A stretch of DNA of 50,493 nucleotides from a virus (taxonomy: Duplodnaviria; Caudoviricetes), in the IMG/VR virus record IMGVR_UViG_3300035661_000090, positions 1 to 50,493 of that record, one strand, 5' to 3'. The position numbers were made by a program, and so were the translations under genes. Positions 1 through 50,493 of this stretch are shown here, piece after piece. The notes under the pieces were generated by a model, which did not search any database, was not told the DNA's origin, and was given only the letters and a program-made list of their open reading frames with translations. How positions within the stretch are numbered: the stretch's first letter is position 1; every line of letters starts with the position of its first letter.

Positions 1-1
1 T

Positions 2-748
2 ATCGCCATAGGTGCCGATCTCAGACGTGCTGATCTCAGAGATGCCGATCTCAGTAGTGCCGATCTCAGAGATGCCGATCTCAGACGTGCTGATCTCAGT
101 AGTGCCGATCTCAGTGGTGCCGATCTCAGACGTGCTGATCTCAGAGATGCCGATCTCAGTAGTGCCGATCTCAGAGATGCCAATTTCAGAGGTGCCGATC
201 TCAGACGTGCCAATCTAAGAGGTGCCGATCTAAGAGGTGCCGATCTAAGAGGTGCCGATCTCAGTGGTGCCGATCTCAGACGTGCTGATCTCAGAGATGC
301 CGATCTCAGAGATGCCAATCTCAGTAGTGCCGATCTCAGAGATGCCAATTTCAGAGGTGCCGATCTCAGAGGTGCCGATCTCAGACGCGCCGATTTCAGA
401 GGTGCCGATCTCAGAGATGCCAGGTCTGGTGGTTTAGCCATTGCCGCAAGCACGGAAGGCAAAGCCTTGCTCAGACGAATTCTCACACAGATTACAGAAT
501 GCCCTGAGTCCCTAGATATGAGCGATTGGCATTGTGGAACCGCACACTGCCTTGCTGGATGGGCAGTCACGCTAGATCCCAGAGGCCCCGAATTAGAAAG
601 AGCGCAAGGCACACGATCGGCGGGGATGATCTTGCTAGGCGTCGAAGCCGCTACTCATTTTAACGACACCAATACAGATGCCTTAAAGTGGCTGAGAAAA
701 GCGTGTGCCGATTACAACAATCTGCCCGCGACGGGCGAGGGGGAGTGA
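2..748 (+). CDS. Pentapeptide-repeat protein, 3' part (gene wraps the contig ends), with C-terminal WHCGTAHCLAGW domain
   Basis: Frame 2 is open from base 2: IAIG-(ADLRR/ADLRD/ADLSS/ANFRG)x27-ARSGGLAIAA, running in frame into the listed ORF 467..748. A(D/N)LXX is the pentapeptide-repeat consensus. Confidence 0.9.
   Translation: MAIGADLRRADLRDADLSSADLRDADLRRADLSSADLSGADLRRADLRDADLSSADLRDANFRGADLRRANLRGADLRGADLRGADLSGADLRRADLRDADLRDANLSSADLRDANFRGADLRGADLRRADFRGADLRDARSGGLAIAASTEGKALLRRILTQITECPESLDMSDWHCGTAHCLAGWAVTLDPRGPELERAQGTRSAGMILLGVEAATHFNDTNTDALKWLRKACADYNNLPATGEGE
14..418 (+). repeat. 27 tandem 15-bp units (GCCGATCTCAGAGAT-like) encoding pentapeptides
   Basis: Directly visible 15-bp period; (419-14)/15 = 27 units. 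Confidence 0.95.
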
Positions 749-984
749 TGCCAGAAGACTACAGCGAAAAGACAGTCACAATCACGCTGGCATGCGACGT
801 TCTAGACGCCACGGCGATACACGCAGCAATAGCCAGGTATCAAAAAAATCACGTCGATACCGAATATGGCGGCACACTCTTACCGGAAGGCCAAGGCAAC
901 CTAGGAGGACGGATTATTGCGGAAATTTGCCGGGGCTGGGATGAGATGCTGGATATGGATTTTGGAAAGAGAGAGGGGGAGTGA
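748..984 (+). CDS. Hypothetical protein
   Basis: TGATG coupling to the upstream gene, GGGGAG RBS, starts MPEDYSEK. Confidence 0.7.
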   Translation: MPEDYSEKTVTITLACDVLDATAIHAAIARYQKNHVDTEYGGTLLPEGQGNLGGRIIAEICRGWDEMLDMDFGKREGE

Positions 985-1163
985 TGGAAGGCGATAGAGA
1001 AAAGCTAATTGCATTACACGCAGTACACGGCGAGGAATTGTCTGACTACGCATTATGCGGCTACGCGCATAACGTATTCTGCGAAAAATGTCGCGAAACG
1101 CTCGACAGAATCAGGAACAATTACCAAGGATATAGGCGAAAAACGAAAGCGACAAAATCATGA
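981..1163 (+). CDS. Small Cys-containing hypothetical protein
   Basis: Overlapping stop/start on both sides; CxxxHxxxCxxC. Confidence 0.6.
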   Translation: MMEGDREKLIALHAVHGEELSDYALCGYAHNVFCEKCRETLDRIRNNYQGYRRKTKATKS

Positions 1164-1381
1164 CCCAACCAATCAAGATCCCGTTATCGCGAACCGTGCC
1201 GACTGAGCCGGGGGTTTACCTCTGCGAGTCAGTACCGAAAACGGAAGTAATCAAGATCCGGCTTACCAGGCGGTACGGGCAACTACATCTTGGGAGCTAT
1301 CTTTTTTCTGCCCACGTTCGCGACTTTCCAAACGCCCTCTATTTCGGCCCGATCGAATTCACAACGGAGCAAGAATCATGA
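1160..1381 (+). CDS. Hypothetical protein (PTEPGxY phage-type motif)
   Basis: ATGA overlaps on both sides. Confidence 0.65.
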   Translation: MTQPIKIPLSRTVPTEPGVYLCESVPKTEVIKIRLTRRYGQLHLGSYLFSAHVRDFPNALYFGPIEFTTEQES

Positions 1382-1851
1382 GTATTCCCAGGTTAAGCGA
1401 GACTTTAACCCACCCGAAAACGGTTCGCAATTGCCAATCTTGCGGAATGGTCGGAACTATTGACCAATCATACGATAAGGCCAACAAGATATTCCCAACG
1501 CTCCAGAGATGGCGAGAACACAACGGGGCAGACAATCCCGAGAATATCATCGTTACACTTTGTACGCCTTGCGGAAACAAGTTGATTGAGAAACACCCTC
1601 GACTCTATTCCAGAGTGTATCCCAACACCCCAGAAGGGGGAGCAATGACGATATGTCAAGGATGCAAATTCCTTGATAACAACAAGTGTACGAATCCGAG
1701 GGCGATACGCAACGGGGGCGAAGGGGTAGCCGTCATCACCCCAAGGCCAACAAGAGTGCATCTCAATTACGGTGGCAAGGGCGGTAAGTGGATCGAAAGT
1801 TATCCAAGTCCACCAAAGACATGCGAAGGAAGGGAGCAAGTCGAATCATGA
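1378..1851 (+). CDS. Cys-rich protein, possibly HNH-like Zn-binding fold
   Basis: CQSCG...NPENIIVTLCTPC resembles HNH spacing; further CQGC and C residues. Confidence 0.55.
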   Translation: MSIPRLSETLTHPKTVRNCQSCGMVGTIDQSYDKANKIFPTLQRWREHNGADNPENIIVTLCTPCGNKLIEKHPRLYSRVYPNTPEGGAMTICQGCKFLDNNKCTNPRAIRNGGEGVAVITPRPTRVHLNYGGKGGKWIESYPSPPKTCEGREQVES

Positions 1852-1936
1852 AAACATACCAGCCCACAACTTACACGCGACGGGCGAGAAGGGGGAGTGA
1901 TGGAATTCCAGATCGGTCAAAAGGCTTGGATATTCG

Positions 1937-2221
1937 ATGCAAAGCGGGGGCATGACGTTGTTTTTTGGGCACTAGGGGGAGTGGTTCCCAAGTAGTCACT
2001 ACGATCTTGATGCGGAACAACCCTACATGACGGGTAAGTGCGAAGTCTATCTCAATAGCAAAACAGGAAGGATTGCTCGCACGTCTTCAGGCTATGAGCA
2101 CGGTTGCCCATGCGATGCAGGAAGGAATGACGAGTCAATGGTTTTGGTCGGCAAGAAAGCGGCCGGTCGTACGCTCGACGGTCGAACGTGCGACGAGTAT
2201 CCCTTGATGTCATCATATTGA
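1937..2221 (+). pseudogene. Decayed C-terminal fragment of a phage Gp37/Gp68 (DUF5131)-like gene
   Basis: In-frame LFFGH*GEWFP (TAG at 1973-1975 where the family has FFFKQWGEW) and terminal VGKKAAGRTLDGRTCDEYP matching the recalled family C-terminus; N-terminal domain absent. Confidence 0.65.
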
Positions 2222-2259
2222 GCGACTTCACAACACGTCACACGAGAGCAAGCAAGACA

Positions 2260-2601
2260 ATGAGCGACACGAAAAAAGAACGAGTGAAGGTGACTGCAAA
2301 GGTCCGAATCTCGCGAGCGTATAAAATCGCTCGCGGACAATTTGGCGAATCGCAATCGACGTTCGGGCAAATGCTCGGGTGTAGCTATACACAGGTGAGC
2401 AAAATCGAAAACGGTTATGCGTGGCCGACGTTTGAAATCAACGACAGATTCGCAGACATAACGGGTGTTGATCCGTACGTGTACGCATGGTCGCTCGCGA
2501 ACGGCGACACGAACAACCTCGCCGACCTCGTGCGAGCGCAACTTGCAAACGTCTTGAAACAACGAGCAGCGATCCACAAGAGCAAACGAGGAAACGCATG
2601 A
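2260..2601 (+). CDS. XRE/Cro-family helix-turn-helix regulator
   Basis: ARGQFGESQSTFGQMLGCSYTQVSKIENGYAWP is a typical HTH_3 pattern. Confidence 0.85.
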   Translation: MSDTKKERVKVTAKVRISRAYKIARGQFGESQSTFGQMLGCSYTQVSKIENGYAWPTFEINDRFADITGVDPYVYAWSLANGDTNNLADLVRAQLANVLKQRAAIHKSKRGNA

Positions 2602-2888
2602 TTGAAATCACCGGGCGGCAGCGTCGTTACGTTATGGCCAAACTCCGAAGCGCTGGGCCTGGCGGTCTTGCTCGTTCGATGTTCGGCATACAGAAACGAG
2701 CCCCCGTTAGAAACACGCCCGAGCTTACGGCGATCCTCGAGGAAATGATTCGAGAGGGCAACGCCGTCGAACGTCCCGAGGGCTCGGGCTGGTTTGTTGC
2801 GACCGATCTCCCGGTCGTCGTCGAGCGTGCGATTCTGAGCCCGTCAACGCGTCGTCGTGGCATTCCGATTCTGGGAACGGCGAAATGA
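2598..2888 (+). CDS. Hypothetical protein (possible winged helix)
   Basis: GAGGA RBS, ATGA overlaps on both sides. Confidence 0.65.
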   Translation: MIEITGRQRRYVMAKLRSAGPGGLARSMFGIQKRAPVRNTPELTAILEEMIREGNAVERPEGSGWFVATDLPVVVERAILSPSTRRRGIPILGTAK

Positions 2889-3229
2889 TCAACGACGGCG
2901 AGCGACGCGTTGTCGTGGCATCCAAGCACGTGGGCGTTGTCAACTGGGTGTTCTGGTGTCCGGGTTGTCGTCAGCCTCACATTTTCTTTGTGTGGGACAA
3001 TCCAGGCGTTCGCCCGCACTGGCATTTCAACGGGAACGATCGTCGGCCGACGTTCTCGCCGTCGTTACTCAACGACGATCCGAGCAGCGGAAAACGTTGC
3101 CATTTGTTTTGTACCGACGGCGTGCTTGAATTTTGCGACGACTGCTCGCATGAGTACGCGGGCAAGCGTTACGTGATGGCAGTTGAGGACGCCTTCGCGG
3201 AATGGTGCAAGGAAGAAAACGACAAATGA
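2885..3229 (+). CDS. DUF6527-like Cys/His metal-binding protein
   Basis: CPGCxxxH...WxFNGNxxRPTFSPSLL...CHLFxxDGxLEFCDDCxH pattern. Confidence 0.7.
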   Translation: MINDGERRVVVASKHVGVVNWVFWCPGCRQPHIFFVWDNPGVRPHWHFNGNDRRPTFSPSLLNDDPSSGKRCHLFCTDGVLEFCDDCSHEYAGKRYVMAVEDAFAEWCKEENDK

Positions 3230-4053
3230 GCAAAACAACATCGGTAGTTTATTCGTCGTCGTCGCAAGTCGTCGCCGCGTTGCGATTGAAATACCCGGCA
3301 CCGGAATACGCGTTGTTCTGCGAAGTCGCCGACTCGACGGGCGGTCCCGCATCGCGGTCGATCGACGTCCTCGTGCAATCGCTCTGGCCGTCGCGTGGTC
3401 TCGATCTCGTTGCGTGCGAGATCAAGGTCAGCCGTAGCGACTGGCTTCGGGAACGGAAGAACCCAGAGAAAGCCGAGATGATTGCGCAATACTGCGATCG
3501 TTTCTACGTCGTCGTCGGTACGGCTGGGATCGTCAAACCCGAAGAGCTTCCGCCGAACTGGGGCCTTATGCAACCGCGTGGTAATTCTCTCGTTATCGCA
3601 AAGGAAGCGGTGAAGCTCGAACCGTTGCCGATGTCGCGACGGTTCCTCGCTGCGATCCTGCGACGGGCGGCCGAGAGCGGTCGATCGGGGATCGCCGAAG
3701 AAATTCGACAAGCAAAGTCCGAAGCGGTGAAAGAGTACAAAGCAAAACAGGAACGAGCGGTCGTCGTCAAAACGGGACATCTCGGAGTCTCGCGAGTCAC
3801 AACAATCGAGGCTCAACATGAGGAGCTAAAACGCGTTATAGAACGATTTGAGAACGCAAGCGGCGTATCGATAAATCAATGGCACGGCGCAACGAAAATC
3901 GGGCAAGCGGTCAAGCTCGTGCTCTCGGGCCAACTTCAACAGGAGAAGTATACTATCGACATGATGGAGCGATTCGGCGACGGGATTAAGTCGCTTGTTA
4001 CGGAATATCGAAACGCCCTAACGTCACTCAAACAGGAGTCGACAACACCATGA
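3226..4053 (+). CDS. MmcB-like PD-(D/E)XK nuclease with coiled-coil C-terminus
   Basis: RSIDVL...CEIKVSRSDWLRE..PEK...YCDRFYVV...ELPPNWGL motifs. Confidence 0.8.
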   Translation: MSKTTSVVYSSSSQVVAALRLKYPAPEYALFCEVADSTGGPASRSIDVLVQSLWPSRGLDLVACEIKVSRSDWLRERKNPEKAEMIAQYCDRFYVVVGTAGIVKPEELPPNWGLMQPRGNSLVIAKEAVKLEPLPMSRRFLAAILRRAAESGRSGIAEEIRQAKSEAVKEYKAKQERAVVVKTGHLGVSRVTTIEAQHEELKRVIERFENASGVSINQWHGATKIGQAVKLVLSGQLQQEKYTIDMMERFGDGIKSLVTEYRNALTSLKQESTTP

Positions 4054-4361
4054 AAACATTCGCCGAACGATTTGAGGAGGAGTTTGAGCGGTTTTGCAAA
4101 ACTTGCTTTGAAGGCGAGCCGGAAGGCGAATTTAAGGATCAATTGCAGATCGCGTTTTACATCGGGGCACTCGTCAGCGACACGTTTTCAATCAAGTGCG
4201 TCAAGTTAAAGAAAGGAGGCGAGGAGCAATATCGTAGCATGTGGCGTCACATTACAGACAAGGTGCAATATCTCGCCAAGTCCGAAGTCGAGCGACGCAG
4301 CAACGAGCCTTGCGACATCTTGAACCTGGACGAGCAGCAAGCGAAATACGAGGAGAATTGA
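4050..4361 (+). CDS. Hypothetical protein
   Basis: ATGA overlap; AFYIGA motif. Confidence 0.7.
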   Translation: MKTFAERFEEEFERFCKTCFEGEPEGEFKDQLQIAFYIGALVSDTFSIKCVKLKKGGEEQYRSMWRHITDKVQYLAKSEVERRSNEPCDILNLDEQQAKYEEN

Positions 4362-4365
4362 TATT

Positions 4366-4845
4366 GTGAAATTTAGCAAGAAAGAGCAGGCGGCAATCGT
4401 AGCGATCGCACGAGGCGGCGAGACGATGAGCAAGAGGACGAAAGCACGCAAGCCGCAAGTCGGCCCGACCGAGAATCAAGTCAAAAAATCATTTCAAGAT
4501 TTCGCCACGCAGCGAGGCGTTTTCGTCTGGCGATGCAATTCGGGTAGCCTCGTTTTCAATCGAGCAGATGGCTCGAAAGCGTTCCTCGACCTCGCCCCAA
4601 CAGGAACGGCGGACGTGATTGGATTATTGCCCGATGGGCGATTCCTCGGCGTCGAGGTCAAACGCCCGGACAAGTGGCCAACTAAGGAGCAGATAGCTTG
4701 GATGCAACGCGTCAACAAAAACAACGGCGTAGCAATCTGGGCCGACAATCTTGCGACGCTCGACCGCTTGCTCAAGCACGTGCTCGCCGGGGGACGCGTT
4801 GTCGTCTCGGACTATGGCAGGATTGAAACGATCCCAGCGAAGTAA
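4366..4845 (+). CDS. VRR-NUC domain nuclease (possible Holliday-junction resolvase)
   Basis: ENQVKK...GTADVIG..DGRFLGVEVKRP...TKEQIAW...GVAIWA. Start could be 4426. Confidence 0.85.
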   Translation: MKFSKKEQAAIVAIARGGETMSKRTKARKPQVGPTENQVKKSFQDFATQRGVFVWRCNSGSLVFNRADGSKAFLDLAPTGTADVIGLLPDGRFLGVEVKRPDKWPTKEQIAWMQRVNKNNGVAIWADNLATLDRLLKHVLAGGRVVVSDYGRIETIPAK

Positions 4846-5214
4846 TTCACGACCCACGAACCCAACGCAAGGAACGACAATGACCGAGCAGAACAGCGAC
4901 GAGTAGACGACGAACGCGAACGACGACGCGTCCACGATCAATCGAATATCAATTGGTTGAGAACGCGGACCGAAGCACTTGCGAAAGATGCGGTCATTAC
5001 GTTCGGAACGTCGTCCGCGTCGCTCGTCGAAAATCGCATATATCAAATCCTGTACGATTTCATATATGCGATTTTCGTTGGCGAGAACGTCATGAAAACC
5101 GATGAGCGGCAATTCTGGATTCTGGACAAACTCGCCCCAGGAAATATTGACGCCGATCGCATCGAGTCATAATATATATTTGTTGATGTCGTTCGGGGGG
5201 ACAACCTCAGCACG

Positions 5215-5249
5215 AAGCCGCTCGCAGCAACCCGGCGAGCGGCTTTTCT
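5215..5249 (+). terminator. Rho-independent terminator
   Basis: AAGCCGCTCGC/GCGAGCGGCTT stem followed by TTCT. Confidence 0.65.
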
Positions 5250-5380
5250 GTTGCGCGACGATTCGCAACAATGCCTTGAGATAAACGGTCAAGACGTTAT
5301 AAATAATAAGCGAACCTCAGAAGCGTTGACTTGTGTTTATTGAACAAATGAGATGGTAAGCGAATGGAAGGAGGTCGATT

Positions 5381-5566
5381 ATGATGAATCACATTGCAGC
5401 GCAGCGAGCGACGCGGGACGGGCGGGTTCAGTATGTCGTCGATCATTCGGTTGAATTCGATCCGGCGAGAGGCAAGCCCGGTTACGAATGGGTCGCCCCG
5501 TTCGTCGTTCTCGTGTCTCCTCACTCGCCGGGCTACGTGATGCTCGATCACGCAGCAAAAAATTGA
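5381..5566 (+). CDS. Small hypothetical protein
   Basis: Strong GGAGGT RBS before ATG. Confidence 0.65.
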   Translation: MMNHIAAQRATRDGRVQYVVDHSVEFDPARGKPGYEWVAPFVVLVSPHSPGYVMLDHAAKN

Positions 5567-5648
5567 CCTTGTACGAGTAGACGGAATCTCATAACCTTAG
5601 GCGAGCGGCTTTGCTCGGGTCGCTGGCCTTGCGATGCGTGTGACGTGG

Positions 5649-5690
5649 ACGCCCTTAGGTGTGAAAGCATCTAAGGGCGTTTCTTATTTA
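5649..5690 (+). terminator. Rho-independent terminator preceding repeat copy 1
   Basis: ACGCCCTTAGGTG/CATCTAAGGGCGT stem followed by TTCTTATTT. Confidence 0.75.
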
Positions 5691-5897
5691 CATATGATCG
5701 ACGAGCAGAGATGTTTACGCTTTATCTTGGGTGTACGCTCGTGCACGAAAAACGTCGCAAAAAACAATCCGAAAAATACAGAAAAAATATCGCCGCACTA
5801 TTTACACGCAAAACTAACATCGGTAGTATAACTATCGTAGTTAGTCGATGCGACTAGCGACAACGATCAAAACTAAGCGAACGGAACACGACCATGA
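5676..5897 (+). repeat. ~222-bp direct repeat, copy 1 (terminator tail + promoter + leader to ATG)
   Basis: Near-identical to 7949-8171 from GGCGTTTCTTATTTAC to GAACACGACCATGA. Confidence 0.95.
5801..5829 (+). promoter_or_regulatory. Sigma70-like early promoter
   Basis: TTTACA-17bp-TAGTAT with an A-tract upstream; TAGTCG-atg-CGACTA inverted repeat at 5842-5856; conserved in copy 2. Confidence 0.75.
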
Positions 5898-6355
5898 GCG
5901 ACAAGATGCGAAGCGTTGCCCTCTTTATCGATGCGATAGAGCAGAACGAGGAGCGAATTGACAACAACGAGAAAAGGAACATGCGGCTTCTCAACGACGC
6001 GATCGAGAGCGATGATCTTTCCTATTACATTCGTACGTATGCCCAACTTGCAGTCGCTGTTAAATCCGAAAAACAAGTTATTAAAACTGTTTACAAGATG
6101 GTGCGAAGCGTTGCCGCCCCGCGAGAAGTCGCGGAAATGCGAATGGTACTGGAAGGGTTCCTCGTCAAGCTACGCAAGCAATTTCAGGAGGCCGCGCGTC
6201 AGTCAGACGAGAATTGGTCGAACGATTACGAGCGTGCCGCTGCGAAAACAAAGCGTAACGTTACCGTTGCGTTATATATTGATCTGATCGAATCCCTGGA
6301 ATTCCTCTGTGCATCAACGATCAAAATCGACGTTGATGAAAATTGGAAATCATAA
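5894..6355 (+). CDS. Hypothetical helical early protein
   Basis: Starts exactly at the end of the promoter repeat. Confidence 0.8.
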   Translation: MSDKMRSVALFIDAIEQNEERIDNNEKRNMRLLNDAIESDDLSYYIRTYAQLAVAVKSEKQVIKTVYKMVRSVAAPREVAEMRMVLEGFLVKLRKQFQEAARQSDENWSNDYERAAAKTKRNVTVALYIDLIESLEFLCASTIKIDVDENWKS

Positions 6356-6364
6356 CGGGCGTTG

Positions 6365-6419
6365 CCCGTCCGCCCCTGAGTCGGGGGCGCTGATGAGTCG
6401 CAACGAGCGACGAAACGGG
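6365..6419 (+). ncRNA. Hammerhead ribozyme, type III (predicted cleavage after GUC at 6370)
   Basis: Stem III CCCGU(6365-69)/ACGGG(6415-19); C6370; stem I CGCCCC/GGGGCG; core CUGAUGA(6390-96); stem II GUCGC/GCGAC; GAAA(6412-15). Intergenic. Confidence 0.92.
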
Positions 6420-6456
6420 AATAGACCAACGTCAACGCAACGCGGAGAACACGAGC

Positions 6457-7470
6457 ATGGCACACGACTTGAACATTGAAAACGGCCGGGCGTCGATGGC
6501 GTACGTACGCGGTGAAGGCGCACCCTGGCACGCTCTGGGGCAAGCGGTCGAATCGGCCATGACGTGGGAAGAGGCGTACGTTCAAGGCGGACTTGACTGG
6601 AACGTTGATCGGGTCAAGATGCAAACAGTCGGCGAGTATCGTTACGCGATACCCAACCGCGTTGCGCTCGTTCGCTCCGACACGAAAGCGGTTCTAGGTA
6701 CTGTCTCGTCGCAGTATATCCCGATCCAGAATCATGAGGCGTTCGGCTTGCTCGACTCGCTCGTGGCCGACGCGGGATTGCGCTATCACACCGTTGGAGC
6801 GCTGGGCAAGGGTGAGATCATTTGGTTGCTCGCGAAAGTTCCTGATCCCATCGTGATCAAAGATGTCGATGTTGTCGAAAAATATCTCCTTTTGACGAAT
6901 CAATTCAACGCGAAACGAGCGATGCGAATCATCTGGACGCCGACGCGCGTCGTTTGCCAGAACACGCTCAACCGCGCTCTTCAGGAGGGGCATAGTTCGG
7001 GGGTTGCGATTCGTCACCGTGGCGACATCGCTGCACAATTCAAAGAAGCACGACAGATTCTCGGGCTGGCGAATCGCTACTTTGATTCCTTTGAGGACTC
7101 AATCAACAAGCTCGCAAATCACTACCCGAAAAAAACGCAGCTAGACAAATTTTTCAAAACGCTCTACCCGGACCCGAAGGACAAGAAAGACGGCACGACG
7201 TCGCTGGGAACGAAAGCGCAAAACACGCGGGACATTTTGTTCGGTCTATTCGAGAACGGGATCGGCAACGACATGCCCGAGATTCGCTACAGCACTTGGG
7301 CGGCCTATAACGCGGTGACTGAGTACGTTGACCGTCATCGCGCTCGCAAGAGCGGCGAGACGACACGCCAGCAGGACGCCAATTCCTTAAAGTCCTCGTG
7401 GCTCGGCTCGGGAGCGAAAATCAAGGAATCAGCGTATAAAGGCGCGTTAGCAATGGCGGGCGTCAACTGA
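6457..7470 (+). CDS. DUF932 / TIGR03299-type phage-plasmid protein
   Basis: MAH...PWHALG...LDWNV...YIPIQNHEAF...TPTRVVCQNTL...TWAAYNAVTEYVD family motifs. Confidence 0.85.
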   Translation: MAHDLNIENGRASMAYVRGEGAPWHALGQAVESAMTWEEAYVQGGLDWNVDRVKMQTVGEYRYAIPNRVALVRSDTKAVLGTVSSQYIPIQNHEAFGLLDSLVADAGLRYHTVGALGKGEIIWLLAKVPDPIVIKDVDVVEKYLLLTNQFNAKRAMRIIWTPTRVVCQNTLNRALQEGHSSGVAIRHRGDIAAQFKEARQILGLANRYFDSFEDSINKLANHYPKKTQLDKFFKTLYPDPKDKKDGTTSLGTKAQNTRDILFGLFENGIGNDMPEIRYSTWAAYNAVTEYVDRHRARKSGETTRQQDANSLKSSWLGSGAKIKESAYKGALAMAGVN

Positions 7471-7531
7471 TCGATCGACGACCAGGCGGGTCGACGTTCG
7501 GCCCGCCGACGTTTTTACGAGGGAGAGCGCC

Positions 7532-7873
7532 ATGAGTCCCATAGAGCAAATGCACGACGAAATCATCAACAAGCAATTGCTCGCCGAGATGCGAATTGCC
7601 GCCAGTCGCGACGTTATCGGCAGCCTCGTCGACCTGACGCTCGAAGGTTCCCGACGGATCGTCACGACGAAACAAGGCGTCAGGATCGGCGCAATCGAGC
7701 CAAGGAGTCTGGGCCAATACTGGGCCGTTCTCTTCGAGTCGTCGACAACATTGGCCAAAAGTCGTCGTGAGCCGATTGCAGAGCGACTCGGTACGTACGG
7801 CACGATCGAGGATGCGGCCACGGCGATAATCACCAGCTCACTTTGTCGCTACGGCGAATCCATCAGCTTGTAA
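7532..7873 (+). CDS. Hypothetical early protein
   Basis: GGGAGAG RBS; fills the cassette before the terminator. Confidence 0.7.
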   Translation: MSPIEQMHDEIINKQLLAEMRIAASRDVIGSLVDLTLEGSRRIVTTKQGVRIGAIEPRSLGQYWAVLFESSTTLAKSRREPIAERLGTYGTIEDAATAIITSSLCRYGESISL

Positions 7874-7920
7874 GCACATAACGGAAACTGACACGCGTTG
7901 CGAGCAATCGCAACGACGTG

Positions 7921-7962
7921 GCCGGGCTCGCCAGACGTCGGCGGGCTCGGCGTTTCTTATTT
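7921..7962 (+). terminator. Rho-independent terminator preceding repeat copy 2
   Basis: GCCGGGCTCGCC/GGCGGGCTCGGC stem (with G-U pairs) followed by GTTTCTTATTT. Confidence 0.7.
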
Positions 7963-8171
7963 ACATATGATCGACGAGTAGAGATGTTTACGCTTTATCT
8001 TGGGTGTACGCTCGTGCACGAAAAACGTCGCAAAAAATAATCCGAAAAAATACAGAAAAAATATCGCCGCGATATTTACACGCGAAACTAACATCGTTAG
8101 TATAAGGATCGTAGTTAGTCGATGCGACTAGCGACAACGATCAAAACTAAGCGAAGGGAACACGACCATGA
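7949..8171 (+). repeat. ~222-bp direct repeat, copy 2, with promoter TTTACA-17bp-TAGTAT
   Basis: Near-identical to 5676-5897. Confidence 0.95.
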
Positions 8172-8467
8172 AAACGATCAAAACGCAACGAACGGATCGC
8201 GAAAAGTCGCACCTGAGCAACGCCTCCGTAGCGACGGCAATCATGATCCGAAAACATGCCAACGACTCGATGCGAGCAGATGGCTACCGCGTCGAGGTAG
8301 AGGCGCTTATCGGCGACAAATGGATAAGACATCACGAGCTTGAGGGATCGGATCGCATCGAGTCTTGGAGGTTTTTCGACACGACAGGTCGTCGAGGGAA
8401 AGAATTCACGACAATCGGCGAGATGGAAGCGGAGCGTGACCTGTGGATACAAACACTCCGGAGTTGA
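8168..8467 (+). CDS. Hypothetical early protein
   Basis: ATG at the same repeat position as the ATG at 5894. Confidence 0.8.
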   Translation: MKTIKTQRTDREKSHLSNASVATAIMIRKHANDSMRADGYRVEVEALIGDKWIRHHELEGSDRIESWRFFDTTGRRGKEFTTIGEMEAERDLWIQTLRS

Positions 8468-8498
8468 TCGCAACGCAACGCAGACGAACGACGCAACG

Positions 8499-8528
8499 AC
8501 GCCCAACCCGCAACGGTTGGGCGTTTTC
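8499..8528 (+). terminator. Rho-independent terminator
   Basis: ACGCCCAACC/GGTTGGGCGT stem followed by TTTC. Confidence 0.7.
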
Positions 8529-8849
8529 GCTTATACGGCGATTTAGCGCGTCCCCAGCCATCGGACGTCGATTCGTAGCTCCTGTCGGCTGAAAACGCGT
8601 TAGGACACACGAGAGCCCGGTTCAATCGCAGCCTAGCCGGGCGAGACGACAGAAAAAAATCTGTACGACTCGGCGACTGCTCGTCGTCGCGAGTGCGTTG
8701 ACGGTGCTTGCGGCGGTGTTGGCGCAACGTCAAGCGGCTACACGAGAACCGGAGAAGGGGCTGCGTTGCTAATCGCGACGAGATCGCAAGAGCAAAATAA
8801 AATCGAGCAATCATAAAATCATTTTTTAAGTCCGTCGCGAATTTTTTAA

Positions 8850-8877
8850 TTGACGCCACCGAAAGTCGTGGTTGAAT
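8850..8877 (+). promoter_or_regulatory. Candidate promoter for the late (lysis/modification/structural) block
   Basis: TTGACG-16bp-TTGAAT with a TG extension, preceded by an AT-rich tract. Confidence 0.4.
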
Positions 8878-8927
8878 CGAAGTAGAGGCCCCACTCGTCG
8901 CGAAAAAATCGGCACAAGAATTCGATT

Positions 8928-9332
8928 ATGAAACGCGAAAACATCAATACGTCTTTACTAACGATTGCGGTCGTTGTCGTTATCGGCGTTCAACTCGGCG
9001 TTATTCATCCAGTCGGATCGTCGTCAAATGATCGTGCTGTAAGCGTCGAATCGATCGACGGTGCAAAATATGCGAAAGCATTCAGGCCGAAGCTCTCCGC
9101 AGCGTTCGGCAAAGCTGCCTACGCGGTCAGCGAGGCGATAACGAAAGGTGAACGAGACGTCGAGAAGCTCCAAGAGCTATCCCGTGCGACGTTCGCGACC
9201 GAGAACCGCAAGGCGCTCGGCGAGGCGATCGGGAATCCCGTCGACGATGGATTTCTTCCGACGAAAGTCTCGCCCGAGTCGGCAAGTGCCGCTTGGAAGA
9301 AATTCGGCGATGAGATGATGAAAGGGCGATGA
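8928..9332 (+). CDS. Membrane-anchored hypothetical protein
   Basis: N-terminal hydrophobic helix LLTIAVVVVIGVQLGVI. Confidence 0.75.
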   Translation: MKRENINTSLLTIAVVVVIGVQLGVIHPVGSSSNDRAVSVESIDGAKYAKAFRPKLSAAFGKAAYAVSEAITKGERDVEKLQELSRATFATENRKALGEAIGNPVDDGFLPTKVSPESASAAWKKFGDEMMKGR

Positions 9333-9333
9333 T

Positions 9334-9552
9334 ATGTATAAAATGCTTTGTTGTACAAATGGTGGCCGAGCGATTGCTATCCGATTCATTGATATCCGCC
9401 AAATGCGGTCGGTGACATTAGGAACCATTATCGTGTTGGATCGAATGGGAGAGGAACTTTTTGTCGATCAGGATTACGCAACGGTCCTAGCATTGCATAA
9501 CGACTGGGCGAAACGAATCAGCGAGACACAAGGTTCGAATCATGGGAATTAA
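9334..9552 (+). CDS. Small hypothetical protein
   Basis: Fills the gap and overlaps the next start. Confidence 0.6.
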   Translation: MYKMLCCTNGGRAIAIRFIDIRQMRSVTLGTIIVLDRMGEELFVDQDYATVLALHNDWAKRISETQGSNHGN

Positions 9553-10519
9553 CGATCGTTTCCCGCTCGGATTCTCGGCGGAGTCGTCAACGCGTGCAAT
9601 GGCTCGCACCACGTTCGTGCGGACAGGATTTCGTTCCGCCGATCGAACGGTCAAGGCAATCTCACTCGCGAAATTCAAGCTGCGACCGCTTGAGCAATTA
9701 GGGTTCGGAACGTGTTGGGAACACTCGGGGATCGCGCTCACCGAGATCCTGATGGGCGTGAACAAGTATGATCAATTCCCGATCTGTCGAAACCTCGTTG
9801 GATACGCAGGCAAGAAGCTCGACAACGACGGACGCAACCCCGACGACGGCGGAAGCGCGTTGAACGCGTTGCTGGCGATGTCGGATAAAGCAGACGTCGG
9901 CATTGCACACGAAACAATTTGGCCCTACCCCGACGATCTCGGGAAACGCGCGATGCAAGGCGACGCGTCCGCACTCGCGGCCGGACGTCGTTTGCTCGCC
10001 GCTCCGCCGTCTCAGGATGTCTTGATTGACGCAAAACCTTATCGACTGACCGAGATCGCAAAGGTTGCGATCGACAGCGATGAGGAAGCAAAATCGAACC
10101 TTGCGAACGGGCACCCGAACACGGTCGGAATGTGGTGGGCTTATACGCTCGACCGCCCCGAAGACGCGACGGGCGGTTGCTTGTTTTCGACGTATCGCCG
10201 CAGTGACGGATCGTATGGGCATGCCTTGACTGAGATTGGGTTCGTCGATCGTGGCGTGTGGCCTGACGATCTCGGCAAGTATGCATGGTTTCAAATCAGC
10301 AATTGGCACGGGCAAATCTATAAGCCCCTGCCGAAGAAGCTGGCGGACCTTGTCCCCGGATATAAGTCCGACACGTCGACGACGACGTCGGACTTCTGGA
10401 TCCGCGAGGACTTCTATCGCGACCTCCGAACTCGCGAGTATTGCGAGCGACAAACCGCCGCCGATGCGACGGGCTTTCGTCGTCGCCCGCAATTGATTAA
10501 CGGCTCGGACTTTATTTGA
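9542..10519 (+). CDS. Papain-like (C1 family) cysteine peptidase
   Basis: QLGFGTCW (oxyanion Q + catalytic C), DDGG, WPY, GHALTEIG (His), ISNWHG (Asn). Confidence 0.8.
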   Translation: MGINDRFPLGFSAESSTRAMARTTFVRTGFRSADRTVKAISLAKFKLRPLEQLGFGTCWEHSGIALTEILMGVNKYDQFPICRNLVGYAGKKLDNDGRNPDDGGSALNALLAMSDKADVGIAHETIWPYPDDLGKRAMQGDASALAAGRRLLAAPPSQDVLIDAKPYRLTEIAKVAIDSDEEAKSNLANGHPNTVGMWWAYTLDRPEDATGGCLFSTYRRSDGSYGHALTEIGFVDRGVWPDDLGKYAWFQISNWHGQIYKPLPKKLADLVPGYKSDTSTTTSDFWIREDFYRDLRTREYCERQTAADATGFRRRPQLINGSDFI

Positions 10520-10555
10520 GACGAGCCACACCACCTTTTTGAGGAGAGCATCTGT

Positions 10556-11275
10556 ATGCGTGAAGTCATATTTGCGAAAGTTGCGGCCAAGTTCTTTCTA
10601 GGCCTTGCTTTCGGCTGTCTCTGTTTTTTGCCGGGTGTGCTCGCGGGTCGCACGTGGCAAGAGTCCAGCAAGAGCCAGCCCGCCGCGATGAGCGATTCCT
10701 CTTTTATCGGCGACGAGAAATCGGAACGCCTTGTCGGGGCTACGCTCGCGATTGATTCGACGGTCCCGATCGACGAGGAGCGAATTCCGCGAGCTATGAT
10801 CGACCCGCCGACAATCGAGTCGACTCCGAACCCGCTCCCGAGTCAAATCGAAACGTTGCCCCCTGCCCCGCCCGAAATCACGAAGCCCGAGCCGCCACAA
10901 CGGCGTCCGTTCAGACTCGACACGAAGCCGCTCAAGACGTCGCATGCGATCGGGTTCAAGTCGATCGCGTTGACTAGTAGCGAGACGCTCGGAGAAGCGT
11001 GTTGCGAATCGTGTCGTGAGGCAGCGGCGACGGCGAGGAAAACACTCGACCTCCTGACGGTGCGAGAGGCCAAGACGACGAGGAGCGTATATCAGGCGAC
11101 GCCGCCACCCGTGACGTATACCACGCCTACAGTCACCTATTCGGCATCGCCGCCTGTTACGTACAGCGTTCCGACATACACCGGATCATTCTCGGCGGAT
11201 TGTCCAAGCGGATCTTGCTCGACGTCGTTCGTCAATTCGAGGCCGGGACTCCTCGCCCGAATCTTCGGGCGTTAA
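10556..11275 (+). CDS. Exported/membrane Pro-rich protein ending in a CPSGSC...GLLARIFGR tail
   Basis: Signal/TM segment at the N-terminus, P/T-rich linkers, C-terminal Cys pair. Confidence 0.7.
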   Translation: MREVIFAKVAAKFFLGLAFGCLCFLPGVLAGRTWQESSKSQPAAMSDSSFIGDEKSERLVGATLAIDSTVPIDEERIPRAMIDPPTIESTPNPLPSQIETLPPAPPEITKPEPPQRRPFRLDTKPLKTSHAIGFKSIALTSSETLGEACCESCREAAATARKTLDLLTVREAKTTRSVYQATPPPVTYTTPTVTYSASPPVTYSVPTYTGSFSADCPSGSCSTSFVNSRPGLLARIFGR

Positions 11276-11284
11276 AGGCCGAGT

Positions 11285-11728
11285 ATGTCGTCACTCGTTG
11301 ATTGGTTGGCAAACATCATTTTGCGAGCGATCGGATCAAGACCGATCGCTCGTTTGTCAGGAGTTGAAAAAGTGAAAGTGCTCGATTTGATTCACAAGAC
11401 AGAAATCGCGCATGATTTCGCGGACGCAAAACAACAGGAGGCCGATTCGCTCGCCGCGATTGCGAAACAGGCACGACTCAACGCGTTGTCGATTGAAGGC
11501 CAACTCGCGGGCGCACTATTCAAAGTCGGCACCGTATACGCGACGCGTTCCGACGGAACCGTTGTTCTGTACGAGGCGACATCCCCAACGCTGATCACGG
11601 TCAAGACATTTAACGACGCCTCAACGCTCGACGTCCCAGACGACTCGACGTCGCCCGTAATCCCGCCTACGGACGTTTCGCCGCCCTCTCCGGTCGTTCC
11701 CCCACCGTCGCCCGCTCCGATCGTATAA
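11285..11728 (+). CDS. Hypothetical protein, Pro-rich C-terminus
   Basis: Operon-like spacing. Confidence 0.7.
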   Translation: MSSLVDWLANIILRAIGSRPIARLSGVEKVKVLDLIHKTEIAHDFADAKQQEADSLAAIAKQARLNALSIEGQLAGALFKVGTVYATRSDGTVVLYEATSPTLITVKTFNDASTLDVPDDSTSPVIPPTDVSPPSPVVPPPSPAPIV

Positions 11729-11749
11729 CGACGACATGAGGCACTTGCG

Positions 11750-12226
11750 ATGACGATTCGCCTCGACGACGCCCTTCCTCGTGTGTACATCGAAGGCGTC
11801 GAGGCGTGGTGCGAGTTTGATTCGAGCGACGGGAACGCGATAAAGGCTTGCCCGAATTGTCGCCGCAGGAAATTCGACGACGAACGAAAGCACGGATTCT
11901 CGCGGCATTGTTTGCGATGTCATCGCGCGACAAATGACCCCGAGGATTGGTCGATTCCTGGTCCGTTGAGTCGTCTAGCATCTCAGGCGAGTCGCGAAGA
12001 AGCGAAACGAGAGTCAAAGCGAAAGGCTTGCGAGGCTGAAAAGCACGCCAAGCTATTAGGTCAAATCAAAGCGTATAAAGCTGCCACGAAGGCGGCGAAG
12101 CGCAAAGCAAAGTCAAAGCGGCAAGCCAATAAGGATTTGAAGCGGAAACGCCTTGCCGCAAAACAGACAGGAAAATCGGAATGTCCGAAGTCGAGACGAT
12201 CTTCAAAGCCGACGGGAAAGACCTAA
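11750..12226 (+). CDS. Zn-finger (CPNC/CLRC) protein with Lys/Arg-rich tail
   Basis: Two CxxC pairs; basic C-terminus. Confidence 0.6.
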   Translation: MTIRLDDALPRVYIEGVEAWCEFDSSDGNAIKACPNCRRRKFDDERKHGFSRHCLRCHRATNDPEDWSIPGPLSRLASQASREEAKRESKRKACEAEKHAKLLGQIKAYKAATKAAKRKAKSKRQANKDLKRKRLAAKQTGKSECPKSRRSSKPTGKT

Positions 12227-12540
12227 CCCCGCCGCTCGTTCCACCGGCAGACGAACGACGCTCAATCGTCGCGAGAATTCTGCTATTCCTCAAAACGTTC
12301 TTTGGTCCGACGCCGGGAACGATCCCAGGTTACACAACAATCTGGGATAAGTATCGGCAGATGATCACGTCGATGATCGTCGGCGGAATAACGCACGCCC
12401 TGCTTGTCGTTCTCCCGCTTGCGATTGCCGACGTGCAAATTGCATTCGGCCCGATTCTCGGTGGAGTCGTGGCGGCGTTTCTGACCTACGTCCTCGAAGG
12501 CATTCGACGAACGTTCCAAGACGGCACAAAATCGGCCTAA
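12181..12540 (+). CDS. Holin-like two-TM membrane protein
   Basis: Two hydrophobic helices and a charged C-terminus. Confidence 0.55.
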   Translation: MSEVETIFKADGKDLTPPLVPPADERRSIVARILLFLKTFFGPTPGTIPGYTTIWDKYRQMITSMIVGGITHALLVVLPLAIADVQIAFGPILGGVVAAFLTYVLEGIRRTFQDGTKSA

Positions 12541-12580
12541 AGTCCTGCTAGGCCAATTTTACGAAAGGCAGAAATAAACG

Positions 12581-12889
12581 ATGCAGGACGTTTCAAATCA
12601 CTTAGATTTAACCCATAGCGGCGAGCATTCGGTAAGCACCGCAACCCAATGGGTTATTTTCGTGGCTCTGGTAATTGGGCACGCAGTCGGCGAGCGTATC
12701 CACTGGTTTCTATCGTTTTTGGGACTTGGAGAAACCGCGAGCGTGGAAACCTTTTTTCGTTGCTTGTCGTATTTCGCCGTCGCCGTCTCGGGATTCTCGG
12801 CGGCTTACGTCACTTGGGAACCGCGAATCAAAACTTGGCGGGCTCGTCGTCGCGAATCGAGAGACGAACCGAAATCGGGAGCGCAATGA
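12581..12889 (+). CDS. Holin-like membrane protein
   Basis: Hydrophobic helices followed by basic RARRRE tail. Confidence 0.55.
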   Translation: MQDVSNHLDLTHSGEHSVSTATQWVIFVALVIGHAVGERIHWFLSFLGLGETASVETFFRCLSYFAVAVSGFSAAYVTWEPRIKTWRARRRESRDEPKSGAQ

Positions 12890-12890
12890 G

Positions 12891-13571
12891 ATGGCACGCA
12901 AGCAAACTGAGAAGGCCGATCAAATCCGGATAGAATATGTCGATATCGACACGGTCGCATTCTGGGACAAGAATCCCAAGCTTCACGATGAGCAAGGAAT
13001 TCGTGATTCGATCACGCGATACGGATTTCGGGACGCGGCGATATTCGACTCAACGCTCGGGGCGCTTGTCGCGGGCAACGGGCGGATGCGAATCGCTCAG
13101 GCAATGAAGGCCGAGGGACTTCCTGCTCCTCGGGGAATCGTCGTCGAGGGCGACCGCTGGCTCGTTCCGGTCCAGAAGGGCGTTGACGCAACGACAACGA
13201 GCGAGGCCGCGGCGTTTGCGATCGATCACAACAACCTAACGGTCGGACCCGCGTTGACGCCTATCGAAACGGCGAGATTATGGGACCCCGAGAATTATCT
13301 CGTCGTCCTCGACGAATTATCGCATGTCGACTCGCTGCCGATTACCTTGGATCAAATGACGATCGAAACGCTCGCCGAGAATCTCGGAAGCAAATTGATC
13401 GACGACGTGAAGGAAGGCGAATCGACGCCACCCGATGATTTCAAAGCGTACGACGAGACGATTGCGACCCTCTACCAATGTCCTCAGTGTGCGTATCGAT
13501 GGAGCGGAAAAGCGAATAACGATGCCACAAATCAAACCCCCGTACAAAGTTCCGACGCTCAAGGAAATTGA
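12891..13571 (+). CDS. ParB/Srx-like N-terminal domain protein with C-terminal Zn ribbon
   Basis: WDKNPKLHD...IRDSITRYGF...LVAGNGR ParB-N motifs; YQCPQCAYRW; overlaps the methyltransferase start. Confidence 0.85.
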   Translation: MARKQTEKADQIRIEYVDIDTVAFWDKNPKLHDEQGIRDSITRYGFRDAAIFDSTLGALVAGNGRMRIAQAMKAEGLPAPRGIVVEGDRWLVPVQKGVDATTTSEAAAFAIDHNNLTVGPALTPIETARLWDPENYLVVLDELSHVDSLPITLDQMTIETLAENLGSKLIDDVKEGESTPPDDFKAYDETIATLYQCPQCAYRWSGKANNDATNQTPVQSSDAQGN

Positions 13572-14682
13572 GCAGATACCAAAAAACGGGTTCCTTGCTG
13601 CGTCAACGTTCTCAGGGTGCGGTGGCTCGTGTCTCGGGTATCGCATGGCGGGCTTTAACGTAGCCTGGGCAAGCGAATTCATTCCCGCCGCTCAGGAAAC
13701 GTATCGTGCAAATCATCACGACACGATTCTCGACACTCGCGATATTCGCAAAGTCGATCCCGACTCGATTCTGCAGGCGATGAAAATCGAAAAGGGGCAG
13801 CTCGACTTGTTCGATGGATCGCCTCCGTGTGCCTCATTCTCCACAGCGGGAAAGCGCGAGGCCGGATGGGGCGAAACGAAAAAATACAGCGACACAAAAC
13901 AGCGAACCGACGACCTGTTTTTTGAGTACGCTCGAATCCTTCGCGGGCTTATGCCGAAAGTGTTTGTAGCCGAAAACGTCTCGGGGCTCATTAAGGGAAC
14001 GGCAAAAGGCTATTTCCTACAGATTCTAAAGGCGTTGAAAGAGTCGGGATATCGTGTTGAGGCGAGACTACTTGATGCCCAATGGCTCGGCGTACCTCAG
14101 GCGAGACAACGACTCATTTTCATGGGCGTCCGAAACGACATCGGCCTCTCGCCAATCTTCCCGAAACCACTACCTTATCAATACACCGTTCGCGATGCGA
14201 TCCCGTGGATTAAGAAAGTCGCCGTTGCAAATAACGTTTTCGCCGGATCGTCTCGACCGTCGAAAACGATCCTTGCCATTCAAGGCCTTTTAACGAAGTC
14301 AACACTCACGGGCGAATCTATGGGCGAGGTCGAGGCCGAATGCGACATCACGCGATTCGCAATCGGGAAAGAGTACGACCGAATGGGGAGCACTCTGAAA
14401 AGCGACAAATACTTCAATCTGGTAAAGCCAAACATCAATAAGGCTTGTCCGACGATTTTAGCAGAAGGTGGGAACACTGGCGCGGCAGGCGTCGTACATC
14501 CGACTGAGCGGCGAAAATTCAGCATTGCCGAACTTAAACGCGTCTGCGGATTTCCCGACGATTTCATACTCACGGGAACCTTTGCTCAACAGTGGGAACG
14601 ACTCGGGCGAGCCGTGCCGCCCGTGATGATGGCGGCGATCGCAATAACCGTGCGAGACGAGATTCTATGCAAGATAAAGTGA
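13522..14682 (+). CDS. C5-cytosine DNA methyltransferase-family enzyme, predicted carboxymethyltransferase
   Basis: Motifs I FSGCGG, IV GSPPCASFS, VI ENVSG, VIII PQARQR, IX RKFSIAELKRVCGFP; motif X reads LGRAVPP instead of GN(A/S)V. Confidence 0.92.
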   Translation: MPQIKPPYKVPTLKEIEQIPKNGFLAASTFSGCGGSCLGYRMAGFNVAWASEFIPAAQETYRANHHDTILDTRDIRKVDPDSILQAMKIEKGQLDLFDGSPPCASFSTAGKREAGWGETKKYSDTKQRTDDLFFEYARILRGLMPKVFVAENVSGLIKGTAKGYFLQILKALKESGYRVEARLLDAQWLGVPQARQRLIFMGVRNDIGLSPIFPKPLPYQYTVRDAIPWIKKVAVANNVFAGSSRPSKTILAIQGLLTKSTLTGESMGEVEAECDITRFAIGKEYDRMGSTLKSDKYFNLVKPNINKACPTILAEGGNTGAAGVVHPTERRKFSIAELKRVCGFPDDFILTGTFAQQWERLGRAVPPVMMAAIAITVRDEILCKIK

Positions 14683-15383
14683 TGCCCACCGGGGCGTGGG
14701 AATTCGACGAAAACGTCACCGCGTGTTTTGACGACATGCTATCGCGTTCGATTCCCGATTATGAGGAAATGCGATCGCTAGTCCTACGAGTCGGAACCGA
14801 ATTCGTTCAACACCGAACCGAAATCGTCGACCTCGGTTGCTCGCGAGGCGCGGGCCTTGAACCGTTCGTCCGAAAGTTCGGAGCGTTTAATCATTACATC
14901 GGCGTCGAAATCTCGCCGCCAATGCTCGCCGCGAGCCGCGAACGATTCGCGGGCCTCGTCGAACGGAACATAGTCGACATTCAATCGATCGACCTAAGGC
15001 ACGAGTATCCTCCCGTCGCTGCGTCGTTGACGCTCTGCTGCTTGACGCTCCAGTTCACGCCGATTGAGTATCGACAGCAAATCCTCAAATCTATCTTCCG
15101 GTCGACACTGCCGGGCGGAGCGCTGATTCTCGTCGAAAAAATTATCGGCTGCTCAGCAGAAATCGACAGTATCCTCGTGAAGCTACACCTTCGGCACAAG
15201 GAGGATAACGGCTATAGTAAAGATGCAATCGATCGCAAGCGTTTATCGCTCGAAGGCGTCCTCGTTCCTATCACGGCGGCGTGGAATGAACAGCTAGTTC
15301 GAACGGCGGGATTCTCGCAAGTCGAAATGGTTTGGAGGAATCTCAATTTTGCCGCTTGGGTCGCTGTCCGCAACGAAGTGTGA
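14667..15383 (+). CDS. cmoA: CmoA-like carboxy-S-adenosylmethionine synthase
   Basis: WEFDENVTACFDDMLSRSIPDY, DLGCSRG, LTLQF, PGGALILVEK, KRLSLEGVL and AGF...NF all parallel CmoA. Alternative start 14682 via TGATG overlap. Confidence 0.85.
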   Translation: MQDKVMPTGAWEFDENVTACFDDMLSRSIPDYEEMRSLVLRVGTEFVQHRTEIVDLGCSRGAGLEPFVRKFGAFNHYIGVEISPPMLAASRERFAGLVERNIVDIQSIDLRHEYPPVAASLTLCCLTLQFTPIEYRQQILKSIFRSTLPGGALILVEKIIGCSAEIDSILVKLHLRHKEDNGYSKDAIDRKRLSLEGVLVPITAAWNEQLVRTAGFSQVEMVWRNLNFAAWVAVRNEV

Positions 15384-15441
15384 TAAGGATGTCCAAGGAT
15401 CGCAAGTATATAACACGGTAACAATTTCGCGAGCGTAATCA

Positions 15442-15702
15442 ATGAGCAACCCGATGAAACGATTCGCGAACGACGTTAACGCCCGTTTTCGCTTGAATAC
15501 GAACGAAGTCAACGGATTCGAGGAAGTGCCTCTCGAATCGCAACCGGCGTTAAAGCCGCGAGAATCGCCTGTGTGCTTCGGGTGCGGGCATTCGTGGTCG
15601 AATCATGGGGGAGACTTCGGGTGTCGTTCTAGGACGGTTCACGGCGATTCTGTCGGGTTGCCTTGCGGTTGCATGAACCCGGTTCCGGCGAACGAATCAT
15701 GA
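15442..15702 (+). CDS. Small Cys/His Zn-binding protein
   Basis: CFGCGHSWSNH...C...CGC. Confidence 0.65.
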   Translation: MSNPMKRFANDVNARFRLNTNEVNGFEEVPLESQPALKPRESPVCFGCGHSWSNHGGDFGCRSRTVHGDSVGLPCGCMNPVPANES

Positions 15703-16070
15703 CACAATTGCAGAGATCAGCGATCGACATCGAGCTTGCCGACCGAATCACGAACGAACTCGGCCCCAAGCTCAAGGAGATCGCACGGGACGACGAGGCG
15801 TCGCTCGTTGCGATCGTCGAGCAAGAAGTCGGGCATCTTGCCGCAAATGCAACTCATCTCGTGATGCCATTTGTGCTTGCGGTCATTCCGTGGCTCGTTC
15901 GGCAGTCCGGACGAATCGCCCTCGAGCGGTACGGCGATGCGACGGTCCGCGAAATCGCTTCGCACGCCTGGGAAATCGGCGAGCGAAAGCACGACGAGGC
16001 GGACAAACGATCAAACGGTGGTGGCGGGTCGTTTGCCAGCGCAAGCCCGCGAGACAACAGCGGCGAGTAA
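15699..16070 (+). CDS. Hypothetical protein with hydrophobic segment
   Basis: ATGA overlap with the upstream gene. Confidence 0.65.
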   Translation: MTQLQRSAIDIELADRITNELGPKLKEIARDDEASLVAIVEQEVGHLAANATHLVMPFVLAVIPWLVRQSGRIALERYGDATVREIASHAWEIGERKHDEADKRSNGGGGSFASASPRDNSGE

Positions 16071-16074
16071 TCAC

Positions 16075-16695
16075 GTGCCAAAACCCTGGGAGCGACGACC
16101 CGAAGAATCCGCCGCTGCCTTCAGGGCCGCACAGACGTACTTTAACCTCGGGCCTAGTCGATCAATCGACGCCGTAGCCGCGTTATTAACCCGGCAAGGA
16201 AAAGGCAAGGATCAGGCAAGGAAAGGCAAAACGGCGTGCGGCAGCTTTACTAAATGGTCAGCTACGCATAAATGGCGAGAACGAGCAGCGGCGTGGGACG
16301 CCCATCTCGACGCCCTCCAGGTCGCCGCGAACGAGAACGCCGCGAGGGTGAAAGCGGCTCAGCGGGCGGATGCGGCAATCCAACGACACGAGTTTGACCT
16401 TGAGGCAACATGGAATTTAAGGCATCTCGTTTTGCTTGAAATTCAGTCGCTGTTAAAGACGAAGGCGAACGGGAAGGAGATCGGACTCTCGCATCTTTCG
16501 CAGTTGATCACGAACTTTAACAACACGAAAACGGCTCGGGATATTTATTTCGGTACGGTACTTCCTTCGCCTTCTCAGTCGACAACGAACGGGTCGGAAG
16601 CTAACGCGACGAGCAAAGCGATTGCCGTAACGACGGAAGAGCAAGAGGCGGCATTCAAAGCGATATCCGAAATGAGAGCGAAGAAAACGAAATGA
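16075..16695 (+). CDS. Probable terminase small subunit
   Basis: PWERRPEESAAAF...Y..LG..RS...WS..HKW.ERA.AWD pattern; position upstream of TerL. GTG start inferred. Confidence 0.7.
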   Translation: MPKPWERRPEESAAAFRAAQTYFNLGPSRSIDAVAALLTRQGKGKDQARKGKTACGSFTKWSATHKWRERAAAWDAHLDALQVAANENAARVKAAQRADAAIQRHEFDLEATWNLRHLVLLEIQSLLKTKANGKEIGLSHLSQLITNFNNTKTARDIYFGTVLPSPSQSTTNGSEANATSKAIAVTTEEQEAAFKAISEMRAKKTK

Positions 16696-16991
16696 GCACT
16701 CCCCGGAACCGATTGATTGCCGCAGCGAACGATCGGTCGACGCGGTACATATTCGACTGCCCGGCGTGCAATTCGCGGCACTGGTTTACGGTTCGTAACG
16801 ATCGCAGCGATCCCTCGTGGACGTTCGACGGGGACCTCGTTCGGCCGACCGTCGATCAGGCGATACACACGAGGAATCAATACATCTGCATATTGCGAAT
16901 CGCTCGCGGTCGCATTACGTATCTTGATGGATCGACCCACGAAATGAGAGGGCAAACAATCGAGATGCCAACACCCGAGCCGATGCGGTAG
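16692..16991 (+). CDS. Second DUF6527-like protein
   Basis: CPACxxxH...WTFDGDxxRPT...GRITYLDGSTHEMRGQT parallels 2885..3229. Confidence 0.65.
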   Translation: MSTPRNRLIAAANDRSTRYIFDCPACNSRHWFTVRNDRSDPSWTFDGDLVRPTVDQAIHTRNQYICILRIARGRITYLDGSTHEMRGQTIEMPTPEPMR

Positions 16992-16997
16992 GCAATC

Positions 16998-18569
16998 ATG
17001 AGCGACTTGACATCAATCGAATATACCGATCCATATTGGAACGCGGTTAAAGAGTTGTCGCCGAAATCACTCGACGCCTTCTACGGTTGGCTGACGACGA
17101 TTCTCGGCGTTCAGGTTGCGACTTGCAACGTCTGCGAGGAACACTCGGCACCGTTTGCGATGCTCGCCGAACAGTGGTTTGAGCGTCCGCCCATCGCGTT
17201 ATGGCACGGGCCGCGAGGCGGCGGAAAGACGTTTCTCTCGGCGGCTGACTCGTGGATGGAATCGCGGTTCACTCGCAAACTCTCGACGCGAATCCTGGGT
17301 GGTTCAAAAGATCAGTCGTCTCAGATTTACGAGGCGATGAAACGTTTTGCCGCACCCGATCAGGAAGATCATGCGGCGATCAAACAGCTCAACGTTCAGT
17401 CCGGTCGGTTCCAAAACGATTCGCACGTCGCAATTCTCGCCGCGAGCAGCACGAGCGTTCGCGGCCCGCACGTGCAACGATTGAAGCTAGACGAGGTTGA
17501 CGAAATTGAGCCCGACATTCGCGAGTCAGCAATCGGCATGTGTATGGGGTTGCATGGGATCAAACCCTCGATCCTCATGACGTCGACGTGGCATAAAGTC
17601 GGCGGGCCGATGCAAGCGTTGATCGAACGCGGGCGAGCGGGCGAATTCCCGGTCCATTCGTTTTGCTCATTCGAGGTTTTAGAGCGTTGCCCCGAGGATC
17701 GATCGGGCCCTTACGTCGGCGGCGACGCGGTTTATGAGCGATGTCCGTCGTGTCCGATCAAGCGATACTGCCATGACGGATGCGACCGTTTCGACGGTAT
17801 CCCGAAAGCGAAACGATCGGGCGGACACTATACGATCGACTCGTTGGTGCAGAAGGTTCGCTCGGTATCGCTCGCGGCATTCGAGTCGGACTATATGTCG
17901 TGGCGTCCGCCCGTTGCGGGCTTATGGTTTCCGACGTTCTCACGAGCTTCGAATATGACGATCGACGCCGAATACAATCCGTCCCATCCCGTCCACCTCT
18001 CGATCGACTCAGGCGTCTGTACGGGGGCGGTCTGGATTCAGTTTTATCGACGTCTGCTCGGCGGCATATTGACTGACAGCGTGAACATTTTCGCCGATTA
18101 TTACTCGGAGAACGAGCTTGCCTTCGAGGATGCGAAACTCATCCTTGCGAAAGGTGAAACGCTTTGCCAGGGACGTCGCGAGGTATCAACACACGACCCG
18201 GCAGGCGAATCGAGAACGGCGACCGGAACGACCGTGCTCGCCGAATTCGAGCGGGCGGGATTGATGGGCCTGAGGCCGTGGCCACGTCGCGAAATCATCG
18301 ACGGAATCTCGCTTATCGACGCGTTTGTACGAGCGGCGGACGGTAAAGCGGCGCTTCTCGTGCACCCGCGTTGCAAGCACGTTCTTCAGGCGTTTGAAAA
18401 CTACAAACGGGCGAAAGTTCGCGGTGTGTGGCAAGACTATCCACCAGCGCAGGAGCAACACCCATTTGAGGATTTGATCGACCCGATACGAGGCGCGATG
18501 CTCAATAAATATCCCAGCGGTCGACGTCCCGAAACTGGCGTTCTCGTGTCGCCTCGCCGCGTGTTCTGA
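16998..18569 (+). CDS. terL: Terminase large subunit
   Basis: Walker A GPRGGGKT, Walker B LKLDEVDE, motif III TST, nuclease SIDSG and EDLID. Confidence 0.9.
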   Translation: MSDLTSIEYTDPYWNAVKELSPKSLDAFYGWLTTILGVQVATCNVCEEHSAPFAMLAEQWFERPPIALWHGPRGGGKTFLSAADSWMESRFTRKLSTRILGGSKDQSSQIYEAMKRFAAPDQEDHAAIKQLNVQSGRFQNDSHVAILAASSTSVRGPHVQRLKLDEVDEIEPDIRESAIGMCMGLHGIKPSILMTSTWHKVGGPMQALIERGRAGEFPVHSFCSFEVLERCPEDRSGPYVGGDAVYERCPSCPIKRYCHDGCDRFDGIPKAKRSGGHYTIDSLVQKVRSVSLAAFESDYMSWRPPVAGLWFPTFSRASNMTIDAEYNPSHPVHLSIDSGVCTGAVWIQFYRRLLGGILTDSVNIFADYYSENELAFEDAKLILAKGETLCQGRREVSTHDPAGESRTATGTTVLAEFERAGLMGLRPWPRREIIDGISLIDAFVRAADGKAALLVHPRCKHVLQAFENYKRAKVRGVWQDYPPAQEQHPFEDLIDPIRGAMLNKYPSGRRPETGVLVSPRRVF

Positions 18570-18579
18570 GGTAGTACAA

Positions 18580-19059
18580 ATGCTCGACGCTTCGATCGTT
18601 CATCGCGTGTTGTCGCAAGCAACCCAAGCCGCTCAACCGATTCTCGGACTTGAGCGTTGGAAGATAAACACGCGAGTGGAACATATTAGCAACGGCTATT
18701 GTGGAACGTGCGAACGTTCGACGCCCTACCGCCTCGCATGGATCACGCTCGATCCAGAATCGTTCAAATCGACGGGCGAAGAAATCCTCGAAACGATCGT
18801 CCACGAGCTAGTACATATTTTGATATCGCCGACCGACGGGCTTGTTCACGCGGTCAAGAATTGCGGAGTGAGCGAATCAACCGCGAACGTTCTCGAATCG
18901 GCTCGCGAATTAGCGATTGAGCGAACGGTTGAGAACGTGACATACGCATTGAAGCAATTGGGAATTTTCGAGAGGTTGCGAAATGCCTGCGATTACGAAT
19001 CAAGCGGAAGCGGTGAAGCTAGTCGGGAGACGACATCGCGAATGGATGCTCAACAATAA
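18580..19059 (+). CDS. HExxH metallopeptidase-like protein
   Basis: ETIVHELVHI plus a downstream Glu. Confidence 0.7.
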   Translation: MLDASIVHRVLSQATQAAQPILGLERWKINTRVEHISNGYCGTCERSTPYRLAWITLDPESFKSTGEEILETIVHELVHILISPTDGLVHAVKNCGVSESTANVLESARELAIERTVENVTYALKQLGIFERLRNACDYESSGSGEASRETTSRMDAQQ

Positions 19060-20770
19060 ACACTGGCGATTTCTGCTCGATTCGTACGCCTCGGGCGAGC
19101 AATATAGATCGGCGGAATACGGACAGACGAACGCCGGATTGCCGTTGCGTAATCTCGTTCGACACAAGCGAGAATTGCCACTCCCGAACTCCGGCGAGGG
19201 TGGGCGTTACCGCAACCTACCAGGCAACGACCCAGGCTATATTGCCGACGATGATGATTATGAGTATCGGCGAGCGTTGACGCCCGTTCCTGATGTCTTG
19301 CGGCAGACGATTGATAAGCACCTCGCGAGAATTTTCAGCCGATCAATTCATCGCGAAATCGCCGACGACGCGAACGAGCTTGACGTCGTTGACGCGTCGG
19401 GCGTTCGGCTCGGCAAGCAAGCCGAAGAACAGACGGACGCATATAACGGGCCGTTGTCGTTCCTTGAGGAGTGGTGGGAGGACGTTGACGGCAACGGAAC
19501 GACAATCGACTCCTTTATGCGAAAAACGATTGCCCCGTTATTACTCGCCTCGGGTCAGATCGACGTGATCGTCGACCGACCAGCAGCGCCCGAGGGCGTC
19601 AAGATTGTTACGAAAGCCGACGAGGAGACGTACGGGGTCGATAAAATCGTTGTCGGATTCATTTTGCCCGAGCACGTGGTTTGGTGGCGTCTCTGCTCGG
19701 GGAAGCGCGAATATGAGGAGGTCGTGATTCGCGAAGCCCACGAGGACGCCGAAGGGCAACCCAAGTTCCGTTATCGACATTGGACGACAACGGACTCGAC
19801 TTTATACGAGGAGGACGGGAAGCTCGTCGCCAACGTTCCGCATTCGTACGGTCGGGTTCCTATACGTCGATTCGCTGACGGTTGGTCGACGGTTCATCGC
19901 AACGTCGGCGTGTCGGCTTACGAGGCAATCGCGATTCGGCAGCGAACGATTTATAATCGCATGAGTGAATTGATTCTTGCCGATACGTATCAGGCGTTTC
20001 CGATCATGCAATGTCCCGAGACCATGCTGTCCTCGGACGGATCGGTTAGCGTCGGACCCAACTATATTTTGAAAATGGTTCCTTCACCGGATCAATCGCG
20101 ATTTCAGGGATTTGAAGCGGTCGAAATTCCGACGACGGGAATCGATTCGATTCGCAAGAATATTACCGACGACCTCGACGCGTGCGACCGAAGCGCGGCA
20201 CTGACGAAGCCCGCAGGAATGAACGGAAAAGGAACGGTCGGACAATCGGGAATCTCTAAGGAGCTCGACCAACAGGACGGCAATGCAATCTTGAGTGAGC
20301 GAGCGCAAACGCTTTGCGATGTCGAACGAGGAATTGCCGAACTTGTTTTGATCGTCGGGCTTAATCGACCCCCGACGATCGCCGAGCGTCAAGCGGTGTC
20401 GATTACTTATCCTTTGAAGTTCGACCTTTATACTTCGAGCGACCTTGCCGACTTAATCGAACGACTTCAAGGAATCCTTGATCGTGTTTCGGAGCTTCCG
20501 ACGTTATCATATGAGCTACTGTCTCGACTTGTTAACTTGATGTTGCCTGGCCTTACAGCAACGCAACAGGAAGCGGTCGAGGATGAGTTAGAGGCATTTG
20601 TCGAACAACGCTCGCGAGAGGCGGGAGAGCAAGCGGAAGCGGTTGAAGCATCAACGCCGCTCGGTTCAGGCGTTCGACAAGACCTCGACGACAACTCGTC
20701 GGGAATGATGGGTGAGGCAGTCGGGGCGGCGTTCGCTCCGACGAAAACGATGGGCAATTACGCTTACTAA
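18983..20770 (+). CDS. Portal protein
   Basis: Size, position after TerL, YEYRRALT, HSYGRVPI and QSGISKELD portal-like motifs. Confidence 0.8.
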   Translation: MPAITNQAEAVKLVGRRHREWMLNNKHWRFLLDSYASGEQYRSAEYGQTNAGLPLRNLVRHKRELPLPNSGEGGRYRNLPGNDPGYIADDDDYEYRRALTPVPDVLRQTIDKHLARIFSRSIHREIADDANELDVVDASGVRLGKQAEEQTDAYNGPLSFLEEWWEDVDGNGTTIDSFMRKTIAPLLLASGQIDVIVDRPAAPEGVKIVTKADEETYGVDKIVVGFILPEHVVWWRLCSGKREYEEVVIREAHEDAEGQPKFRYRHWTTTDSTLYEEDGKLVANVPHSYGRVPIRRFADGWSTVHRNVGVSAYEAIAIRQRTIYNRMSELILADTYQAFPIMQCPETMLSSDGSVSVGPNYILKMVPSPDQSRFQGFEAVEIPTTGIDSIRKNITDDLDACDRSAALTKPAGMNGKGTVGQSGISKELDQQDGNAILSERAQTLCDVERGIAELVLIVGLNRPPTIAERQAVSITYPLKFDLYTSSDLADLIERLQGILDRVSELPTLSYELLSRLVNLMLPGLTATQQEAVEDELEAFVEQRSREAGEQAEAVEASTPLGSGVRQDLDDNSSGMMGEAVGAAFAPTKTMGNYAY

Positions 20771-20796
20771 TTTCAGACAAAACGAAAGGGCCTCGA

Positions 20797-22023
20797 ATGA
20801 ATTTCGATCCGAACAATCCCGCAGGCAACAACCTTGCAAACGTGCAACCGATTGCCGTTTCCATGCCTGCGTTCGGCGCTCCACTCACGCAACAAAACAC
20901 GGCACCCCAATCGCCAGCGCAACAACCGCAGCAATTCGGGCAACCGCAATTCCCGCCGCAGCAATTCGCACAACCTCAGTCGCAACCGGTTCAATACTCG
21001 CAACCTGTCGCGCAACAGCAACCGCTTTACCCGACGTTCAACCCGTACGCAGCCGCGCCTCAGATCACGCCCCAGGCGACTCAATATCCGACCGGCGTCG
21101 CTCCGTATGTTGCGCCTCCTCAATCGCAATCGCCGATCACGCAACAGCAACCGCCGCAGCAATTCAACTATCTGCCGCCGCCTCAATTCGCACCCCCGAC
21201 GTTCGGCTCGCCGACTGGATTCTCGTTGACGCCTTCACAGCCGATCGTCGGTCAGACGACGAACGCGAATCCTAATCAGGCAATCACGTTTGCACCTTTG
21301 CAACAGTCGCAGCCCCAGGCGATCGCCCCGATGCAATCGAGTGCGAATAATGGGACGGTTGCAATTCCTCAATCGGCGCTTGACGAATTGCTCGCCGTTC
21401 GTGATCAAGCATCGCTCCTGAGGCAGCAAGTCGCCGCAAGTCAACAGGCCGCACAACAGGCCGAGATTATTGCCGCACAGCAGAACGGGCAATATCAGCG
21501 TGCTGTCGAATTGCTCGCGCAACAGGCAAACGGTCGTATCGTCGAACTTCAAACGCAATTGACCTCGAATCAGGCGTTGACGTCAAATTCGCTTAAGCAG
21601 GCTGAGATCAATCGAACGCTTGCCAATCGTCTCGATCTCGTCGAAGGCGCAGCGCAACACCTCGCCAATGCGTTGATGCAAGACCCTATGATCGAGGTGG
21701 CCCAGAACGGCAATCAATTCGTCGTCAGGACCAGGACGCTCGAATCGATTGATTCTCACGTGTCGCGTATTCTCGCGGCTCCCGAGAATCGGCTTTTCCT
21801 GCGAGCGACATCGACGGGCGGCTCGGGTGCCGTTCAGGCAATTAACACCTTCGGGCAAGCTCCTGCGAGCCAGCAGCAATACACGCCGTCCAATTTGGGC
21901 GAGGCGATTATCGCCGACTATCGAAATTCGTTCGGGGCACAGACTAGCTTGCCCGTGACCGAACTTCGCCCATCGTTCGGAGCGATATTTCAGCCCGCCC
22001 GTTATGGCACCGGGTTGAATTGA
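20797..22023 (+). CDS. Probable head scaffolding protein with long Q/P-rich N-terminus
   Basis: Between portal and capsid; coiled coil plus a GGSG motif. Confidence 0.65.
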   Translation: MNFDPNNPAGNNLANVQPIAVSMPAFGAPLTQQNTAPQSPAQQPQQFGQPQFPPQQFAQPQSQPVQYSQPVAQQQPLYPTFNPYAAAPQITPQATQYPTGVAPYVAPPQSQSPITQQQPPQQFNYLPPPQFAPPTFGSPTGFSLTPSQPIVGQTTNANPNQAITFAPLQQSQPQAIAPMQSSANNGTVAIPQSALDELLAVRDQASLLRQQVAASQQAAQQAEIIAAQQNGQYQRAVELLAQQANGRIVELQTQLTSNQALTSNSLKQAEINRTLANRLDLVEGAAQHLANALMQDPMIEVAQNGNQFVVRTRTLESIDSHVSRILAAPENRLFLRATSTGGSGAVQAINTFGQAPASQQQYTPSNLGEAIIADYRNSFGAQTSLPVTELRPSFGAIFQPARYGTGLN

Positions 22024-22125
22024 CGTAGCGACACAATCACGCGCAACGATATTAATCGAATCGACAGGCGAGCAAACGAGCAATAGTCGATTACAGAAGT
22101 CCTTAACCATTTATGGGAAACCATC

Positions 22126-23337
22126 ATGGGAACTTTCGCTGCGGGTTATTTCGGCGTATCGGACGCAAGCGTTGCGATCCAGAACAACATTACGCCAGTT
22201 ATCGATCAGTTTTACGTGAACTTCGCTCCGTTCTTCACAAGGCTCCAACGCCAACCCGTTGAAACGCCAGACTTCCAGGTCACGAGCTACGGTTATCGTC
22301 CTCGCTCGTTCTCGATTGGAGCGACGATCACGGCGGCGGGAAGTGCGGGCGCTGCCGGCACGTTGACGTTCCTCGACGCGTCGTACCTACAGATGGGCGA
22401 CATCATCGAACTATCCAGCGGCGAGCAAGTCGAGTGCACCGCGAACCCTGATACGAACGCAAATACGATCGCCGTTCGTCGTCAGATATCGGGATCGACC
22501 ACTGCGGGAATTACCTACACCGCAAGCCCGTCCTCGGGCTCGGCGGCGGAACTTGCAAACACGGCCTATCTGGTTTCTAACTCACGAACGGGTGCGGAAA
22601 TCGATCAGCAGGCGAACGCATTCAAACCCACCACACTTACTTATTACTGCCAGACGTTCCAGTATCCCGTTCAGGTTGGCGGTAGTGCTGAGACGACTCG
22701 GCAATTCCTGCCGATGGGGCAGTCGACACCCTTCACGGGGCAGAGGATGGTGAAGCTCACTGACATGGCTCGCGACATCGAAACGGGGATTTATTACAAC
22801 AAACCCGAAGCGTTTGGAGCGAACGGAAACACGCGTCGAAAGATGGCGGGGCTTCGCTCGTTGATTCGCTCGACAAACGTCACTACCGCTCCCACGAACG
22901 CCTCGACGTATCGGGCTGAGGATTACGTTCGCGACGTTCTGTTGAAGGCAAAAACGGGCGGCGGATATCCCGACGTAATCGGGATGTCGACTTTGTTCAT
23001 GCAAGGCCTCTTCACCTGGGGGCACGCCTTGCAGCGAATCGTCAATCCTCAGACGGGAGCCCCTTACCAGACCGCAATGGGCGTGAACATCAACATGTTC
23101 CGAGCGCCATTCCTTGAGGATATCGTGATCCTCGAAGCGCCTCTCCTTCGCGGTTACACGTCGTTCGCGTTGACGTCGAGCGACGTCAAAGTCCGGGTCA
23201 AGCGCGACCCGTATTGGAACCCTCGCGCGATTCGTGGCGATGCAACCGAAGGCGAATGGTTGGGCGAGCTTGGGCTTGATTGCGAGCATCCGTCGTATCA
23301 TGCCTGGGTCGAAGGCGTGACCGCGTTCGCCGCCTAA
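22126..23337 (+). CDS. Major capsid protein (SU10/DUF5309-like) with inserted beta domain
   Basis: YCQTF.YPVQVGGS, DMARDIETGIYY and RKMAGLRSLI motifs; position after scaffold; followed by a terminator. Confidence 0.8.
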   Translation: MGTFAAGYFGVSDASVAIQNNITPVIDQFYVNFAPFFTRLQRQPVETPDFQVTSYGYRPRSFSIGATITAAGSAGAAGTLTFLDASYLQMGDIIELSSGEQVECTANPDTNANTIAVRRQISGSTTAGITYTASPSSGSAAELANTAYLVSNSRTGAEIDQQANAFKPTTLTYYCQTFQYPVQVGGSAETTRQFLPMGQSTPFTGQRMVKLTDMARDIETGIYYNKPEAFGANGNTRRKMAGLRSLIRSTNVTTAPTNASTYRAEDYVRDVLLKAKTGGGYPDVIGMSTLFMQGLFTWGHALQRIVNPQTGAPYQTAMGVNINMFRAPFLEDIVILEAPLLRGYTSFALTSSDVKVRVKRDPYWNPRAIRGDATEGEWLGELGLDCEHPSYHAWVEGVTAFAA

Positions 23338-23374
23338 TCGATTCGCATATTGATTAGCGTAAACTTGTTGATTT

Positions 23375-23412
23375 GTCGCCGTCACGTTTCGCGCGTGGCG
23401 GCGACGTTGTTT
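23375..23412 (+). terminator. Terminator after the capsid gene
   Basis: 12-bp stem GTCGCCGTCACG/CGTGGCGGCGAC followed by GTTGTTT. Confidence 0.65.
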
Positions 23413-23440
23413 CGATTCGTTCCTTGCTGGGAGAACCATC

Positions 23441-23986
23441 GTGAAAAGCTCGGGCCATGTTTTCGTCGGTTTCACGCCTTACGTCGAGCGGGCGTCGGAA
23501 TTCGTTGGCGTCGAGCCCAATGGACTCGGCGAGCTTATGAGGACCAACATCGTTCAGAACCTGGGGCGATTGCTCGCCAACGGTCAATCGCACGACGGCG
23601 ACACGCTCCGCGATTTCATGGCGTCCGCCGAACGGTACCGAAATAACATCGCCGCATTATTGCTCGCGATCGATTTCGCGATCAGCGACGAGCATAAGGA
23701 ACACGACGAGCTTGAGGCTTACAAGCCTCTCGTGTATCTTACTCGCGGCGAACCAACGCTGCCGGCTACGCCACAAACGCAAAACCGCCCCATGACAAAC
23801 AAGGAAAAACGGATTGCCGCGAAGCTCGCGAAAGGCGCGAACGTTCAAAGCGATAACGTGCCCGACGACGAGGCAGAGGTCGAGAATGATCAACCCGGAG
23901 AACCTGGCGGCGAAACAATTGAGAATCTCGGCGGAGAAATCCCGAGCAGTCAAACAAGTGAAGGAGATAGTCAAAACAGCAATTGA
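23441..23986 (+). CDS. Hypothetical head-region protein, acidic C-terminus
   Basis: GGAGA RBS, GTG start. Confidence 0.7.
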   Translation: MKSSGHVFVGFTPYVERASEFVGVEPNGLGELMRTNIVQNLGRLLANGQSHDGDTLRDFMASAERYRNNIAALLLAIDFAISDEHKEHDELEAYKPLVYLTRGEPTLPATPQTQNRPMTNKEKRIAAKLAKGANVQSDNVPDDEAEVENDQPGEPGGETIENLGGEIPSSQTSEGDSQNSN

Positions 23987-24530
23987 AAACATACACGCCC
24001 ACGCATCGCTTGCCTTGTCATATGCGGCAAGCGAGAACGACGGGCGAGCGTTCATTCGGGTTCGTAACACCCTTAATTACGCGCACGCACAACAGCACGT
24101 CGCGGCGTTGCGTTCGCCAATCATCGAAGCGATCGGAAACACTCGCGAGGCGACGTATCGTATCGCTCATGAGGAATGGGCGAAATTGATTCCTCTCGAA
24201 TCGCAACGATTCGCCGAGCCGAAATTGACGACCGGGGCACTTGCTCGAATTCGTTCGGCGACCTTGCACGGAAAGCAAATCCACGAGGACGTCGCGAACC
24301 TCGTTGAAGAGGCGGGATCGTCGCTGCTCGCGGCGTTGTCGATCGCATCGAAAGGGAACGCGGGGCAGACGTTGAAGGCGTGGAAGGATCGTCAGATTGA
24401 CGTGATCACGCATCAACTTCAAGCGATGATCGTAAGCTCGCAAACGTTTGCCGACGTCACGGCCTCTCGTGATCTCATCAAGGAGGACTTACTAACTCCC
24501 GAGGCGATCGCACATGGCGGGACGGAATAG
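23958..24530 (+). CDS. Helical protein, possibly the N-terminal half of a split MuF/gp7 head protein
   Basis: Long open frame directly overlapping the MuF-motif gene. Start uncertain. Confidence 0.55.
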   Translation: MKEIVKTAIENIHAHASLALSYAASENDGRAFIRVRNTLNYAHAQQHVAALRSPIIEAIGNTREATYRIAHEEWAKLIPLESQRFAEPKLTTGALARIRSATLHGKQIHEDVANLVEEAGSSLLAALSIASKGNAGQTLKAWKDRQIDVITHQLQAMIVSSQTFADVTASRDLIKEDLLTPEAIAHGGTE

Positions 24531-25956
24531 GGCAAGCATAAGCGGCGACCCAGGGCAGAGATGGAAAAACAACTCGGGGCGAGTGCAATGGCAGTTGATA
24601 GTAAACTGGCATAATTCCTGCGCTCGTTGCATTCAATACGATCACCAGATTGCGCCGTGGTGGTCGATTCCATTCCATTACGGTTGCAATTGCGAACAAG
24701 TTCCGATCGCAGTCGGAGCGACGGCAAAGCCGTTCGTGGATTATCGGGAGAAGATTCGCGAGCTTGACCGCAAGCAATTAACGAAGGTCATGGGGCGTGC
24801 GAATCTTCAGCTCGTCGAGGCTGGTATCGTCAAATGGGACGACGTTGTTACACGCTCGCGAATCCTAGACTTCCATGAGGTCGTCGACCGATTCAGCTTG
24901 TCGACAAAAGCGATGAGCAGGGCGGGCGTTTCGCCGGGTGTGATTCGACGCGCGAAAGCGATGACCTCGACGACGGCACACACGACGACGACCGCGCGGC
25001 AAGCGGAGCTCGTCGATCAACTCAAATCCAAGGGGGCGAAGGATGAAGAAATCAAGCGGCGAGCAAAGGAACTTCTCGGGGCAAGATTTGGTGTCGAGCC
25101 TGGGCACGGGCAAAAGCAAACAATCATCCCGAGCGGTCCCCAAACTCCTAACCGCCCCAGCGGTCAACCAAAATCCCCCGCCGCTCCCGGCAATGCGACC
25201 GTTAAAAGGCCGATAGACCGGCCTCAGATCGATTCTAACGCGTCCACCGGGGGAGCGACGTCGAATCGTAGCGGCACGAACGTCGCGGGCGTTAAATCGC
25301 CGCCTACGGGTTCGCCCGGTCCAGCGACGACAACAACGACACGTCCCGAAACGATTCCCCCAAGGCTGGGGCGTCCGGTCGTCGTGAAAACGGGCGGCAA
25401 GATTTTCAAGGAATTCGAGTCGAGCACAAACGGAGCAAAGTGGGCCCGCGAGCAGTATAGACCTTGGGCGAATCGATTGAGCGACGAGCAATCGAAATCC
25501 TTCGGAGCATTCAAGCGATCCGCCGAGCCTGGTTTCAACGTCTCGCTGCGTGCCGAGACGACGTTGACAACGACGCAGGCGAAAACGGTTGCCTTGCTCG
25601 ACGCGTCGATTGCAAAGGCTCGTGCTCCTCAGAATGTCGCTGCGTATCGCGGGCTCGACATTCCGCCGAACGATCCGTCGCTCACGGTCGGCTCAACGAT
25701 CGCCGACGACGGTTTCGCAACCGCTCTGCTAAGTCGTCGAGCAATCGAAAACGAGATGGGAGACGTCGGCGAGTCCGTCGTTCTCAAAATGCTCGTCGAA
25801 CGAGGATCGAGAGTCGCGTCGCTCGATGCCGTCAACGCATCCAATCAAGGCGAGTTGATTTTCCCGCGTGGCACTCAATTTCGGATCGTGTCGATCACGT
25901 CGCCGAAGAGAAAATCAGACCGCCACGTTATTACCGTGGAGATTATCAATGAGTAG
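24514..25956 (+). CDS. MuF-like head protein fused to C-terminal VIP2/C3-like ADP-ribosyltransferase domain
   Basis: N-terminal CARC...PFHYGCNC (MuF Cys/His motif); C-terminal AYRG, DDGFATA, QGELIFPRG. Confidence 0.8.
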   Translation: MAGRNRASISGDPGQRWKNNSGRVQWQLIVNWHNSCARCIQYDHQIAPWWSIPFHYGCNCEQVPIAVGATAKPFVDYREKIRELDRKQLTKVMGRANLQLVEAGIVKWDDVVTRSRILDFHEVVDRFSLSTKAMSRAGVSPGVIRRAKAMTSTTAHTTTTARQAELVDQLKSKGAKDEEIKRRAKELLGARFGVEPGHGQKQTIIPSGPQTPNRPSGQPKSPAAPGNATVKRPIDRPQIDSNASTGGATSNRSGTNVAGVKSPPTGSPGPATTTTTRPETIPPRLGRPVVVKTGGKIFKEFESSTNGAKWAREQYRPWANRLSDEQSKSFGAFKRSAEPGFNVSLRAETTLTTTQAKTVALLDASIAKARAPQNVAAYRGLDIPPNDPSLTVGSTIADDGFATALLSRRAIENEMGDVGESVVLKMLVERGSRVASLDAVNASNQGELIFPRGTQFRIVSITSPKRKSDRHVITVEIINE

Positions 25957-26098
25957 ACGAGTCTGGACCCGCGAACAGATCAAAATCAAACCGCCGCCTA
26001 GTGACGAAAAACGACTGGCCGATTTACTCGAATCGATTCGAGCTTATATCGGTTTGCATTCGACATCGTCGCTCGTTGAATCGAAAGGCAATCAATGA
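25949..26098 (+). CDS. Small protein, candidate immunity partner of the ART domain
   Basis: 49 aa with GGAG RBS, overlapping the ART stop. Function inferred from position only. Confidence 0.45.
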   Translation: MSRRVWTREQIKIKPPPSDEKRLADLLESIRAYIGLHSTSSLVESKGNQ

Positions 26099-26766
26099 GT
26101 TATGAGTCGATCACTTATTGCACAGACGAGGCGATTGCAAAATGGGCCTCCGAGGATTACTCAATCCTAACTCCGGTCGATCAAAAGGTGTGGGCGGGAA
26201 CGGACGGCGTGTTTTCGTCGGACAATCGCTGGGCGTTATCGTCGGCATCGATTGACCCACTTGCCGCAGGTGTAACAGCCGGCATGCTCGTGCTCTTGAC
26301 CGCTCCGACTGCGAACTTCAAAAAGCCGGGCGAATTACTCGTCGTCTCAAGCGTCGCCACAAACGTCGTCACCCTCAAGCGCCGACTCACGACATCGGCG
26401 GGCGTTCCTCCCGGACCTTCGACCGGAGTGAGTGCGGTCGAATTCTCGTGCCTCAGTTTGCAAGTTCAGATCGAGCAGATGAGCTACCGCATCAATCAAT
26501 TGTTCGGCATGAGTACGCAGCGTGGCGTCAAGCCTGCCGACTTGCTCGACACTCGCGAGCTTGAGCAACTTTGTGCTTACGGCGTCCTTGCCGAGCAGTA
26601 CGCGAATCGGGCCCATACGATGGAAACGAAGGACGCATTTGTTGCAAAAGCCGAACGGTTCAAGAATCTTTTCAACGAGCTTCGCTCAAATCTCAACGTA
26701 CACCTCAACGCGACGCTCGCCGGGCCGAAGGAAATCTCCTCAACGTCCGGTCGTTTTGTAAGGTGA
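26095..26766 (+). CDS. Probable head-tail adaptor / virion protein
   Basis: Starts YCTDEAI; position after head genes. Confidence 0.55.
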   Translation: MSYESITYCTDEAIAKWASEDYSILTPVDQKVWAGTDGVFSSDNRWALSSASIDPLAAGVTAGMLVLLTAPTANFKKPGELLVVSSVATNVVTLKRRLTTSAGVPPGPSTGVSAVEFSCLSLQVQIEQMSYRINQLFGMSTQRGVKPADLLDTRELEQLCAYGVLAEQYANRAHTMETKDAFVAKAERFKNLFNELRSNLNVHLNATLAGPKEISSTSGRFVR

Positions 26767-26770
26767 TGAT

Positions 26771-27370
26771 ATGCCTATCCCGGTAATTGTGTACGACGTT
26801 TTCAGCAACGATGGGCACGGCGGGCCGATCGATTACACGACGCCGATCGGAACGACGTCGTCGCTATCGTACGTCCTGCCATCGCTTGCAACGTCGGCCG
26901 ATTGGTCGTTCGGCGTACGATCACGAGACACCGCGAACGCAGTCACCGATCTCAATGTCGATGCTCGTGTGAGGATCCATCTCGACGCATCGGGGAACGA
27001 TCTCGCCTCGTTGCCTAATCCTCCGGTGTCGATGAATGCAACGCCATCGAAGGCGGGCGGCGTTTATCTCACCTGGCAGTACGAACGACGCGGGCAAGGG
27101 GCGTTACCGAAGTCGTTCAAGGTTTATATTACTCCCGTCTCGGCGGGTTCGCCGTCGTGGATCACGCCAGCCGCTTCGATTGCATTTCGAGCCGATCGCG
27201 ATTTATACGCCGCGACCGTTGGAGGATTATCTAACGGCGTCGAATATTTCTTAGGCGTTCGCTCGTCGAACGATGCTGGAATTGAAAGCAACGTGAACGT
27301 TCTCCGAGTCGTTGGCGACAATAGCCCGCCAACGAGTGTACTCGGTTTATCATCAGAGCTATTCGCGTAA
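26771..27370 (+). CDS. Fibronectin type III-like virion protein
   Basis: PNPP...VYLTW...FKVY...GLSNGVEYFLGVRS.N..G.ES. Confidence 0.75.
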   Translation: MPIPVIVYDVFSNDGHGGPIDYTTPIGTTSSLSYVLPSLATSADWSFGVRSRDTANAVTDLNVDARVRIHLDASGNDLASLPNPPVSMNATPSKAGGVYLTWQYERRGQGALPKSFKVYITPVSAGSPSWITPAASIAFRADRDLYAATVGGLSNGVEYFLGVRSSNDAGIESNVNVLRVVGDNSPPTSVLGLSSELFA

Positions 27371-27379
27371 AGGATCATT

Positions 27380-27793
27380 ATGTCTGTCACCCATGTTACA
27401 GCGGTGCGCAACGCAAGCCTGGCCGCCGTCATCGCGCAACTCGACGCCGCAGGCGCTGCCGCGAATGCGAAGATCGTGATTTACACCGGCTCAGAACCAG
27501 GCGTTAACAACGTGGCTACGGGGACATTGCTCGCAACGTTAAACCTCAACTCGCCTCCATCGTTTCCCGCTCCGAGCGCTGGGGCCTCGACAATGAACGG
27601 CTTGCCCGTCTCGGCTTCGATCGTCGCAACGGGAACGGCGGGATACGGTCGCCTGCTCGACCGAGGAGGTGTCGCCGTTCAGGAATTCGCAATCGCGACG
27701 AGCGGCAGTGATCTCAATTTCTCGGGCGGCATCAATTTAATCTCGGGCGGAACGTGCTCGATTTCGACGTGGACGGCAACGGCGATGCCTTAA
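27380..27793 (+). CDS. Virion structural protein
   Basis: RNASL...IVIYTGSEP...TLLATL...ATGTAGYGR, a common phage structural pattern. Confidence 0.7.
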   Translation: MSVTHVTAVRNASLAAVIAQLDAAGAAANAKIVIYTGSEPGVNNVATGTLLATLNLNSPPSFPAPSAGASTMNGLPVSASIVATGTAGYGRLLDRGGVAVQEFAIATSGSDLNFSGGINLISGGTCSISTWTATAMP

Positions 27794-27881
27794 TAATTGC
27801 GACGTCGCAATTCATCGTTATTTGTCGCAATGTGACGTAATCAAACGTGATCACCTCAACCTATTAGCAAGGATCGAAACG

Positions 27882-28154
27882 ATGGCGAATCTCCACAACG
27901 ATCACCCCGAGCCCCAGAGCGACCGCGAAGCGGTTCTGTACAAGCAATACACGGGCGTTGGTCACTTGCGCGACGCCGCACGAATTGAAGGCAATCTCGC
28001 CGAGGTTGCAAGGCTTCAAACAGTCTCCGACGATCTCGCTCGACAGATCGACGAGGAGCACGCGAAGCGTCCCGCGAAAACGAAAAGCGATAACGTTGAA
28101 ATCGCGGTCCACGAAAAGTTTTCAGACTTCCTTGAGAGGGAAGCAAAGTCCTAG
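27882..28154 (+). CDS. Hypothetical protein
   Basis: AAGGA RBS; helical, charged. Confidence 0.55.
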   Translation: MANLHNDHPEPQSDREAVLYKQYTGVGHLRDAARIEGNLAEVARLQTVSDDLARQIDEEHAKRPAKTKSDNVEIAVHEKFSDFLEREAKS

Positions 28155-28240
28155 CGACAAGCTGCGTGAGGATGCCAAGGATCGCAAGGTTCGATTGAAG
28201 CGAGAACGGGTAACCAGTTTTCACAGGTGAGGAAATCAGA

Positions 28241-30391
28241 ATGGGTGCGAAAGTTTTTCGTTTGTTCGTGATGCTCGCGAGCGTTTTCGGGTTCGTGATC
28301 GAAGCGAACGCCGCAGCGTTTGTGACGCAACGCTCGGGCAATTGGTCGGATACCGTCGCGGGGACTCGCCCGTGGGTTACGCTCAACGGTACGGGAGCGG
28401 GTCTCGTGCCAGGTGCGGCGGACACGATTACGATAAGCAAAACGACCGTGACGACGACGGCGAGCATTCTTCCGATCGGTACGACGTCGATTCCGCTGAC
28501 CGCAGCGACGGGGACGTACATCCTTGACGGGACTATGCTGAAATTCGGAACCGTTATCGTTACGGTGTCGAACGGTGGGAGCAACCTCCCAGCGTCGGCG
28601 ACGATCATCCCCGTCGTTGCGACGGGAACGGCAATCCCGGCATCGACCGCTTGCAAGGTTGGTCACGTTCTCGTGGTCGATACGTCGCAATCAGTAGGCA
28701 CCGGAACAGCAACCGCGATCGACGCCGCTCAAGGCAACGCTGACAGTTTTTACACCACGCTTCAGATCAATACGGGTGCTACGTTGACGGTAAGCGGAAG
28801 CATATTTAGTAATTCAGACATTATCTTGCAAGCAGGTGGAAATATCCTGTTTTCAGGAACGGGACCGTTCCGACTACACAACTACAACAGCGGATCACCA
28901 CCAAGAAAATGCGATCTTATAGCCAACGGTACGGCTACCTCGCATGCGTCGATAAAAGGCGCGTCGTCAAGCTCAAAAGTTTACCTTACGAATACGCTAG
29001 GATGTCGTAACGTCAGTCTAAATTATTGCGATTTCCAATACGGCGACTCGTCTGGAAATTTCGTGCCCGTAAACGGCGACGAGACGAGCATATATATCAA
29101 CGGATGCACGTTTAGCAATGGCGTTATACCGATAAACGTATCGGCAGTACTCGGGGCGAACGAAGACTTTACGGTCACTGGCTGCACGTTTACCAATAAC
29201 TCAAATGCTCAAGCGTTGCAAGTTCGCAGCGGTGCAACGGCGACCGGCAAACGGATCATCAGTCTCAACAACTTCGAGAGGGGAATGGGGTCGAACGCGG
29301 GCGGCTGGCTTAACTTCACTATCGATTCAAACGTGTTCAACGCAACGACACCAACGGGCACCGGGCAGGTCCCGATCTATTCGAGTGCGGCGGGCAAGTG
29401 GACATCGCTGCGAAACAATTTGATCCGGTTCCCGACTGTAGGTACAAGCGCAATGCAAGCGTGTGGACCTATATCAAACAATCTAATCATATGTGATGAT
29501 TCAACACACCCCGATCCGAATTGCATCCAAATCCTCCAGACGTATTCGGGAAGCGGGGACATTGGAGCATTTTCCGGCAATGTGTTTCAAGCATACGCGA
29601 GCGACTGCAACGCTGCGGTTTACTATACAGCGACAGCCTATAACCCGACCGTCGCAACGACGATCACGATTACGGGCAATCTTCTCCTTCCAAACATCAA
29701 CGGACTCGGCGGAAGCGGAAGTGTATTTAATTGCACAACTATGAACGCGTTCGCGTCCGTGACTGTTAATCATAACACCTTCAATACTGATGGATCGACA
29801 TACACGGGCGGGCTCGTGATTGGCGATGGTAACGGCGTGGTAGCTGCGTCTACGGTCGCCTCGGTTAGATCGAATCTCGCTTACAGCACGATCTCGGCAA
29901 GCGGAAACTACAACGCGATTTATCGGCATTTTTCGGATGCCGCTGTTACCGACGTTTGCCCGCCCGGCATGATTGGTTTTAACGCGGGAAGAAATCTTCA
30001 CGCGTCGAACCTCGCGCGAACCGTAAAGCCTGGATATGTTCAAAACGGTGTTTCTGGAACGACGTTCCTTTTCTCAACGACGCCGATCGCCGACGTAACC
30101 GACCTCAACGTCGTCCCAGGATTCGCCGATTCGACTCGTGGCGTCGATACGCTCTACACGAGGTTTTTCGGTCGTACTACAACGGGCACGAAGGCGGGCG
30201 ATTTTCAAGCGACAACTCCGCTACTCGCGGCAAATCCGTCGCTCATTCCATACGCCGTCTCGTGGATCAAAGCAGGATTCGCACCAACAAACCCCGCTCT
30301 ACGATACGCCGCCCATGATGGCGTAACAATCGGAGCGATTCCTTTCAACACCGACCCGAATTTTGTCAACGCTTACCTGAAAGGAAAGTGA
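28241..30391 (+). CDS. Right-handed beta-helix (pectin-lyase-like) protein, candidate tailspike/depolymerase, with signal-peptide-like N-terminus
   Basis: Repeated (I/V)xxNxF/CxF coils (INGCTFSN, VTGCTFTNN, IDSNVF, ITGNL, VNHNTF); SGNWSD..W start. Confidence 0.75.
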   Translation: MGAKVFRLFVMLASVFGFVIEANAAAFVTQRSGNWSDTVAGTRPWVTLNGTGAGLVPGAADTITISKTTVTTTASILPIGTTSIPLTAATGTYILDGTMLKFGTVIVTVSNGGSNLPASATIIPVVATGTAIPASTACKVGHVLVVDTSQSVGTGTATAIDAAQGNADSFYTTLQINTGATLTVSGSIFSNSDIILQAGGNILFSGTGPFRLHNYNSGSPPRKCDLIANGTATSHASIKGASSSSKVYLTNTLGCRNVSLNYCDFQYGDSSGNFVPVNGDETSIYINGCTFSNGVIPINVSAVLGANEDFTVTGCTFTNNSNAQALQVRSGATATGKRIISLNNFERGMGSNAGGWLNFTIDSNVFNATTPTGTGQVPIYSSAAGKWTSLRNNLIRFPTVGTSAMQACGPISNNLIICDDSTHPDPNCIQILQTYSGSGDIGAFSGNVFQAYASDCNAAVYYTATAYNPTVATTITITGNLLLPNINGLGGSGSVFNCTTMNAFASVTVNHNTFNTDGSTYTGGLVIGDGNGVVAASTVASVRSNLAYSTISASGNYNAIYRHFSDAAVTDVCPPGMIGFNAGRNLHASNLARTVKPGYVQNGVSGTTFLFSTTPIADVTDLNVVPGFADSTRGVDTLYTRFFGRTTTGTKAGDFQATTPLLAANPSLIPYAVSWIKAGFAPTNPALRYAAHDGVTIGAIPFNTDPNFVNAYLKGK

Positions 30392-30394
30392 TCG

Positions 30395-30889
30395 ATGCCG
30401 ACAGGCACTTCGAGAGCGTCAACGCAAGACAACTCGGCGGGCGTGCAATACGCCACGACGCCAAACGAAGACGGCGGGCAGCCGTTTCAGGCAGTCGCAA
30501 CAGTCACGGGCAAAACGCTCTATGCCCGCACCGCGCATCGCACGGGAATAGCAGCCGCCGACACGCCGGGTGATATGACGTCGGCGGGATTCGGAGCGTC
30601 GCGATTGAGCGTCTACAATGCGGGCTCAATTCACGTCGAAGCGACGAGCAGCGTGGCGTCGGCGATCCTCGTCGGGCAGCTTGCGTTTTACGACGAATCG
30701 GGGAACTTCGCGGGATTTTCTCAGCAAGTTGTTTTCACGAGTGACGCTGCGAACCGACTCGGAAGCGGCACGGGCAATTTCGTTTGTCCTGCTGCGATCC
30801 TCAATCTCGGCGCGTCGCTCGCCGTTCGGTTCTTTATCCTTTCGATCTCCGCGGGCACTTGGGCAATCAACGTGCGACCGTTTAACTAA
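30395..30889 (+). CDS. Beta-rich virion protein
   Basis: Operon position and composition. Confidence 0.65.
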   Translation: MPTGTSRASTQDNSAGVQYATTPNEDGGQPFQAVATVTGKTLYARTAHRTGIAAADTPGDMTSAGFGASRLSVYNAGSIHVEATSSVASAILVGQLAFYDESGNFAGFSQQVVFTSDAANRLGSGTGNFVCPAAILNLGASLAVRFFILSISAGTWAINVRPFN

Positions 30890-30903
30890 CCCCGAGGACG
30901 CGA

Positions 30904-31125
30904 ATGACCGTCGTCATATTTTCCGCCTCGCCGGGCAACGTGGGGACGTCGAGCGTCGCTTGCGGGTCGATCACATTCGCGAGCGATGGCACGCTCGCCG
31001 GGAACGTTTACTCGGGCTCGTTCGCGAGATTGCTCGACTCGATCGTACTTGCGGCGACGGCAACGGGCGGATCGCAAACGAAAAGGAAACGCTGGTTCCC
31101 AGGACTCACGAGTATCAGGAGATGA
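30904..31125 (+). CDS. Small virion-associated protein
   Basis: GAGGA RBS; ATGA overlap with the next gene. Confidence 0.6.
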   Translation: MTVVIFSASPGNVGTSSVACGSITFASDGTLAGNVYSGSFARLLDSIVLAATATGGSQTKRKRWFPGLTSIRR

Positions 31126-31565
31126 ATAAAGACACGCAGATATTCGACGTGATTGAATCGAGCTTGAAAGCGTCGGGAACGTTCGCAAAGGTTATCGTCG
31201 GCGTCGACCCTTCGAAAGTACGAACCGGAGCAAACGATACCCCGCTCGCGATCGTCTACAAAACGCGATTCAACGATCAAATCATTTCTTGTAACCCGCT
31301 CGATTACGAGCGCACGGTTGCTTATACAATCACGATTGAACATCGCGATGAGGATGAATACGCCAGAGACACGATTCTCAATCAATGCGAGGCGATCGTC
31401 CAAAACCTTTTCGATAAAGTTTCGCTCGGGTCACTAACATGCCCTGACAAGAGCGGACTCACAGCGGGCGGCGAAACGGCAGATCGTCGCTCGCATCCGT
31501 CGAAACGAATAACGCTTTTGGGCGAATTCGTTTATATTTTCTCGGCAGGTTCTCGACCAACATAA
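31122..31565 (+). CDS. Tail terminator-like protein
   Basis: AGGAG RBS; size and position before the tail tube; PLAIV motif. Confidence 0.6.
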   Translation: MNKDTQIFDVIESSLKASGTFAKVIVGVDPSKVRTGANDTPLAIVYKTRFNDQIISCNPLDYERTVAYTITIEHRDEDEYARDTILNQCEAIVQNLFDKVSLGSLTCPDKSGLTAGGETADRRSHPSKRITLLGEFVYIFSAGSRPT

Positions 31566-31578
31566 GGAGCCTCGAATC

Positions 31579-32019
31579 ATGGGCACTCCCTCCAATCGTC
31601 AACTCAACTGGACCTCGGTATCGTTCACGCCGTCGGGCGGAACGCTCATTCCGATTACCGAGGTTCAGGACGTCAAGTTCGACGTCGCGGGCGAAGTCCG
31701 AGAAGGCCGCGGCGACGGCGATTACTATGCGTCAGCGGTGAACGTCGTTGGAGCAAAACCGACGGCGGAAATTACTACCCAATTCATCACGAAAATTAAC
31801 ACCATCACAATCGGGTCGAAGGGTGGGATTGCGGCGAAGCATAACGACTACGACAACGGCTCAGGGTCGGGCTCGATTGCTTACGTAATGTCGCCATGCG
31901 TCGTCACAGCCAACAGCCGATCGGGTGCACACATGCAAATTGGTCAAGGTACGATCTCGTTCCAAGGTTACGCGGTCGATGGCGTAACGAACCCTCTGTC
32001 GGCGACCGTGACGCCGTAA
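31579..32019 (+). CDS. Major tail tube protein
   Basis: AAGGAG RBS; beta-rich 146 aa upstream of chaperone and tape measure. Confidence 0.7.
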   Translation: MGTPSNRQLNWTSVSFTPSGGTLIPITEVQDVKFDVAGEVREGRGDGDYYASAVNVVGAKPTAEITTQFITKINTITIGSKGGIAAKHNDYDNGSGSGSIAYVMSPCVVTANSRSGAHMQIGQGTISFQGYAVDGVTNPLSATVTP

Positions 32020-32080
32020 GCGTTCGCCCGCCTCGTTGCGTTTTCGTTCGTCTCAATTCGCGATTCTCGAAGGAAAAACA

Positions 32081-32410
32081 ATGGACGAAATTCTCGCCGT
32101 CCCATCACGCCGCCCCGACGCGCTGCTCGTGCCGTTTACGTTCGTCCCCGAAGCTCAATCCGCCGAGAGCGCGGACGAAAAGGTTATGTTGATTGCGACC
32201 TCAGTCAAACGACTCTGGGGCGAGGGGCGTCAACAGACGATTCGCAAGCACCCCACGAATGAGTGGTTAATCACTGAGAGCCACGACGAAACTTGGGGCT
32301 TCCCCTCGAATCATCCGACGTTCCCCAAGATGCCTCGACACGATTGGGCAGACGGTCCAAACGGCATTAAAATCGGGTACCTCAAAGCCGAGGCCAAGTC
32401 GAGCAAATGA
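32081..32410 (+). CDS. Hypothetical protein
   Basis: AAGGA RBS. Confidence 0.65.
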   Translation: MDEILAVPSRRPDALLVPFTFVPEAQSAESADEKVMLIATSVKRLWGEGRQQTIRKHPTNEWLITESHDETWGFPSNHPTFPKMPRHDWADGPNGIKIGYLKAEAKSSK

Positions 32411-32871
32411 CAACAGTCTTGAACGAGCGAAAATTGCGAAGGATCGCGACTATAGATTACTGCGAACCAATCACGCTCGACGACGGGCAAATATGGTTCT
32501 TTCCTCGCCCCGTTATTTCGGCGGCGGCGAGGCAAGTCGTCGTGCGCGATGATGGATCGATCGACGTCGTGATGAGTCCCACGGGATTTGAATCACACGA
32601 ATTCACGGATGATTACTTGGCAAAGGTTGAAGCCCTTTGCATGGCTCGATACATCGGAGAAGAACAGCAAGCGCTCGCCGAGCTTGCGGTCGATCTCCTC
32701 AAGCGAAATTACAACCTTGAACCGAGCGACTTTCGCCGATTGTTGTCGTTCCCAATCTCGGGCGATTATGCGCCATACTGGGAGAAGATTCGCGACGTAG
32801 CGATAGGAACGTCCTCAGGCCCAAAACCTATGCCCATTGGCTCAAGTGCGTCCTCGCCGCAAACGGAATAA
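32407..32871 (+). CDS. Tail assembly chaperone (G)
   Basis: Upstream of the tape measure; contains slippery C-CCA-AAA near its end. Confidence 0.7.
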   Translation: MTTVLNERKLRRIATIDYCEPITLDDGQIWFFPRPVISAAARQVVVRDDGSIDVVMSPTGFESHEFTDDYLAKVEALCMARYIGEEQQALAELAVDLLKRNYNLEPSDFRRLLSFPISGDYAPYWEKIRDVAIGTSSGPKPMPIGSSASSPQTE

Positions 32872-33008
32872 CGCAGCCGCTCGACCTGGCGGTTGCTCGC
32901 GACGTTGCTTCGATCCTCGTGATGACGAAACGAGCGCCGCCGGTTACGCAGTGGGTTCAATGGGCATCGCAACGAGCGTCCGAACGTCGTTCGGCGAACG
33001 CGTTTTGA
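32820..33008 (+). CDS. -1 frameshift extension of the tail chaperone (GT)
   Basis: -1 frame open from the slippery site: PKTYAHWLKCVLAANG...RRSANAF*, ending just before the tape measure. Confidence 0.75.
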   Translation, partial: PKTYAHWLKCVLAANGITQPLDLAVARDVASILVMTKRAPPVTQWVQWASQRASERRSANAF

Positions 33009-33023
33009 TATGAAAGGGAAATT

Positions 33024-34961
33024 ATGTCCGAACGTCGTTCGCTTGAAATCGGAATTGATATCGACAACTCGTCGTCGATCACCGCAGCCGACAAGCAAAT
33101 GGAGATGTTCAAGCGGATCGAAGCCGCTGCCGATCGCATGGCGAAAGCAATCGAGGGTTCCTCGAAGGCTGCGAACGATCGGCAGGTTGCTAGCGCGAAA
33201 GCCGCCGCCGATCGACGCGAGCAGATTGAGAAGTCCTCAATCGAACGGCAAGAGCAGGCAGCGAGCGCAAAGGAGGCGAGGGACCAACAGCGAGCGGAGA
33301 AGAAACAAAAACGAATTGAGGCACAGGCGAAACGAGAGGTCGACGCGGAGATTGCAGCTTGGGCAACGCAAGCGGACAAGGCTCGCGAAAATGAGTTGAG
33401 CGAGAATAAACGATTTTCAAGCTCACTAGCGTCGAACCTTGCGTCGGCGTTCGGAGTCACCGCAGGCATCGGGGCGTCGATCGGTTTCGCGAAATCATAT
33501 GTTGCCGCGTTGAAAGAGGGCAAGCAAGAGGCGATGGACCTCGCGAAATTCACGGGCGACATTCGCGATAAAATCAAGGATATCGTCGCCCTTCGCGGAG
33601 GATCGGGAGCGAAGACAACGGACCTCGCGGCGTTCGCGGACCTTCGCGTTTCCTCTGGTTTGAAAGCGGACGCCGCCCATGATTACGCAATCGATTATGA
33701 GTCCTCGATTGCTACGGCGACCGACGAAAATATGAGTCAGAAGGAGAAGGACAAACTAAAAACCGAGGGCGCTATTTTCGCGAATCGAACGACTCGCGGC
33801 GATGCGGCGGGAGCGTCGTCAACGGCTGCGATGCTCGGCACGCTCGCACGATTTCAGAAGGGCGGCACAGCGTCTAAGACGATCGCAATCGGCGACAAGC
33901 TCAATAAGATCATGAGCCTGGGCGACGGCAGCAACGACGAGCAGCGGGCACAGCTTAACAAGGTGTTAACGTTCCTCGTGTCGCCGGATGGTACGGGCCT
34001 CGCGAAGAACCCGCAGGAAGCGGTCGCGTTAACGGCGATGATGTCAACGACGGGAAGCGTAAGCGAAGCGGCAACAGGTGTCGAGCAATCGATGCGAGCA
34101 TTGCGAGGATTCCAGAAACGCCTCACTCATGGCGGGTTCGGAAAGTCTCAAGCGGAGTACCTCAAGAAAGACTTGGGCATCACGGAAAAGGACGACGCGT
34201 TTTCGATGATTCGGAAATTCGTCCCCGACATCGCGAAGGCCGAAGCATCGGGACGCGCTCCCGATGCCTACTTGAAACAATTCTTCCACGGCGACGAGGA
34301 AGTCAATGCGTTGGTGCGTATCTACCGAGCACACAAACAAGGGGCGGCGGGCAAGATTCTCGGCGAGGCGCAAACGCCGATTGACGAGGCAGATTCTCAA
34401 GCAAAACAACGCGGGTTCCTTTCGTCGAAGGAAGGACGAAAAGGGATCGCCGAAGCTCGGCTCGATCGAGGAAAAATGAGGCTCGGCGAGCAAACCGAAG
34501 AGGCAGTAATCCAGAAAACCGAAGCGGAAGCAGACTTATACGAGCAAGGAAAATTGGGAACGACAGGAGCCGCCGCCGAGCAATGGCGGAAGGGTTGGGG
34601 AAACAAAGAATACGGCAAGAATGCGATGATCAATCAACGCATAACCGAACGAGCACGACTTCAAGGAGTCGACATTCAATCAGAACGAGGCGGCTGGACG
34701 GGGCTTGAGTCGTTCGACCCGCTCGGACTCAACGAGGCGAACGACATGGCCTCGGGGCAGCGTGAGCTTGACGTTGCATCGGCTTATGATAATGCCTATG
34801 CGTTCGGCAAGGTCAAGAAAACAGACGGGCGATCGAATGCCGCCGATATGTCGCCGGTCGTTCGCGAGCTTGAAAAGGTCAACAACAATCTAGGCCGTCT
34901 ACAAGGCGGACCGATCACCCAACCCGTTCCCGGAGGCGGGCGACCTTCTCGCCCGAATTGA
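33024..34961 (+). CDS. Tape measure protein
   Basis: 645 aa Ala-rich helical protein directly after the frameshifted chaperone. Confidence 0.8.
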   Translation: MSERRSLEIGIDIDNSSSITAADKQMEMFKRIEAAADRMAKAIEGSSKAANDRQVASAKAAADRREQIEKSSIERQEQAASAKEARDQQRAEKKQKRIEAQAKREVDAEIAAWATQADKARENELSENKRFSSSLASNLASAFGVTAGIGASIGFAKSYVAALKEGKQEAMDLAKFTGDIRDKIKDIVALRGGSGAKTTDLAAFADLRVSSGLKADAAHDYAIDYESSIATATDENMSQKEKDKLKTEGAIFANRTTRGDAAGASSTAAMLGTLARFQKGGTASKTIAIGDKLNKIMSLGDGSNDEQRAQLNKVLTFLVSPDGTGLAKNPQEAVALTAMMSTTGSVSEAATGVEQSMRALRGFQKRLTHGGFGKSQAEYLKKDLGITEKDDAFSMIRKFVPDIAKAEASGRAPDAYLKQFFHGDEEVNALVRIYRAHKQGAAGKILGEAQTPIDEADSQAKQRGFLSSKEGRKGIAEARLDRGKMRLGEQTEEAVIQKTEAEADLYEQGKLGTTGAAAEQWRKGWGNKEYGKNAMINQRITERARLQGVDIQSERGGWTGLESFDPLGLNEANDMASGQRELDVASAYDNAYAFGKVKKTDGRSNAADMSPVVRELEKVNNNLGRLQGGPITQPVPGGGRPSRPN

Positions 34962-34964
34962 ATC

Positions 34965-35489
34965 ATGGCAAAGGTTCGTTCGAACATGGCAGAAATGGAG
35001 GAGATGCTTCGACAATTCGTCGACCTCATCGACTTCACGTTGCCAGGCGACAACGCGTCGCTCGGCGTCGATTGTCTCGACCGAATCGTCGAACGTGCGC
35101 AGGAGCGAGCGATCGACGAGCAGAGCGACGCGCAGGGCGCGTATTGGGTCGACAACGCAGAAGCATATAGACGATCACCATCAAAGGCGGGCAAGCCGGT
35201 CGGAGTATTGAGCGGCGAGATGTTGAGTGACTTGGAGATGCAAGGCGAGACGGTAATCCTTCCGAAGTCGGCTAATCGAAAATACGGCAAATCGACAGAC
35301 TCGCGAGACAAGGCAAGTTGGTTCACACGAGGCAGCAACGGCGACGGGGACGGGCCGGTTTCGGGCGCTAAAAATCAACCGCCGCGGCCTGGCCTTTACG
35401 AGCTTGACGACATCGCGATTGACGACGTGATGCAAGAGCTAAATGAATTCGCAACGCGTCGCCTCAAGGCACTTTCAAGGAAACCATAA
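34965..35489 (+). CDS. Virion morphogenesis / tail completion-like protein
   Basis: W.DNAEAY..K...GVLSGEM...A.W...G....P.R pattern. Confidence 0.55.
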   Translation: MAKVRSNMAEMEEMLRQFVDLIDFTLPGDNASLGVDCLDRIVERAQERAIDEQSDAQGAYWVDNAEAYRRSPSKAGKPVGVLSGEMLSDLEMQGETVILPKSANRKYGKSTDSRDKASWFTRGSNGDGDGPVSGAKNQPPRPGLYELDDIAIDDVMQELNEFATRRLKALSRKP

Positions 35490-35860
35490 TGCCGAAGCTC
35501 GACGGGTCTTTTGTGTTCGGCGAGGAGGTCACGTATTCAATCGCCGACTTGCCGTTACAAATGCAACGCGTGCAATTTTTCGGCGTCGGGGGCGTCGCTC
35601 AAATCAGTGGAGGTTATCGAGGCAAAACGATCACCATCAAAGGCAAGCACGCCGGCACGTCTCGACCCGACTTGACATCGTTCAGGCAAGCGTTGAACGA
35701 CTTCAAAGATGGTTACACGCATACGCTCGACCTCGACGAGGATAACCTTTCTTACACTGTCACGCTCGACGGAATCGAGGACGCTTCTCGAATCGAGTTT
35801 GAGTCGAGCGCGGGACGATACCAGAAATATTATCAGGCGACTTTTTTCATTCACGATTGA
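35489..35860 (+). CDS. Distal-tail-like protein
   Basis: TAATG coupling; GGYRGKTITIKG; position after tape measure. Confidence 0.55.
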   Translation: MPKLDGSFVFGEEVTYSIADLPLQMQRVQFFGVGGVAQISGGYRGKTITIKGKHAGTSRPDLTSFRQALNDFKDGYTHTLDLDEDNLSYTVTLDGIEDASRIEFESSAGRYQKYYQATFFIHD

Positions 35861-35875
35861 GCAAGGTAAACATAT

Positions 35876-37051
35876 ATGGCCTTCCTTGCGTACACAGGCA
35901 CGGGAGCGATCGACGACGGGTCGGTTACGATTGCGGCGATCCCGATCACAGTGCCGCCGATCGCGGGCGTGTTCGCAGGCCTCAACGGATCGGTCGTGTT
36001 GTCGTCGTCGGGCTCGGCAACGTTCGACGGAATCGGAGCAATCGCTTGCGGTTCGATTTCGCTCGCGAGCGCCGGGGCCGCGAGCGTTCCCGTTTACAGT
36101 GGTGTCGCTTCGATTGCTTGCGAATCCGTAACGATCTCAGCAACGGCAACGGGCGGCGGTCCGAACGTGTTCGGCGCTGGCATCGTTGCGTGTGGACCAC
36201 TGACGATTCTCGCAATGGATTCCCTCACAGGCGTGGGATTGTTTGTGAGCGGATTCGTGTCGATCACGGCGTCGGGTTCGTTCGTCGCCCCATCGTTCGC
36301 AGGAGCAAGTTCGGACGCGTTCGGCGAGGTGACGATCGAGGCGAGCGGATCAACGACAACACCCGGCCTTGACGAGTCGACCGTCTCAAATCTCACCGCG
36401 ATAATTTCGGCGGGTCAAATCTTCCTTGCGTGGGACTCAACGGCCGCGGCGGGTTCGTGGTTTCAAGTCTATATCAACCGAAAGCATGTGACGTCCGTAA
36501 TGGCCGCGAGAGCGATCGTGCCCGCCCCAACGTCTATTTCTACGATCACAGTCGGATCGATCGCTTATAGCGAACGCCAGAGCGATTTCTCGGCGTTCCT
36601 GCCGCTCGTCGCCGGTGCAAGTTCGCGGGTCCGATTGCGATGGAGTGGCGGGCGTTGTCTCGGTGACGATATTTTCGGTTATCGGATATACGGTTCAAGC
36701 GTTGCGGGCGGGGCGGTTGATTACTCAACTCCTTTCGCCGAAATCGTTGCGTACCCTGGCGGAGTCGTGATCGACGGAGCGGGCATCGGCGGAGCAGGCG
36801 ACGGCGGGGCAGGACGTGCGGCATCGACTTACTCATGGGAGTCTGCTCGACTTGCTTCGGGCGTCTGGACGTTCGCAGTCGTTGCCGTCGACGAGGCGGG
36901 CAACGAGGACGCGTTGCCGCCTACGAAAGTCTGCACGATCGTTGCGGTTCCTCGACCTCCCGCCGCGAATTCTCGCGGGCAACGTTTGACTTACACGTTC
37001 AATCACACGACACGCATTCCGGTCCTAAATTGGCTCGCGAGCCCAGGGTAA
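35876..37051 (+). CDS. Minor tail protein, G/S/A-rich repeats plus FN3-like C-terminus
   Basis: Repeated IACGSISL-like units; VWTFAVVAVDEAGNE. Confidence 0.7.
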   Translation: MAFLAYTGTGAIDDGSVTIAAIPITVPPIAGVFAGLNGSVVLSSSGSATFDGIGAIACGSISLASAGAASVPVYSGVASIACESVTISATATGGGPNVFGAGIVACGPLTILAMDSLTGVGLFVSGFVSITASGSFVAPSFAGASSDAFGEVTIEASGSTTTPGLDESTVSNLTAIISAGQIFLAWDSTAAAGSWFQVYINRKHVTSVMAARAIVPAPTSISTITVGSIAYSERQSDFSAFLPLVAGASSRVRLRWSGGRCLGDDIFGYRIYGSSVAGGAVDYSTPFAEIVAYPGGVVIDGAGIGGAGDGGAGRAASTYSWESARLASGVWTFAVVAVDEAGNEDALPPTKVCTIVAVPRPPAANSRGQRLTYTFNHTTRIPVLNWLASPG

Positions 37052-37053
37052 AA

Positions 37054-37461
37054 ATGGCGACACAAAAAACGACGCGGGCCGGTTTATCTTACTGGCAGAA
37101 ATTCGATCAGGATTGGCACCTGCCTTATCAAGACACGTGCGTTGCGCTCGATGCAATAAACGCAATCGGGATGCTCGCGACGATCACGAACGAATCGCCG
37201 AGCACTTCGCGGACCGTGAAGATAGCGGCAGGCACGTTTATCAATCAAGCAAACGCATATATGGATTATGCGGGCGGCACGTTAACTTGTCCCGCGTCGA
37301 GCACAACGAACATCTGGCTAACGAACGCGGGAGCGATCGGGAGCGGAGCGGCCTGGCCAAGTGCCGGCACGAAGCACGTACGACTTGCCGTCGTCGTCAC
37401 CGACGCAACGAAAGTCCTCACAATCACAGACGCGAGAATCGCCTTAGTCTCGGCGGGGTAA
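37054..37461 (+). CDS. Minor tail protein
   Basis: TVKIAAG...HVRLAVVVT..ITDAR baseplate/tail-type motif. Confidence 0.7.
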   Translation: MATQKTTRAGLSYWQKFDQDWHLPYQDTCVALDAINAIGMLATITNESPSTSRTVKIAAGTFINQANAYMDYAGGTLTCPASSTTNIWLTNAGAIGSGAAWPSAGTKHVRLAVVVTDATKVLTITDARIALVSAG

Positions 37462-37464
37462 TTC

Positions 37465-39588
37465 ATGGCAACGATTACAATCGACGCAAGCGGCCAGGGG
37501 TTCAATATTGATTGCGTTGTCCCGTCGGTCTTTCGATACACAACCGACCCCAAAAAATACTTTCACCTGCCGAACGTTCGCGCGAGAAACATCGGAGCAC
37601 GCGAAGGGCTCAACCCAGGCACCGCCGAGTTTGAATATGTGTTTGATGATGACGCCGATGCACGTTTTCCTAACTCGATTGAGGACGTGATCCAGGCCAC
37701 GTCGGCGTCGCGTTACGTCGTGCGACCGGACGATCGAATCGTCGTTGGTTATTTCGACGGCAACGGTACCTTTCAAATCATGTTCGACGGGTTCGCGCAA
37801 ATCCCCGAAGTCATGCTCGGATCGGGCGAGCATGCGTCGTTTCAATGTATTGGTACGCCCGTGCGTTTGTGGGATACGCCGATCAGGAAGTCGACATATC
37901 GCGACGGGTCGAAAGCAACCGACCCGACCGCTTATCACAGCGTTGACTTGCGTGTTCACTTCAATCCGGACGGTAAACGGAATTGCTCGCCCGCTGCGCA
38001 TCAAAGCACGATCACCTATTCGAGCGGTCCCAATGCAAAAGTCGATAACTTCCTCGATCCCGGATCGGCGAGCGTCGAGGCGTGGACGATTGGTCGATCG
38101 GTCGTTTATCTCCTCGTGTGGCACAACGACGAAACGTATGTACAAAATCCTGATCTTGTGATCACGCAAATACTCCTTGACGCGTGGGAGCCAACAAACG
38201 GCAACGCAATCATCGATCCAGCCGACGCGTCAACCTATAAAAAGGTAGCGATAACCACTCCCGATTATGACGCCTCGTATAAACCGCTTGCCGAGGCAAT
38301 TTTCGATCTCATCTCGCCTCATGGGTATACGATAATTTGGCGATTGGAAGCGGACGACGAATCGTTCCCAACTTGGATCCTCGACATCGTTCGCACGAAC
38401 GAGTCAACGTCGACCGACGAAAAGTCGATAGCACTTCCGAAACGAGGCGAGAAATCGCTTGACCTTTCGACCGCTGCGACGAGCGACCTCAAAATTGCGT
38501 TCGACGCGTCGATGATTGTGAACGCCTATACGTCGTTGCCTGCGTTGACTCAATACGAGGCCACCTTTATTCTCGCCCCGTTATTTCGAATAGCAGCGGG
38601 CGACGTCGATGATTTAACGATCTATAAAACATCGGCCCCAGGATTCGACGCCGTTCGCAAAATGTATCGATGGTTTGGGCTTGATGAGCTTGGAGAAGGG
38701 CACTGGAACTTGTCGACCGCTGAGTGGGAAACGACACCGCCCGCGCTCAAGGATCTACTCGGTGGAAAGGACGGCAAAGGACAATTCGTCCAGCGATATC
38801 GAACGGGCAAGCGCAAGGTGCGATCACTCGATTCTACTCGGGAAAAAAATGATGCCCGATTATCATGGATTAGGAAAACAGATTACAGCGGAACGGTACC
38901 TGGGGTATGGGATGGATCAACGGACTTGTCGTTGTTTCACGCAATCAAGGGGGACTGGCGAATCGATGACGATCGCCTGGCGGTCTTGCTCGATTGCGAC
39001 GATCCGAGCGCGTTTTCGTTCGGCGATCACAAGGACCTTGATCGATCGGGCGTGATGTCGATCGTCGAATGGTTAAACGATCCTGCTAAGGCCTTTTACT
39101 TTGCCCTTACCACGATTATTGAGGGCGATGATATTCGCGAACAGGTCGCGGACCGACGACCGTCGTCGCCGTCTAATTTTGTGATCTCGCGAGTGCTCGA
39201 TTCAAAGCATCGTTACAAGCCGATTATCGTTTCCAAACGCGGAGAATATAACGTTGCCGCCGCCGATGCGTTGGGCGTCGCCGCGGCCGACGTCAACGCC
39301 GATGATTATGAGGCCGACTCGCTCGCCGATGCGTCAACGCATCGCTTTGCGACCGAGACCCCGCCCTATTCTGGGCCGATTTCTTTCCCGTACATCTCGC
39401 AGGCGTATAAGCTCGGCGATCGGATAAAATCGATTGAAGGCCGCGCGTTATCGTTTGCACCGTCGATCGGTAACGAGGTTCCGTCCTATCCTCGTGTCGT
39501 TGGTATTGAATGGGATTTTCAAACGCCGAAAACGACGATTCATCTCAGCGATCGACGAGTCGGAAAAGAGGGTTCCCATGGGCGTTGA
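37465..39588 (+). CDS. Tail tip / hub protein
   Basis: 707 aa after minor tail genes; YKLGDRI...VVGIEWDF..TTIHL ending. Confidence 0.7.
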   Translation: MATITIDASGQGFNIDCVVPSVFRYTTDPKKYFHLPNVRARNIGAREGLNPGTAEFEYVFDDDADARFPNSIEDVIQATSASRYVVRPDDRIVVGYFDGNGTFQIMFDGFAQIPEVMLGSGEHASFQCIGTPVRLWDTPIRKSTYRDGSKATDPTAYHSVDLRVHFNPDGKRNCSPAAHQSTITYSSGPNAKVDNFLDPGSASVEAWTIGRSVVYLLVWHNDETYVQNPDLVITQILLDAWEPTNGNAIIDPADASTYKKVAITTPDYDASYKPLAEAIFDLISPHGYTIIWRLEADDESFPTWILDIVRTNESTSTDEKSIALPKRGEKSLDLSTAATSDLKIAFDASMIVNAYTSLPALTQYEATFILAPLFRIAAGDVDDLTIYKTSAPGFDAVRKMYRWFGLDELGEGHWNLSTAEWETTPPALKDLLGGKDGKGQFVQRYRTGKRKVRSLDSTREKNDARLSWIRKTDYSGTVPGVWDGSTDLSLFHAIKGDWRIDDDRLAVLLDCDDPSAFSFGDHKDLDRSGVMSIVEWLNDPAKAFYFALTTIIEGDDIREQVADRRPSSPSNFVISRVLDSKHRYKPIIVSKRGEYNVAAADALGVAAADVNADDYEADSLADASTHRFATETPPYSGPISFPYISQAYKLGDRIKSIEGRALSFAPSIGNEVPSYPRVVGIEWDFQTPKTTIHLSDRRVGKEGSHGR

Positions 39589-39913
39589 CGACGAGCTAAT
39601 AAGAATGCGTGAACAGCTTGCGAGGATCGAGGCTCAATGCTTGGGCCTCGCCCGGTTCGGATCGTCGTCGAGCGGCAACCCGATTCGAGTCGGCATCACG
39701 TTCGCGCAAACGACATACCCGACCACCGCTCGGGCCGTTTACGCGCTGCACCCTTGCGACGTTGGCGGAGAGGAAAAGGAAGGGCGAGACGTCACGACGT
39801 CCCCAGGCAGTGCAATCGTTTTCGCGCTCAACATCGGCAACGGCATTCCCGCGATTGGTCAACCCGTTGAGTATTTCGCGATAGGTGCAAGGTTGGTGTT
39901 TCAGTATGGATGA
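39578..39913 (+). CDS. Tail tip accessory protein
   Basis: Overlaps the hub stop; resembles the N-terminus of the next gene. Confidence 0.65.
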   Translation: MGVDDELIRMREQLARIEAQCLGLARFGSSSSGNPIRVGITFAQTTYPTTARAVYALHPCDVGGEEKEGRDVTTSPGSAIVFALNIGNGIPAIGQPVEYFAIGARLVFQYG

Positions 39914-40658
39914 AATCATAACGACACGATTACGTATCGAACGAGTCGCGGCACTTGTCAACGAGCTTGCGCGATTTCGTTCGCGGAGCTCGTCGTCACG
40001 GGCTGAGATTGTGCAAGTATTCAATGCGGGTTCAATGGGTGTCGGCACACCCCGATACTATGCAACGCATCCCATCACGTTCGACGTCGCCGAACGCGAA
40101 GGAGCCGAGCCGGCTTTGAACGTCGGCACGAGGACGCTCGTCGTTGCGTTCCTCGGCGACAAGCAACCGAACGTCGGCGACCTCGCGATTGCGCACGGCG
40201 TCGGCTCGCGATGGGTTGCAACGAAGCGAAAAGGAATCGGAAGGACTGGACCTCATCCGTCGATTCCTGGATGCGTGTGCCGCGATATCCCAGCAACGTT
40301 ACACGTCGCCGTAAGCGGACCATGCCAGAACATTTTCAAGGCATGCACTTTGGAATGGGGAGCGACGCCGCCCGAATTTTCAGACTTCGAAATTGGGCCG
40401 AATTGTTTCCTTTCGTCCGATGCTTTTGTTGACGACTTTTCGTCGTTGTCATATCGATATATTCTCGGGTGCGATGGCGTATCGTTCACACTCTCGCGAT
40501 TGTTTCTCCCATCGACAGTAACGACCGCGTTTCGCGATTCGTCGGATTACCAATGGACAATCGGGCTCGTCGGCAACGTTTGCTCGCCGTTCCTTTTGTC
40601 GAACGGAACAATTTATCAAGGCGGCAATCCGGTGTGCAAGGTAATCATCACCGCATGA
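39906..40658 (+). CDS. Tail tip / receptor-binding candidate with Cys-rich C-terminal domain
   Basis: N-terminus similar to 39578..39913; multiple Cys after GCVCRDIP. Confidence 0.65.
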   Translation: MDEIITTRLRIERVAALVNELARFRSRSSSSRAEIVQVFNAGSMGVGTPRYYATHPITFDVAEREGAEPALNVGTRTLVVAFLGDKQPNVGDLAIAHGVGSRWVATKRKGIGRTGPHPSIPGCVCRDIPATLHVAVSGPCQNIFKACTLEWGATPPEFSDFEIGPNCFLSSDAFVDDFSSLSYRYILGCDGVSFTLSRLFLPSTVTTAFRDSSDYQWTIGLVGNVCSPFLLSNGTIYQGGNPVCKVIITA

Positions 40659-40945
40659 AATGCAATTCCTGTCCGTCGCTCAATCGCGAATGCCTGGGCG
40701 AGATTGCCCCGCATTTGTGCGACGACCCAGAGTATAGATCGACGCTCGCAACGATCGACCCGGCAACTTTTGAAACGACACGTGGCGAAAGAACGTTGCC
40801 GAAATTCGCCTCCGCAATCATCGCTTGCCCCCACCGGGAGACAAATTGCAACTGTCTGAGTAAGCCCGCCATATGCACGAAAGATAATATAATCGTGCAA
40901 TTATCAGATTGCCAAAACTGCGTTAGCTCGCGAGATGAGCGATGA
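40655..40945 (+). CDS. Small Cys-rich protein
   Basis: CNSC, C, C, CPH, CNC, C, CQNC; last gene before the terminator. Confidence 0.65.
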   Translation: MKCNSCPSLNRECLGEIAPHLCDDPEYRSTLATIDPATFETTRGERTLPKFASAIIACPHRETNCNCLSKPAICTKDNIIVQLSDCQNCVSSRDER

Positions 40946-40952
40946 TCTATTC

Positions 40953-40990
40953 AGCCCGTCTGTCCTTGATTGGATGGCGGGCTTTTTTTT
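40953..40990 (+). terminator. Terminator ending the structural operon
   Basis: AGCCCG...CGGGCT stem followed by a T8 run. Confidence 0.8.
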
Positions 40991-41041
40991 GTTTCGAAAC
41001 AGGCCGCCAAAAAAAAATCCAAGAAAATAATTACAGCCCTA

Positions 41042-41069
41042 TTTACTTCTGATTTAATACTGGTATAGT
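41042..41069 (+). promoter_or_regulatory. Sigma70-like promoter
   Basis: TTTACT-16bp-TATAGT with a TG extension and an upstream A-tract similar to the 5801 promoter. Confidence 0.65.
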
Positions 41070-41116
41070 TAGATTGTCGAGACGAGGAACACCAACCACA
41101 CGAACGGGGGCTGACA

Positions 41117-41548
41117 ATGGCAACGATTGACATGAATCAGGGCCAAGACGCCGAAGGCCGGACTTTCGGTTATGTATCAGGAGATGGCGGGGGGTACTTT
41201 TTCACCCACCGCGCAACGCGGTCAGAGACCATCGCGTCTATCGAAGTCGATCAGCGCGATGGCTGCGGAGGCCTGACGAGAGACGAGGCAATGGAGGCTC
41301 TGGACATTCACCTGGACCCGGAGCCAGAAAAGACGATCGAAGAAATAGCATCCGAGATCGCATCCGAAATCGTCCGAGACGTGCTGGGCGAAGACCTTCC
41401 GCGTGAGTGGACGGGCCTAGCCCCACAGTACGCCGATCGGCTCGAATCGCTGCTTAATGAGCACGGATACGATTCGGAGTCGGACGACTGGGGCCGAGCC
41501 AAGTCGCTCGTAAAATCGGCATATCTTGCCGAAATCGCCCTGGCTTAA
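41117..41548 (+). CDS. Acidic hypothetical early protein
   Basis: Follows the promoter; shared leader motif CACGAACGGGGGC. Confidence 0.8.
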   Translation: MATIDMNQGQDAEGRTFGYVSGDGGGYFFTHRATRSETIASIEVDQRDGCGGLTRDEAMEALDIHLDPEPEKTIEEIASEIASEIVRDVLGEDLPREWTGLAPQYADRLESLLNEHGYDSESDDWGRAKSLVKSAYLAEIALA

Positions 41549-41629
41549 CAAATTAACCGCTACCCGCCCCGCTTCGGCGGGGCCTTACTTCCCTTCACAT
41601 TCCCACACACGCACGAACGGGGGCAGACG

Positions 41630-41887
41630 ATGATCGACCCAGTTATGGACGGAACTTACGAAGGTATCCCAGTGCTGAATGAAAACGGCGAATGGGAAGG
41701 CCTAGCCATTCCTTCGGTATCCACTGATACGTTTTTCCGACGGCTCGCCGAAATCAAAGGCAGCCCGTTGACAGCCGAAGAAACCGAACGCGGTCAAAAG
41801 TTGAGCCGCAAAGGCTGGCTCTTGCGAAACATAGCGGACAAGCTTTTCGGCGTCGAACACACAAACAAAGCACTCGCCCCCAAGTGA
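41630..41887 (+). CDS. Hypothetical early protein
   Basis: Same leader motif as 41117. Confidence 0.75.
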   Translation: MIDPVMDGTYEGIPVLNENGEWEGLAIPSVSTDTFFRRLAEIKGSPLTAEETERGQKLSRKGWLLRNIADKLFGVEHTNKALAPK

Positions 41888-41893
41888 CAACAC

Positions 41894-42121
41894 ATGCCTA
41901 AACTCCCGAGCCTAGCCGTCCAGTCATCCCCCGCATGGCGTGCCGCTCTCGCCGATCTTCGCGCCGCCCTCGAATCCAGGGGGGCCAAGATCGGCAAGGG
42001 GGACGCCGCCCTTGTCGCTCACTGCGTTGCGATCGTCGCGAAATCGCACAAGATCCTCTTGCCGGATCGGTGCAAGCCCGTGGGCCGTCCGTGGCCTAGT
42101 AATACCGAGCTATCAGGGTGA
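41894..42121 (+). CDS. Small basic protein, possible DNA-binding regulator
   Basis: Ends ...KPVGRP; followed by a terminator. Confidence 0.55.
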   Translation: MPKLPSLAVQSSPAWRAALADLRAALESRGAKIGKGDAALVAHCVAIVAKSHKILLPDRCKPVGRPWPSNTELSG

Positions 42122-42175
42122 CTTGCCCATTATTGATCAACAATCGTTACAGATAAACAAGTGGCACAAACGACG

Positions 42176-42208
42176 ACGGCGATTCCTCACGGGGTCGCCG
42201 TTTTCTTA
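42176..42208 (+). terminator. Rho-independent terminator
   Basis: ACGGCGATTCC/GGGGTCGCCGT stem followed by TTTCTT. Confidence 0.65.
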
Positions 42209-42363
42209 TGCGCGTCGATAATCGACAAGATATAGCAGCGTTTTTTACTCGACAAAATTCGGTCGCGAAGTATTTCAAATCTCTAACGAGTCGCTATTAT
42301 TGATCACGTTGATCGTTTGCGTTATTCGATCGACGAAAATCGCGAAACCAAAAAGGGCAAACA

Positions 42364-42630
42364 ATGCAAGCGGTCAAGAAGGCTCCACAACGGAACGAAT
42401 TCGATCTGATGACGCTGAAACAATTTATTGCTTGCGAGAACGCCAAGAACCCGCCGACGCAGCGCAACGCGGTCGTGCTTGTCACGCTGCTTATCATGGC
42501 GGGAATCAAGCCCCGCCGATTCGGATCGATCTACATGCTCGATGCGGATGGCCAAGAGCAGATCAGGCGTCTCCTGAAAGTGTACGACGCAAAGCATGCC
42601 GACTTCCATGCGGCGGCGTTACCCCGATAA
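42364..42630 (+). CDS. Hypothetical protein
   Basis: First ORF of the replication block. Confidence 0.55.
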   Translation: MQAVKKAPQRNEFDLMTLKQFIACENAKNPPTQRNAVVLVTLLIMAGIKPRRFGSIYMLDADGQEQIRRLLKVYDAKHADFHAAALPR

Positions 42631-42694
42631 CATCGCTCCGAGCTTCGGTTGTTCCCCCGTTTATCATTCATTCATGCACGAGAATCGAGAAATC

Positions 42695-43426
42695 ATGAAC
42701 AGCGACGACAACAGCGGCCTGATCGACGCGCATCAACATATCTACGAAACGCTACGAAAGAAATTCGGCCCAGAGGAAATTGACGACACCGACGCAACGA
42801 GGCGACGAGTCAAATCTTCCGCGATTCGGGATCGGCTCGATTACACGCTCGGGCCTCTTCGGTATTCGTTCAACATTTTCCATTCGTACGGTATTTTCAC
42901 GACGGCGTTAACTTTGCATCTCCCATCGCTCGAATTGTACCCGGCATCGATTCAAGTCGCTCGATGCGGAATGGGATCGACCCCGGACGAGTCGTTCGCG
43001 GCTGCGGCCTACGAATTCGGTGTCGGCGACTATCTCACGCCGAATTGTTTCCCGTCACTCATGAACGGGGCACGACCCGCTGCGACGAGCCAACAAGAGC
43101 GTCAAGACGATCGCCGCGACGACAGACGGGAGAATCGCCGCGACGATCGCAGCCGCGAGCGAGACGACGAGCGAGACGATCGTAGGGACGATCGACCGCG
43201 AGGCGAAGGCGGATGCGTGCGGCTCGACTTACCCGAACGTCCGAAGGGCGGGTTCTGGGGCTTCCTGCAGGACATCGAAAAGGAATACGACATCAAAGCC
43301 GTTTCCATCGCAACGGGATGGGCGAAGAAAAACAAAATCGAAGGTCAGATTAAAGACTGGTCACGCGCTGATATGAAGCGTTGCCTTGCTCATCTCGAAT
43401 CCAAGATCAACGAAGGGAGCAACTGA
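42695..43426 (+). CDS. Rad52/Rad22 (Sak)-like single-strand annealing protein
   Basis: LRKKFGPEEI...IRDRLDYTLGP...FAAAAYEFGVGDYL resembles the Rad52-like core; DDRR-rich linker. Confidence 0.65.
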   Translation: MNSDDNSGLIDAHQHIYETLRKKFGPEEIDDTDATRRRVKSSAIRDRLDYTLGPLRYSFNIFHSYGIFTTALTLHLPSLELYPASIQVARCGMGSTPDESFAAAAYEFGVGDYLTPNCFPSLMNGARPAATSQQERQDDRRDDRRENRRDDRSRERDDERDDRRDDRPRGEGGCVRLDLPERPKGGFWGFLQDIEKEYDIKAVSIATGWAKKNKIEGQIKDWSRADMKRCLAHLESKINEGSN

Positions 43427-43427
43427 G

Positions 43428-44081
43428 ATGCCGCAGAAATGGAATTTTTCAACGTGCCTTCGGCTCGCAGAACCTCACATGTGCATAGCCGGTCGTGTGA
43501 GGCTACGAAACGAATTCGGGCGTCTTGAATTGTTGCCGCTGGACGAACCGTTCACCATGCAGCAAGCCATCAATTTATTCGGAGCGATCGAATCAATTGA
43601 TATGCTTAAATATACGATTGAGGATCGTTTCCACGCCGATATGTTCGCTTGGAGATATGCGGCGAGATTGTTGCGACAACTCGGCAAAGTCATCCCGCTC
43701 AATCATCCTGCCCACGAGTTGGTCGCTCAATCAATTCCTGAGGTGTTCAAACACCTCGCCGGCAAGATCGACGGCGAGCGATTTCGATATATGATTCTCT
43801 GCCCGCTCAACGCCGATGTTGTTCGCTTGTTGTCGCGATATTCGGTCGCGACAAATAAAATCGAGCGACAACTTCGGGCGGTTAATATCGCCTGGGGTTT
43901 AATGGCGACGCTTCCAACGCGTATCATTCAGGGACTCATGATTCAATTGCGCGATTCGACGGCACCGTCGAAAGACAAGCTAGCGATCAAGGCCGAGCTT
44001 GTCGCAATCCTCGACGGTCGAATGTCGGTCGACGAGCTTGAGATGCCTTATCTCGCCATGTCGCCGCAGACACAGGTTTAA
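43428..44081 (+). CDS. Hypothetical protein
   Basis: GGGAG RBS; 217 aa. Confidence 0.7.
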   Translation: MPQKWNFSTCLRLAEPHMCIAGRVRLRNEFGRLELLPLDEPFTMQQAINLFGAIESIDMLKYTIEDRFHADMFAWRYAARLLRQLGKVIPLNHPAHELVAQSIPEVFKHLAGKIDGERFRYMILCPLNADVVRLLSRYSVATNKIERQLRAVNIAWGLMATLPTRIIQGLMIQLRDSTAPSKDKLAIKAELVAILDGRMSVDELEMPYLAMSPQTQV

Positions 44082-44160
44082 CTACCCGCACGCATTTCGT
44101 TATGATGCGCGGGCTCGCATCCACGAGCCCGCCATCCCCCGAAGACACAACGAGGAAAAA

Positions 44161-45105
44161 ATGCGGCGAGACAATCAACTCCCGGATCATTATCGATTCG
44201 CAATCGTTCCCTTGTCGATCCTTCGCAACGAGGAGGCAAGCGATCGGGCTAAATTACTTTATTCGATTGTGATTGCCACGTCGTTTACCGACGGCGTTTG
44301 CGTGCTGTCAAACGCTCAACTCGGCGACCTAATTGGTGGGCGTCACTCGTCGCGAATCAGCGCTATATTGAGTGAGCTTGTTGATCTCAAATGGTTGACG
44401 ATCTCATATCGGTCGACGGACTCGGCAACTCGCGAGCTTATCCCGTTGGTGGTCGCTGCCGGAACGACTCATGCCGCCAGCCCCTCGCGAAAATGCGATA
44501 CCCCCCCTCGCGAAAATGCGATACCCCCCCTCGCGAAAATGCGATACCCCCCCTCGCGAAAATGCGATACCCCCCCTCGCGAAAATGCGATACCCCCACA
44601 CAATATAGAACGCGCCCGCGAATTAGATTTCGATTTAGATACGAAAGAACGAAAGAAAAATATATATCCGCTCGGTGCTTCGGAGCGATCGCCCAACGCA
44701 ATTGGATCCGAACGACTCGAAGCAATTCGCAAGGCGTGTTCACTTGCCGAGACGTTGCTACCGCTTCGGGATGATATCGTAAAAATCGTCCGCGAAAATT
44801 TCCTTCGACTCGACCCGCTTTGGTATCGTGTCGCAGTCATGCGATTGAGCGAGCAATCGCGAGAAAAACAAACCTCGGCCTATTTCAAAGGCATGTTGAA
44901 AAATATGCTCACGGCGGGCGGTCCGACCGCGAAAGATTTCGCCGACGAGGAATTGCTTTGGCTCGTGTCGTTGCCTGCGAACGAGCAAGCGGAAGTGCGA
45001 GAACGCAAAGCAGCGGCGACCGTAGCAACGCAAGCGTCCGCAATCGAGGCGGCGAAGAAACGCTCACGGGAATACGCGGAGAGTTTGAAAGGCGGAATCA
45101 AATGA
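44161..45105 (+). CDS. Replication initiator (lambda O-like layout: N-terminal wHTH, internal iterons)
   Basis: SDRAKLLY...SNAQLGDLIG..SSRISAILSELVDLKWL HTH; internal repeats followed by an AT-rich tract. Confidence 0.85.
   Translation: MRRDNQLPDHYRFAIVPLSILRNEEASDRAKLLYSIVIATSFTDGVCVLSNAQLGDLIGGRHSSRISAILSELVDLKWLTISYRSTDSATRELIPLVVAAGTTHAASPSRKCDTPPRENAIPPLAKMRYPPSRKCDTPPRENAIPPHNIERARELDFDLDTKERKKNIYPLGASERSPNAIGSERLEAIRKACSLAETLLPLRDDIVKIVRENFLRLDPLWYRVAVMRLSEQSREKQTSAYFKGMLKNMLTAGGPTAKDFADEELLWLVSLPANEQAEVRERKAAATVATQASAIEAAKKRSREYAESLKGGIK
44481..44597 (+). repeat. Five iterons with 23-bp period (C7-TCGCGAAAATGCGATA), putative replication origin
   Basis: Cores at 44485, 44508, 44531, 44554, 44577; AT-rich 44620-44670 follows. 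Confidence 0.9.
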
Positions 45106-45881
45106 GCGACGACGCAACGCCATCACGTTGGGCAAAACCGAAGGGCGTGGTTGATTGGTTTTGGAACTGGATCGCATTTCACCAATCAATCAATCGGCAC
45201 AAGGATTGGGTGACAGTCGAGGACGCAAACGCGGTGATATATTATCAAGGTTGGATCGACGAATTCGAGGTGATCCATCTCGACGAAAAAACAGCGGAAG
45301 CCATTAGTCGACAAATCCAGGTTTCAAAAACTCGCATTTATCCCGACAACACCGTCGCCGAGGTTCGGGAACGATACTTCGAACGCAAGCGAGTTGAACG
45401 AGCAAAGCTCGGAGCGACATCGCGTGACAATCTCAGCGGCGAGGAGTTGATCCATTCCGATAAGTCGTTCGGTTGTCCCGAATGTCAAAACGCGATAACA
45501 CGCTTGCCGTCGGGGTTCGCAATTCGCCGATTCAAACTTAATAACGACTTCCCACTATGCTTGAACGTCGCACTGTTTTGCCGATGCGCTTACGGGCGAT
45601 GGCGATCGAATCGCCACGTTAACAGATTTACGAATATCGTTGATTATCATGATTTACAAATGATAGTTGAGCTATGGGACGGCACGAAGGACCACGCGAC
45701 TTTCGACTTCCGTGACCCACCCGCCTCGCTTGCTCAATCATCGCGAACCGAATTCGGTCGATACCTCACGCCACGCGAGTGTGATGAGTACGAACACTCG
45801 CAGCGCAACGCGGACGAACGCCGCAAACGTCTCGCCTCGTCGGTTGTAATTCCGCTCGAAGATCACGAAATAACGCCGTAG
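45102..45881 (+). CDS. Hypothetical replication-associated protein (CPEC/CRC Zn motif), possible helicase loader
   Basis: ATGA overlap with the initiator. Function inferred from position only. Confidence 0.55.
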   Translation: MSDDATPSRWAKPKGVVDWFWNWIAFHQSINRHKDWVTVEDANAVIYYQGWIDEFEVIHLDEKTAEAISRQIQVSKTRIYPDNTVAEVRERYFERKRVERAKLGATSRDNLSGEELIHSDKSFGCPECQNAITRLPSGFAIRRFKLNNDFPLCLNVALFCRCAYGRWRSNRHVNRFTNIVDYHDLQMIVELWDGTKDHATFDFRDPPASLAQSSRTEFGRYLTPRECDEYEHSQRNADERRKRLASSVVIPLEDHEITP

Positions 45882-45992
45882 TATTTACTCGCGAGAATTG
45901 TTCGATAGGCGGTAGCAATAGGTTCTCGGATAGCGTAAGGTAGGAAAACGATAACGCGTCGCCGATATCATTTTTCAACACGAGGAGCGATT

Positions 45993-46907
45993 ATGGCTAA
46001 GCGGGATCCATTTGACGATGAACCTGAGAGCGGCGACGAGCCGAGCAAATCAGAAAGCGACAACGCAAGCGAATCGACAAACGAAGCGGCGAGCAAGCCG
46101 CCGAAGAAATCACGCAAGAAAAAACGCGAACCCGAACCCGAACCCGAGTCGGCAGTCGTCGCCGCGACTGAAGCGACGACCCCGAGCGACGCGTCCCAGG
46201 TCGACCCGCTTGCAATTGTGACCGCGAGCGATCCCAACACGAAACCTAAGGCGAGCGTCAAGCATGTTCCGACGATCGACAAAAACACGCAGAATCAAAT
46301 CGATTGGCTCAACGAGATTCGAGAGCAACAGAAAGTCGTTGAGGACGCGCGAGCAAGATCGGTGATTCAAAGTAAAGCAAGCAAAACAGCGAAGGCCGCG
46401 CTCAGTGACGAGGAGAATTTACTGCACGAAATAATTCATGGCAGCGATCGACCAATCCTCGCGCAGTCAGCAAGCCTTGCAACTCACCCCAAGCACGACG
46501 ACGACGATAACGACGACGACTCGCCAGCCGCTGGGTTGATGAGCGACGCAACGACGTCGAACGAATCGACAAGCGAAGCGGACGTCATCGGCGTTGTAGG
46601 CGAGACGGTCGAACTAGCTTCCGACCCCGACACGTGGCGACGAATTCGGCTCGATGCAATCGGGCTCAATCCTCGGCACTATACCGCGCTACGGAACAGC
46701 AATTTCCTATCGCTCGGACAGATCGAGGATTATCGGGCGACGTCGATGAGGCTCGACGACCTCAAAGGTGTATCAACCGAGGGAGCGAACGAGATCGAGG
46801 AGAAGATTCTCGACACGTTGCAAGCGTGGCGAGAATGCAAGATTGAGGTTGATGAATATTTCCCGCACGATTGGGTACCGCCGAAGGCAGAGGGAGGGAA
46901 CGTTTGA
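45993..46907 (+). CDS. Acidic protein with RNA polymerase alpha-CTD-like C-terminal domain
   Basis: LDAIGLNPRHYTALRNSNFLSLGQI...LDDLKGVSTEGANEIEEKI follows the alpha-CTD/HhH pattern. Confidence 0.65.
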   Translation: MAKRDPFDDEPESGDEPSKSESDNASESTNEAASKPPKKSRKKKREPEPEPESAVVAATEATTPSDASQVDPLAIVTASDPNTKPKASVKHVPTIDKNTQNQIDWLNEIREQQKVVEDARARSVIQSKASKTAKAALSDEENLLHEIIHGSDRPILAQSASLATHPKHDDDDNDDDSPAAGLMSDATTSNESTSEADVIGVVGETVELASDPDTWRRIRLDAIGLNPRHYTALRNSNFLSLGQIEDYRATSMRLDDLKGVSTEGANEIEEKILDTLQAWRECKIEVDEYFPHDWVPPKAEGGNV

Positions 46908-46915
46908 GCAAATCA

Positions 46916-47203
46916 ATGCAAATCGAAAAGCTGGAATTGCTCGCGAAATGGCTCGCAGCCCTTGCCAAGCCCGAGCGGTTGTCGATCGTCTGGCATCTGA
47001 AAACGTTCGGCGACGCGTCATCGGAGGTCCTTTCGAAGTACGTTACAAATCGAAAGGTACATCCCCACCTTGCGGTACTACTCGATTGCAAAGTGATCAC
47101 CAGAAAGGCAAACGGCAAACATCGATTCTACTCGTTGCAACAAGAGTTGAATGCGTCGCGATTGCTCGACATTGAAGACGTCGTTACGTTCGCGACGAAA
47201 TAA
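46916..47203 (+). CDS. ArsR/SmtB-like winged-HTH regulator
   Basis: ALAKPERLSIV..L...HLAVL....I.RK.NGKHRFYSL. Confidence 0.8.
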   Translation: MQIEKLELLAKWLAALAKPERLSIVWHLKTFGDASSEVLSKYVTNRKVHPHLAVLLDCKVITRKANGKHRFYSLQQELNASRLLDIEDVVTFATK

Positions 47204-47252
47204 ACGCCGCTCGATTTCAGTCTACTCCGAACCCCGATAGGAGCCTAAGGAA

Positions 47253-48977
47253 ATGAAGGTCAAAGCGTTTCGCATACGCGATTTTAAGAAAATCTCAATC
47301 GTGGATGCGACGATTGATCATCTCGGGTCCGTGGTACAAGTCACGGGCCCGAACGGTGCGGGTAAGTCGTCAGTGATAGACGGAATCATTGCGACGATCG
47401 GAGGCGAGAAATTGTCGCCGACTCATCCGATACGTCGCGGGTCGAACAGCGCGTCGGCAAGCATAACGCTCGGCGAATACGAAGTCACTCGGACGTGGAA
47501 GACGGAGGAACGCGACGGAGATGTCGAGATCCTTTCGACCTTAACCGTCCGAGGCGCGGACGGTCGTACGATCTCGCGACGTCCGCAGCAGATTCTCAAC
47601 GAGCTTGTCGGAAAGCTTTCGTTTGATCCGGTCGCGTTTTATGCGATGGACGCAAAGCAACAGGCCGAGCAATTTCGAGCGGTCACGGGCCTTGACTTCA
47701 CCGAGCTTGACAAACGACGGAAGGACATATTTGAGAAGCGGACAGATGTCAATAAGCTGTTGAAGGCCGCGGAAGCGAGACGGGATGCGATCGCATTCGA
47801 TCCGAACGTTGCGAGTGAACGCGTTTCGACTTTGAAATTGATTGAGCTAATCAACAACGCCAAGGACAGGAACCGCGATAATGCGAACCAACGCGAAAGG
47901 CTGCGAACGCTTCGGGCTGATTACGACACCGCAAAAAAGGAGGTTGAGCGTCTCGAATACGAACTCGCAAACGCTCGCAAAAAGTTCGCACAAATCGAAG
48001 CGGACGGACGAAGCCAAAACACGATATGCAAGGCCCTGGAGGAACAATCAACCGACTTGCTTGAAGCGCAGTTGAGCAACGCCGAAACGATCAACGCAGC
48101 GATCGACGCGCAAACGTCAAGGCGAACGATCGACGAGGAGTGCAAGCGATATGAAAAAGAGGCCGCGAACTTTTCTGAAATCATCGCGAAAATCGACGGC
48201 GAGAAAAACTTCAAACTCGCAACCGCGAACCTTCCGATTCCGGATCTCGGCATCAGCGGCGAGGGCGTGAATTACAAGGGAGTGCCGCTCGACCAGGCGT
48301 CGCAAGTCGAACGTCTGCGAGTGAGTCTCGCGATGGCCGCCGCACTCAATCCGCAACTGCGGACGCTATTCGTACGCGACACGCCGATGATCACGAAGGC
48401 CTCGCTAGCGATCATCACGACTTGGGCAGAGACGAACGATTATCAGATCATCATGGAAAGAGCGATCGACGACCCAGCAACGGACGGCGTCGGGCTCGTC
48501 ATTGAGGAAGGGTCTCTCGTTTCGATTCGCGACAACGACGGGAATCTTGCATCGCTTTACCCATCGCTCGACGCGTCGAGCAAGACGCCGAAGAAACGAA
48601 CCTCGGTGAGAATGGGCGATCCATCGCCACCCGTCGTTCCAGCAACGCCGGCACCGACGACAACGCAACCCGACGTCGACCCGTTCGACGACACGTCGTC
48701 GCCAATAATGACGCCAGAAGCGCCCCAGGCAAGGCCTGCGAGCATCGTGATCTCGTCCCGCATATCGCAACACAACGGGCCACGAGGACGTTCACGCAGC
48801 GGCGACATCTACTACGAGATGATCACGAGCGAGATGCCCGACATAGATCTCGCGGGCGAGGAGCAACAGAAGCTCGGCTATCACCCCGCGGGCTACGGTT
48901 TCCATTCGTTCGCGTGCAATAAGCGACTCGACGGAACTTTCATCGCCACCTGGAAGTCGTCGGACAACTGCGAATAA
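47253..48977 (+). CDS. SMC/Rad50-like ATPase with extra C-terminal domain
   Basis: IRDFKKI, Walker A GPNGAGKSS, long coiled coil, LDQASQVE, FVRD. Confidence 0.85.
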   Translation: MKVKAFRIRDFKKISIVDATIDHLGSVVQVTGPNGAGKSSVIDGIIATIGGEKLSPTHPIRRGSNSASASITLGEYEVTRTWKTEERDGDVEILSTLTVRGADGRTISRRPQQILNELVGKLSFDPVAFYAMDAKQQAEQFRAVTGLDFTELDKRRKDIFEKRTDVNKLLKAAEARRDAIAFDPNVASERVSTLKLIELINNAKDRNRDNANQRERLRTLRADYDTAKKEVERLEYELANARKKFAQIEADGRSQNTICKALEEQSTDLLEAQLSNAETINAAIDAQTSRRTIDEECKRYEKEAANFSEIIAKIDGEKNFKLATANLPIPDLGISGEGVNYKGVPLDQASQVERLRVSLAMAAALNPQLRTLFVRDTPMITKASLAIITTWAETNDYQIIMERAIDDPATDGVGLVIEEGSLVSIRDNDGNLASLYPSLDASSKTPKKRTSVRMGDPSPPVVPATPAPTTTQPDVDPFDDTSSPIMTPEAPQARPASIVISSRISQHNGPRGRSRSGDIYYEMITSEMPDIDLAGEEQQKLGYHPAGYGFHSFACNKRLDGTFIATWKSSDNCE

Positions 48978-49132
48978 CGAGCCACGGGCGTGACGTCCCG
49001 GACTTGCGTCGAGGCGGTCGCTCGACTCGGCGGAAGGAAACGTCACAAGCTCGTCGCCGTCGTCATGGATTGGTGTCACTCACGGCGGCGGCGAGTCTTT
49101 CCTACGCATCGACACATTAACACGAGCAACTA

Positions 49133-49393
49133 ATGCGATCATTCAAAGGTTTGAAAAATGCGATTGCCTCGGCCAATCGTCGCCTTAGAAAAACGTGGAC
49201 GAGGCAAGACGCGACAACGCTCGACGTCATTCGCATTCAATCCGAGCAGATTACCAACCTCGCGAACGCAGTCGTGATGCTCGCCGATTCGTTCGACGAG
49301 CTAGCGGAAACGATGGAAGACATTCGTAGCAACGTTCGCAAGATGAGCGAATGGCACGCGTACGAAATGACGCCCGGTTATCGCTGGGATTGA
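49133..49393 (+). CDS. Hypothetical coiled-coil protein
   Basis: Open frame after a structured intergenic region. Confidence 0.6.
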   Translation: MRSFKGLKNAIASANRRLRKTWTRQDATTLDVIRIQSEQITNLANAVVMLADSFDELAETMEDIRSNVRKMSEWHAYEMTPGYRWD

Positions 49394-49725
49394 TCCGAAC
49401 GCACGTCACACGAGCCAGAGGCATCGTCGGCCCGTGCCTCTGGCTCGACCCCGAGTCGAAGCGTTGCAAGCACTACGAAAGGAGATCATACGTGCCTATC
49501 GCCTACGTTTATCTCGCCTTGTGTGCCACCGCGTTACTGAGTCTAACGGCAGGCTGGAAAGTCGCCGTCATATTCGAGCGGGAACGAGCCGAAGACGTCG
49601 CCGCCGACATGCGGCGGAAGAGCAAGAAACTTCTGCGGCAGGCAGCGCCGCAAGCGTTTCGGGGGCATTGTCCCGTCGAACGAAATTGAACTCATAACAC
49701 GTCAGCAAGCGAGGAACGTTGAGCA

Positions 49726-50193
49726 ATGAGCAAGCCAGGTTTCCCGGCTCTACCGCCGAAATTGTATTTCCCGATTTATCAAGCGAAGCCGGGCGAGCCT
49801 TGGACGTTCACCGGTCAGTCGATGATCTCGGCGACTGGGGACTTCGAAGTCATCGCGCACGTCGTCGAAAACGACGGAGCGGCATACGTCGAACTTGATA
49901 CGACTCTCGACGACGCGCTCGCGAAGTCCGAGGCGGCGTTAAATCTCATGACGAAAGAGAGAGACGCCTATCGACGCGTTGCTGCAAATCTCGTTGTGTA
50001 TTACGTTCGCGACTTCATGACGAGCCTTGCGAGGAAGCAAGGGTTCGCAACGACGGACGATATAAACGCTCATATAAGCGAACAAGGTCGCACAGGATTA
50101 AGGGACGACATTCATCCCGATTGGCTGCGACACGCGGCGACGCTCGCGGGCCTCTCAGAATCATCGACAACGAGCGAGACGGGTCGTGAGTAA
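49726..50193 (+). CDS. Hypothetical protein
   Basis: 155 aa with genome-typical codon usage. Confidence 0.7.
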   Translation: MSKPGFPALPPKLYFPIYQAKPGEPWTFTGQSMISATGDFEVIAHVVENDGAAYVELDTTLDDALAKSEAALNLMTKERDAYRRVAANLVVYYVRDFMTSLARKQGFATTDDINAHISEQGRTGLRDDIHPDWLRHAATLAGLSESSTTSETGRE

Positions 50194-50331
50194 TCACCAC
50201 AATGAACGGATCTGCCAGGAGGTAATGGCATGAGTGACGCAGACGATGAAGTCCAAGAGGACGGCCGTTTTGCTTGGAATCGACATCGAAGATTTAGCCA
50301 ACCTGCCCGCGACGGGCGAGAAAGAAGAATC

Positions 50332-50493
50332 ATGAGCATATACAAGAATAACGGCGAGATTATCTACGAATCGGACCAGCCGACTCGCCAGGCATTACTC
50401 GAAGCTATCGCCATAGGTGCCGATCTCAGACGTGCTGATCTCAGAGATGCCGATCTCAGAGATGCCAGGTCTGGTGGTTTAGCCATTGCCGCA
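50332..50493 (+). CDS. 5' part of the pentapeptide-repeat gene (wraps to base 1)
   Basis: MSIYKNNGEIIYESDQPTRQALLEAIAIG-ADLRR-ADLRD-ADLRD-ARSGGLAIAA. Confidence 0.85.
   Translation, partial: MSIYKNNGEIIYESDQPTRQALLEAIAIGADLRRADLRDADLRDARSGGLAIAA
50406..50493 (+). repeat. Terminal overlap with the window start (circular closure)
   Basis: 50406-50459 = bases 1-54; the final 45 nt = bases 404-448. Confidence 0.9.

Follow-up and report, generated by a model that had tools for sequence, protein, structure and literature searches.

A hairpin that begins in an upstream stop codon competes with stem III of a predicted phage hammerhead ribozyme and may cap its cleavage product

In the window, the name used here for the whole stretch of DNA that was analysed, a predicted hairpin that begins within the stop codon of an orphan reading frame takes up one strand of stem III, the 5' one, in a type III hammerhead ribozyme. 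The stretch is an entire IMG/VR virus record (50,493 bp; completeness 100%). Accessory hairpins between an upstream stop codon and stem III are common in phage hammerheads, and the hairpin in the window would be the local form of this element, shifted so that it lies wholly on the 5' strand of that stem. It is read here, tentatively, as the product-capping hairpin of phage hammerheads, which in its shifted position would, as a result of the shift, also brake cleavage. This account is set against three others: that the overlap was selected to couple cleavage to translation, that it is an evolutionary by-product, and that the hammerhead is inactive.

Layout of the locus

The locus carries the following features.

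5801-5829, plus strand: promoter-like site TTTACA-17-TAGTAT, a weak call from a consensus scan in which 2 sites were found against 1.8 expected
5894-6355, plus strand: orf153, an orphan open reading frame of 153 codons, whose stop codon TAA (6353-6355) shares one base with the start of the hairpin
6355-6369, plus strand: competing hairpin, with 5' arm ACGGGC (6355-6360), loop GUU (6361-6363) and 3' arm GCCCGU (6364-6369)
6365-6419, plus strand: type III (SCG) hammerhead ribozyme, from a custom covariance model and the fold
6444-6447, plus strand: GGAG, a likely ribosome-binding site 9 nt 5' of the DUF932 start codon, judged from sequence
6457-7470, plus strand: DUF932 gene, for a TIGR03299-like phage/plasmid protein (Pfam PF06067, E 2.5e-55; PHROG 1221)
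7921-7951, plus strand: terminator-like hairpin with a T run, called purely by consensus match

The reading frame of orf153 holds 165 open codons before its stop. The protein had no family match in Pfam or PHROG, and a database search returned solely orf153 itself. Its codon-usage score per codon was 0.19 in frame and -0.17 and -0.38 in the other two frames, comparable to the 0.13 to 0.21 of the other ORFs scored in the window, the training set for this score having included DUF932, the sole named family among the ORFs scored. On codon usage, orf153 looks to be a coding sequence. The DUF932 gene would be the first ORF on the 3' cleavage product, and its protein has 1862 homologues, the nearest being P0002 (57% identity) and P0003 (56% identity). 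Among the homologues listed, the two with an organism name both belong to the Planctomycetota (Planctopirus and Tautonia, 46-47% identity), which is a hint as to the host and not a finding. An exact-peptide search of viral contigs with the DUF932 protein of the window found none, a blastn search with 5800-7500 found nothing among phage records, and a metagenome-contig search with P0003 reached a best identity of 45%. A general linkage between hammerheads and DUF932 genes was considered and rejected, with a hammerhead core plus stem II at 0 of 151 DUF932 loci (80 viral, 71 metagenomic). In three hammerhead loci, a DUF932 gene lies 0.7-4.6 kb from the hammerhead.

A transcript spanning orf153, the hammerhead and DUF932 may, from weak consensus matches, start at 5801-5829 and end near 7921-7951. 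The promoter-like site falls within the 5' copy of a 220-bp direct repeat, which is present in two copies only (5676-5897 and 7949-8171; 91-98% identity). Each copy contains the tail of a terminator-like hairpin together with a promoter-like TTTACA-17-TAGTAT, and each leads into the start codon ATG that opens a small orphan ORF (at 5894 and at 8168). Upstream of the repeat, an ORF at 4366-4845 gave weak PHROG matches to VRR-NUC and endonuclease.

Identity of the hammerhead

The original prediction placed a hammerhead at this site with CCCGU as the contested strand, and this is borne out by direct reading, since CCCGU (6365-6369) pairs with ACGGG (6415-6419) as stem III. The remaining parts are the triplet GUC (6368-6370, with C17 at 6370), stem I (6371-6389), CUGAUGA (6390-6396), stem II with strands GUCGC and GCGAC (6397-6411) and GAAA (6412-6415). 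A type III core was defined by CUGANGA and GAAA boxes, the pairs G10.1-C11.1 and A15.1-U16.1, and an NUH cleavage triplet; the window has CUGAUGA, GAAA, G6397-C6411, U6369-A6415 and GUC at these places. In both the MFE fold of 6364-6420 and the model alignment, stems I and II are closed by loops and stem III is open, and the cut is predicted between C6370 and C6371. A custom covariance model, trained on 112 non-redundant viral type III hammerheads with the window excluded, aligned to 6365-6419 over its full length (1-51) at 57 bits (E ~1.5e-11, on a rough calibration). This was the only real covariance-model match within the window, where core-pattern and covariance-model scans found no second hammerhead. 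The bare two-box core pattern occurs once in the window against 0.42 expected; the full architecture is not expected by chance. Loop I (UGAGUCG) is similar to the UGUGU/UGAGU loop that is common in the set, and loop II is AACGA versus the common AAAA.

At the Rfam gathering cut-off (RF00008, 48.5 bits) the window was missed, and 14 control genomes were also without hits. In E-value mode, the single match within the clan was Hammerhead_II, at 20.3 bits and aligned to 6348-6406, an alignment that takes the upstream hairpin for a closed stem III and puts AUAA at the position of GAAA. A type II (GSC) identity was rejected, as AUAA (6352-6355) replaces GAAA and 6345-6351 does not pair with 6397-6401. 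The hairpin was also considered as an intrinsic terminator and rejected, being followed by CCGCCCC with no U run and not being called in the terminator scan. Judged from its sequence, 6365-6419 is probably a working type III hammerhead, which would split the orf153-DUF932 message. Four DNA runs contain this stretch, and among the runs listed for 5900-7400 none is of RNA.

Competition between the hairpin and stem III

The arms ACGGGC (6355-6360) and GCCCGU (6364-6369) form six Watson-Crick pairs, beginning in the TAA stop codon, as had been predicted. The hairpin and stem III both need CCCGU at 6365-6369, and the hairpin is transcribed before the 3' strand of stem III, so that the claims of mutual exclusion and of an earlier-forming hairpin also stand. 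The hairpin alone has a predicted energy of -8.7 kcal/mol. Taken in isolation, 6364-6420 adopts the three-way hammerhead fold (-28.2 kcal/mol), and with the upstream bases included (6340-6430) the MFE fold adopts the hairpin (-35.6 kcal/mol). Within 6350-6425, the hairpin state lies at -31.5 kcal/mol versus -28.2 kcal/mol for the ribozyme state, with pair probabilities of 0.999 for 6357-6367 in the hairpin and 0.0003 for 6367-6417 in stem III. The nearest-neighbour model prefers the hairpin by about 3-4 kcal/mol. When the penalty was computed in a wider context it came to 3.9 kcal/mol in the window, and it was as large or larger in 25 of the 144 listed type III hammerheads described below.

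Along the best path found, the two states interconvert by exchanging strands step by step, over a barrier of 10.7 kcal/mol out of the hairpin and 7.4 kcal/mol back. Given a pre-exponential factor assumed to be 1e6-1e7 per second, barriers of this height would imply exchange within seconds or less, and the hairpin would then act through equilibrium. A two-state estimate of ~3.3 kcal/mol, from nearest-neighbour energies that disregard the tertiary contacts of the ribozyme and that give the hammerhead as MFE fold in merely 20% of the 144 listed natural hammerheads, suggests that the hairpin would cut the folded ribozyme fraction by about two orders of magnitude. In this model, cutting probably needs the hairpin to open, perhaps through the action of a ribosome.

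Hairpins beside stem III in phage hammerheads

The hammerhead of the window was compared with a set of phage type III hammerheads. Two viral-contig scans without any constraint on the upstream sequence, each giving at least 119 loci, supplied most members, and the set was completed by five from a stem II-specific scan and by the window. The final set comprised 144 non-identical type III hammerheads that passed the checks on stems I, II and III among the matches listed; many of the loci are related, and the counts are not counts of independent events. The stem II-specific scan itself gave 47 loci, nearly all of them type I hammerheads, with only L067 informative. In the type I hammerheads L120-L165, stem II is nearly invariant (GUCGC-UGAAAAUU-GCGAC), and many of them start a few bases from a stop codon.

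The 30 nt directly 5' of stem III had a median folding energy of -12.9 kcal/mol, versus -4.0 kcal/mol in a control segment 100 nt further upstream (n=143, matches listed). An energy of -8 kcal/mol or lower was reached in 75% of these 143 listed hammerheads versus 10% of the controls (Wilcoxon p = 7e-21). In 90 of the 144 listed hammerheads, the 3' end of the hairpin is at most 2 nt from the stem III boundary, an arrangement that will be called flush. In the flush class, the median gap from the upstream stop to the hairpin is 6 nt, and the gap is 4-8 nt in 57 of 88 among the matches listed, the spacing being counted for upstream ORFs of at least 60 codons. At seven loci (L008, L025, L065, L111, L407, L414 and L415), the stop (TAA or TAG) falls 11-18 nt into the called flush hairpin, at or near its loop and for most of them in the loop, so that the upstream ORF extends through the 5' arm.

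A hairpin placed on stem III itself is found less often. Its 3' arm covers at least 4 nt of stem III in 10 of the 144 listed hammerheads. A strict rule required perfect Watson-Crick arms of at least 6 bp, a loop of 3-8 nt and an end at U16.1 or C17. Seven of the 144 listed hammerheads qualified (the window, L067 twice, L068, L107, L405 and L420), whereas 500 shuffles of the upstream sequence yielded 0.59 on average (sd 0.76) and never more than 4. A looser rule (RNAfold, at least 5 bp, G-U allowed) gave 8 of 144 listed versus a mean of 5.25 (maximum 12) in 20 shuffles, which is no enrichment. The hairpin ends exactly at U16.1/C17, the new 3' end, in the seven strict cases, as their selection required, and in the five that were checked by hand. 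In six of the seven strict cases, the overlap hairpin replaces the flush hairpin; the exception, L068, retains a stronger flush hairpin whose arm is shared with the competitor, and has no dedicated competitor. The overlap design is rare. For one subclass, defined by ACGG 3-10 nt upstream and a 10-nt stem II, the viral collection was scanned completely; this returned 4 loci with 6 hammerheads, among which only L107 has a dedicated competitor. A scan for GACGG..CCGTC..CTGATGAG gave at least 121 matches, with three valid hammerheads among the matches listed, all of them already known, and a scan of genome contigs found no further type III overlap case, 56 of its 74 rows being without stem I and chance-like.

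The L067 record (34 kb, 86% complete) contains exactly two hammerheads by the model, L067a and L067b, both of the overlap type. At 4289-4897 on the minus strand, they flank a single ORF of 158 codons, with start codons 9-10 nt after stem III, and cleavage at both would thus free a monocistronic RNA. The L067a hairpin (4883-4897; ACGGGC-AAC-GCCCGU) is the exact reverse complement of ACGGGC-GUU-GCCCGU in the window, which with a 3-nt loop is possibly due to chance. Within the 11-kb locus, no protein match between the phage of the window and the L067 phage was found at 1e-5.

The same hairpin word is also characteristic of another hammerhead type. A search of viral contigs for ACGGGC-loop-GCCCGTC-stem I-CTGATGAG gave 111 non-identical hits among the matches listed, and in 110 of these ACGGGC-loop-GCCCGUC, followed by stem I and CUGAUGAG, forms the closed stem III of a type II hammerhead, with GAAA immediately 5' of ACGGGC; the exception is L067a. 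In the type II family L549-L666 (matches listed), the stem III hairpin CGGGC/GCCCG often comes just after a stop codon, and L552, L578, L584 and L609 carry two or three type II copies a few hundred bases apart. The 5' product of type II cleavage ends in the same hairpin, so that all these designs share a hairpin at the 3' terminus: in type II, flush type III and the overlap class alike, the upstream RNA is left with a hairpin at its end. This suggests that phage type II and type III hammerheads serve to generate 3' ends that are defined and capped by a hairpin while transcription goes on.

A product cap that may also act as a brake

Under the favoured reading, the hammerhead would cut the orf153-DUF932 message after C6370. 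Before cleavage, the hairpin would rival stem III and slow self-cleavage in vivo; after cleavage, it would close on the released strand. The upstream mRNA would then terminate as a blunt hairpin bearing a 2',3'-cyclic phosphate, the 3'-terminal hairpin of this product having a 1-nt overhang, C6370. Closure of the hairpin would drive product release, block re-ligation and protect the 3' end. Any agent that holds the 5' arm open would relieve the brake, and the obvious candidates are ribosomes terminating at UAA 6353-6355, a relief that is viewed here as a side effect and not as the selected purpose. Several points count against this reading. A flush hairpin already caps the product at no cost, so the overlap either has a further reason or is an accident, which argues against capping as its only aim. 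In addition, the presence of the overlap at both L067 hammerheads, with stops within 2 nt, looks like design, and the stops of the overlap class lie closer to the hairpin than those of the flush class, as set out below.

Translation and the upstream stop codon

Gating by translation, as raised in the original prediction, is the main rival reading. It is possible, with less confidence than is given to the cap, that the overlap was selected for gating by translation, the ribozyme being locked until the ribosome finishing orf153 covers the 5' arm. By the detailed form of this proposal, which is held to be just as doubtful, the covered 5' arm would free CCCGU for ACGGG 6415-6419 and cleavage would follow upstream translation. 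On the broadest version, to which only a minor share of belief is attached, the window, both L067 ribozymes, L107 and L420 would be natural translation sensors, in which a terminating ribosome unlocks stem III and the hairpin later caps the message.

The geometry is consistent with such a role, as the stop lies 17-23 nt before the cut in all five of these hammerheads. Counted from the first base of the stop, this distance is 18 nt for both the window and L067a, 21 nt for L067b and 22 nt for L107, and the tandem TGA stops of L420 have their first bases 23 and 17 nt before the cut. In L067a, the GA of the stop TGA forms the first two bases of the hairpin arm. The gaps between stop and hairpin (-1, -2, 2, 2 and 4 across these five hammerheads) are smaller than those of the flush class, with a one-sided Mann-Whitney p of 0.003 (0.007 when each phage is counted once), in samples that are tiny and non-independent. 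Nevertheless, the stops of the flush class adjoin their hairpins too, as the 4-8 nt gaps among the matches listed indicate. The overlap is present at both hammerheads of the L067 phage, the only two that it has, which also favours gating. However, upstream of L342 and L405, which have the overlap, there is no ORF that reaches 60 codons, and their relatives L321, L388 and L427 do not have the overlap.

Measured from the first base of the P site, the leading edge of the ribosome is at about +11 for the helicase site and about +15/16 by toeprint. A ribosome with the stop codon in its A site would span the entire 5' arm, with the greater part of the stem III strand lying beyond it. In a model in which the bases under such a ribosome were forced to be unpaired, the probability of stem III in the window rose from 0.025 without a mask to 0.92 with the mask edge at 6362; at 6365, the usual toeprint edge, it was 0.09, and at 6368 it was 0. 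Masking raised the probability from 0 to 0.23-0.29 in L107 and from 0.0003 to 0.28-0.33 in L420, but both L067 ribozymes stayed near 0 and remained unfolded under the mask. The mask model thus permits the gating idea and does not decide it.

There is a precedent in phages, where group I introns need translation of the upstream exon, up to a stop a short way into the intron, for efficient splicing, as described in the accessible part of that report (PMC3073962). Set against this are the rarity of the class, with L107 as the only dedicated competitor in the complete scan of one subclass, and the existence of a simpler role as a 3'-end hairpin on the cleavage product. Relief by the ribosome fits the geometry of the window and the four other cases, would be unnecessary for some overlap hairpins and would concern few lineages. 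If gating were true, this would be the first case known of a small self-cleaving ribozyme that senses translation, and a polycistronic mRNA would be cut only after translation of its upstream gene.

Origin of the overlap

An unlikely account is that the overlap is an evolutionary by-product with no selected role. ACGGGC would then be a remnant; its source might be a 5' block G like that of type II (GAAA-CGGGC) or a flush hairpin that a deletion has shortened, and the ribozyme would function adequately because tertiary contacts outweigh the hairpin. In terms of the block scheme S, C and G, as set out in the available portion of its source (PMC10085705), the window would be G'-S-C-G with a dead 5' block G. 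The alignment of the Rfam type II model, with AUAA for GAAA, agrees with a leftover of this kind, as does the GAAA found directly before the same word in 110 of the 111 listed hits. The hairpin penalty of 3.9 kcal/mol is not extreme among the listed hammerheads, and the overlap is sporadic among lineages, both of which speak for a by-product. However, stem I and loop UGAGUCG of the window fit the type III family and do not resemble the type II hits, in which stem I is long, so that a simple type II origin is unsupported. Moreover, perfect hairpins of 6-7 bp are ~12-fold above shuffles among the matches listed, and the L067 phage holds two independent-looking cases, both of which speak against a leftover.

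Although the window scores below the Rfam gathering cut-off and none of the 151 DUF932 loci elsewhere has an upstream hammerhead, an inactive hammerhead, whether a motif that arose by chance or a defunct copy that the hairpin keeps locked for good, is most improbable, as every core position is canonical, all three stems are present, the independent phage model gives a strong match and the full architecture, unlike the bare two-box core, is beyond chance.

Relation to known systems

The preferred reading remains that of a product cap which also brakes cleavage. This locus and a handful of others provide a compact natural construct of ~80 nt, comprising stop codon, competitor hairpin and ribozyme, whose roles are separable. 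The wider pattern of flush hairpins may outweigh the single locus in importance.

Intergenic hammerheads of phages and prophages have been proposed, in the accessible portions of the reports, to process mRNA into products of different stability (Perreault et al. 2011, PMC3088659; PMC6765202). Like those hammerheads, that of the window is canonical and lies between genes on a polycistronic phage transcript. In the main text of PMC3088659 the terms 'stop codon', 'terminator' and 'additional hairpin' are absent, 'upstream' appears once, and no competitor hairpin on stem III is described. For the hammerheads of bacteria and phages, the available part of the later source describes the biological role as still open (PMC6765202). 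No paper on a competitor hairpin abutting a stop codon on a hammerhead, or on hammerheads with DUF932, was found in a search of main texts from largely open-access journals, and no description of a module of stop codon, flush hairpin and type III hammerhead was found in the literature examined.

The type II CGGGC/GCCCG hammerheads (110 of 111 listed) share with the window the hairpin word, GUC, a stem I, CUGAUGAG and a 5' product that ends in a hairpin. Unlike them, the window has AUAA for GAAA and no stem II formed from the ends, and its working block G lies 3', so that the hairpin competes with catalysis rather than serving it.

Competition by an upstream structure is known from other ribozymes. 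In the antigenomic ribozyme of HDV, an upstream pairing, AltP2, modulates cleavage (PMC2396440, in the text available). There, as in the window, a natural upstream structure excludes a helix of the ribozyme, and in HDV it sets the cleaved fraction, with a choice between two fates having been proposed. HDV differs in being an RNA agent of animals with another ribozyme class, and its scheme, as given in that text, involves neither the stop codon of an ORF nor a ribosome. In engineered hairpin ribozymes with an upstream AltH1, the competitor likewise modulates cleavage, folding first and blocking assembly, and branch migration between AltH1 and the helix is fast in vivo, according to the accessible part of that study (PMC2817708). 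AltH1 is, in contrast, part of a synthetic construct in a yeast mRNA and is not natural.

The td group I intron of T4 provides a further likeness. What is prevented in td is mispairing between exon and intron, with no dedicated hairpin that shares a strand of the catalytic helix in the scheme of the text available, but there too a ribosome at a stop codon beside a ribozyme prevents unproductive pairing and promotes catalysis (PMC3073962).

Follow-up and report, generated by a model that had tools for sequence, protein, structure and literature searches.

The window, i.e., the whole 50,493-base stretch of DNA that we analyzed, which is a complete, linear virus record from IMG/VR (CheckV 100%), encodes at positions 6365–6419 (+ strand) what is, judged by its sequence, a genuine type III hammerhead ribozyme, with stem III open, and its self-cleavage is predicted. 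We consider it probable (about 0.7) that this ribozyme serves as a self-cleaving intercistronic mRNA processing site, which would give both of the messages that flank it separate, structured ends. By the same kind of evidence it is one ordinary example from a family of phage hammerheads that is very large and poorly annotated. Phage and prophage hammerheads have been known since 2010–2011 and nothing here is new in kind; what this locus offers is a compact test case, with one ribozyme, one apparent promoter-to-terminator unit and two cistrons. A 2019 review describes the roles of hammerheads in bacteria as "largely elusive" (PMC6765202). The competitor hairpin that we describe below makes the case apt for asking whether such ribozymes are constitutive mRNA "punctuation" or a conditional switch.

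Architecture of the ribozyme

The motif opens with the 5′ strand of stem III, CCCGU (6365–6369), followed by C17 (6370), a placement on which the sequence, the descriptor match, the fold and the covariance model agree, and the predicted scission falls at the GUC site after C6370, i.e., between 6370 and 6371. Stem I is a hairpin at 6371–6389 with six pairs (CGCCCC at 6371–6376 with GGGGCG at 6384–6389) and the loop UGAGUCG; it can be extended by a U-G and a G-C pair to eight pairs around the loop AGU, and its pair probability is 0.86–1.0 in ensemble folds. The core segment CUGAUGA (C3–A9) follows at 6390–6396, and after it the stem II hairpin at 6397–6411 (GUCGC at 6397–6401 with GCGAC at 6407–6411, loop AACGA), which begins with the pair G10.1–C11.1 and which, like stem I, is recovered by both the descriptor and the fold. 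The second core segment, GAA (G12–A14; 6412–6414), leads into the 3′ strand of stem III, ACGGG (6415–6419); both of these, like CUGAUGA, are read from the sequence and matched by the descriptor, and all parts lie on the + strand.

Using the core-nucleotide criteria for hammerhead membership given in the methods of PMC3088659, we found every core position to be as expected, namely C3, U4, G5, A6, N7, G8 and A9, G12, A13 and A14, the pair A15.1–U16.1, and H17, which is C6370. Stem III consists of five Watson-Crick pairs, A15.1–U16.1 (A6415–U6369) included, and the pairs flanking the core are free of mispairs (C6371–G6389 at 1.1–2.1, G6397–C6411 at 10.1–11.1 and C6416–G6368 at 15.2–16.2). Stems I and II are closed by loops and stem III is open at both RNA ends, which is the type III permutation. 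This bears out the earlier note on this DNA, which had reported all core nucleotides, a GUC site and three perfect stems, each of which is present where that note had placed it. When the 55-mer is folded in isolation, its minimum free energy structure is exactly the three-way junction described above (−26.9 kcal/mol, z −2.78). A descriptor with the full core and with stems of at least four (I), three (II) and four (III) pairs, run over both strands of the window, matched one site, 6365–6419 (+), and a relaxed type III motif occurred in none of 400 dinucleotide-preserving shuffles of the window, again with both strands searched; the motif is not a chance occurrence.

A covarying family of phage type III hammerheads

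We searched IMG/VR viral contigs with the pattern CCGUC..CUGAUGAG..CGAAACGG, in which the spacers were free and no pairing was required in stems I or II, and it matched at least 119 loci that share the window's type III layout. Our pair counter found a stem I of at least four pairs in 132 of 134 instances among the matches listed. An alignment of the window with 98 distinct instances (99 sequences), drawn from the matches listed, pairs in 96.9% of its cells under the hammerhead structure, compared to 70.5% after column shuffling and 31–48% with slid partners; pairing cells make up 98.5% of stem I and 99.5% of stem II in these 99 sequences. Among these listed matches, changes on both sides were seen in 10 of 15 pairs, including all six of stem I and three of the four of stem II, while pairs 2–5 of stem III, being fixed by the search pattern, were unable to covary. 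A covariance model (R2) built from the 98 family sequences, with the window left out, scores the window at 56.6 bits (E about 2e-12), part of which is built in, since 21 of the approximately 51 model positions were fixed by a search pattern derived from the window. This places the window inside the range of the family members themselves, which among the matches listed score 33.9–73.3 bits with the model.

The model found 155 matches in 100 loci, among the family loci in the matches listed, and by our own count of these about 30 of the 100 loci carry 2–5 copies on one strand; the window has one, with no second copy found by R2. For example, the loci L071, L062, L110, L122 and L126, together with others, carry four or five type III hammerheads on one strand within a few kb, punctuating runs of small ORFs. 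An earlier viral scan, keyed on stem II of the window, had returned mostly type I hammerheads, with a single type III example (L020). The loci L002–L048 from the viral contigs show that many type I phage hammerheads located just after stop codons have a GUCGC/GCGAC stem II, in most cases with a UGAAAAUU loop.

The family, which we know as roughly 49-nt type III hammerheads recovered from IMG/VR, shares with the window a constant order of parts, i.e., stop codon, hairpin, CCGUC, stem I, CUGAUGA, stem II and GAAACGG (L049–L166, L020 and the marine loci L169–L175). Among the matches listed, stem I has 6–7 bp with a loop that begins with U, and about 24 nt with a ribosome binding site (RBS) precede the start codon, in the same layout as in the window. 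Most family members differ from the window in having a 4-bp stem II with the loop AAAA, GAAA or AAGA, and among those listed the window is most like a G+C-rich subset (L020, L051, L056 and L059) with a 5-bp stem II and a loop II of 5–6 nt. Most of the listed members also have a hairpin that abuts stem III, whereas that of the window overlaps it. The identification of the motif as a type III hammerhead in the earlier note is therefore well founded, in that the sequence passes at every sequence-level criterion and belongs to a large, covarying phage family whose members occupy similar intergenic slots.

The loops are consistent with this assignment. Natural hammerheads are described by Dufour et al. 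as having loop 1 of the form UNmYN and loop 2 of the form RNnA (PMC2632901), and in the window loop 1, UGAGUCG, fits UNmYN with m = 4 and loop 2, AACGA, fits RNnA with n = 3. Since both motifs are fitted, the remark in the earlier note on the first base of loop I (U) and the last base of loop II (A), as expected for the loop-loop tertiary contact, was sound. In the family, the loop 1 motif is present in 70 of 99 sequences, the loop 2 motif in 72 of 99 and both in 59 of 99, as counted among the matches listed with a simple stem-extension rule.

Scores with curated models

The earlier note had proposed an Infernal search with Rfam Hammerhead_3 (RF00008) as a check, and this did not confirm the motif, the score being 17.4 bits against a gathering threshold of 48.5, which is a curated detection cut-off and not a biochemical criterion. 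The whole window gave no match to Rfam 15 at gathering thresholds. With the same cut-offs, none of the hammerheads in 14 family loci was detected, which traces the low score to the Rfam model and not to the sequence. Since these curated cut-offs miss the class, it goes unannotated in phages, cultured T7-like phages included.

In E-value mode, the best Rfam match was to Hammerhead_II, at 20.3 bits (cut-off 37), with an alignment at 6348–6406 that takes the upstream hairpin as a closed stem III. A type II hammerhead in this register, which is the one that Rfam prefers, is practically out of the question: A6352 and U6353 stand where G12 and A13 are needed, so that two essential core bases are wrong, and the 3′ strand of stem II is absent downstream, whereas the core of the type III register is perfect. 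We rejected the type II register for the two wrong bases.

A conserved gene layout and a companion hairpin

We examined the neighborhood of the family members using crude ORF calls. The ribozyme is preceded by a same-strand ORF in 113 of 120 instances, at a median distance of 28 nt from the end of that ORF, and followed by one in 108 of 120, with a median of 24 nt to its start, in both cases with the window included and among the matches listed. Of the 108 downstream proteins, 106 were scanned with Pfam, i.e., all but that of the window and a duplicate frame, and of these listed neighbors 103 have no family and none contains DUF932, the domain encoded downstream of the ribozyme in the window; the ribozyme is thus not tied to DUF932.

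Almost every ribozyme of the family is accompanied by a hairpin just upstream of the cut. When the final 45 nt of the predicted 5′ product were folded, −12 kcal/mol or below was reached in 94% of 117 instances (median −17.3) among the matches listed, whereas the same value is reached by 15% of random windows (n = 346) and, in 708 other co-directional intergenic gaps, by 15% with a fixed window and 57% with the best window. The companion helix ends 0–6 nt from the cut in 109 of 119 listed instances, and for 71 of 113 the position of its 5′ base is −3 to +12 nt relative to the stop codon. These hairpins are not intrinsic terminators, since their sequences differ widely and they have no U-tract. 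The near-constancy of a hairpin at the new 3′ end points to end protection as the selected function. We found no literature on a hairpin-plus-hammerhead module or on a demonstrated function for one in phages, and supplementary alignments, e.g., that of PMC3088659, may contain the class.

The window conforms to this hairpin–ribozyme–RBS layout, with the stop codon 9 nt before the ribozyme, the end of the hairpin at −1 and the start codon 37 nt after the ribozyme.

Genes and signals around the ribozyme

The ORFs of the record are mostly on the + strand, with small non-structural genes (nuclease-like, DUF932 and DNA methyltransferase) in the first approximately 15 kb and the terminase, portal and capsid genes from 15.9 kb onward. 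The ribozyme lies in a 101-nt gap and is co-oriented with the genes on both sides. Upstream is ORF153 (5894–6355, + strand, 153 aa, stop codon TAA at 6353–6355), for which we found no Pfam, PHROG or NCBIfam match. Downstream, 6457–7470 (+) encodes a 337-aa DUF932/TIGR03299 phage/plasmid-like protein (Pfam PF06067, 2.5e-55; phrog_1221; TIGR03299, 243 bits), with a Shine-Dalgarno-like GGAG, read from the sequence, at 6444–6447 (+), 9 nt before the ATG. It is followed by ORF113 (7532–7873, +, 113 aa), which has no family match. The distance of 86 nt given in the earlier note, from the cut after 6370 to the ATG at 6457, is correct. That note had also placed the motif "between early genes", and its intergenic position stands; "early" would follow solely from the position in the non-structural left arm.

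A consensus scan identified a promoter-like site, TTTACA-17-TAGTAT, at 5801–5829 (+), whose function is putative, and a signal scan identified a terminator-like hairpin after the DUF932 gene (7485–7507, +) and a strong one of 12 pairs with a T-rich tail at 7921–7951 (+), the likely end of the unit. These signals suggest that 5801–7951 is one promoter-to-terminator unit of about 2.1 kb, and because they are consensus matches, with promoter and terminator matches no commoner in the window than in shuffles, we treat this unit, and with it the transcript boundaries, as putative. Since the two genes are co-oriented inside this apparent single unit, the predicted cleavage would split the two cistrons, in agreement with the statement in the earlier note that cleavage separates the first cistron from the DUF932 message.

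The promoter-like site is part of a direct repeat of approximately 220 bp, present at 5676–5897 and 7949–8171 (91–98% identical), so that an identical second copy of the site is found at 8075–8103. The repeat copies share the promoter-like site, a 5′ UTR and an RBS, one of them preceding ORF153 and the other a 99-aa ORF (8168–8467), and each is preceded by a different terminator-like hairpin (5647–5682 and 7921–7951). The two copies bracket the ribozyme cassette.

Relatives of the locus itself were not recovered. A near-relative DNA search of 5800–7600 against cultured phages, in distant mode, gave no match, and orthologous loci sought through the DUF932 protein gave 10 pattern matches in viral contigs and 232 in metagenome contigs, none of which was confirmed as an orthologous locus. 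A tblastn search of three proteins of the window against all the loci collected here found one distant DUF932 relative, in L100 (24.7% identity), which is not beside the L100 hammerhead. In cultured phages, DUF932 is present in 499 records, all below 60% identity, with the best 25 of the 499 at 30–35%. A search of sequencing runs located the stretch in four DNA runs, which are perhaps its source; no RNA run was among the holders.

Repeats occur elsewhere in the window. A 15-nt tandem array with the unit AGGTGCCGATCTCAG occupies the left end (10–421; 27.5 copies, 82% matches), and the same unit recurs in a shifted register at the right end (50418–50466; 3.3 copies). The array appears to run across both ends of the record, which fits a circularly permuted or circular assembly; it might consist of iterons or encode a repeat protein with a period of five codons. 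At 44481–44597, a 23-nt unit is repeated perfectly in tandem (5.1 copies, 100% identity), in what has the appearance of an iteron or binding-site array.

A hairpin that competes with stem III

Overlooked in the earlier note was a 6-bp hairpin, ACGGGC-GUU-GCCCGU, at 6355–6369 (+), which is recovered by our folds (−9.4 kcal/mol alone) and whose first base is the last base of the ORF153 stop codon. Its 3′ arm contains the CCCGU that forms the 5′ strand of stem III, so only one of these two helices can form at a time. When longer stretches are folded, the minimum-energy structure contains the hairpin, and nearest-neighbor ensembles, which have no tertiary term, give pair probabilities of 0.83–1.0 for the hairpin and at most 0.01 for stem III; constrained ensembles, likewise with no tertiary term, favor the hairpin by 1.6, 2.8 or 5.0 kcal/mol, the value varying with the stretch folded. 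An estimate that the hammerhead lies only 1.0 kcal/mol above the minimum, obtained from minimum-energy folds with four pairs enforced, was set aside as context-dependent, the ensembles giving 1.6–5.0 kcal/mol. Because the predicted ensemble favors the competing hairpin, cleavage may be slow or conditional in the window. As modeled, the hairpin probably reduces the share of molecules in the active fold before the cut and ties up the stem III strand after it; with this strand captured, the cut would be irreversible.

A full overlap of hairpin and stem III, with different sequences, is also present among the matches listed in L020 (two copies), L151, L135, L060 and L078, with an energy gap of 7.7–11.8 kcal/mol, and likewise in the metagenome relatives of L020 (L169–L175). 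In the family more broadly, 82 of 119 listed instances have a hammerhead fold that lies no more than 2 kcal/mol above the minimum. L020 and L169–L175 are marine contigs with two hammerheads approximately 550 nt apart, in which the upstream hairpin spans the whole of CCGUC through C17, and the relatives of L020 keep this hairpin together with a different, still paired, stem I.

When 6300–6470 was folded with the hammerhead constrained, CAACGUC at 6427–6433 (+) could pair with GGCGUUG at 6358–6364. This pairing, which is mutually exclusive with the upstream hairpin, would add seven pairs to stem III across a 7-nt bulge, and is a possible second state.

Discussion

The processing that we propose would begin with a transcript from the promoter-like site at 5801–5829 that runs through ORF153, the ribozyme, the DUF932 gene and ORF113 to the hairpin at 7921–7951. 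Once the three-way junction had formed, the 2′-OH of C6370 would attack its own 3′ phosphate, yielding a 5′ piece of approximately 0.5 kb with ORF153 and a 3′ piece of approximately 1.6 kb with the DUF932 gene and ORF113. The upstream RNA would end in ACGGGC-GUU-GCCCGU-C with a 2′,3′-cyclic phosphate, i.e., in a hairpin with a one-base overhang, and the 5′-OH of the downstream RNA would adjoin the stem I hairpin directly, with the stem II hairpin next, then approximately 37 unstructured nt with GGAG, and the ATG. If, as we infer, catalysis takes place in vivo, the two messages would gain independent, structure-protected ends, and their stability and translation would be uncoupled. The stabilizing effect of such ends is extrapolated from general knowledge of bacterial mRNA decay.

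The exclusive pairing of hairpin 6355–6369 and stem III, with the hairpin favored by 1.6–5.0 kcal/mol, also suits a gated ribozyme, in which the hairpin holds the stem III strand so that the ribozyme stays inactive unless the hairpin is opened. Opening could come from a ribosome that terminates at the ORF153 stop codon (6353–6355), or from the pairing of 6358–6364 with 6427–6433, and cleavage would then report ORF153 translation or be tuned to a partial level. The recurrence of full overlap in L020, L151, L135, L060, L078 and L169–L175 and the location of the hairpin within −3 to +12 nt of the stop codon in 71 of 113 listed instances favor such gating, and regulated cleavage of phage hammerheads is raised by Perreault et al. 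(PMC3088659). Nevertheless, we regard gating as unlikely, in that the hairpin leaves the stem III core free of overlap in most of the family members listed and the hammerhead fold is close to the minimum (within 2 kcal/mol) in 82 of 119; compact phage genomes would equally explain the closeness of stop codon and hairpin, which is the same in competing and non-competing cases, and even a minor active fraction would cleave to completion if the products separate. The specific proposal of a two-state hairpin–ribozyme device, in which ORF153 translation or the alternative pairing licenses self-cleavage and an independent DUF932 message, strikes us as decidedly unlikely; if it were true, the overlap seen in unrelated phages (L020 and its marine relatives, L151 and L135) would represent a recurrent, translation-coupled ribozyme switch.

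The cut could instead be a down-regulator, with the 5′-OH marking the DUF932 message for decay, as with glmS and RNase J1, or with ORF153 losing a downstream stabilizer. The glmS ribozyme provides a precedent, described in the 2019 review (PMC6765202), and a host with an RNase J-type enzyme is possible for this phage, yet we think this very improbable: the layout looks built to preserve both products, since the 5′-OH sits directly on an 8-bp hairpin and in the family, among the matches listed, the RBS spacer is short (median 24 nt) and open and the 5′ product bears a protective hairpin. There is still less to be said for an inactive relic or look-alike that fits the consensus and does not cleave in the native transcript. 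Its score below the Rfam cut-offs, a predicted ensemble that disfavors the active fold, the single copy and the failure of our scans of viral and metagenome contigs to find an orthologue speak for such a relic; against this, Rfam also misses all hammerheads in 14 family loci, the motif is found in 0 of 400 shuffles, the core has no deviation or adjacent mispair, both loop motifs are present, and the score is mid-range among the listed members of a family with covarying stems. We therefore hold inactivity to be a slim prospect and retain intercistronic processing as the preferred reading.

Comparison with known systems

Processing of this kind has been proposed before. Perreault et al. (2011; PMC3088659) report that hammerheads of each type (I, II and III) are common among bacteria and prophages. 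Those of prophages, again of every type, flank genes and cleave in vitro and in E. coli, and the authors propose that they process long phage transcripts. The neighboring genes of prophage hammerheads are not constant in that account (Perreault et al., PMC3088659), and the same is true of the family described here. The window shares with the bacterial and phage type III hammerheads (PMC3088659; RF00008, clan CL00010) the core, the permutation and the co-directional intergenic slot. It differs from the RF00008 hammerheads in its score (17.4 bits, cut-off 48.5), in its compact 55 nt and in a hairpin that shares five bases with stem III, and from known type III hammerheads in being a single copy that is not clustered and in having DUF932 as a neighbor, a domain found in 0 of 106 listed family neighbors.

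The early genes of phage T7 are separated by RNase III cuts, and this intercistronic cut in a long early message gives the upstream mRNA a hairpin at its 3′ end. The likeness is one of function only, with the window as a host-independent counterpart in which the RNA would cut itself. A substrate for RNase III, i.e., a double-stranded hairpin of approximately 20 bp or more, is absent at the site in the window, where the only additional hairpin has 6 bp, and the ends would differ too, with a predicted 2′,3′-cyclic phosphate and 5′-OH in the window versus the 3′-OH and 5′-phosphate left by RNase III. In synthetic insulators of the RiboJ type, a hammerhead is placed in the 5′ UTR, and its self-cleavage standardizes the downstream 5′ end and removes the upstream context. 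The ribozyme in the window differs from these in being natural, in that it would also shape the 3′ end of an upstream cistron, and in having no engineered hairpin 3′ of the ribozyme.

Counterparts are present in two cultured T7-like phages (Autographiviridae), where we identified unannotated type III hammerheads in intergenic gaps, in slots comparable to that in the window. Mycobacterium phage jiawei (OR464703.1; L177, 485–540) has a copy scoring 37.4 bits that shares the stem I arms of the window, contains one additional U between A9 and G10.1 and runs right up to the annotated ATG, and Rhizobium phage vB_RleA_TRX32-1 (MW023914.1; L178, 1447–1524 and 792–843) scores 23.2 bits, with a 47-nt insertion in stem I. 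The occurrence of these hammerheads in comparable slots in cultured phages adds weight to the reading of the ribozyme in the window as an intercistronic processing site.

What the first reader, a model, noticed from the sequence alone, without database searches (positions are those of the whole stretch)
13522..15383. Predicted phage DNA carboxymethylation system: Asn->Arg C5-methyltransferase coupled to a CmoA-like carboxy-SAM synthase
Seen: a complete C5-MTase whose motif X reads ERLGRAVPP (Arg codon CGA, 14608-14610) where the family has GN(A/S)V. It is fused by a TGATG overlap to a CmoA homologue that keeps the KR motif (Arg codon 15240-15242). No CmoB-like tRNA enzyme is present. Known: CmoA makes carboxy-SAM from SAM and prephenate, using an Arg (R199 in E. 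coli) to bind the carboxylate. Engineering the motif-X Asn of M.MpeI to Lys converts it into a Cx-SAM-using DNA carboxymethyltransferase. Inference: the phage makes its own Cx-SAM and writes 5-carboxymethylcytosine into its genome, a bulky anionic mark that could block restriction enzymes and methyl-directed nucleases. I recall natural phage 5cxmC systems being reported recently, so novelty should be checked against the literature.
Basis: partly seen in the sequence, partly recalled or inferred. Interest (0 to 1): 0.95.

Follow-up and report, generated by a model that had tools for sequence, protein, structure and literature searches.

The report
Phage DNA carboxymethylation genes, already described

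Summary
ORF 13522-14682 is a complete C5-cytosine methyltransferase homologue with Arg363 (CGA, 14608-14610) where the family has Asn. ORF 14682-15383 is a CmoA homologue that keeps the Arg199 equivalent (CGT, 15240-15242). The two genes share one base (TGATG).

The best solved-structure match of the transferase is 8YF3, SpCmoX of Synechococcus phage S-B43 (E 1.4e-65, full length). Its Arg aligns on SpCmoX R350 and on the Asn of M.HaeIII.

That paper screened IMG/VR and other collections and lists 5,615 CmoX candidates. The window is itself an IMG/VR record, so this is a new member of a known kind, not a discovery.

Local features:
- Gene order is ParB-like, CmoX, CmoA, just upstream of the terminase genes.
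- The CmoA is the bacterial type, only 25% identical to SpCmoA.
- The target-recognition region has diverged from SpCmoX (14 of 67 aligned positions identical).
- No CmoY or asparagine-synthase-like ligase was found in a genome rated 100% complete, so free 5-carboxymethylcytosine may be the final mark.
- The host is probably a planctomycete.

No chemistry was tested here.

The parts
12891..13571 (+). ParB-like protein (226 aa) with a C-terminal CxxC segment. It overlaps the CmoX start by 50 nt. It is a likely accessory of the cassette; its role is unknown.
   Evidence: phrog_620 'ParB-like partition protein' at E 6.9e-12 and phrog_723 at 2.5e-8. 27% identical to TurkishDelight gp122, annotated 'ParB-like nuclease domain protein' (E 8.8e-8). 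Pfam ParB_N (PF02195) does NOT match. A homologous piece lies upstream of CmoX in 65 of 80 related loci, with a gap of 150 nt or less in 41 of them.
13522..14682 (+). CmoX homologue: predicted DNA cytosine C5-carboxymethyltransferase (386 aa).
   Evidence: PF00145 at E 2.7e-57. 8yf3_A SpCmoX at E 1.4e-65, query 5-385 on chain 2-372. AF2 model with mean pLDDT 85.1; top Foldseek PDB hit 8yf3 at E 2.5e-29, TM 0.68/0.79.
13828..13830 (+). TGT codon of the catalytic Cys103, in GSPPC (motif IV).
   Evidence: Aligned on SPPC (C98) of SpCmoX. SPPC is present in 81 of 81 family members examined.
14608..14610 (+). CGA codon of Arg363, at the motif-X Asn position. This is the predicted carboxylate-binding residue.
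   Evidence: Aligned on SpCmoX R350 and on the Asn of M.HaeIII. Arg is present in 79 of 81 family members.
14680..14684 (+). TGATG: the CmoX stop and the CmoA start share one base.
   Evidence: Read directly from the sequence.
14682..15383 (+). CmoA homologue: predicted carboxy-SAM synthase (233 aa), bacterial type.
   Evidence: TIGR00740 at E 9e-46, 156.5 bits, below the cut-off of 193.3. 1im8 at 3.9e-33 and 4gek at 1.5e-31, both full length. 25% identical to the assayed SpCmoA (E 1e-22).
15240..15242 (+). CGT codon of Arg187, equivalent to E. coli CmoA Arg199.
   Evidence: Alignment to 4gek. Arg-199 is the only contact to the Cx-SAM carboxyl group in CmoA (PMC4482062, passage read). KR is present in 27 of 30 bacterial-type CmoA copies next to CmoX relatives.

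Best explanation
A three-gene cassette (ParB-like, CmoX, CmoA), placed just upstream of the terminase genes of a complete 50.5-kb tailed phage, carboxymethylates the phage's own DNA.

Proposed steps:
- CmoA converts SAM plus host prephenate into carboxy-SAM.
- CmoX uses the normal C5-methyltransferase chemistry. Cys103 attacks C6 of a flipped-out cytosine, with ENV Glu151 and Arg195/Arg197 in place.
- With Arg363 holding the cofactor's carboxylate, CmoX transfers the carboxymethyl group to C5, giving 5-carboxymethylcytosine.
- No amide ligase is detectable, so the free acid is predicted to be the final mark. It would block restriction enzymes whose sites contain the target.

Shown here: the homology, the residues, the gene arrangement and the absence of recognisable ligases.
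Inferred: both enzyme activities, the end product, the target sequence and the protective role.
For: - Full-length similarity to crystallised SpCmoX, with SPPC and R350 aligned. The fold search puts 8yf3 first.
- 80 IMG/VR relatives at 47-66% identity were kept of 129 found. Counting the window, they give SPPC in 81 of 81 and Arg in 79 of 81.
- A CmoA homologue lies within the fetched flanks of 58 of the 80 relatives. In 35 of those 58 it is directly downstream (gap 150 nt or less), as here.
- The window's CmoA aligns end to end with E. coli and H. influenzae CmoA and keeps Arg199.
- Published experiments (PMC12783734; Results and Discussion read): SpCmoA makes Cx-SAM; SpCmoX accepts only Cx-SAM; R350N is dead; 5cxmC blocks HhaI.
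- No ligase: PF00733 finds nothing in the whole record, although it rings in 15 of 34 relatives' records of 20 kb or more. tblastn with SpCmoY and with TurkishDelight gp124 gives only noise (best E 0.69 and 0.032).
- Pfam scans of 63 window ORFs showed no ligase-like family.
- CheckV rates the record 100% complete.
Against: - No activity was measured for these proteins.
- Identity to the assayed enzymes is modest: 36% to SpCmoX and 25% to SpCmoA.
- The CmoA score is below NCBIfam's equivalog cut-off (156.5 vs 193.3 bits; 117.5 vs 285 for NF011995).
- The target-recognition region is only 14 of 67 aligned positions identical to SpCmoX, and residues 233-269 are modelled at pLDDT below 50. The target is therefore unknown.
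- Most ORFs of this phage match no family, so an unrecognised ligase cannot be excluded.
- In the only phage whose DNA was analysed, 5cxmC was not the end product.
- GCGC is strongly avoided in this genome (137 observed vs 365 expected). That would be unnecessary if every GpC were protected as in S-B43.
Confidence: 0.85

Rival explanations
1. The first two steps are as in the best explanation, but 5cxmC is only an intermediate. An unrecognised phage protein (one of the many ORFs with no family match) or a host enzyme converts it further into an amide or another derivative, as CmoY does in S-B43.
For: S-B43 virion DNA held 5gcxmdC and no 5cxmdC. The paper reports several ligase clusters with unknown amine substrates. 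In the batch of 41 further ORFs only one Pfam family matched, so there is room for an unknown enzyme.
Against: PF00733 has no match in a record rated 100% complete, and there is no tblastn similarity to SpCmoY or the TurkishDelight gp124 ligase. The flanking small ORFs (12181-12889 and 15442-16070) are not conserved next to CmoX in any of 80 related loci. Lacking a ligase is common: 9 of 13 relatives' records rated at least 90% complete have no PF00733 match. The paper counts 2,251 ligases for 5,615 CmoX.
Confidence: 0.12
2. The transferase is an ordinary SAM-dependent 5-methylcytosine methylase. The CmoA-like gene serves something else: host tRNA cmo5U supply, or draining SAM to blunt SAM-dependent defences.
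For: The catalytic motifs are those of any C5-MTase. The paper's Discussion raises SAM depletion by CmoA as an open question. The CmoA score is below the equivalog cut-off.
Against: Arg replaces the family's Asn, in 79 of 81 members of this clade. SpCmoX with the same Arg accepted only Cx-SAM, and its R350N mutant accepted neither cofactor. The genes overlap by one base. The genome has no CmoB and no tRNA genes.
Confidence: 0.03

Closest known systems
CmoA-CmoX-CmoY of Synechococcus phage S-B43 (Yang et al., Nat Commun 2025, PMC12783734; structure 8YF3)
   Same: An Arg-bearing C5-transferase homologue next to a phage CmoA, with no CmoB. SPPC, ENV, RxR and R350 are all aligned. It is the top sequence and fold match in the PDB.
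   Different: 36% identity for CmoX and only 25% for CmoA, which belongs to a different CmoA class (KR here, KE-type in SpCmoA). The gene order is ParB-like, CmoX, CmoA rather than cmoA, cmoY, cmoX. There is no CmoY. The target-recognition region has diverged: 14 of 67 identical. This is a 50-kb phage of a probable planctomycete, against a 214-kb cyanophage.
Streptomyces phage TurkishDelight gp121-gp125 (NC_073473; annotation only, not characterised)
   Same: It is the closest cultured-phage relative of the transferase: 55.3% identity. It has the same order: ParB-like genes, then the transferase, then a CmoA-like methyltransferase.
   Different: TurkishDelight has a 466-aa glutamine-amidotransferase-domain ligase between the two genes, and its CmoA is the divergent class (29% identity). 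The window has neither.
E. coli CmoA/CmoB (tRNA cmo5U pathway; 4GEK, 1IM8)
   Same: The window's CmoA aligns end to end and keeps Arg199. The reaction inferred is the same: SAM plus prephenate gives Cx-SAM.
   Different: There is no CmoB. The predicted acceptor is DNA cytosine C5, not tRNA ho5U. The score is below the equivalog cut-off.
Engineered M.MpeI N374K DNA carboxymethyltransferase
   Same: A basic residue at the motif-X Asn position lets a C5-MTase use Cx-SAM (as cited in PMC12783734, Discussion).
   Different: That enzyme is engineered, carries Lys, and is CpG-specific. Here the residue is a natural Arg and the target is unknown. I did not read the original M.MpeI paper.

Membership tests
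CmoX (phage DNA cytosine C5-carboxymethyltransferase, as defined in PMC12783734) | C5-cytosine methyltransferase fold and domain | tested here: met
   PF00145 at E 2.7e-57. AF2 model with pLDDT 85.1, with 8yf3, HaeIII and HhaI among the top fold matches.
CmoX | SPPC motif with the catalytic Cys (S95-P96-P97-C98 in SpCmoX) | tested here: met
   S100-P101-P102-C103 aligned on it; invariant in alignment A2.
CmoX | Arg at the SpCmoX R350 / M.HhaI N304 position | tested here: met
   Arg363 aligned on R350 and on the Asn of HaeIII. The equivalence with HhaI N304 is taken from the paper.
CmoX | Active-site Glu and Arg that contact cytosine N4 and O2 | tested here: met
   E151 (ENV) and R195/R197 (QARQR) are invariant in the 36-sequence alignment.
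CmoX | Carboxymethyl transfer from Cx-SAM to DNA, and none from SAM | not testable with these tools
   Needs an enzyme assay or LC-MS.
CmoX | GpC target, as for SpCmoX | tested here: inconclusive
   The target-recognition region is 14 of 67 aligned positions identical to SpCmoX, against 96 of 222 in the catalytic part. Strong GCGC avoidance (O/E 0.38) is no help either way.
CmoA (carboxy-SAM synthase) | Full-length similarity to CmoA rather than to other class I methyltransferases | tested here: met
   TIGR00740 at E 9e-46; the next unrelated NCBIfam model is at 7.6e-5. 1im8 and 4gek match end to end.
CmoA | Score above NCBIfam's curated equivalog cut-off | tested here: not met
   156.5 vs 193.3 bits (TIGR00740) and 117.5 vs 285 bits (NF011995). 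This does not argue against the activity: SpCmoA, at 25% identity and more divergent still, is an active Cx-SAM synthase.
CmoA | Arg199 equivalent that binds the Cx-SAM carboxylate | tested here: met
   Arg187 aligned on chain residue R213 of 4gek, which is native R199.
CmoA | Makes Cx-SAM from SAM and prephenate | not testable with these tools
   Needs an assay.
CmoY (ATP-dependent 5cxmC amide ligase, asparagine-synthase-like) | An Asn_synthase-type ligase gene in the genome | tested here: not met
   PF00733 finds nothing in the whole record; the same search rings in 15 of 34 relatives' records. tblastn with SpCmoY gives best E 0.69.
ParBc-domain partner (PF02195) noted with CmoX in the paper | Match to Pfam ParB_N | tested here: not met
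   No PF02195 match. Only the PHROG ParB-like families match (phrog_620 at 6.9e-12), so I call it ParB-like and not a proven member.

The most novel reading that the evidence does not exclude
This ligase-less ParB-like/CmoX/CmoA cassette leaves free, negatively charged 5-carboxymethylcytosine as the final mark in virion DNA. That state has not yet been shown in any natural phage: S-B43 carries only the glycine amide. The mark would sit at a target other than plain GpC, in a phage of Planctomycetota.
Probability: 0.45. Interest if true: 0.45.

Novelty: new member of a known kind. Interest (0 to 1): 0.3.

Why it matters
It adds little new biology: thousands of such gene pairs are already catalogued.

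Its practical value is as one of many ligase-less candidates. These could show whether free 5-carboxymethylcytosine exists as an end product in virions, and what other sequence specificities CmoX enzymes have. Both questions are left open by the paper's Discussion.

Tried and rejected
- **Ligases.** I looked for CmoY with Pfam PF00733 on the whole record and with tblastn using SpCmoY and the TurkishDelight gp124 ligase. Nothing turned up. Pfam scans of 63 window ORFs and PHROG scans of 51 showed no ligase-like family either.
- **Conserved small partners.** The ORFs flanking the cassette have no relatives in the 80 related loci, so I rejected them as parts of the system.
- **ParB_N Pfam membership.** No match in three tries. 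The PDB search with the ParB-like protein gave only a chance flagellin hit at E 0.45.
- **Promoter and terminator scan, 11500-17200.** Counts were no higher than in shuffles (6 vs 3.4 +/- 1.6; 5 vs 7.8 +/- 3.2). This is not informative on operon structure.
- **Target from palindrome statistics.** GCGC is depleted here (O/E 0.38) but not in the 13-kb loci of other CmoX phages, where it is mostly 0.8-1.2. It does not identify the target.
- **CmoA class against ligase presence.** Comparing by eye showed no clear pattern.
- **Not used.** I made no protein-binding claim and did not use complex prediction. I did not use the search for homologous proteins, the search of protein representatives or the sequencing-run tools.
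- **Supplements.** I did not ask for supplementary files of PMC12783734, as they were announced closed. I therefore cannot say whether this IMG/VR record is among the paper's 5,615 CmoX sequences.
- **De-replication.** The 80 related loci were not de-replicated. Several are near-identical pairs (for example L048/L049 and L036/L037), so the counts overstate independent cases.
Full report
**What is in the sequence**

The window is one whole IMG/VR virus record of 50,493 bases. It is classed linear and CheckV rates it 100% complete. Nearly all long ORFs lie on the + strand.

Within the finding's coordinates there are two overlapping genes.

- ORF 13522-14682 (386 aa) matches the C5-cytosine DNA methylase family: PF00145 at E 2.7e-57 and TIGR00675 at 175 bits.
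- Its frame is open from an earlier ATG at 13435. Homology to SpCmoX begins at residue 5 of the 13522 start, so I keep 13522.
- ORF 14682-15383 (233 aa) matches CmoA. TIGR00740 is at E 9e-46, while the next unrelated NCBIfam model is at 7.6e-5.
- The stop TGA (14680-14682) and the ATG (14682-14684) share one base. Another in-frame ATG lies at 14667.

**The critical residues**

A phmmer search of all PDB chains puts 8yf3_A first at E 1.4e-65, with query 5-385 on chain 2-372. The next hit, M.HaeIII, is at 2.5e-25. 8YF3 is SpCmoX, the DNA cytosine C5-carboxymethyltransferase of Synechococcus phage S-B43 bound to Cx-SAM.

- In that alignment GSPPC aligns on SpCmoX S95-C98.
- ERLGRAVPP aligns on ERVGRMVPP, so Arg363 corresponds to R350.
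- The same position aligns on the Asn of HaeIII's IGNAVP.
- An AlphaFold2 model built on 36 sequences has mean pLDDT 85.1. One disordered stretch, 233-269, lies in the target-recognition region.
- Foldseek against the PDB again puts 8yf3 first: E 2.5e-29, TM 0.68 by query and 0.79 by target.

The CmoA homologue aligns end to end with H. influenzae YecO (1im8, 3.9e-33) and E. coli CmoA (4gek, 1.5e-31). Its Arg187 aligns on chain residue 213 of 4gek. That chain is 14 residues longer than the native numbering: chain F147 is the Phe-133 and chain R213 the Arg-199 named in PMC4482062. That paper states that only Arg-199 contacts the Cx-SAM carboxyl group in CmoA (passage read). The native length of 247 residues is recalled; the two-residue cross-check supports the offset.

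**It is a published system**

A full-text search for 'carboxymethylcytosine' found Yang et al., Nat Commun 2025 (PMC12783734). I read its abstract, Results, Discussion and Bioinformatics sections. The paper shows the following.

- SpCmoA makes Cx-SAM from SAM and prephenate.
- SpCmoX makes 5cxmdC in vitro, and in E. coli only when cmoA is present.
- 5cxmC blocks HhaI.
- R350 contacts the carboxymethyl group. Wild type accepts only Cx-SAM, and R350N accepts neither cofactor.
- SpCmoY ligates glycine to 5cxmC.
- S-B43 virion DNA holds the glycine amide and no free 5cxmdC.
- The target is GpC.

The authors then screened IMG/VR v4, UniProtKB and MGnify-derived phage sequences. They report 5,615 CmoX candidates with SPPC and R350, together with 4,257 CmoA, 2,251 ligases and 1,660 ParBc-domain proteins. 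The window's protein meets their stated criteria and comes from IMG/VR. I could not check their lists because supplements are closed.

Further searches for 'CmoX', for 'Cx-SAM'+'phage'+'cytosine', and for '5cxmC' found no other paper on natural DNA carboxymethylation in the held library.

**Relatives**

A scan of IMG/VR with the transferase gave 129 relatives, of which the best 80 were kept (47-66% identity). These loci were not de-replicated.

- Counting the window, 81 of 81 have SPPC and 79 of 81 have Arg at the motif-X position. The exceptions are L045, whose C-terminus looks frame-shifted, and L060, which has Leu.
- A CmoA homologue lies within the fetched flanks in 58 of 80. It is directly downstream (gap 150 nt or less) in 35, more than 600 nt downstream in 19, 151-600 nt downstream in 1, and upstream in 3.
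- A piece homologous to the upstream ParB-like protein is present in 65 of 80.
- The small ORFs flanking the cassette in the window have no relatives in those loci. The cassette therefore moves as a module of two or three genes.

Among cultured phages, the closest transferase is gp123 of Streptomyces phage TurkishDelight (55.3% identity); S-B43 is at 36.4%. TurkishDelight's order is ParB-like, ParB-like, transferase, glutamine-amidotransferase-domain ligase, methyltransferase.

**What differs here**

1. **No ligase.**
   - PF00733 finds nothing in the record. The same search rings in 15 of 34 relatives' records of 20 kb or more, 13 of them over the cut-off, and in 4 of the 13 rated at least 90% complete.
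   - tblastn with SpCmoY and with TurkishDelight gp124 gives only noise.
   - So the ligase-less state is real as far as homology can see, and it is the commoner state.
2. **The CmoA is the bacterial type.**
   - CmoA copies next to CmoX relatives fall into two classes.
   - One is 44-57% identical to the window's and has KR at the Arg199 position in 27 of 30.
   - The other is 22-30% identical, includes the type of the assayed SpCmoA, and has KE in 25 of 28, with an Arg a few residues downstream.
3. **The target-recognition region has diverged.** It is 14 of 67 aligned positions identical to SpCmoX, against 96 of 222 in the catalytic part and 31 of 56 at the C-terminus. GpC specificity cannot be carried over.
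4. **The upstream protein is ParB-like only by PHROG.** phrog_620 matches at 6.9e-12. Pfam ParB_N does not match.

**Context and host**

The cassette sits directly upstream of the packaging and structural genes:
- a small terminase (phrog_6299 at 4.2e-15) and a large terminase (phrog_2 at 3.7e-10);
- an SU10-type major capsid protein (PF17236 at 2.1e-33).

There are no tRNA genes and no CmoB.

The large terminase has 4 relatives in the species-genome collection, all in Planctomycetota MAGs (45-49% identity). Portal and capsid genes lie alongside in three and two of them respectively. None carries CmoX or CmoA within 8 kb. A planctomycete host is therefore an inference.

**Mechanism and confidence**

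I put 0.85 on the cassette making Cx-SAM and writing 5cxmC on the phage's DNA. Given that, I put roughly even odds on the free acid being the final mark.

Points against:
- No assay was done.
- Identity to the assayed enzymes is modest.
- The CmoA score is below the equivalog cut-off.
- Many ORFs are of unknown function.
- GCGC is strongly avoided: 137 observed against 365 expected, O/E 0.38. The 13-kb loci of other CmoX phages mostly show 0.8-1.2. Such avoidance would be unneeded if all GpC were protected. I leave this unexplained.

**Verdict**

The system was published in December 2025 and is catalogued in thousands of copies. This is a new member of a known kind and of modest interest.

Noticed in passing
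window 1-748 and 50412-50493: A pentapeptide-repeat ORF (PF00805 at 9.6e-51) is built on a 15-nt tandem array and runs off the 5' end of the contig. The last 82 bases of the contig repeat 367-448 at 94% identity. The record is probably a circle, or a terminally redundant genome, closed through this repeat gene, although IMG/VR classes it as linear.
   Followed up: partly
window 24514-25956 (+): A 480-aa ORF in the structural module, after the SU10-type capsid gene, carries a C-terminal ADP-ribosyltransferase exoenzyme domain (PF03496 at 6e-13, residues 309-473). It may be a virion-carried or injected ADP-ribosyltransferase.
   Followed up: no
window 44458-44620: About five to six tandem copies of a 23-nt unit that contains a short palindrome (TCGC..GCGA); four copies are identical. 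It looks like iterons, an origin or a protein-binding array. The only ParB-like gene in the genome is the one next to CmoX.
   Followed up: no
window 5676-5897 and 7949-8171: A direct duplication of about 220 nt (91-98% identity) flanks the DUF932 gene at 6457-7470 (PF06067 at 2.5e-55).
   Followed up: no
whole window: GCGC is strongly avoided (137 observed, 365 expected, O/E 0.38, z about -12). GGCC (0.64) and CCGG (0.61) are also low, while the CpG dinucleotide is enriched (rho 1.63). Other CmoX-bearing phage loci do not share the GCGC avoidance.
   Followed up: partly
loci L002-L081, L088, L089: There are two classes of CmoA next to CmoX relatives. The bacterial type has KR at the Arg199 position (27 of 30). 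The SpCmoA type has KE there (25 of 28), with an Arg a few residues downstream. The carboxylate-binding Arg may have moved in the class that includes the assayed SpCmoA.
   Followed up: partly
window 47253-48977 (+); one or more of the 41 ORFs batch-scanned: There is an SMC/RecF-like AAA ATPase (PF13476 at 1.4e-6). Among the 41 batch-scanned ORFs there are also matches to an endonuclease (phrog_93 at 8e-19) and a Holliday junction resolvase (phrog_5702 at 2e-7). The batch mode does not say which ORFs these are.
   Followed up: no
loci L090, L092, L093 (Planctomycetota MAGs): Prophage-like regions share terminase, portal and capsid genes with this phage at 39-49% identity, but they lack the CmoX/CmoA cassette within 8 kb.
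   Followed up: partly
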